NCBI GenBank assembly: GCA_039621445.1
Contig: CP154954.1
Span: 44,991,847 to 45,055,846, forward strand
Direction: 5' to 3'
Source: Euglena gracilis
Lineage: Eukaryota
Length of the DNA stretch: 64,000 nucleotides
Shown piece by piece: positions 1 through 64,000 of this stretch. The position numbers and the translations under genes are program-made. The notes below the pieces were generated by a model. That model searched no databases and was not told the origin of the DNA. It saw nothing but the letters and a program-made list of their open reading frames with translations. Position 1 is the stretch's first letter; each line of letters opens with the position of its first letter.

Positions 1-904
1 AGGCCACGTCATTCGGATCGGGGGGGGGGGCCAACCCACACCACCCCCTTGGGGGGAACGCTTTCCTCAAAAACCCAGTCACTCACTTCCGATCTTGGGT
101 CGTTGCCTCAGATCAGGGGTTATCCCGTTTGGCTTTTTTCCCCCAAAAAATGGCTGGCGTCGGTGGGTTTGCTTTTGGCCGTCCACAGATGACCCCCGGG
201 GACTGGTATACACTTTAAAAAGATCAGACAGCCCTGAACCAAACGACTTGGGGAAGGGAAGGCAAACATTGTTATGCATTTCCCAATCTGGCTGTCATGG
301 GCGCCGGGGGGGGGGGGGGCTGCGAGCACCGATTACGTCGAACACGAGTTCAAATATGTCTTTAAGTACAGTCTGGACAAAAATGACACACTGAAAAATA
401 AAGGCAAAAATGATGGGAAAAACTGATGGGAAAAAATGACTGGAAAATTTCGGTTTTGGAATTTTTTTTTTTTTTTTGTTTTTTTTTTTTTTTTTTTTTA
501 AAGTACAGTATGCGACCAAAAAGACACACTGAAAAATAAGGCAAAAATGAGGAAAAAATGATGGCGAAAAAAATGACTGGAAATATTTCCGGTTTTGGAA
601 ATTTTTCTGACTTTTAAGCAGAATAGTAGTAATAATGTTCCCACTTGTGAGGAAGGATTATATTCAGCAAAAAAATGACAATACAAAATTTCAAATGGTC
701 TTCTTTCTTTTTTTTTTTTTTTTTTTTTTACAAAAGTCATACTCCATCTTTTTGAATGTGAAACTTGACTACGCCTGAACACGGTTCCCACAAAAGGGCG
801 TAGACAAGGTATGGGGAGAAAAAAAATGACTTTTTTTTTTTTTTTTTTTTTTTTTTTCCCGTCGTTTTTTGTCTGGACTGAATATTTATTAAGCATCTGA
901 GTTC

Positions 905-1357
905 ATTGCCCAACGGCATCTCACGCCACCATGCAGGGAACAACATGGGGGTGGATGACAACTCGGACGTGTTGGGTCAGGCAGCCCTCAATGCTGCTGC
1001 CCTCCTCGTAACCCAAACCGCCTCTACCACAGACAAGTTATTGTTGGTGTAGTTGTTGTTGTTGTTGTTGTTGTTGCAGGCTTGTGCTCAGTCGGGTGCC
1101 TACACCACGGGGGGGTGATAGGGGCAGGCACCTTATAGCACCCCATCCGACCCTCCGGGGTGTGGTAGGGTTTTTGTGGGTGCCTGCCCATAGCAGCCCT
1201 CCGACCCCAGTGCCAAAGGCACCGGGGGCCCGGAAAAGGCCATTTTCAATGAAAATTTCTGGGTCCCCCCGGACCCCCCCGGGGGGTGTGCCTGCTAGGG
1301 GCAGGCACCCTAGAGCACCCCCCCCCCCGGTTCACAAACATGTGTTGTTGTTGTTGT

Positions 1358-1396
<39 letters not shown>

Positions 1397-4300
1397 CTGA
1401 TCTTTGCCTGGGGCAGGGAGGGGGGCCCAACAGACTAGACGTCGCCGTTGTGTGAATCAATTTTGCTTCATTTTGGTTCCTCTTTTTTTTAAGAAAAAAA
1501 GAATGGCCGTTAAAATGAGCTAGAAAATTGATATCATGTGTGAAAAATGGTGCACCAGAAATGGCTAAAATTATTCTGAAAGAGGTGATATCTAACAAGG
1601 CCAAATGGCCGCCAAGGATTGTTGGCTATCATTTTTAAAAGTCAAAAAAAAAAAGCGGAAAGACTGAAAAATTATCTAAACGGACATGACACCCCTTTGT
1701 CCCCCATTTTATGCCGATCATTTCTGATTTTGGTTCCCCCCCTAGGACCCCCCCAAAAGAGTGTTAGCTGGTGGGTGGTAAACGGTTTGCGCCCCCTGGC
1801 CCCCCTGGCTTTGGCGTTTCTGAGTTTCTTATTTCAACATTGCAACAGGCCAAAGGCCGCCTATAAGGTTGGCTCATAATTGTCAAAAGTCAAGAAAACG
1901 CCAAAGTGGCCAGCAATGGGCAAGGTGACAAAATTAGCTAAACGGACATAAACACCCAAAAATTGGCCATATACCCCCATTTATGGCCGAATTTCTGATT
2001 TTGGGTCCCTTCCTCCCCACTAGTCAAAGACCCCCCCTTGACAGCTGGAGTTGAACATTAGCTGTTTTGCGCCCCGCCCCCCACCCCCGGTCAGAGAAAA
2101 AACGCTGGTTTGTGGAAAAAGGAAAGGGTTTGACCCCCCAAAAATGTGCTCTCCCCCCGAGTCCCCCCCCCTGGCCCCCCAGGGAAGAGTGTGCTCTGTG
2201 GGGCGGCAGGGAACCCAGAACCCAACCCAGACCGCCCATAGAGCCGCTGGAGCAGCGGCGGGCGCCAGCCGTGCCTCGACGACTGCCTCGCCACGCGCAG
2301 CTTCGCCGCGTGCCCCCCGCTCTTGGATTCACTTAATACCTGTGTGACCCCACCCCCCAAGGGGAGGGGGTTTGAGTGTGGGTGGTGGGTTGGGGCTGCC
2401 GGACCCTTCCAGGGGGGTGCGCCATCAGTCAGATTTTGGCCCGGCCAAAGGCCGGGCCGAAAAAATTTTATCCAGGGTTTTTGGCTGATTTTGGCTGTAT
2501 TTTGGGTGGGTGGGTGTGGGTGGGTGACCCCGGGGAGGGGTCTTGGGTCGGTGGGTTTTCAAAAAAGTGGGCGGTGGGTTTGGGTCCGGGAAAAAGTGCC
2601 CCCCCCCCCCCCGGGGTCACCAAGCGAATCCGTGGCCCCGCTGCCGGACGCCTGCCGGCAGTGCCTCGGCGTCTGCCTCGACGTGCCGGGCGGCAGCGCG
2701 GCCTGTGTCACCCGCGGGGCGCTGTCCCTGCCGCGTGCATGCGCGCCGTAGTTTGGTCAGTTTCGGCGGTGGCGGCGGGGGCTGTGCGCCCCGCGGCCCC
2801 GACCTCTGCCTGGCTGTGCCGGGGCCGTGCACCCCCTACACCCTCTGCCCCGGCGGTGGCGGGGAAACCGGAAGGCGGGGGCCGCGACTGACTTCCCCAC
2901 CGAAGTTTGTACCGATGGTGCGCGGGGTCAGGGTGCAATGGACGGAGGGTGTACGTTCAGGTGAGGGTCCCCCACCTCCCCCCTTCTTGGACCGGACGGG
3001 GGCGCGGGGGGGTTCCGACCTGCCACCTGCCAGGGGGGGGGTCCGCAGCGACCTTGGGGTCCCCCCAAAAGGTCAAAATTTTCTTTCCATCAATTTACGC
3101 CAAAATTTTTGGCAATTTTGCCAAAAATTTTGGCAATTTTGCCAAAAATTGTCCCCCCAAAATGGCCCAGAATGGCATTTTTGGCTGATTTGGGGGTGTG
3201 GGGCAAAATTCTTCGCCCGGCGTTTTGTGACAGGGCGAAAAATCAGTCGCTCGGACAGCACCGCTGTTTGGGTGCCCCCCCTCCTGGACTGGGGAAGGGG
3301 TCGACCCACCCCAGGGATGGATGGGAAGCCCTTCGGTATTGAGGTAGGTGGTAGGGGGGGGTCCCGACCACCCCCCCCCTGGGGGGGTAAGGTGGTAGGG
3401 GGGGGTCGCTGAGCTCTTATCCCTTTATGGGTAAGAGCGAAGCTTACCACCGGCGAAACCCCCCCCCTCGACCCCCCCCCTCCCCCCCCCCCCCCCCCCC
3501 GGGTCGGGGCCACCTCGGGAACCGACGGATTATCACCATGATCCCGGCCCGGTTCCCGGAATTTTTTTTTCCAGTCGCGAGCGACTGGATTCCTAGTTTC
3601 CGAATCACCTGGGTTTGACCCCCAACTCCCCGCCAGGCCCGAGTTATTCACGCACGAAGGGGTCCAAACTCGGTAGGATTTACCCGCCCCCCCTGGATAA
3701 GCCCCCCCCCCCTTTGGACTCTGCCATTTCGGCCAAAAAATGTCAATTTTCAAAATATCTCCAAAATGAAGCCAAATCAAAGGAAATGTCCGGAGACCTA
3801 ATTTGAAGCCCTTGGAACGCCCCATCTACCGGTATTTTGATTTCCCCGCAACTCCCCGCCTAGCCCGAGATACGGCCGTTTTCGGCGCACCTGGCCGTTT
3901 TGTACACTTTTCCCTCTGCTCGACTTAGCCGTTTTCGGGGGGTGGGGGGTCAAAAAATCGATGTTTTCAAAATTTCTCGAAAATGATGCAAAATCAAAGG
4001 AAATGTCCAGAGACCTAAATTGAAGCCCTTGGAACGCTCTATCTACTGGGATTTTGGTTTCCCCGCAACTCCCCGCCCAGCCCGAGATACGGGCGTTTTT
4101 TGGCCAATTTGGGCCATTTCAGGCCATTTTGTACATTTTCCTTCTGTTCGACTTGGCCGTTTTCGGCCAAAAAAGCCGAAAAAAATCGCAAAATTTTTTT
4201 GCCCGAAACGATGTTTTTTGACCTCCCGGACCCAGAAAAACTGTTTTCGAGCCGAAAACGAGCGTTTTTCGACCCGCCGGTGCCCCGTTTTGGGCCGCCG

Positions 4301-7297
4301 ACCCATTGACTTTGGGTCAAAACCGGGTCAAAAAAGTCGAAAAAAATCGAAAAATTTTTTTTTGCCCGAAACGATGTTTTTTGGCCTCCCGGACCCGGAA
4401 AAACTGTTTTCGAGCCGAAAACGAGCGTTTTTCGACCCGCCGGTGCCCCGTTTTGGGCTGCCGACCCTTTGACTTTGGGTCAAAACCGGGTCAAAAAAGT
4501 CGAAAAAAATCGAAAATTTTTTTTTTGCCCAAAACGATGTTTTTTGGCCTCCCGGACCCGGAAAAACTGTTTTCGAGCCGAAAACGAGCGTTTTTCGACC
4601 CGCCGGTGCCCCGTTTTGGGCCGCCGACCCATTGACTTTGGGTCAAAACCGGGTCAAAAAAGTCGAAAAAAATCGAAAAAATTTTTTTTGCCCGAAACGA
4701 TGTTTTTTGGCCTCCCGGACCCAGAAAAACTGTTTTTGAGCCGAAAATGAGCGTTTTTCGACCCGCCGGTGCCCCGTTTTGGGCCGCCGACCCTTTGACT
4801 TTGGGTCAAAACCGGGTCAAAAAAGTCGAAAAAAATCGAAAAAAAATTTTTGCCCGAAACGATGTTTTTTGGCCTCCCGGACCCAGAAAAACTGTTTTTG
4901 AGCCGAAAACGAGCGTTTTTCGACCCCCCGGCGCCCCGTTTTGGGCCGCCGACCCATTGACTTTGGGCCAAAACCGGGTCAAAAAAGTCGAAAAAAATCG
5001 AAAAAATTTTTTTTGCCCGAAACGATGTTTTTTGGCCTCCCGGACCCAGAAAAACTGTTTTTGAGCCGAAAATGAGCGTTTTTCGACCCCCCGGCGCCCC
5101 GTTTTGGGCCGCCGACCCTTTGACTTTGGGTCAAAACCGGGTCAAAAAAGTCGAAAAAAATCGAAAAAAATTTTTTTGCCCGAAACGATGTTTTTTGGCC
5201 TCCCGGACCCAGAAAAACTGTTTTTGAGCCGAGAATGAGCGTTTTTCGACCCGCCGGCGCCCCGTTTTGGGCCGCCGACCCTTTGACTTTGGGTCAAAAC
5301 CGGGTCAAAAAAGTCGAAAAAAATCGAAAAAATTTTTTTTGCCCGAAACGATGTTTTTTGGCCTCCCGGACCCAGAAAAACTGTTTTTGAGCCGAAAATG
5401 AGCGTTTTTCGACCCCCCGGCGCCCCGTTTTGGGCCGCCGACCCATTGACTTTGGGTCAAAACCGGGTCAAAAAAGTCGAAAAAATCGAAATTTTTTTTT
5501 GCCCGAAACGATGTTTTTTGGCCTCCCGGACCCAGAAAAACTGTTTTTGAGCCGAAAACGAGCGTTTTTCGACCCCCCCGGCGCCCCGTTTTGGGCCGCC
5601 GACCCATTGACTTTGGATCAAAACCGGGTCAAAAAAGTCGAAAAAAATCGAAAAAAGTTTTTTTGCCCGAAACGATGTTTTTTGGCCTCCCGGACCCTGA
5701 AAAACTGTTTTTGAGCCGAAAACGAGCGTTTTTCGACCCGCCGGTGCCCTGTTTCTGGCACAAAACACATGCATTTCAGTCAAAAGAGCTCCATGGGTGT
5801 GCCGGTATGTATGGAGGGGTCAATGAAGGGGTGGGTGCGCGCTTCCCAAGAGCTCAGCACTATTCAAAACCTGGTCCGGACCCCCCCCCCCCCCCCTAGA
5901 TGTTGGGAGGGGGGGTCCGGACCCCCCCACCCCCCCCCTCCTTGACAGGTGCCAAAAATAGCAGAAAATTTTCTTCCGGCACTGTGCGCCGGAAAATGAG
6001 CAAAAAACACCCCTTTTGCTGACTTTTGGCCATATTGCCCATTTTTTGATGTGTTGGTGTTTTCCCCCAAAAACATGTTCAAAAAAATTCAAAAAATGAG
6101 CATTTTTGGAACGATTTTCAAAGAAAAATCAGGTGTTTTTGACCGATTCCGACCCGATTTCCGGCCCTTTGCCCGTCCATGAAATCGAAAAAATTTCGGC
6201 CCCCCCTCAGTTTCGAGGTAGGAGGGGGGGGTCCGACCCACCCCCCCCCCTCCGTGTCGGGAGGGGGGGGGTCCGACACACCCCCCCCCCTCAAGGCTTC
6301 CCATCCATCCCTGACCCACCCCCACCTGCCCTCACATTGGACGGCAATGCATCCACAGACGGACATCAGCAGCTTTGAGGGCACACCTTTGCATGTGCTT
6401 TAGGGCAAAAATTATTGGACCACCCAGTTTTCCAACAATTTTTTCCCGCTATTTTACGCCCAATATTTTCCTATTTCCCTTAAGAGAAACTGCTTCTTTG
6501 TTCACTTTTTGGGGGGACTAATTAGGATCATCATAAACATGAAGCCAAGATGGGCAAAAGAAGCATTTTTAAATAAGATTCTTTTTTTGTTGTTTTTGGA
6601 ATTTCTTCAGCTGGAAAGCTATGGCGTGGCGCAGCGAAGAAGCCCGCCGGTCCCAAAGGGTCAATACATCAACACCCCTTCTCAAATGGGAACGGGTGGC
6701 GAGGGAGAAATGTCGCAGCCCCCCCTATTCCATCCCACTCGTGCAATTCCCAGGGTTTCCATTCAGCCTTGGGGAGAGGCAGGCAGGAAGAGTTTTGGCT
6801 TCCCAATGACCACCTCGCCTGTTAAAACCACCCCAGCCAGATGACAGGGAGCACGAGAGCACAGGGAGCCCTCAAATCCCTGCTCTGGGCTCAGGCGGGA
6901 TGTAACCATCGTGGGACGGCAGAGAGGGTTCATCCCCACCCCCCACCCCCAGCCCCCTCCGGGCCTCCCAACCCAGGGCAGGATGGGAACTGTACCATAT
7001 GTGCGTGGGGGGTGGGGGCGACCCCCCGTTCCCCCTCCTCCCCCCCCACCCCACCCCCGCCCCTCTGCCCACCGCCGGACCCCGCCGGACGGCGTTGTGC
7101 CGGGTGGAGTGCGCCACGGTCGACGCCGCCACCTCCGCCGCCCTCCCGCCGGAGGTCCAGGCCGAAGCCGCGGGGCAGGGGGCGGAGCGGGCCGGCGCCG
7201 AGCCGCAGGCGGTGCACAGCGGCAACGGCGAGGGCGGGGACGGCCACGCCGCGCGACGGCGCCGCGATATGCACCGGCGGGAACGGCACGGCGGAGA

Positions 7298-7354
<57 letters not shown>

Positions 7355-10086
7355 ACACAAGCGTGGGAAAAGGCATCGAGATGACAGGTACCGGGAATCA
7401 AAGCGTCATGAGAGGAGCAAGGAATCCGAGTTGTACAAGAGGAGCAAGTCTTCGGAGCGTGATGAGCAGGATGAGGAGGGAGGGTCGTATGCCAGAGACT
7501 CGGAGTCCGAGAGCTTTGCCAAGAACAAGGAATCCGAGTTCTCTGAATACTCCAGGGAAGGAAGCCGCCCCGGCACAGGCGGCTACCACGACCGTGGCAC
7601 AGATTCGGAAACGGAGCGCTATCAGAAGAGCAAGGAATCTGAGGACTACCACAAGAAGCAGGAATCGGTGTCCGCCAACCGGGATGGAGATGGCGGGTCG
7701 TACCAGAGGAGCACGGAGTCGGAGAGCTCGGAGAAGAGCAAGGAGTTCGAAAGCTACTCCTCCACCCGGGAAGGACATACCCATCGGCGTGAGGGGGCGG
7801 AGGACATGGTTGGGCAGGGCTGTATGGGAACCCCTCTTGGGTTGATGGGAGGTGGGGGTCAACCACCCCCGCCCCCATCCTGCTTGCCAAGCTGAGCGAT
7901 GCTGGGCGATGCTGGCATTTTCTTTGTACATTTTGAAGAATTAAACCCATTTTTAGACTAATGGGGGTACGAACCCCCACCAGGACTTCCTGTATTTTGG
8001 GGGCACCGGCTCTTTGGGCAAGTTCTTCGTTGTGTATATGGTGCTGTGGTGAGTCGGAAGGTGCGCATCATGCTGGACACCGTGGCCAGGCGGCCATTGT
8101 TTGCTTCCAGCCCAGCTTGTCGCATCCTCGAAACCCTCCCCCAAAAAGCTGTGTAATTTTGTCACTGTCGAATATTTTATATTGGGAGATCAATCGTGGG
8201 GGTCGACCCCCCTCCCCCCAACCCCGCTGCCCGGCCTTCCTGGACAGCCCTGGGGCCAGGGCCGGGGAGGGGGCGGCCGTGGGGCGGGTCCCCCCGTTGC
8301 TGGCGGAGGCGCTGCGGACCGGGGCCGCGGCCCACTCCGCCTGCCCCCCTGCCGCTGCCGGGCGGTGGGCGTGTTGCTCGGCCTTGACCCTGTCAAGGGT
8401 GCCCGTGTACCTGGATGTGCCTGTCCACTTCGGGAAATAATTGAGAAACGAAACGACGGGCGAACACCGAAAAGGCCTTTTTTCAAAAAAAAATTCGTTG
8501 CCTTCGGCGTCGGACCCCCCCCCCCTCTCCGGGAAGTCAACATGTTCAGTTCAGTTCGGAAGTGAATTGGGGGGGGGGGTTCCCAGCGGACCCCTCGAAA
8601 CACAAGACCCTCGCTGAGAACCTTTTTTGGTTAGGTGGAGGTTTCTGTTAAGTTGCATGATTGCCGTTTGATGGCCTTTTTTAGGGGTGGACACAAGGCG
8701 TGGGGACTGATTGTATTTCTGGACATTTTTTTGTGCATTTCGAAAGTTCTGAAGCTTACTCGGCTTCAGTTTCCTGTTGCATGCAGTCAGGTGGGACCCA
8801 TTGCCCAAAATTATTTGCAGCCGATGGGCTGTACCCGTTCATTGCTTTCACACTGGAAGACGGGTTCGGGTTGAAGAATACAAAATGGAATGTCCGCAGC
8901 ATACAGTGCAGTGGGAGACTCTTCTGCTTTGTCGACCCAAGCAGCTGTATCGTCCTAAAGCCCATGCCCCAATAATTTTACTGCTGTTGTGCGGTTGCCA
9001 AGCTCAATATGCAGTAAAGGCACCCATTGAAGCCCCGTGGACCGTCCCGCTGTTTGTGTTGGCTTTTGGAGCCAACGTGGCTTGGGCGCCCTTGGCGCGG
9101 GGGTTCAAGCCAACGTCAAGCGAGCAGGCACCCCCCGGCAGGCGGGCTGCCCCGGCCCCCAGCCCTGAGTTTCGGCTCGCCCGCAACGCCCCGGGGCGGC
9201 GGGGGTCCCCACCGCCCCCGCCGATGCGTAGCGCCGACGAATGGCTTGGCCGGCCGTCGCGTCCGCTGCGGGCTGCGCCGGGGTTGGCCGCCGGCGGCGC
9301 ACGCGTCCAGGATTGGACGGCGTTGGTGCCAATGCCCGGGGACGTCTGTTCTCCCCCCGATTTCCATCGCACCCACCCGCCCTGGGATGGGTGGATGGAT
9401 CTGAAGTGGAAAGGTCTTATTGTCCGGATAGGCATCCGAGGACCCCTGATGCCCCAGGTGCCCATGTGGTGCAGGCTTCGGTACCTGAATGGTCCGGGGT
9501 GTCTGGACAGGTCGGTGGGACAGCATTTGCAACCCGGTGGTCGACCGCACCACCATCCACAGGTTTTCATAAAGCCCTGCCCGGGGGGGGGGGGGTTGGG
9601 TCCCGGCTGGGTCTTACCTCCAGCCAAATTGCACCTGGAAATGCCTATTCCAGGCCGGCGGTGCCGAGGTTCTGCATCCCACACATCATACCCTGCCCTG
9701 AAACTGGACCCGCACCGGCCCCCCTCCCCCGTCCCCCCTTCACATGTTTCGGGGGCGCCACCCCCCCCCCCACAAACATTTTCCTGCGGCGCCAAAGTCA
9801 CAGAAGGATTCTGTTCGCAAACTGACATGTAGTGCCCCCCCCCCCACCACCACCACAGCCCTGCCCCCGGGAGTTAGACACCTGCTGTTCGTGTTGGAAT
9901 CCCAGAGACATTCTCGGACCGTTGCTGGGGAGGGGGGCGAATTCCGACCTGGCCGGCTTTGCCAATGGCTGGATCCGGCGTGGCCCGGGGCCCAGGTGTT
10001 CCACTGACCGCCACCCCCCCCCCCCCCCGAATGGCCCCCCTGGGGGGGAGGGGGCCCCCGAGGAGTATGGCCCGCGGCCTGCATAG
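905..10086 (+). CDS. Spliced gene A (5' end unresolved, possibly upstream of the window): unknown protein with Cys-rich domain, poly-Asp and Ser/Glu/Lys-rich insert; paralog of gene B
   Basis: Exons found by similarity to gene B: ~905-1027 (…LLVTQTAS), ~2249-2318 (WSSGGRQPCLDDCLATRSFAACP), 2640-2715 (PLPDACRQCLGVCLDVPGGSAACVTR), 2795-~2851 (GPDLCLAVPGPCTPYTLCP), ~7074-7811 (RRTALCRVEC…poly-D…), 8258-~8316 (PPLLAEALR), ~9199-9330 (DEWLG…WTAL), ~9910-10086 (GPLL…EEYGPRPA*). Intron 7812-8257 has ggg-CAGGGCTGT…ACAGCCCTG-gggcc ends. Several junctions are approximate. Confidence 0.65.
1077..1342. mobile_element. MITE, CAGGCTTGTGCT family
   Basis: Ends CAGGCTTGTG…CACAAACATG. TGTTGTTG on both sides, but within a (TTG)n tract so weak as a TSD. 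Body matches 25319-25600 and 50220-50512. Confidence 0.75.
2319..2639 (+). other. Paralog-specific nonconventional intron derived from a TIR element
   Basis: Removal gives TGC CCC CCG CTG, matching the uninterrupted paralog at ~13075-13086. Imperfect ~20-bp inverted ends; flanks CCCCCGCT (2314-2321) and GCCCCGCT (2635-2642). Confidence 0.8.
4165..5750. repeat. Intronic tandem satellite, ~163-bp unit x ~10
   Basis: CCC(G/A)AAACGATG recurs at ~4202, 4365, 4528, 4691, 4853, 5016, 5179, 5342, 5502, 5666; preceded by a ~240-bp duplicated block (~3740-4200). Confidence 0.95.
7297..7350 (+). repeat. (GAC)n coding poly-Asp tract
   Basis: GAT followed by an uninterrupted GAC run inside the large exon of gene A. 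Confidence 0.9.
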
Positions 10087-11272
10087 CTGGTCGACGGCAG
10101 TCCGGCAGTACCACCGGCCCTGTGCCTGGGGGGGGGGGAGGTTTGCACTGCAGAGATGCCATTGGGGAGTGCAGGTGTATTGTGCCAGGACGAAAGTTGG
10201 TGGCGCTGGTGAAAGCATCACTGGGAAAGTTGGCAATTCTGAACTTAAACAATTTACACTGATTCAGGGCGGACATCTTTTTATAGAAACCGTTTTATGT
10301 GAACGGTGTTTGGCGGGATTTGTTTGAACAGAGTTGGGACAAAGATGATGGGAAACACAAATGAGGGGAAACCACCGAAATCTTTTGCATCATTTTCAGA
10401 ACATTTTCTGCTGCATTTTGCTGATGTGCTGAAGTGTGTATTTTCAGAATTACCAGCACATTTCACACACCAAGAGATGGGTAATGGAATTTGCTTTGGC
10501 GATCTAAGTGAGTTGGGGGAAAAAACCCTCAAAAATCCATTTCTGGTCTGTTTGTTGAGCATAGAGTTTGTCAACCAACACAAGTTTTGAAAATCATCGC
10601 TATTTTTTTTAGATGATTTTGGTTTTCCATCGTTATTTGGTTTCCCATCATTCTTTCCAGGTTGGATCCTGTGCATCTGCACATTTTGAGTACAGCGCCA
10701 TTTTCGACTGTGCCGCATTTCACTCACAAGTGGTGCTGGCCACCCTTTGTTTGGAATTGCCACCCAGTTGGCGCAGACCCACTGGTGGAAGGCATGGCTG
10801 CCGAACTGGTTGTACATTCCCCCTCTCCTGTCAGCGCATCGTTATGGCTGTCGCAACGCACACCGTTTTGGCGGTCTGACGGCGGCTTCGTGTGCCGCAG
10901 TCACGGTATTTTTTGCACCGGACCACACATCTCTCTAAGTTTTTGCGAACCCCCCGGGGGGGGGGGCGGCTGCAGCCAGCCCCGATTTGGGCCCAGCCCA
11001 GCCGCAGCTGCACTGCAAGTTAAACAAACATTGGGAAAGCCACAGAAATCGATGAAGTCGTGTCAGAATGGACCCCTGTGCAAAAAACTGCTGCTATTTC
11101 TGGATCGCTGGATGGGGAGGAGGGCCATGCAGGAGGAGGTCTATTTGCCACGAGTGGTTGTGGAATTCAAAATTCGGCATTGTCCCTCATCCCCCCCCCA
11201 TAAAAACTGACCGGAAGCTTGAAGAATCCACCATCTTGTTTGGAAGCTTGCCGACAATAATCGCTAAGTCAA

Positions 11273-11318
<46 letters not shown>

Positions 11319-11620
11319 CTCCTCAAGGAATTCCGCGAACTCCCTCTCCGGTCATATTCAAGCCGATGGGGCTGTGGGGGATGGGGCGGAAAAAGTTTTT
11401 GGGCACAAAACCCATGGGTGCGGGTGCAGGTGCAGGTGTGGGTGTGGATGGCGTGTGTGTGTGCTGTGGGCATGGTGGGCAGGCAGTGGTTAGCCCCTGT
11501 AAAGAAAAGGCCCAGAGGACTGTTGTTCCGAGGCATATCCTTAAACACCCCCCCCCCACCCAACTAACCTTTCAGCGGGGGTTCGGAGCACCCCGACATA
11601 TGACTCACACACCTCCACCA

Positions 11621-11637
11621 CGTGTTTCTCTCCGCAG
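11621..11637 (+). promoter_or_regulatory. Putative spliced-leader trans-splice acceptor of gene B
   Basis: Pyrimidine tract plus CGCAG (tttctctccgcAG), 29 nt before the ATG. SL trans-splicing is general in Euglenozoa. Confidence 0.5.
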
Positions 11638-11666
11638 ACGGGCCAGCACTTGCGACCCCACTTTGG

Positions 11667-14600
11667 ATGACTGCCGCGTGGGGCATTTTGCTGTGGTTCA
11701 TCTCCCACGCTGTGTGGGGCTCCGGCGCAGCGGACGGCGCTCCCGGTGCGATGCGCCGGGCCCTCCTCCGCGCGATGCGGCTGGGGGTGGCGGCCGGGGG
11801 CCCGGCGGCGGCCCCCCTCGTGACCCGGCCCGCCGTCGCCACAGACAGACAGACAGGTTGCAGCAGTGATTGTTGTCGCCTGGGTGGAGGAGGAGGAGGA
11901 GGAGGAGGTGGTGGTGGTGTCCTTGTCAGGCACAGACAGACAGAGCCCAACCCAGGCACACTGGCACACCCTGCTTTTCCATTCGGCCAACGGGAACAGG
12001 GCCTTTTTTTAAAAAAAAGGCATCCCCCCCATGGAAACTCTCCTCCCCGGGAAACTGTCCTCTGTCTGTTTGCACCCACCAAAGTCCTCACAGGGACGGC
12101 GAAAAGAGCCAATACCCCGCAGATATGGCCCAGGGGGGGGGAAATTATGCGGTCCGCATTATTCCGCATTATTCCGCATTTCCGCATTATTCCGCATTTT
12201 TCCGCATTTTTCCGCATATTTTCCGCATTTTTTTTTGTAAATTTTCCGCATTTTTCCGCATTTTTGCATTTTTTTTCTTTTTTCCGCATAATTTCCGCAT
12301 TATCCCGCATTTTCCGCATTTTTCCGCATAATTTCCACATTTTTCCGCATAATTTCCGCATTTTTTGTGAATTTTTTACGTTTCAGGTCAACTACAAGGT
12401 TCATTGTTTCCCCAATATGTTGGAGCACATGTGCTCGTCTTTTCATCTCTCTGTTTTATGCATAATTTGTGCTTTGTTTTTCCATTGCATTTTGGTGATT
12501 TTTGGCAAGCTTGGGCATCGGCGATGGGAATCAAATAGCATCGGGACCCTGCATATTGTGAGGTAGAAATATATCTGTCCTCTCCATGTGACCTGGGACT
12601 CCACAGAATTTCGGCATATTTTCCGCATTTTCCGCATTTTTCCGCATATTTTCCGCATTTTTTTTCTGCATAATTTCCGCATAATTTCCGCATTTTCCCG
12701 CATTTTTCCGCATAATTTCCGCATTTTTTCCCCGCCTGCCAGACCGCATAATTTCCCCCCCCTGTATGGCCACAAAATACCCAGAATGCAAAAATTGATG
12801 CAAAATGTGCAAGATTGTGAAGAAAAAGACTGTGTTCCTCCTTCCCCGGTGAGGAGACAATTTCCCGGGAGGGGAGTATGTCGTGTGTATCACGTAGGAT
12901 AACTGTGTCGGATGTGTGTGTGGGACAGGAATGTGTTCATGAAATCATATTGGGTCCGACACAGAATGGAGGCATATTGTCACATGTTCACTCCAACCTT
13001 CCAATGCGGATTGGAGCGGCGGCGGGCGCCAGCCGTGCCTCGACGACTGCCTCGCTATGCGCAGCTTCGCAGGGTGCCCCCCGCTGCCAGACGCCTGCCG
13101 GCGGTGCCTCGGCGTTTGTTACGAAGTGCCAGGCAGCAACGCCGCCTGTATCGCCCGCGGGTCGGTGGGCGGTGTGCAGTCCTCGTCAGGCTTTTGCTTA
13201 AGGGATTGCAGTACCCCCCCCGGGGGGGGGAGGGCTGGACTGCAGCTAGTCCAAATTTGGCTATTTGGCCAGTGGGATTTATAGCAGACCCCCACCGGGG
13301 GTCTGCTAGCAGGGCTAGCTAGTGGAAAGATTTTTTCCAGTGACCGGCGCAAAGCGCCGGAATTTTTTTGGGACCCCCAATAATGGCCAAAAATGCCCGT
13401 TTTTGGCCATTTTTGGGAATTTTTGGGACAAAATCAGCCAAAAACCTGTAAAAAGCCCTCATTTTTTCCAGTCCGGGGGACCCCCGGACCCCCCCCCCCC
13501 AGGGGGGAGGGGGGTCCAGCTAGTCCGCTTTTTCCAGTGTCTAGCCGATTGGCTAGCCACCCCCCCCCCGGGTCCTTAAGCAAAAGCCTGGTCCTCGTGC
13601 AGGGGAAAGGTGTCCCCCCCCCGCGGGGTCACTACCCCCCCCCCCCCCGGAAAACTGTCATGCCCGAGAACCTGTCAGGGTCCCCGGTACCGGCCAACCT
13701 GTCAGGGTCATTTTTCATTGACTTTCCCTTGAAATGCCCTACCCGGGAAACTGTCAGGGTCCCGCCCGGGAAATTGTCAGAGTCCCTGGTACCGGCCAAC
13801 CTGTCAGTATAGGAAGTTGTCAGGGTCCCCTGTACTGGCCAACCTGTCAGGTGACAGTTTCCCGGGGGGGGGGGGTAGGTATGTAAATCTGTGCTCACGG
13901 TGCGTGTGTGTGCGCTCCGGTGCACAGTGGTGAGCGGGGGTTCCACCGTTCCGCGGTGTCGACCTCTGCCTGGCGGCGCCGGGGCCGTGCACGCCCTACG
14001 TCCTGTGCCCCGGCGGCGGGGGGCTCTCAAACCCCGGGAGGCGGAGACCCTCCTCCAAGGGAAAGTATTGCTCTGGTTTTTGGGGGATATTTTCCTCATA
14101 ATTCATACAATTGTTGTAAATTTGGAGCCGTGTTGCATGTTCTTGGACAGTTTTTTGCATTTTTGTGACTTTTGCATTGTTCCTCTCGACTTTTGACCAT
14201 TTTTGCGCTTTTTTTTTAGAGCCCTCCGCTTTTGAAGTTGCTACGAACCATTTTCGCGAATTTGAATTTGTGGTGTTGATTTGACCTGTCACGTCCCTCG
14301 GGCTGGGGGGGGGGGTAGCTTTGGGGTCCGACCAACCAACAGTTTTCCCAGGCATTGGTTTTTTTGGTCAGAATTTTCTTTTGGCACCTTCGCCTCCGGA
14401 GGTTTTTTTCTTTGCGTGATGCCCCACTTGGAGAGCAGTTACGTTTATAGGACAATCGTACCCCCTTTGGGTCTGGCTTCTTTTTTTTTTTACTTGGAAG
14501 GCACCCCTTCTCCTTCCTCTGGGTGAGTCTTTGGGGGGGTGGAAAATTTTCCGTTTGTCTATCTATTGTCTATTGTTCACTCCCTTCCCACTGTTCTTAC

Positions 14601-17600
14601 CAGGCTTCCATGGCACAGGGTCGAAGTTTCCTCCAAATTGTTGAGTTGGTCATTTGGCCTTTGAGTCACCAGCATTTCCCGAAAGTACAAGAAATATTTT
14701 TTTGGTTTGGTACACAAACCCAGGAAAAAAACTGCAACAAATTTGGGGTTTTTGTGACGTTTCAGTGTGGTGTCCCCATTTTAAGCGCAGTTTTGTGTGT
14801 CGCCTGAATTAAATTTAATGCTTTCCCAAAGTTTCATTCAAAATGTACCCCACACATTTTATCGTCATTTTTAACCCACTCGCATTTTCACTCTGATTCA
14901 TTCCCCCAAGGGTGTGGATGCAACGACACACCCCACATTGCGAGGGCCAACTGACCAGTCAATCACCTCAAAAAGCAGCCGCACGCCAGGATTTTTTTTT
15001 TGCCGAGTCAAACATTTCCGATTTTGGCCTCCATTCCGCCAGCGTTCGGCCCAATTCCGGGCATCGCTACCCGGCCAGCCCTAACCCAAAGCCTGACACA
15101 TTTGCCCTCCCCATCCCCACCCTTCCGCCGATCGGTCCGAGAAACGCGCGTGCGAGCAAAGCCCCCCCCCTCAGGTTTGCACCAACCGGGACCCCCCACC
15201 CCTCCCCGTGGCGGTCGGTGATCGGCGCCGCTTGGCTCGGGCCGGGGGGGGGGGGCAGGGGCTGCCCCCCTATCCCTGCCCCCCCCCCTCCCATATCAGG
15301 TCCATTTTTGTTCCACCAATGGGGCATCCATCACACCATATGATGGTGCTTCGCGGTACGTTTCGCCAAACAGCAATTCAATTCCGAATTCCGAAAAATG
15401 ACATCGGCGTTGACACCCACCCAAAACCATACGGTTTGCGATTCGCATCCCGTTGCCACGGGGGGGGGGGGGGGGGGGCGGCCACCGCCGCCCGCCGCCG
15501 GGCTCCGCCGGGCGGCCGCCTGCCGCGTGGAGTGCGCCGCGGTGGGCGCCGGCGCCGCCGGGCCGGGTGGGCCATGGGCCGGCCCTCCAACCGGGGACGT
15601 GCGGCCAGGGCTCCCTGGGGGCGGGTTGGGGCTCCCCACAGCCAAAGGCTCCCTCAGGGGGGGGGGTTCCGGGCCACCAACGGGCTGTTCCCTGCCCCAG
15701 ACTCCCCTTCCCCGGGGATGAGGTTTAGTTTCTGGTGCGGCCTGTTTTGGGGCGGGGCGGCTGGACGGAAACGGATTTTGGCCGCGCCTTGGTGGACATC
15801 GGCCGAAAATGCCAGGTCAAACTTTGGTTGCATAGTTTGTTTATTTTTGGGTTTTTTTTCCGGATCAAGTTCGTCCTGGGGCAGCCCAGGTTCCAGCCGG
15901 GGACCCTTGATGAACCCCCCATGTGCTTCACCCACCCCACAGCACTCACCACCCCTATGCAAGCCCGCTTGCCAGGAAAGCGAAACGGTTGTGCCCTCCA
16001 TTGCATATGTCGCTCATCCCTCAAAGCGGGGCCGCACGCCAGCACAGAGGGCCCTGTGGCTGAGACGGGCAGCCTCAGGAGCCAGACCCTTCGCCCTGGA
16101 CGCCTGGCCAACCCTTGCCCACGCCAGCTGCTGGTTGCAACCCCTGTTGTGGATGACCATCACCTCACAACTGACTCACCTGTTCTCGCCCAGGGCGTTG
16201 CGTAAGAAAACTTGACCCCACCCCGCCAGCAGCCGTGGACCCCCCTCCCCCCCCAGCAACGAGGGCCCTTTATTTCTACCCGCCCTTTGGGCGACTGGAC
16301 GGTAACGGATTTTTCACATTCGGTGGTGCAAAAATGGTCCAGAAATTTGTCGGCAAATGGCTGTCCAGGACATTTTTTGGGGTCAAAACATCGGGAGTGT
16401 TTGATTGATCCGTCGGACTATCCCCCCGGAAGTCCCCCAGTCTGTCCACCTTCTCTGCCCCGTCTGTTCTTTTTGGCACAAATTTGTTCGGGTTCTCTGG
16501 CCATCCCACCCCCCCCCACTGTGGGCGGGGGCTTGGGGGGTTGAAGCCGGCACCGCCAGGGGGCCCTACCCCCCCCCCCCATGCCTGTCCTGCCAGGCCG
16601 GTGGTTGGCCCAGGCGAGCGCTGTCGGCCCGGCGCTGCCCCCACCCCCCGGGCCGTGCAGCGCGGGGGCCAGGCTTCCAGCCCACAGGCGCTGAGGGCGG
16701 CCCAGGCGGCACCGTGGGGCCGGACACCGCAGAGGCCCCCGCCCCCGGAGAACCCGGGCAGGGGGACCTGCGGGGGGGGGGGGGGGCGAGGTAGCGCCAG
16801 CCACCCCTCGCAGGGCAATGCCCGGTGGCCGTGGCAGTGTGGGCAGGAAGCTGGGTCGGGTTGAGACTCCGGACGGCGGAAGAAGGGCAGGGCGGGCAAT
16901 TTTCTCAGAGACCCAGAACCCCTCAGAAGGTGGGCCTCACAGAAGGCGGAACCTCACTCGAAGGTGGGCGGACGAATGGGAGGCGGCAGTGGGATGCGAC
17001 TCCATCTGGAGACCAAACCCCATCGCTGGTGCTCTGAGGCCGAGATGGAGCAGAGTCCCACCCTCTTTCTGGCTGGATTCTGCCTGGAGGGAACGGGAGA
17101 CACCCCTAGTAGTTCACCCTGAGTCAAATGGCGAAAAATTTTGGTGGGTTTTGCTTAGGAGGAAAATCATGTTTTCGAAAAGAATTGCCTTTGAAATCAC
17201 GGGGACGAGAAATATGCAACCATTGGAATGGTGGGGGAGAAGGGAACCTGTTGGCAATGAACAGGTGGGAAGGGGCGAGGTTCGGACCTAACGATCTGCA
17301 ACCGCATCTGCAGACATCCCTGTTCACGTCCAGAACGAACATCGATACGAACACAAAGAGCACAATCATCACAAGGAGGGAGAGCACCATGACCAGGCTT
17401 TTTCTTGTTGGATTTCAATCCCCCCGTCTCACTCAGGGAAACCTGCCTGGCGGACCGGGGGGCTTTCACTGGAGGTCATCAGAATTAGGATCACCCCCAA
17501 TCCTTTTAAAACGTGCTCCGTGCTGCCAGCGACTTTATTGAAAATGCATATTTTCAGATGCAGTGTGAAGTTGGGTATGCGTTGGGGAAAGATGAAGAGA

Positions 17601-20600
17601 GAAGAATTTTGTCGGCCCTGAACTACAGACCCCAGTAATGTGGTGACCATTCTCCCATGTAAGTGAGTCCCCAAAGGGTGCACAGTGCCCAAATATGTGT
17701 CACACTCTGAGCCTCCGAAAGTGATGTCCAAGAAAGTGCGCGCCCCCTGTAACGGCCGTTTTGAACTGAACCAATCCCAGGTTATGCCCTAACAAGTGCC
17801 TGAATGGGAATCCCCGAAACCCTGTGGATGGTGAGTGGGGGGTCCCCCCCCATCCTTGCGGGTTGGGGAGTCCTACCCCCCTCCCCTGCCGGGCCTTCCT
17901 GTGGGTGGTGGGTTGGGGCTAACCACCTCCCCCCCCCCCTCCTGGTTGTTGGCTCCGATCACCAGTCCTCACCGTGCACTGAAATGGGAGGGGGTAATGA
18001 GAGAAGTCCATTTTTTTTTAGGGCAAGCTGATGGAGGTATTGTCGGCTTGGTGTGTTCTCTTGTGTTTGAGTTAGATTGGGATTACGGTTAGGGCTTCAA
18101 TTGTAGTTGAGAAAGGGGCAGTGCCGTGGTTTTCCGAAGTTTGGAGGTTGGGCCGAATTTGGGCCTGAACGTCGGTGTCAGTCATTCCTAATTTTTGGCC
18201 AATTTGGGTTGGGCTAAACCTTCACACAAACTCTATTCCGCATCCGAACCCTGACCCTATCCCTGCACCTGGGGACCCGGGGGCGGCTTTGCCAACTACA
18301 GGAAGAGCGATACACAGGCTGCTTCTTCAGGCCAAGGCCTCCCTTCTGTGTGAGTTTATTTCACCCCAAACCCCAAACCTGGGAAGACAGGTTTAGTCCT
18401 CCCATATTCCAAAATACAATCACAAAGTATTCAATAATAAACGCATAGTGTGGTCATCTTGAACTTGCTGTGCTGCAAAAAGAAATGAGCCTGAACCTGA
18501 GCAGAAGCACAAGGAAGGAGAGTGCCATGAAGAGCACAAGCACAAGGAAGCAGGGTTCCATGAGGAGCACAAGAAGGGAGAGCATCATGACGGCCAGGCT
18601 GTTTTATTTTATATGTGCTAAGTTAAAACGTTAAACGAAGGTGAGGTGTATGGAATCAATCGGACTCTTTTGGTGAGAAGCAGGGGGGTTCTCCTATCAT
18701 CGTTTACCCCAGGGTTCGATATAAGGAGGGCATAAATGGTTAAGGTGGGGGGTGTCCCCCCCACCCCCCCCTCCTGGCCCGCAGGGGGGGGGGGGGTCCG
18801 GCCCCCCCCCCACCTGCCAGGGGGGTCCGGACCGACCCCAGGGGGGTACCTGGAACCCCCCCAAAAAGGTCATTTTTTTCCCCTCCGGTGCTTTGCGCCG
18901 GAGTTTTTTGGTAATTTTCTGCCATTGACCGGATGAAAAAACACTATGTGCTGCTTGCACTTTGATTTCGCTGGATGTCAAATTTTTGGCCTGGCGCTTC
19001 GCGGGCCGAAAATCGGTCACCCGGACCGCGCCACTGTTTAGGTGGGGGGGGTGTCCCCTCCACCCCGCCCCTCCTGGCCCGCAGGGGGGGGGTCTGGACC
19101 CCCACCTGTCCTTATATCGAACCCTGGTTTACCCCCATCTTTTTAACAGTTTCAGAATTTTTTTCCCCTTTTGCCTGTTTCATTTGCCGTTTCGTGCAAT
19201 TCTTGAGCTGCATTTTTAATTTGTTTGTGTGCATATTACCCCTTCCTGTTCACCCGAGGGGAGAGGCTGGCTTCTTTTCCAAGGCTTCTTTTCTTTCTTC
19301 TTGTCAAGACTTCTTTTTCTGCCCTCAGAAGGGACCCCATCCGGGGGGGGGGGGTGAGGGGGTGGATGTATCCGGGCTGCAGATGAGCATATGGTAGAGG
19401 CGTGGAGAGCCAAAAATTTTTGCCCTCAAACAGCCCGATTTTGGAGAGGGGGGCCCGTGCTGGGCTGGGTAGGGGGGACCCCCGCCTCCGCCCCCCAGGG
19501 GGCTTAAAAAGAGGCCTGGCTGGGGTCAAGTTGATGGGTTCAGGTGGGCGGTGCGCGGAGTTGCCTTCGGCCAGAAGTGCCGTAAGCCCGGGACCGGATC
19601 ATTTTCGGCCCATTTCTGGTTCCCGGGTGTGGGAATCCACCATCCGGCCACCCCGCCACCGCCTCCGGCCCCGAAACGGGGGCCCAGTTGCCCGGGTGGG
19701 GGCCCCAATCCTTCGTTCCCACTGCCGGTTCCTCCGGGGTTGGGGCAAGGGGCCTGAGCGGGAGGACCGGCACCGGGAAGGCTGCCACGAGGAGCACAAG
19801 GAGGAGGAGTGCCACCGTCACGGCAAGCACGAGGAGTGCGAAGGCGGGGAGCACCGCACGGAGCACAAGGAAGGGGAGTGCCATGCCGCCGACGAGCGCA
19901 AGGAGGGCGAGCACCACGAGGAGAGACGGCGCCGCGACATGCATCAGGGAGGCGAGTCGCAGCAGGGGGTGAAGGAAGGCCAGCGCCAGGACCACGGCGT
20001 CGCTTAAGCTGAAGTGGACCCCAGGGTTTGGGGGGGGGGTCCAGCCAGCAGGCAGCCTTTTTTTCCAGACCCAGAACACCCCCCGTCCTCATCGACGAGC
20101 AGCAAAATGAGCAATCGGTGAGCAATTTTTTGTATTTGGGGGTTCAGAAATGGCGGGGAAAACAAACGGGCAGAAATGGACGGAATTGGGCTGGTCAGGG
20201 CAAGTTTTGGGTGAAAAAATGGACCGTTTTTCAACATGGAAGTGGGACAGTGCTCCGGGGCGGCAAATATGGGTCACCACTCTGGCAGCAACAATGATTG
20301 CACTGGCACCCGCTGGAAGGCAGGAGGGAATAAGGCAAAACCATCTCTTTTTGCGGTGTTTTTTTTGCATTTTCGTTTTGTGTACCCAATTTAATCCCCG
20401 CTTGGGCCCAGTTCCAGCCCAGGACCCCTGCAGGGGTGGGGTCACCGAACAGCCTATCTCCAGCCTGCCCACATTCCCCTCAGCCACTGAGCTGTAAAGT
20501 GACGGCGTGGGCTGGACGAGAAGGGGAAGGAGGGAGCCCATCACGAAGACCACAAGGAAGGAGAGCGCCATGAAGAGCACAAGGAAGGAGAGCGCCATGA

Positions 20601-23600
20601 AGACCACAAGGAAGGAGAGCGCCACGAAGAGCACAAGGAAGGCGAGCGCCACGAAGAGCACAGGGAAGGAGAGCGCCACGAAGAGCACAGGGAAGGCGAG
20701 CGCCACGAAGAGCACAGGGCAGGCGAGCGCCACGAAGAGCACAAGGAAGGCGAGCGCCACGAAGAGCACAGGGAAGGCGAGCGCCACGAAGAGCACAAGG
20801 AAGGAGAGCGCCACGAAGAGCACAAGGAAGGCGAGCGCCACGAAGAGCACAGGGAAGGCGAGCGCCACGAAGAGCACAGGGAAGGCGAGCGCCACGAAGA
20901 GCACAAGGAAGGAGAGCGCCATGAAGACCACAAGGAAGGAGAGCGCCACGAAGAGCACAAGGAAGGAGAGCGCCACGAAGAGCACAAGGAAGGCGAGCGC
21001 CACGAAGAGCACAGGGAAGGAGAGTGCCACGAAGGGCACAAGGAAGGACAGCGCCACGAAGAGCACAAGGAAGGACAGCGCCACGAAGAGCACAGGGAAG
21101 GAGAGCGCCACGAAGGGCACAAGGAAGGACAGCGCCACGAAGAGCACAAGGAAGGCGAGCGCCACGAAGAGCACAGGGAAGGCGAGCGCCACGAAGAGCA
21201 CAGGGAAGGCGAGCGCCATGAAGAGCACAGGGAAGGCGAGCGCCACGAAGAGCACAGGGAAGGCGAGCGCCATGAAGACCACAAGGAAGGCGAGCGCCAC
21301 GAAGAGCACAGGGAAGGCGAGCGCCACGAAGAGCACAGGGAAGGCGAGCGCCACGAAGAGCACAGGGAAGGCGAGCGCCACGAAGAGCACAGGGAAGGCG
21401 AGCGCCATGAAGAGCACAAGGAAGGACAGCGCCACGAAGAGCACAGGGAAGGAGAGCGCCACGAAGGGCACAAGGAAGGAGAGCGCCATGAAGAGCACAA
21501 GGAAGGCGAGCATCATGATAGGCACGAGAATGGGCAGCACCATGAAGAACACAACTCCAAGAAAGGAGAGAATCATGAAAACCACAAGTACAAGGAAGGA
21601 AAGTATCATGACGACCAGGCTGTTTTCTTTTTCAAAAGCCAGGTTAGGGCGTGTTGATGCTTGACACGCCCCATTCCTGCCAGGAAAGGTTCTTCATGCT
21701 GGAGGTTTCTGTGTGGTCCCGAGATATATTACGTTTTCTTTGGCGCGTTTGTTTGAATGTGTCGTTGCAGTTTATTATTATGGTTTGCAGTGAGGTCCCA
21801 AAAAAGGGGGTTCCCATCATTCCTGTTGTTTTTTTTTAAAAAAAGAAAACACCACAGTATCAGAGTCAGGCTTCTTTTTAAGTCACCCGACCCCCCCCGG
21901 GGGGGAGGGGGGGGTGGGTGGGTGGGTCCGGGCCGGACCCCCCCCCGGGGGGGGGGGGGGTCCCGCGCCGGAGGCGCTGGGTATACCTTTTCGGCGCGAA
22001 GCGCCGAAAATTTCAGAAAATTGCCTTTAACGGGCCCGATTTTGGGGGGGGGTCCCCGGGGGGGTCCTGCGCCACCCTGGGTGGGTGGGGGGGACCCCCC
22101 CTCCACCCCCGGGGGTCTTAAAAAGAAGCCTGGTCAGAGTTTTGTTTCTTTTTTTTTTGTTTTTGTTTATGCCGTTTTGGGCTGCATTTTAAATTTTTTT
22201 TGCATGTGCATTATCTCCTCTTGTCAGCCAGTCAGCCAGCAGCCTTTTTTTCCCATCCTCGGACCCCTCTCCCCCCCTATCGGTAAGTTTATTTCTCAGC
22301 CGCCTTCAGAGCAGGTTGATAATGGATATTTGGCAAAATTGGGCCAAAAATAGGCAAAAAAATGGGCCCTGGCAGTTTTTGGGTCGCCTTTAACAATTTT
22401 TTTTCCACCACACAGACACAACTCCTGGGCAACAGGGCGTTGCTCAACGGAAAATCTGGGCTGGCTGGAGAACCGTCGCAGGGCTGAAACTAGGTCCGAG
22501 GCGAGTAACATCATTTTTGTCAATTATTGTATCGCAGCTGGTTTTTCTACTTTGCTGCTGAGCTCCCCCTTTTTCCGTGACAAGATTTTTTTTACATGCA
22601 CGTCTAGAAAACTTTCTTTTATCTGTTGCACCTTTTTGTCGTCGTTTCACAACGATTTTTTTTTTGGTTTTGCATTCATTGGTTGATTAGCGTTTGTTTT
22701 GGTGTGTTTGTGTTTTGGGCGCCTGTGGGGCCCATTCCTTCCCTCTATGATTTACCCTCCGGGTCTGGGTCGGGGGTTTTCAGCCGGAGGGGACCCTACC
22801 CCCCGGGGGGGTCCAGCCAGCCAGCACCTCCCAGCCGGGCTGCAGACCCCCTCCCGCCAGGGGTCCGCTGGAATAAAGCTCGTGCCAGCCCCGCTTCGCC
22901 GGGCTGGACCGAAAAAATTTTTCTTGAAGAGAGGGTCGAAAATGGCCAATGATGGCGGTTTTGGGCGGTTTTGGGGGTTTTACCTCAAACCTGTGGTTGA
23001 AAGAGCCAGCTGGATTTGGGCTTTTGGGGCTTTTTTGGGTACCCGCCTGGTCCAGCTCCCAGTCCGGGCGGACCCCCCTCCCCTGGACCCCCCCCTGGGG
23101 GGCGGGGGGTCCAGCCAGCACCTTTTCCCAGCCGGCCCGCGGGACCCCCCCCCCCGGAGGGTCTTTAAGAAAACCCCTGCTCTGGGTGCCGGGGACCAGA
23201 GCCTGAGCAGGAAGGCGACCAATGCAAGGAGCGCAAGGAAGGAGAACGCCGCCATGAGTGCCGGAGCGAGGAGGGCAGGGAGGCCCGTGCGGCCCACAGG
23301 GAAGGCCCCGACGGTCGTTGTGGTCAGAGCTTTGTTTCAGAGGAGTGGCGTCGTTCACAGGTTCACATGCCAGTGGGTCATCATTGTCGGCCCGATCCAT
23401 TGCATTTCAGTTTGGTTTCATGTTTCACGTATGACCCCGAGGGCAGTGTCACACCTTGCCCTCTTCAAGGGCAAGGTTCGAACGGAAGGGTGCCCCACGG
23501 AGCCGGCACAAGGACGCTCCTCCCAGGCGCGTGGAAATGGCATTTGCCAAACTGAGTAATGCGGTTGAGGGGTTTGTTCTCAATTGAGACATCCAATGTG

Positions 23601-26600
23601 GTCCCGGTGGAGCCACGCCACAATGGTCAGGGCCCCATGTGGAGAAATATCTCACTCAGGTTCAGAAAAATTTGATTATTGAGAAACTAGCATTTGTGAA
23701 TTGCCCACCTCTGACGAAAGCCGGCCCATTATTCTGCTCAGCATCCAACCACGCTTCGCGGGAACTCTTTGCGATCAATGATCAGCCGTGTGGTGAGGTC
23801 TGCCAGTCGCCTTTGCAAGAACCTTGCCCAGCTAGGTGCAGGCCCTACACCACAGGCTGCCAGGCCCCCATACTGTCAGGCCAGACCGCGCCTGTTGCAC
23901 CGCATGGCAGTCTGACACAGCATTCACATGCACAAAAAAGACACTTGCATGATTTGGGTTGGTATTTCATCGGGGAAATGGTCCCAGGACACAAAGTGCT
24001 GTCTGCATAGGGGGGGGGGGGGCATTTTTTACATCCTGGGAGGGGAAGACGTTGTTTGTCCCCCACGGTCCGCAGTGTCGCATGGGCCCCCCGAAGCGTG
24101 GTCGCCCCCCCCCCCCGGCCACGACAAAGCCGCTGACCGGGGCGACGCCGGCCCCGGGGAGGCGGTGCTTTCCGGCCCGGCGGCGTGGCCCGGCCAGTGG
24201 CCGCTGCCCCCGCTGCTGGCGGAGGCGCTGCGGGCCCGGGCGTCCTCCCGCCCTCCCACCTGTGGGGTGGGGGGCCTCGGTGGGACTGTGGACCGGTGCA
24301 TGGCGGGGGGGGGGGTGGACCTCCCAATTAGGTTGTGGTTCGGTAGGGCTCTCACCCTGCAGGCCGGGTTGTGCAGCAGCAGACCCCCCCACCCCCATCC
24401 TGGTGGTAGGGGGGGAGGTATGGCAGGCCTTCCCGTATTTCCAGGGGCGCCGATTTACAGGTCAAAATTTCCCTTCAATGCCGAAGGAATTTTATTTGCG
24501 CAGATGCCATGGTGGGTAGGGGGGGGGGTCGACCCACCCCTCCCACCTCCCTTGTGGGGCGTCCGCCCCCCCCACCAGGCCTCCCCGCTCAGCCCTTGGA
24601 TTGCTGTGCGAGGTGGGTTGGGTCTCTTGCCCCCCCCCCTCCCACTCGCCCCCACACAGACGGGCCGAGGCGGGAGGGCTGCATTGGCCGCCACCCTTGA
24701 TCCTCCCCTCCGGCGGCCGTGGCTGCGGGATGGGGCACCGCGTTGCCCGAGCCCCGCACTGTGCGCCCCCGACCATCTCGACGATGAATGGCTTGGCCCG
24801 CCGCCGCCTCACCGTATCCCTCCTTCCCCCCCCCCCCCGCCCCCTCCCATGTTTTTCCACGTGCAAATTTCCTTTAACACCGAGGGAATTTCTGCAAAGA
24901 GGGAAAAAACACAAAGTTGGCCTGTGGCTCGGTGCTCACCAGCCGATTTTTTTGGCTGTTTCACTGCCCCCTCTCTACGCTTGAAATCAAATTCCCAGAG
25001 ACACATACCAATGCTGCTGGTGTGTCTGACCCCCCAAACAGCTGACTGGTTTTTGGCTCCAGACCACCGTTTCAACATCTGTGTGCCCCCCACCCCCAGG
25101 GTGGGGGTGGGTGGGTTTCCGAGAATAGGAACACCACATCCTCCCCGGAGTGTGGGGTGTGCACCAGGAGTCAGGTTTTGACGCGGCCGGCTAACGGCTA
25201 AATTTTTAGGTTTTGACGCGGCCGGCTAACGGCTGAATTTTTTTCAAGGGTTTCTGGAGGAGTTTGTGTGGGTTTTGGGTTTGGTGGGTGGCTGGTTGAC
25301 CCTCCCGGGGAAGGAAAGCAGGCTTGTGCTTAGTCGGGTGCCTACCCCACGGGGGGGGGGTGCTAGGGGCAGGCACTCCTTAGCGCCCGATCCGACCCCC
25401 CCGGGGGGGGTAGGATTTTGGGGGGTGCCTGCCCATAGCAGGCACTCCCCTCAGACCCCGGCGCCCTCGGCGCCGGGGGCCCCGAAAAGGCCATTTCAAT
25501 AAAAATTTTCTGGGTCCCCCCGGACCCCTACCCCTCCCCCCCCCCCGGGGGTGTGCCTGCTAGGGGCAGACACCCCCTCCGGTCAGACAGCACAAACATG
25601 AAAGGGAGGGTCCTGGGTGTTAGATAAATCGTGGGGGGGGGGAGGGGTGGGGCCAGGGGAAGTTGCCCCCTCCGCCTCCCCCCCTGCCCACGGACAACCC
25701 CTGGGCGAGGGTTGCCGGCCGGTGGCTGTTTAACTTGGAAGACCCCAGGGGGGGGGGGGGCTGAATGCGGGGAGGGGGGAATTGCCTGCCCCCCAGCAGC
25801 ACCAATCCCCAGGGTTGGGTGGGAAGCTCCGCAGACATGAGGTGGGTGGTAGGGGGGGGGGCTCCGAGATTCCCATGCCAGCCTGCCCATCCCCACCCCC
25901 ACCCCAACCCCCCGCCCTGGACGGCCCTCTCTGGCCCCCTCCTCTCGCCCCTGAGGGGGCGGCGGCCCCCCCGGCCCCCGGCGTGCCCCGGGGCCAACCC
26001 CGCCCCACCCCCATCTGCACTGCGCCGCTCCCCCGCCCCTCCCCCTAAGGGGAGGGCGGGGGCCGCTGAGGAGTATGGCCGCCGCCCGGCATGGCCGGCC
26101 GGCGGCCCCCGCACCGCATCGCTTCAGCCGGCGGCCCCACTGGGGCCTGATGGGGGGGGGGGGCGGGGCGGGGCGGGGGACGGGAGCGGCCGGGCAAGCA
26201 ACGCCGCTGATGTGGCACGCAGTGGGGGGGGGACGGGTAGGTTCCCCCTTTCCCCTCTCATGAAGCTGTCCACCCCACGCGCAACCTAGGGGGCAATTTA
26301 AGGTTTGCAGTACTCCCCCAGGAGCTGGCTTGCAGCAAGTTTTAATTTGGTGGTGGAAATCCTGGTGGACCCTTCCCCCCAGGCGGGGCAGCTAACAGGG
26401 TTATCTAGTGGAATTATTTCTAAGTGGCCGGCACAAAGCGCAGGATAGGTTTGTTTCCCCCCCAAGCACACCAAAAAAGTTTATTCTGGCAATTTTTTGG
26501 ATTTTTAATGAAAATCAGCATTAAAACCCTATTTCCCTCGCCAAGCGGGGAATGTACGCAAGCCTCCCGCAAGCCTCCCGCCAAAGTTTTGTTTTTGCTC

Positions 26601-26831
26601 TCTGACTGCCCAGGCTGACCCTGGCGGGGTGGTGTAAGCACGGCCCCCATCTTCAAATCTTCGAATTAGTTCGAGCAAGCCCTCCCAGAGGACTCTTCAA
26701 CGACAGCCGTCTCGAGGTGGGGCGGTGCAGGCAGGCCGCCGGGTCGGTCCGGTCTTTCTCCGCCGCCCCCCGCACATCGCCGTCATTCTGTCAAAGCACA
26801 ACGCGCTCGGCCCTGGCTTCGCCTGCGTTAG
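11667..26831 (+). CDS. Spliced gene B: predicted secreted protein with Cys-rich domain and long His/Glu/Lys/Gly tandem-repeat region
   Basis: ATG at 11667 starts a signal-peptide-like MTAAWGILLWFISHAVWG. Exons: 11667-~11838, ~13010-13158 (WSGGGRQPCLDDCLAMRSFAGCPPLPDACRRCLGVCYEVPGSNAACIAR), ~13955-14011, ~15497-15559, 16657-16755, 17328-17390, 18499-18591, 19762-19995, 20509-21612, 23211-23321, 24141-24233 (PPLLAEALR), 24756-~24800 (DDEWLG), ~25915-26121 (WTALSGPLL…EEYGRRPA), tentative last exon 26751-26831. Central exons join in frame through paired N3-CAG…CTG-N5-type ends. The 11840-13010 part and the 3' end are uncertain. Confidence 0.7.
12131..12764. mobile_element. MITE with 24-bp TIR, 7-bp TSD and internal TTCCGCAT repeats, nested in another TIR element (~12038-12878)
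   Basis: CAGGGGGGGGGAAATTATGCGGTC…GACCGCATAATTTCCCCCCCCTG; TATGGCC at 12124-12130 and 12765-12771. Confidence 0.85.
13187..13590. mobile_element. hAT-like MITE
   Basis: Perfect 17-bp TIR CAGGCTTTTGCTTAAGG; perfect 8-bp TSD GTCCTCGT (13179-13186, 13591-13598). Second copy at 59115-~59521. Confidence 0.92.
13635..13875. mobile_element. TA-flanked MITE with poly-C/poly-G termini (CnGG(G/A)AAACTGTCA family)
   Basis: Inverted termini flanked by TA, with internal ACCTGTCAGGGTC repeats; near-identical copy at 61653-61920. Confidence 0.85.
18710..19126. mobile_element. hAT-like MITE
   Basis: Perfect 18-bp TIR CAGGGTTCGATATAAGGA; perfect 8-bp TSD GTTTACCC (18702-18709, 19127-19134). Confidence 0.92.
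20541..21510 (+). repeat. Coding minisatellite, 27-bp unit x ~36, encoding HEEH(K/R)EG(E/Q)R
   Basis: CAC GAA GAG CAC A(A/G)G GAA GG(A/C) GAG CGC; the frame is fixed by the flanking splice junctions and by related neighbouring exons. Confidence 0.95.
21867..22132. mobile_element. hAT-like MITE
   Basis: Perfect 16-bp TIR CAGGCTTCTTTTTAAG; TSD ATCAGAGT/GTCAGAGT (7/8). Confidence 0.9.
22771..23179. mobile_element. Degenerate hAT-like MITE
   Basis: Ends CGGGGGTTTTC…GAAAACCCCTG; TSD GTCTGGGT/CTCTGGGT (7/8). Confidence 0.75.
25319..25600. mobile_element. MITE, CAGGCTTGTGCT family
   Basis: CAGGCTTGTGCT…AGCACAAACATG; body homologous to 50220-50512; TSD decayed. Confidence 0.75.
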
Positions 26832-29681
26832 CATGTGTTGCCCCCTTCACAAAGCTGTCCACCCCCTCACGCTGCCTGGTTGGGGGTTTGGGCTTCTCCT
26901 TAAGGGTTCGCAGTACGCTCCCCAGGGCTCGGTTGCAGCTTGTCCAAATAGGGTTGTGCAAATCCTGGTTGCCCCTCCAGTAGAAATGTGTTCTACGTCT
27001 GCTTTTTTGGCATGTGCGCATTCGCCGACGTTTGCCTGGTGCCACAAAAAGCACTGCCTGCCACAGTTTGGGTTTTGGGGTGCCCATCACCGAGGAATTT
27101 CGCCGGGCACTGGAGTCCCTCTCTCAGCCGTTTTCCCACGGTGCGACACAGTAGAATGAACAGCAGCAGAACGGAGAAAATTCTGGGTTCAGCTAATTCA
27201 GGCAATGCTTTTTTGTGATGTGCCTGTGCCTGACTCACGGTCTCAAGGGGCCGGAGAAACTTTGGGACAGGGACTGACCAATGGTTTTCACTTCTTTGAA
27301 CCCATTTGGATCGTGAAATAATTCCGCGTTTTATGGACCGCTTTTTTGGGAGTGGTGCCAAAGGTGCCGACAGGCATGTTTCGCAGTCCATCCAACGCAC
27401 TGAACAGCGTGTGGGGAATCAGACACGATCCCCAGCGTTGACCCTGGTCGTGGGGCACAGTGCTCCTGGCACCGTGCACCGCAGCCCAACGTGAGGTTGT
27501 TCAGAGGATGGTTGGCTGTGTGTTGCTGTGCACGCCCTGGGGCTTGGGGTTGGACAACACTGGCATGGATTCACCCATCACCTCCGCAGGGCGGGGGACG
27601 GTGTGCATGTGCGTTGTGATGTGCTCCGCTCTACATGTTTATGAGAGCAGCACCAGGGCTGGGCACTGGACAGCGGTGGGTGACCCGGAATGCGCAGATG
27701 CGCATTCTGATTTATCCGATGATTTGAGCTGCAGGGGATGGTCTCCTGTTACTCTGTTACTGAAAGGACGTGAATGTGTTTGTGGCGCCTGCCATCGCCG
27801 AGCCCACGGTTTTCCACGCCGCTGCAGGTGTCGGGTTTCATCGTGTGGCCAGGCGCAGCGATACTCCTGCCAAGGATGACTCTCCTGGTTCACCTCCTTT
27901 CAGACCCCCATGTTCTGCACGACCAAGGCCATATCCCAGTCGTGCACACATTGGATCCAAGACAGGCAAACAACGGTGTGTTCCAGTGTGTCTTTCAACA
28001 TCAATGCTTGGGGGTGCATTCCCGCTTCCCGCGGCTTGTGTCCATTCCAAAAATGCGCACCTGCGCCTTTTCTTGGGGTTCCAAAACGGTGCATGTGCGC
28101 ATTTTCCGGACTTGGGACTCTGTTGCAGTCCTGTTGTTTCTTCGCCCCTGGGAGGGCTGTGTCCCTATGGCCGCAGGAAGTTCCTTCCCACGCTCACCCC
28201 CAGGTCTCCAGGCCCTGCCACTGGGAACCATCAGCACGCACCAGTGAACACACAGTGATAAATCCACGTCGGGGTTGGCCTGCGTCGCCCATGTTCCACA
28301 TGCCATGTGGAGCGTGCCACGTGTTTGTCCAGCCACGCACTGTGCTGCAGTCATCGCGAACAGCTGCAAATGGGATGACACGCAGCAAAACCAGAAATGA
28401 GGGGATGGGCCTTGTGGTCATATTAAACTTAAAAAGCCCAGTTCTGAGGAGTTTTCACCCAGTTCCAAGGCTTTTTTTCCATCACAAAATCATCATTAAA
28501 ATAGAAAAATGGCCCCAAAATGGCTCGAAATGGTCGAAAACCGTCCGAAAATGGCTGCTTGATAGGCTGAAATGGCGCCACTTTGCCTGGTGGGGTTCTA
28601 AACATCACCAGAAAATGGCCCTGTCCCAGAAAACCACATAGCGTGTTTAGGCATGTTTTGGAACATTTTCTGTGCATTTGGGACATTTTTAGCACATATT
28701 TGAGGCTGAATTTGGCGCATATCCCCCCCCCCTGCCTTGGGGGAATCGCGACAAGATTTTTTCTTTTTTAAACCTGCAAGGGGGTCCAGCCTGACCCGAA
28801 CTGGGGGTCACAGAAGGGGTCCATTTCTTGCGTGATGTTTTTATCATTGGGCTCCATGTGCTGCGATATGAGGTTGCCACCCAGGCTTCTGCTCAGTTTT
28901 CAGGTGCAGGGAAATCCCTTATGAACAAAATTTTCACTGGTAAAAAGGGCATTTTGAGGGTTTCAGGCTGTCACCTCAAGATTTTGTCTCAGACATTGCT
29001 ACCCAGCTGGAGGTGTGTCTTTTTTTGCTTCTGCCAGTTTTTGGGCACCTGTCAGGGGGTCCAGCCAGCACCCTTTTCCAGCCGCCGGCTGGACCCCCCC
29101 CACCCCCCCCCTTCAGGCCCCAAAGCAATCCCATGGTCAAGCCATGGTCGAGTGACGCCAAGTGACGACCCCCCCCCAATTGGGGTAACCCCCCCCAATA
29201 GCAGGGCATGCCCTCTACAAGAGCAGGGTCCAAATAGTAGAGCAGCCCCCCTCTGGCGAAGCGAGCGTCCACCACAAGAGCACCCCCTGGAAAACCAATG
29301 GAAGCAGAAGCAAGGCACGCCATTCCATGTGATTGTGGCAAGGTTTGTAACATGCCTCAAAAAGGCAAGCTTCCCAGAGCTCAGCGGCTGAACAATTCCT
29401 CCAACCTCGGCTGCCGTTTGCGCTTGGCTGCCGGTTTAGGTGGAGGAAGGGAGGCTGAGGGGACCGGAAACTGACTGGGTGCTGGAACGCTGTAGGAAAA
29501 TGTGTGTGATGTCCACCACAAGAGCAGGGTCCAAATAGAAGAGCACCCCCTCTCTGGCGAAGCGAGCGTCCACTACAAGAGCACCCGCTCTACAATTAGG
29601 GGGGGTTACAACAACGTTTTGTTCCACACACCAGATGTGCGTGCCCGGCGCACATTTTGTCCGGGTGGGCGGCTGGCCTGG

Positions 29682-29706
29682 CCCCCTCGCCCTCTCCCTC
29701 CCGCAG
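29682..29706 (+). promoter_or_regulatory. Putative spliced-leader trans-splice acceptor of protease 1
   Basis: ccccctcgccctctccctcccgcAG, 14 nt before ATG 29721. Confidence 0.55.
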
Positions 29707-29720
29707 ACCCCCGGCCGGCG

Positions 29721-42297
<12,577 letters not shown>

Positions 42298-44847
42298 GCC
42301 TGCGGCGGCGGCGGCGCGGCCTGCCCCCTCCCCCCCTTCCCGGCAGGGGGCGGGGGAGGCGTTGAGGCACGCACTCTGACTAAATATTTCATACCCCTCC
42401 TTTGAGAGTCCTTTGCGGGCAGAGGAGTTGGTTTCCTTTTCCCGGGGTTGGGGGCCACCCACAGAAGTCTCAGGGGCATGACCATTTAGTTCCCCTGTGC
42501 CCCCCAACGTCCAACGACCCCTTCCCCCCGGTCAGAGAACAGAGGTTGCCGGGGGGCACAACGCCCTGGCCTGTCCCGCCAAATTCGCAATGCGTTGGTG
42601 TTTTGGGTTGTATTCGTTGGGTGGTTTTTGCAGTGAATGCAAAATGGGCGTTGCCTTTCTCCCATGCAGTGCCACACCCCTGCGGCACCTTTCGGCTGGC
42701 CTCCATGTCGGCCGGCATTGCCACCACCCCCGTCCGCATCGATGCCCTGCCCACGGCTGGCCGCCGAAGGGAAGCGAAGGGAAGGGGGAAGGGATCTGTG
42801 GGTCACACACACCGCCTCACTGCAGGGGCCCAATGCACGCACACGGGGTGTGTTTTCCAGGTTGCCAGTTGAAACAGGCTGACACATAATCACTTGACTC
42901 ATTGCTTCACATCGCAAGAAGAGGAAAATCTGAAAAAGAGTGAGGGGGAATTCAGCATTTGGGGCTTTGCCCTAATAATTGCACAGTGCCCCATAGGTGC
43001 ACCCCTTGGGTCTGAAACTTCGTCCTTGAAATGTGCACACCCGTGCACTGTTTTGGGGGGTCCATGGTTTCAGCAGACGTTTGTGTGGTGTTTTCGAACT
43101 GCAGCCTAACCTTCCCGTGTGCACACCCCCCCCGGGGGGGGTGGGGGCGGCGCTGGTCTCACTGGAAATACCCCCCCCCAGGCAGCCGTCACCTGGTGAT
43201 TTGCCAGGGGACCACTTCCCAGGGTTGGTGGGCATTTGTCCTACCACCGCCTGACCGCCTCCAAGCAACCTTGCCCGCCGGCCCTGCCAGCCCCCAACGC
43301 CAGCCCCGACGACTGCTGCCGCCCGGTGGCCAGGGGGTGGCCAGGGCAGGGGGTGCCCTGGGACCGGGACCCCGGGGGGGGGGGGGGGGGGGCTGAACCA
43401 ACCCAATGGGAACGTGGCCAAACCCTGCCGGTGGCCCCACCGCCTCCCAGCCCTCGACCTCACTGCAGTCAGACACCGCACCCGGTAGGCTGCCAGGGGG
43501 GAGGGCCGGACTGTGACCAATGCTGGGGGGGGGACATTCTTCAGGGGGGCATTTATCCCTTTTCTTCTTATTTGCTGTGTTCCATGTTTTTTCTTTTTGG
43601 GGAGGAACAGAGGAGGTTGCGGGACGGTAAGAGTTCAGAAAACACCCCAAGAGAGGTTGCGAATTGAAAGTCAAATCCCAAATTAAGGTTCAATTTGGGT
43701 TGTTGGGGGAGTCGAATCTCTCATTTTATTTGCACAATTCCATATTGTCCTGTTTAAGAGAATTTCGATTAATATAATTAATTAATTGAACCATTTGGTG
43801 TCGCTTTGGGCCGACTTCATTCATGTTAAGTCGGCTATTTTTAGGTCATCTGGGCCATCTTGGGGCACTTTTGGGGCATTTTGGTCCAGTATTTCAGGTC
43901 CTATTCCTTTCCAATTTGGAATGGATGCCCACAGCAGCTATTTTTTCACTTGTCCTCCGCATTTTTTACGCACAATCCCACATGAGTACCGCTTAATCCC
44001 GTGTAATTCCAAAAAAATATCCGCACCATCCCCCCCCCCCTGTTGCTCCCGCCAGCACCATATTTTTTTTTACTTCCACCTGGCACTGGTTCACGAGCCC
44101 CGAATGATTGAATGCTGAATCCGTCACGGAACCTGTGGGACGGGGCAACCAGCGGTCCGGTCCTCCGGCCCCCGTCGAGGCTGGCGAGTTCCCCCTCCGC
44201 CCATCGCATCGTTGCCTGCCTCCTCTGCTGGCCTCTCGCATCGCGGCCTCCCCCCTCCGACCCCCCTCCCTGCCGATCCCCGGCCTGGGCCGCTGGGCTT
44301 GCAGTCCCCCCCCAATTGCCTCATGTGGTGTATCGTTCTGTTGGATACCGGTGGGGTCCCCCGATGGTTCCACCCTCGCCCCCCATCCCCCTCAACGCCA
44401 TTTTGGGTTGGCTCGCATGGCCGCCCGCCGTGCCCCAGAAGCCATGGCGGAGCGGAAGTGGCCCCGTAGAGTCTTGGGGGAGGGGGGCTGCGGGGGGGGC
44501 GACAAGCGGCCGGGGGTTTGCCGGGCCGGTTGCCCGCGCCGCCGCTCCCCTGTGTCGGGGGGCTTCCCGCCTGGGCCCTCCCAGGCGGGGCGCCCGTTGG
44601 GCTGCCCCCGTGGCCCCCGGCCCCTCCCTCCCTCTTTGTTCGGCGCTGCACGGCGCTGCCCCACCCGGGGGAATTCCCCTCCACTCCACGTCTGACCACG
44701 CACCACCGCCCTCGAAGTACGGAGCCCCTATGGGGTCGAGGATTTGGGTCAACTTTGTTCGAGCCAGCCCAAAGTTTCAGCCTCTGAGCCCCCCCCCCCC
44801 GGGTGGGGTTGCCAGTGCAAATTCGCTGCTCCTGTGTGCACCTGCTT

Positions 44848-45450
44848 AACACACAACGCAGAACGCACACACAACACACCCCACACAAGGCAACACAAGG
44901 CGGACAACCCACACTTCAACACAACACAACACACCACAACACAACACAACACAACACAACACTAACTACACAAACATCACAACACCACACAAACACCACC
45001 ACACAACATCAACAACAACAACCACACCACAACACAACCACACAACACAACCCAACACAACACACCAACCAACACATATACTCACACAAACCACACAACA
45101 CAACACAACACACACAACACAACACAACACAACACAACACAACACACACAACCACAACACCAACAAACAACACACACATATATCTACACAACACCACAAC
45201 ACCACACAAACAACACCAACACAACACACCAACACAACACACCAACACAACACAACACAACACACAAACAGAACACAAACCACAACACACACATACATCC
45301 TATAACTACTACACAAACACCCCCCTTTGCGCACACAACATTGACCCATTAACATTCACACTCCGCTCCCCCACTCTCGCACACACACACATCCTTCCCC
45401 ACAATGCATGCACAGAACACACACTTCCACACATGCACAGAACACACACA
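44848..45450. repeat. Degenerate CA/CAA low-complexity tract
   Basis: Directly visible; intergenic. Confidence 0.9.
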
Positions 45451-46551
45451 GGATGGGAATCCTCCTGCCCAGCCCCAGGGCTTCGCAATTCTCTCCCACC
45501 CCACCCCCACACTGCCAAGTGGGTGCTGCTCTCTGCACAGCTGCCCAGCAGCGTGTTCCATGTGCGGCGTTCCCCTGGATCTTGGCCGACGTCCTTCTTG
45601 GTGCTCTCTGAGGAGGAGGCACACAGAAGATTTGCAGTTTGAAGTTGATTTACATCATAGCATAGTGCGTTTACATTTACATCGCAGTATAGTATGATCA
45701 TATTTACACCACAATGTAGTACCCTCCCCACGCTCCGGGAAACTGTCCTCCGGGAAACTGTCCTCACCCCCTGTGCCCGCTAACCTGTCCTCATAGGGAC
45801 CTGTGTCCTACCCTTGCACTAAGGCGGCACATCTCGCACTTAAGCTTTTTTTGGTTGGTGTGCGCATTTTTGCACACGTCCAGAATTTTAATTTTGGCAT
45901 CGGCGTTAAAATAGGTGAGAGCGAGAGGGAGCACGATTGGACAAAATCCGAGTGAATTACCATTTTTGGCCCCAGCTCTCCCAGGAATTATGTGATTTTT
46001 GCAGGTTTTTTTTTGTGCTCGGAATGACACGAAAACCCCCGGACCTATCCCCTCAAAATGGCCAAAATGGGGGGGAACACCGGGAAAAAAAGCCAAAATC
46101 CCGGGACCGCAACCTCCCCTTCCTTTGTGGGAACGACATTTTTTTACGCAGACCAGACTGCCAAAAACCCAAAAATGGCAGAGTGTTGCAGGACATGGAG
46201 GAAGCCGGGATTTTGACAGGCAGGATGCCTGAGAGCAGGTGTCACCCAGCATATGTGTTTAGAACTCTCCAATGGCCGTCTCATTAACTTAGGATATTTG
46301 ACTGAACGATTTGGGGAGGTGTGCCGAAGCCTAAAACGATACCCTTGGCTGTGTCAGAAATTGGTGGTCGGTGTGGGCAAATGCGCAATGGACGGTGTGC
46401 GCAAATGCGAACACCAACCATTTGCCTAATTGTGAAAAGGGCCATGTGTGCCAGCTGCGATTGGGGTGTTTGTGAAATTGTACAAGTGGGTGTTTTTTTG
46501 TGCAAATGTGAAAAGTCTGTTTGTTCGGTTTGCGCAGCTGCGCACACCAAC

Positions 46552-46669
46552 CAGGCTGTGTTTTAGTCGGGTGCCGACCCCACCCCGGGAGGGGGGGTGC
46601 CTGCCTGGGCAGGCACTCACAGGCACTCCGGACCCCCCCCCCCGGCCGGGGTGGGTAAAAAACAGCCTG
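46552..46669. mobile_element. 118-bp hAT-like MITE
   Basis: CAGGCTGTGTTTTA…TAAAAAACAGCCTG; perfect TSD ACACCAAC (46544-46551, 46670-46677). Confidence 0.9.
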
Positions 46670-47921
46670 ACACCAACCATTTGTGCCACTGAGCACATGT
46701 GCCGCTTAGAAGGTGCGGCACCACAGCAGTTTCGAAATACTAAATGCGAGATATTTTGCACAATTTCAGTACAACTAAAGGACCAGCCCGCGGGCTTGAA
46801 TTTGGGCCATTGGCAATTGAGCATGTGAAAAACCATTTCTTAGCTCCTGAAACAGCAAAATGAACGGCACTTGCAGTTTTTGTCCTGAAAAACTGATTTC
46901 AAAGGTGCCCTCCACCCCTATTTGTTTAGTTCGACAATGAGGCACAGTACGCTGGCAAAAAGGAAAATGGGCGTGTCAGCTGGCTTGAGGATCCCTGTGT
47001 TCAGGTTGCCAATGCAATACACTGACACGCTTCATTTGACCCTCTCAGACATATTTTACAACACCACCACTTTGAGCACAACACTGCACACGCTGCTCTT
47101 CTCCCTTCCCGTTCTTCTCTTGTCTCAGAAGTCAGCAAAAAGAAAAACCTCCCAACCTCTGTCTCTTTTGGCACACCGGGGGGGGGGTCTGCGGTCCTGG
47201 AGGGCTCCCGGATCTGGCCTGGGGGGGGGGTTGTGGGCAGACCCTAGGGTCTGCCCACGGTCGCCAAAGGTCGCTATGGGTATTTCCTACTCAGTCTTTT
47301 TTGCATTGTAGCGGCGTAGGCAACTGTTCCAGGGCCCTAAAAAAAAAAATCCCTTGTGTGTGCAACACCTTTTGTGTGTATGTTGCGCTAATTTGCCGTG
47401 GAGCGCATTTTTTGACATCGACCCACCCACGACCTTTGGCGACCATGGCGACCTTTGGCGACCCTAGGGTCTGCCCACAACCCCCCCCCCCCCGGCCAAA
47501 TCTCCCCCCCGCCCTGGCGCACCCATCGGAAGGACGACGCTCGTGGGAAGAGTGCGGGCAGTTGCCACCGATGCCCTGTTTAGCCCAATGGGCCCCCATC
47601 CAGTCTGAGGGGAGGGGGGCCTTCTTCCAACCTCAACCCCCTCCCCCCCCCATCAACGAGTTTGATTTCTTTTCGGAAAATGCCCTCAGCGGCCCAGCAG
47701 TTAGATTGTGGGGGGTCCCTGGGGGGGGCACACGGCGCCTCCTCTGTGGTCTTGAGAAGAAGCGTGGGGGTGAGCAGCGTTTGCGGAATGTCCTCCTCCC
47801 ACGTCCCGGCGCCCCCCCTGAGTCGGCCCCGCTTGCCATCCGACACGGGCCTCCTCCGACGGGGGGAGGAGGCCGGCGGCGCGAGTGACAGACAGAAGGA
47901 GGACAGCGGCACTGCGCGGGG

Positions 47922-47934
47922 TCCTCCGCCGCAG
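47922..47934 (+). promoter_or_regulatory. Putative spliced-leader trans-splice acceptor of protease 2
   Basis: tcctccgccgcAG, 13 nt before ATG 47948; same position as in paralog 1. Confidence 0.5.
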
Positions 47935-47947
47935 GGCCCGTTGCCAA

Positions 47948-58927
<10,980 letters not shown>

Positions 58928-59114
58928 GCCTGTGTGGCCCATGCCTACGACCCCCCCGCCCACCGGGAATTGGAGCTCCAGGCCAGGGGATGGAGCGGTG
59001 GGCGGTGCCAGCCCCCGTCCGCTTCACGATGCTGATCCCCCTCCATGTTGGTCCGGCTTTCCGGTTGGGGGGCAGGCAAGGATGGCTAGGCTCAGCCAAT
59101 GCTTGACCCCCGAG

Positions 59115-59521
59115 CAGGCTTCTGCTTAAGGGATTGCAGTACCCCCCCCCCGGGGGGGGGGGGGGCTGGACTGCAGCTAGTCCAAATTTGGCTAGTGGGG
59201 TTCCTAGCACCCCCCCCGGGGGGGGGGGGGGGTCTGCTAGCAGGGCTAGCTAGTGGAAAAAATTTCCAGTGACCGGCGCAAAGCGCCGGAATTTTGGGGG
59301 GGGGGGGGGGCAAAAATGGCCCAAAATGCCCGTTTTTGGCAATCAGCCAAAAACCTATTAAAAACCTCATTTCCACCTCGGCGCGCAGCGCCGGAGGAAA
59401 ATTTTTTTCCAGTGGGGGGACCCCGGACCCCCCCCCCCCCGGGGGGCCCGCTAGTCCTTTTTTTCCAGTGTCTGGCCGATTGGCTCGCCAGTACCCCCCC
59501 CCTGGGGGTCCTTAAGCACTG
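59115..59521. mobile_element. MITE copy of the 13187-13590 family, right TIR damaged
   Basis: Colinear similarity along its whole length, starting CAGGCTTCTGCTTAAGGGATTGCAGTA. Confidence 0.8.
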
Positions 59522-59979
59522 CGTTGTAACGCTTTGAAACAAGCAGGGCAAGTCAAAACACTTTGAAAAAGCAGTCAACCTCCTCCTTGCATTCCTCCCC
59601 CCCCCCAATGTCAGCTCTAAGTTCGAATTCACCCCAGATTCCCCAGGTGTGGCAGGTCAGAAAAGGAACCAAAATATTGGGTCTATGCTTTCCGTTATTT
59701 TGGGCCTTTTGGCCAACCCCAAAGCCACTCAGTCACTTCAAACTTCAAACCTTCAAACCTTCACCCGGGACTGAAAACTAACCTGGGGGAGGGGGGTTCT
59801 GCATCCACTGAAAATAGCCTGGCTGGATTGAACCCTTCTCACCCCCTCCCTCGCCTTTGTCTGGCCTGCCCCACTCCTGCTTCCAGCCCGGGCGCTGCAG
59901 GGCCAACACATCCCCCCCTCGCCGCACTCCCACAACCACTGCGGACCCCAGCGGGGATGGTGGTGTGGATGGCTGCAGG

Positions 59980-60266
59980 CAGACCCCCTCCCCCGCGGGG
60001 AGGGGGGAGGATGGGCGGGTCCCTTGGACCCCCTCCCCCCCCCCCCGGGAGGGGGTAGGGGCTGGTGGGTATATCTTTTTCGGTGCCAAATGCGCCGAGA
60101 AGTTTGAAGAATTTGCTATTTTTAGCATTTTGGCCGTTTTCGGACAAAAAAAAGTGGGTGGGTCCCCCGGGAACCCCTCCCCCAGGGGGGGCCCACCCCA
60201 GGGGGTGGGTGGGTGGGTGCTGACCCCCTCACACCTCCCCCCCCCGGTCTTAAAAAGAAACCCCTG
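59980..60266. mobile_element. hAT-like MITE with internally deleted left TIR
   Basis: CAG…CTTAAAAAGAAACCCCTG; perfect TSD GCTGCAGG (59972-59979, 60267-60274). Confidence 0.75.
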
Positions 60267-61652
60267 GCTGCAGGAGGAAGGTTGAGGTTCGAGGTTGGGT
60301 CATTTTGAACGCTCCAAATACCCCTTACTATGATTCAAAGAGGCTCAAGAGGTTCCTCCTCCATTCCTGTTTTCAGGGGTTTGATGTTTTCTTGATCTTT
60401 TCTTTCCTTTCTTGGTCGTTTCTTCTTCTTGGTCTTTTTTTTTCCAGCAAAGACCGTTCCCTCTCAAAAGGGCACGGGCAGCAAGCGGAGGGGGGGGGAT
60501 TGACATGCGCAATTTCCTCAATTTTTTCTGAAGGCCTCCAATATCGACCCCCCCACCGGAGCCACAAGCGGCCATGCCAAAACCAAATAAAGCACAAAGG
60601 GATCGGACATTTGGGACGACTCTCTTCCCCTCCGAAACGTGTTAGGAGGCTTTCGATCGAGGGTCACAAGACTCCAGAACCCCCCAATCATGTCCAACGA
60701 AGTCCCCGAGCGTTTGTCAGTTTGTCGGGGAGGGGCCACCGACGTTCAAGGAGCCGTCCCACTGGAGCATTCCGCCCCCTTCCTTGGGGAGGTTGAGGCG
60801 CCGGTCATCCTGGCCGTCAGGGGAGGGGGAACCAGCGTTAGAGCGCTTTGTTGGAGACCTCCACTGGCCACGTGGCCCGCAGTGCCCCCTGCCCCCTGCC
60901 CCAACCCAGTGCCCCCGTGCCTTCCCAGCCCTCGAACACACATCCACTAACCCCGGTGTGACCCCCCGGGTGGTTTTTTGAAAGTGGGTGGAGGGGGTGG
61001 GTTCGGGCCATTGGACCCCCTCCCCTAGGGTGCATCACAGTCAGCCCAACCCAGCCGAGGCCACGTTGGCAGGAAAAATTCAAAGGTTCTAGGCTTAATT
61101 CGGGTTATTTTGGTTGGCAGAGTGAGTGGGTGCCCCCCCCCCCCCGGTGGGTTGTGGGTGGGTGGGTTTTTGGTTGAGGGCAAATTCCAATTCCCTCCCC
61201 TGAGGACGTGGATGCATGCCCTCGACCCTTCCCGCAGCCAGACACCGGCGTACCCGGTCGGCTGCCTCTGCCGAGGGCCAGGCAGTGGGGGTTGGCACGT
61301 CACCTTCTTTGGCTTGCAAGAAAACTATGAACCAGGGGGAAATTTTTGTGCATTTTTTTTTCAATTTGTGTCGGTACATTTTGGGGTTTTCGCAATTTTG
61401 GAAATCGCGGCACATTTTGCACATTTTTTTGCACATTTTTTGATTTCCCCAATTTTCAATATTTTCTTTCCATTGTTGTGTTTTTTTCCCATAATTTTGA
61501 ATCTGTGCCATTTTTTGCATAGTTTTTTTTTTTTGAATAATTTTTGAAATAATAAATAATTTTTTTGAAATAATAATAATAATTTTTGAATAATTTTGTG
61601 CAATTTTGCACATTTTTGCGCAAATTTTCCCCAGGCCGGGTTAGCACACCTA

Positions 61653-61920
61653 CCCCCCCCCCCCCGGGAAACTGTCATACCCGAGAACCTGTCAGGGTCC
61701 TGCCCGGGAAACTGTCAGGGTCCCCGGTACCGGCCAACCTGTCATGCTGGAAGTTGTCAGGGTCCCCGGTACCGGCCAACCTGTCAGGGTCATTTTTCAT
61801 TGACTTTGCCTTGAAATAAATGCCCTACCCGGGAAACTGTCAGGGTCCCGCCCGGGAAACTGTCAGGGTCCCCTGTACTGGCCAACCTGTCAGGTGACAG
61901 TTTCCCGGGGGGGGGGGGGG
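61653..61920. mobile_element. TA-flanked MITE (same family as 13635-13875)
   Basis: CnGGGAAACTGTCA…TGACAGTTTCCCGn, inserted in the palindromic site ACACC-TA-GGTGT. Confidence 0.85.
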
Positions 61921-64000
61921 TAGGTGTTCCCCCTGAATGATTCTTTGAAAAGAGGTTTTAAGGCGTTTTAAGGCTTTTAATTCATTCCGGCCAAAGAGAA
62001 ATTCAAGGCTTAATGCCACCTTCCTGCCAGAAATCTGTCCCCTCGGCCATTGAGTCTTGTACCCACTGGGTTGCTGTGTTGGGGGGAAAGGCGTTGAACA
62101 CATTTGGAGAGTTTCAAAAATGACACCTGTGTGTTTTATCATCAAGAAAAAAAATGTGGTAGAAGCTTGGAACTGCAAAAGCGTCATCTGTGTCATCTGG
62201 CTGTCACCCCCCCACCAGGAAGCTGTCATTTGGACTACACATATAAAACCCCCCTAATAAGTGCGCAGTGCCCTAATTGTGCGCAGTGCCCTCATAAGTG
62301 CGCACCCCCCAAAGGTCCGAAACTACCTCCCTAAAAAAGTGCGCACCCTCCCCAAGGAGAAATCACTGTCACATCTCAGGTCGGAAAGCACACACAATCC
62401 TAAGAACTGTCCACAGAACAAACATATCTATCGTCCAAGCCGAAATTTTGACACATAATCACTTGACTCATAGCTTGAAACCACAAAATAGGGTCAAAAT
62501 CGAAAAAGAGTGGGGGGGAACGTCAGTATTTTTGGCTTTGCCCAAAAAAAGTGCGCAGTGCCCTAATAAGTGCGCACCCCTGGGGTCCGAAACTGCGTCC
62601 TTAAATTGTGCGCACCGTATTAGGGGGGGGGGGTCGCAATTATGACAAATGCTGTGCATAAAAAATTGCATTCATTCATATTCATACAGGGCAGTGGTAT
62701 TATTATGGAATTATGGTAGATCAAAAGTTTAGTAAAGTACCCAAATTTTACCACATTGGGAGTCGAATCCACCTTCTGGGGAGGTGGATGTTGGATGCAG
62801 AGGTCGATTTGGAGCGGTGTGCAATTTGAAGCCGAAACCCCCATCTCCCTGAATAATTAATCCCTCTGGTATCAATTTGCACCCAAAGTCAGAGGCTTGA
62901 GGCGATGATTTAGGTATATTTCTCAAATTCAAAAAAAAGGACTAAAACCACCCTGCCAGGTAGAACATTTTTTTTTCATGTTAGGTTTTTTTTAACGCAA
63001 CAGGTGCCTTTTTTCGGGGTCCATTCTGACCCGATTGCATCGATTTTGGTGGTTTTCCCGGTTCTTGTTTTATTTTGCAGTGCAGTGAGGCTCGGGTCAT
63101 TATTTTGGCAGCCAGCGTATGACCCTCATCCCAATCAACCTTTGTTGGTCAGGGCTTGTGGGGACGGAACTGGGGGCGGGGGTCTGCCACCGCATTGCCA
63201 CCGCTTGTGTGCTGCATGGCACGCCTCCTCCGGTGTGGGGTGTGGGCCACCCCATGAGAGAACGAGATCCCCCCACTCCCCCTTCGAACAGAGAGGGAAA
63301 CGAGGCGGGAAAGGGAGGGGCCCGTTGGGGGATGAGCCGCGGCCCCCGCCCGGCTCTCTCCGCGTCGAGTCAGCTGGCGACCCGCGGGCGGAACGTCAGC
63401 GCATCGCATCGTCCGCATCGAATCGCATCGTTGCCCCCACCCCCCTCCCAGTGTGCAATGTTCTTTGCCATTGCTTGTGTTGAGTGTGGGCTTTGAGGGC
63501 CTGTGTACGTGTGTCATTCATTGTGTATGTGTTGTGCCTGGCCCAAGCACAACACATACACATACTGGCCCTGGGTGCAGCGCACATGTGTGTTCGGGGT
63601 GTGTGGGAGAGAGTTCACACCTGTTGGCACCCCATGGCAATATGATCACCATTTGGAAAACCCGACTACCGGGGGGGGGGGGGGGAAATTGGATGCCGAA
63701 AAAAATTATTGGGAAAAAATTGGCGTACAGAAATCCTGCCAAATTTTTCCGGGCCTTTTTTGAAAATCCGGCCTCAAATTTTTCAAAATCACCCCTTTTC
63801 CAGTCATCTTGCAAGCAAAACCTGCCAATTTTTTCCGGGTCGTTTTCAGGTTTGGCACCAATTTTTTCGGCTTCCAATTTTGTCGGGTCTAATTTTATCC
63901 AGCTTCAATTCCCCCCCCCCCCCGGTAACACTTGGCGGCATCGGCATCGGCATCGGCAGCGGTTGCCCCCCCCCCCCAATGGGGTGCCCCTCTCTCCCTG

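What the first reader, a model, noticed from the sequence alone, without database searches (positions are those of the whole stretch)
2314..2642. Intron gain caught in the act: filled site in gene A, empty site in gene B
Gene B reads TGC CCC CCG CTG uninterrupted (~13075-13086). Gene A has 321 extra nt at that site, bounded by CCCCCGCT (2314-2321) and GCCCCGCT (2635-2642), a 7/8 duplication of the empty site. The ends are a decayed inverted repeat (CTTGGATTCACTT…AAGCGAATCCGTG) and the interior is MITE-like. Splicing at N3/N5 restores CPPLP exactly. The next intron (2716-2794) also has 7/8 flanks, CCCGCGGG and CCCGCGGC. GC-rich flanks make chance matches more likely.
Basis: partly seen in the sequence, partly recalled or inferred. 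Interest (0 to 1): 0.85.

Follow-up and report, generated by a model that had tools for sequence, protein, structure and literature searches.

The report
Transposon insertion turned spliced euglenid intron
A small, already somewhat decayed mobile DNA element sits in a coding exon of one of two neighbouring gene copies and is cut out of the RNA together with exactly one copy of its 8-base insertion scar, which supports the old idea that the odd introns of euglenids begin as transposon insertions.

Summary
Core observation confirmed. Gene A has 321 nt that paralog B lacks, flanked by 7/8-identical 8-mers (about 0.2% by chance). Contigs of two runs guessed to be RNA (one study) skip exactly these 321 nt with A's own letters. 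The insert is a 313-bp element plus one 8-bp duplication. A collinear relative at 60937-61218 has its own 8-bp duplication in the same register, as do 11 other elements in the window, and DNA-run depth marks the insert as repetitive. The published euglenid 3-nt/5-nt splice spacing removes element plus 8 nt, so the exon is restored.
The next intron is 91 nt (2710-2800), not 79, and its '7/8 flanks' are stem arms (true flanks 3/8). 'Caught in the act' is overstated: the ends are decayed, no empty A allele was seen, and there is no outgroup.
MITE origin was proposed in 2014 and a recent gain with an 8-nt repeat was published in 2016. I did not find the 3+5=8 link in print, but this scan noted it before on other DNA of this genome.

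The parts
2267..2318 (+). Gene A exon upstream of the A-specific intron (start inferred from the 3+5 register in B; RNA contig matches from 2265)
2314..2321 (+). 5' copy of the 8-bp target site duplication; first 5 nt exonic, last 3 nt intronic in the 3+5 register
2319..2639 (+). A-specific nonconventional intron, 321 nt. Length shown by RNA-type contigs; exact register inferred (slidable over 8 positions; this one has pyrimidine|purine at both ends and a C(+4)-G(-6) closing pair)
2322..2634 (.). 313-bp MITE-like element, repetitive, ends CTT...GTG
2322..2334 (+). 5' terminal inverted repeat arm (10 of 13 match to the 3' arm)
2622..2634 (-). 3' terminal inverted repeat arm
2635..2642 (+). 3' copy of the duplication; first 5 nt intronic (the one mismatch lies here), last 3 nt exonic
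2640..2709 (+). Gene A exon between the A-specific intron and the shared intron
   Evidence: (record 16)
2710..2800 (+). Next intron of A, 91 nt, shared position with B; 3 nt + CGC...GCG 10-bp stem + 5 nt, then purine; flank 8-mers 3/8
2801..2848 (+). Following exon of gene A
13078..13085 (+). Empty site in paralog B: a single copy of the 8-mer, inside exon 13031-13152
   Evidence: B-type DNA contig in X1
13153..13960 (+). B's intron at the position shared with A's 91-nt intron; flank 8-mers 6/8 (predicted register); interior not alignable to A's
13187..13590 (.). Intact CAG...CTG MITE nested in B's intron, arms 13/13, perfect 8-bp duplication
60937..61218 (+). Independent relative of the insert, collinear end to end (193 of 268 aligned positions identical), with its own 7/8 duplication at 60929-60936 and 61219-61226
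30607..31430 (+). 824-bp CAG...CTG element with perfect 8-bp duplication, holding a zinc-finger-like remnant (30902-31105) that resembles hAT transposase N-termini (a lead only; a different family from the insert)
   Evidence: no Pfam hit, no sequence hit

Best explanation
A non-autonomous cut-and-paste DNA transposon (MITE, 8-bp duplication, most likely hAT-mobilised) inserted into a coding exon of gene A after the A/B duplication. The euglenid nonconventional splicing system cuts 3 nt outside the 5' arm and 5 nt outside the 3' arm. Because 3+5 equals the duplication length, it removes the element plus one copy's worth of target, and the mRNA equals the pre-insertion exon. The insertion was thus tolerated, became fixed and has since decayed by roughly 10%. 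Shown: length removed, restored frame, 8-bp duplication, repetitive family. Inferred: exact cut register, polarity, hAT identity, the splicing machinery.
For: Splicing: joint skipping 321 nt in X18 and X19; X18 record 16 has 173 letters in three A exons with 0 differences and also skips the next intron; depth 0 in intronic bins 2316-2367 and 2732-2783. Geometry: the neighbouring intron allows only two registers and one is exactly 3+stem+5|purine. Element: relative at 60937 collinear, global score 105 against a shuffle maximum of -15 (300 shuffles) and a best of 37 among 824 other window stretches, with its duplication in the same register. Depth over the six insert bins 4,645-160,646 against 89-404 upstream in X1, and 68-1,043 against 0-9 in X17. 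Duplication length: 7 of 62 CAG...CTG inverted pairs picked without looking at flanks have 7/8 or better at 8 nt, against 0 of 238 pairs in 20 shuffles. Polarity: nothing is left over besides element plus duplication; B keeps the introns 52 nt upstream and 70 nt downstream; the shared intron's interior has no A-B similarity (158 of 200 shuffles score as well) while the insert still has close relatives. Published precedent: the recently gained E. agilis gapC intron 4 has its 8-nt repeat split 5|3 at both junctions around CAT...ATG ends (PMC4770533 Table S3, read by eye).
Against: RNA label of X18 and X19 is a guess and both are one study. Summed contig depth is not copy number and low-complexity G/C runs inflate it. 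The ends CTT/GTG fail the published CDG/CHG code at +6 and -8. The terminal stem is not in the predicted minimum-energy fold: pair probabilities at most 0.008, 4.4 kcal/mol above the minimum, whole-region z -1.65. Decay of the element is of the same order as per-lineage dS, and an older shared intron keeps 6/8, so 7/8 does not date the insertion after the duplication. No outgroup. No transposase was found in 148 of 526 candidate frames scanned. Predicted shared introns of the protease gene pair show no duplication signal (about 1-5 of 8).
Confidence: 0.75

Rival explanations
1. Same transposon origin, but the insertion predates the A/B duplication and B lost it precisely (recombination between the two 8-mers, or conversion by a cDNA).
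For: Element decay (3 of 13, 1 of 8) is close to half of dS 0.28. A shared intron in B still shows 6/8. Direct repeats favour precise deletion (established knowledge).
Against: Shared introns have lost all interior similarity between A and B, so the duplication is probably older than exon dS suggests; several elements with 8/8 duplications also have arms of only 11/13, so arm mismatch overstates age. B keeps both neighbouring introns. A second B-like sequence in X17 is also empty, though it is B-lineage and not an outgroup.
Confidence: 0.17
2. The intron arose by double-strand-break repair that captured filler DNA between short direct repeats, as Milanowski et al. 2016 proposed for gapC intron 4; the repeat length of 8 is incidental.
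For: Published reading of a very similar case (PMC4770533).
Against: The filler is one whole element whose two ends coincide with those of an independent copy that has its own 8-bp duplication; 8 is the length seen at other elements in the window.
Confidence: 0.05
3. The segment is not an intron: the joined contigs come from an intron-less DNA copy of A (retrocopy) or from gene B, or the insert is an assembly artefact.
For: X18 and X19 are only guessed to be RNA; DNA runs also show the joint.
Against: The joint in X1 carries B's letters at 6 of 6 listed positions and X17's is B-like, while X18 and X19 carry A's letters. X1 bridges exon and insert in DNA. X18 skips two introns in one record and has no depth in the unique intronic bins.
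Confidence: 0.03

Closest known systems
Euglenid nonconventional introns and the splicing code 5'-N3CDG...CH'GN5-6|R (Nomura et al. 2025, PMC12501133; parts 1-4 of 6 read, to the start of Methods; SI not seen)
   Same: No GT-AG; 3-nt and 5-nt spacers around a terminal inverted repeat; purine at the start of the next exon; C at +4 and G at -6.
   Different: Ends are CTT/GTG, outside the code (which covers 61.2% of E. agilis NC introns). That paper treats the spacers as random and set slidable introns aside when deriving the motif; in the parts read it does not equate 3+5 with a target site duplication.
E. agilis gapC intron 4, strain ACOI 323 (Milanowski et al. 2016, PMC4770533; passages and the whole supplement read)
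   Same: Recent gain against an empty counterpart; 8-nt direct repeat; in Table S3 the repeat is split 5|3 at both junctions.
   Different: Read there as break repair. Here the insert belongs to a repeat family with its own 8-bp duplication elsewhere, and the empty site is a paralog, not another strain.
MITE-origin hypothesis for euglenid introns (Milanowski et al. 2014, PMC3935182, passages; Mikina et al. 2024 review, PMC11282704, passages)
   Same: Inverted repeats near the ends and TSD-like repeats at junctions taken as signs of MITE origin.
   Different: In the passages read no element family, duplication length or superfamily is given; this locus supplies filled and empty sites, a family relative and spliced contigs.
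Introners (Gozashti et al. 2022, PMC9860276; passages)
   Same: Non-autonomous DNA transposon with TIR and TSD that becomes an intron without changing the protein.
   Different: Those families carry or co-opt spliceosomal splice sites; here both cuts fall inside the duplicated target at fixed distances from the arms and no GT/AG is used. 'Euglen' has 0 occurrences in that paper's main text. Most copies seen in this window lie in introns or between genes.
hAT-derived MITEs (8-bp TSD, 10-25-bp TIR; PMC3942097, passages)
   Same: 8-bp duplication, short arms, no coding capacity.
   Different: No autonomous partner identified for this family; P-type elements also fit an 8-bp duplication with CA...TG ends (recalled, not tested).

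Membership tests
Euglenid nonconventional intron | Removed from the transcript | tested here: met
   321-nt skip with A's letters in X18 and X19; RNA label is a guess, one study
Euglenid nonconventional intron | No GT/GC-AG ends | tested here: met
   None of the 8 registers ends in AG
Euglenid nonconventional intron | Purine at the first base of the downstream exon; 3-nt and 5-nt spacers | tested here: inconclusive
   Met in register 2319-2639, but the intron slides over 8 positions; the neighbouring intron meets it with only two registers possible
Euglenid nonconventional intron | CDG at +4..+6 and CHG at -8..-6 (Nomura code) | tested here: not met
   CTT and GTG; only C+4 and G-6 hold. The code covers 61.2% of NC introns, so this fails the strict code, not the class
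Euglenid nonconventional intron | Stem that brings the ends together | tested here: inconclusive
   End duplex -28.6 kcal/mol, 0 of 500 shuffles as stable; but absent from the minimum-energy fold, pair probability at most 0.008
Euglenid nonconventional intron | Excised as a full-length circle | not testable with these tools
   Only contigs were laid; no raw RNA reads
MITE | Short, non-coding, terminal inverted repeats | tested here: met
   313 bp, arms 10 of 13; the one frame scanned across it had no Pfam hit
MITE | Many copies in the genome | tested here: inconclusive
   One collinear relative in the window and far higher contig depth than flanks in two DNA runs; depth is not copy number and no genome was available
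hAT superfamily | 8-bp target site duplication | tested here: met
   7/8 against B's empty site; same register in the relative
hAT superfamily | TIR of 10-25 bp | tested here: met
   About 13 bp, decayed; range from PMC3942097
hAT superfamily | Autonomous partner with a hAT transposase sharing the ends | tested here: inconclusive
   None for this family. A different 8-bp element holds a remnant whose Atlas neighbours carry zf-C2H2_12 (score 0.94, 84% of members) and zf-BED (0.92, 12%); Pfam and sequence search were blank
Merlin superfamily (8-bp TSD, reported from E. gracilis) | TIR starts with GG | tested here: not met
   All 13 tabulated elements start with C (the scans required C, except for 60937); criterion from PMC8101967
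P-element superfamily | CA...TG ends, 7-8-bp TSD, THAP-type transposase (recalled) | not tested
   Ends and duplication length are compatible; no transposase at hand
Introner | A family of similar introns at many unrelated genic sites | not testable with these tools
   Needs the genome and transcripts; only one exonic copy of this family seen
Introner | Splicing restores the coding sequence | tested here: met
   Spliced A matches B's frame with no indel over 170 nt

The most novel reading that the evidence does not exclude
The euglenid nonconventional splicing system is in essence a reader of 8-bp-duplicating transposon ends: it needs little more than a C-G closing pair and a stem, and cuts 3 nt and 5 nt outside it because that undoes an 8-bp duplication. 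Most of the hundreds of thousands of such introns per Euglena genome would then be decayed insertions of this kind, any CA...TG element landing with a purine at target position 6 would be a ready-made intron, and the unknown splicing factors may derive from or have co-evolved with the transposase.
Probability: 0.35. Interest if true: 0.85.

Novelty: new variant of a known kind. Interest (0 to 1): 0.6.

Why it matters
How euglenids gain their non-GT-AG introns, and why the splice code has an odd 3-nt/5-nt asymmetry, are open questions. This locus ties the two: the spacers add up to the duplication made by resident elements, so insertion and splicing cancel. It gives a direct genome-wide test (duplication identity against intron age) and a bench test (knock in an intact element with a duplication of 7, 8 or 9 bp). 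It also shows a naturally spliced intron whose ends fall outside the published code.

Tried and rejected
No genome held, so no genome-wide search for copies. A 22-nt pattern from the element's 5' end found 0 matches in metagenome contigs. Related loci for the gene could not be searched, as the exon was too short for the tool, so there is no outgroup. Protein searches with B's exon gave nothing useful: 0 hits, one spurious repetitive protein, no Atlas hit; the gene family is unnamed. A search with the last protease exon was run in the wrong frame and is void. The earlier-findings look-ups by sequence and by words were blank. The relaxed catalogue gave 57 of 11,277 pairs at 7/8 or better; I dropped 39 rows as one TG-microsatellite artefact and judged 6 of the remaining 18 to be chance (shuffles gave 3-9). 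A first dS value was wrong through an off-by-one exon start and was redone. I did not run a count over the published junction tables; only the gapC intron 4 row was read by eye. No A-type empty allele in X1 or X17, but contigs show presence, not absence.

Full report
The setting. The window looks like euglenid nuclear DNA: short GC-rich exons and introns without GT-AG ends that close in a stem. I infer this from architecture alone and did not identify the organism; no genome was held. Self-comparison shows two tandem gene pairs, A/B and a papain-family protease pair. A and B encode a Cys-rich protein with no useful database relative. Over 170 nt of aligned exon they differ at 22 positions, dS about 0.28, dN about 0.10.

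The observation. A has 321 nt that B lacks. The 8-mers at 2314-2321 and 2635-2642 match 7 of 8 and correspond to the single 8-mer at 13078-13085 in B. The perfect repeat is 7 nt, so 8 cut positions give the same product. The chance of 7/8 or better is about 0.2% (5 of 2,103 exon sites; 0.2% of 200,000 random pairs). The inner 313 bp has arms matching 10 of 13.

Splicing. I laid four runs on 1900-3450. X18 and X19 (RNA by guess, two samples of one study) each hold a contig that skips exactly 321 nt. X18 record 16 covers 2265-2314, 2636-2708 and 2800-2849 with no differing letter in 173, so it is A, not B, and it lacks two introns. Both runs have depth in exonic bins and none at 2316-2367 or 2732-2783. 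The two DNA runs also show the joint. X1's carries B's letters at 6 of 6 listed positions, and X17's shares four of B's listed letters but differs from B at four others, so it is a B-like allele or paralog. X1 record 4 bridges exon and insert, so the insert is not an assembly artefact. No A-type empty allele was seen, which contigs cannot exclude.

The second intron. The contig join makes it 91 nt, with only two possible registers; 2710-2800 gives 3 nt, a perfect 10-bp CGC...GCG stem, 5 nt and a purine. This is the best in-gene support for the 3+5 spacing.

The insert is a transposon. A relative at 60937-61218 aligns end to end (193 of 268 aligned positions; score 105 against at most -15 in 300 shuffles and at most 37 in 824 other stretches) and has its own 7/8 duplication in the same register. 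Contig depth over the six insert bins is 4,645-160,646 against 89-404 upstream in X1, and 68-1,043 against 0-9 in X17; the tool warns that this is not copy number, and G/C runs inflate it. Of 62 CAG...CTG inverted pairs chosen blind to flanks, 7 have 7/8 or 8/8 at length 8, against 0 of 238 in 20 shuffles. Thirteen elements are tabulated: 8 with 8/8 and 5 with 7/8, none better than 5/7 or 6/9 (mostly selected on length 8, so not an independent test). One 824-bp element holds a zinc-finger-like remnant whose nearest Atlas clusters with a family carry zf-C2H2_12 or zf-BED, domains I recall from hAT transposases. Pfam (148 of 526 frames scanned) and a sequence search did not confirm it, so hAT is a lead.

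Mechanism. Nomura et al. 2025 showed by knock-in that Euglena cuts 3 nt before and 5-6 nt after the paired motif and prefers a purine at the next exon's start. For an element flanked by an 8-bp duplication this removes element plus 8 nt and leaves 5 nt of the first copy and 3 nt of the second: the original target. In A the register 2319-2639 does this, has pyrimidine|purine at both ends, and puts the one mismatch of the duplication in the unconstrained intronic part. The register itself is inferred.

Results against. The ends CTT/GTG fail the published code at +6 and -8. The terminal stem is not in the predicted minimum-energy fold (pair probability at most 0.008; 4.4 kcal/mol penalty), although the two ends alone pair better than all 500 shuffles. 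Predicted shared introns of the protease pair show flank identity of about 1-5 of 8, no clear signal (junctions not RNA-checked, several unresolved). A's next intron downstream appears to have spacers summing to 7 (inferred). Age is not 'in the act': decay of about 10% is near half of dS, and an older shared intron keeps 6/8, so insertion just before the duplication with loss in B is not excluded. Gain in A is still likelier, because B keeps both neighbouring introns and shared introns have lost interior similarity. No outgroup could be fetched.

Relation to print. MITE origin was proposed in 2014 (PMC3935182, passages) and repeated in a 2024 review (PMC11282704, passages) and in Nomura 2025. 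A strain-specific gain with an 8-nt direct repeat was published in 2016 and put down to break repair (PMC4770533, passages); its Table S3 shows the repeat split 5|3 around CAT...ATG ends. PMC11170887 (passages) only mentions the transposon hypothesis. PMC8101967, PMC9860276 and PMC3942097 were seen as passages; PMC8097297 only as a search listing. Seven searches on the intron question returned no paper that, in what I read, equates the 3+5 spacing with an 8-bp duplication; subscription papers, the Nomura SI and bioRxiv supplements were not seen. The scan's own notes record the same idea for at least 8 other places in this genome; I had reached it before that look-up and did not check their loci.

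Verdict. A real, spliced, transposon-derived nonconventional intron present in one paralog and absent in the other; an established, partly decayed gain rather than one caught in the act. New variant of a known kind; interest 0.6.

Noticed in passing
window 29823-31612 against 48030-48075: The first intron of the upstream protease gene is absent from its paralog, a second presence/absence pair. Its ends are MITE-like and it holds a nested element, but no 8-bp duplication is recognisable and the junction is not RNA-checked.
   Followed up: partly
window 30607-31430 (remnant 30902-31105): CAG...CTG element with a perfect 8-bp duplication carrying a C2H2 zinc-finger-like reading frame, apparently behind a GT-AG intron; possibly an internally deleted hAT.
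   Followed up: partly
window 2710-2800, 11827-13030, 13153-13960: Three other introns of genes A and B close with CGC/GCG or CCG/CGG, perfectly paired but outside the published CDG/CHG code; only the first is backed by a contig join.
   Followed up: partly
window 2849-7082: A's next intron (about 4.2 kb, inferred from where the contig match ends) has a 10-bp terminal stem whose spacers sum to 7, not 8.
   Followed up: partly
window 3312-6313: 3-kb element with perfect arms and an 8/8 duplication, filled with a tandem array (about 4150-5760); its end region has by far the highest contig depth in the laid stretch.
   Followed up: partly
window 38956-39156 against 56161-56362: The last catalytic exon of the two protease genes is 99% identical while most other exons are 78-90%, which suggests recent gene conversion; 41511-41715 against 57616-57817 is 94%.
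   Followed up: no
window 20524-21600 and 7300-7800: Long His/Glu/Lys-rich coding-like repeat of about 27 nt per unit downstream of gene B, and a charged low-complexity frame in gene A's last exon.
   Followed up: no
run X17, record 10 on window 2636-2721: A B-like sequence that differs from the window's gene B at several sites and is also empty at the insertion site: a divergent allele or a third paralog.
   Followed up: partly
window 1959-2284, run X1: Two haplotypes differing by about 2-5% in A's upstream intron.
   Followed up: no
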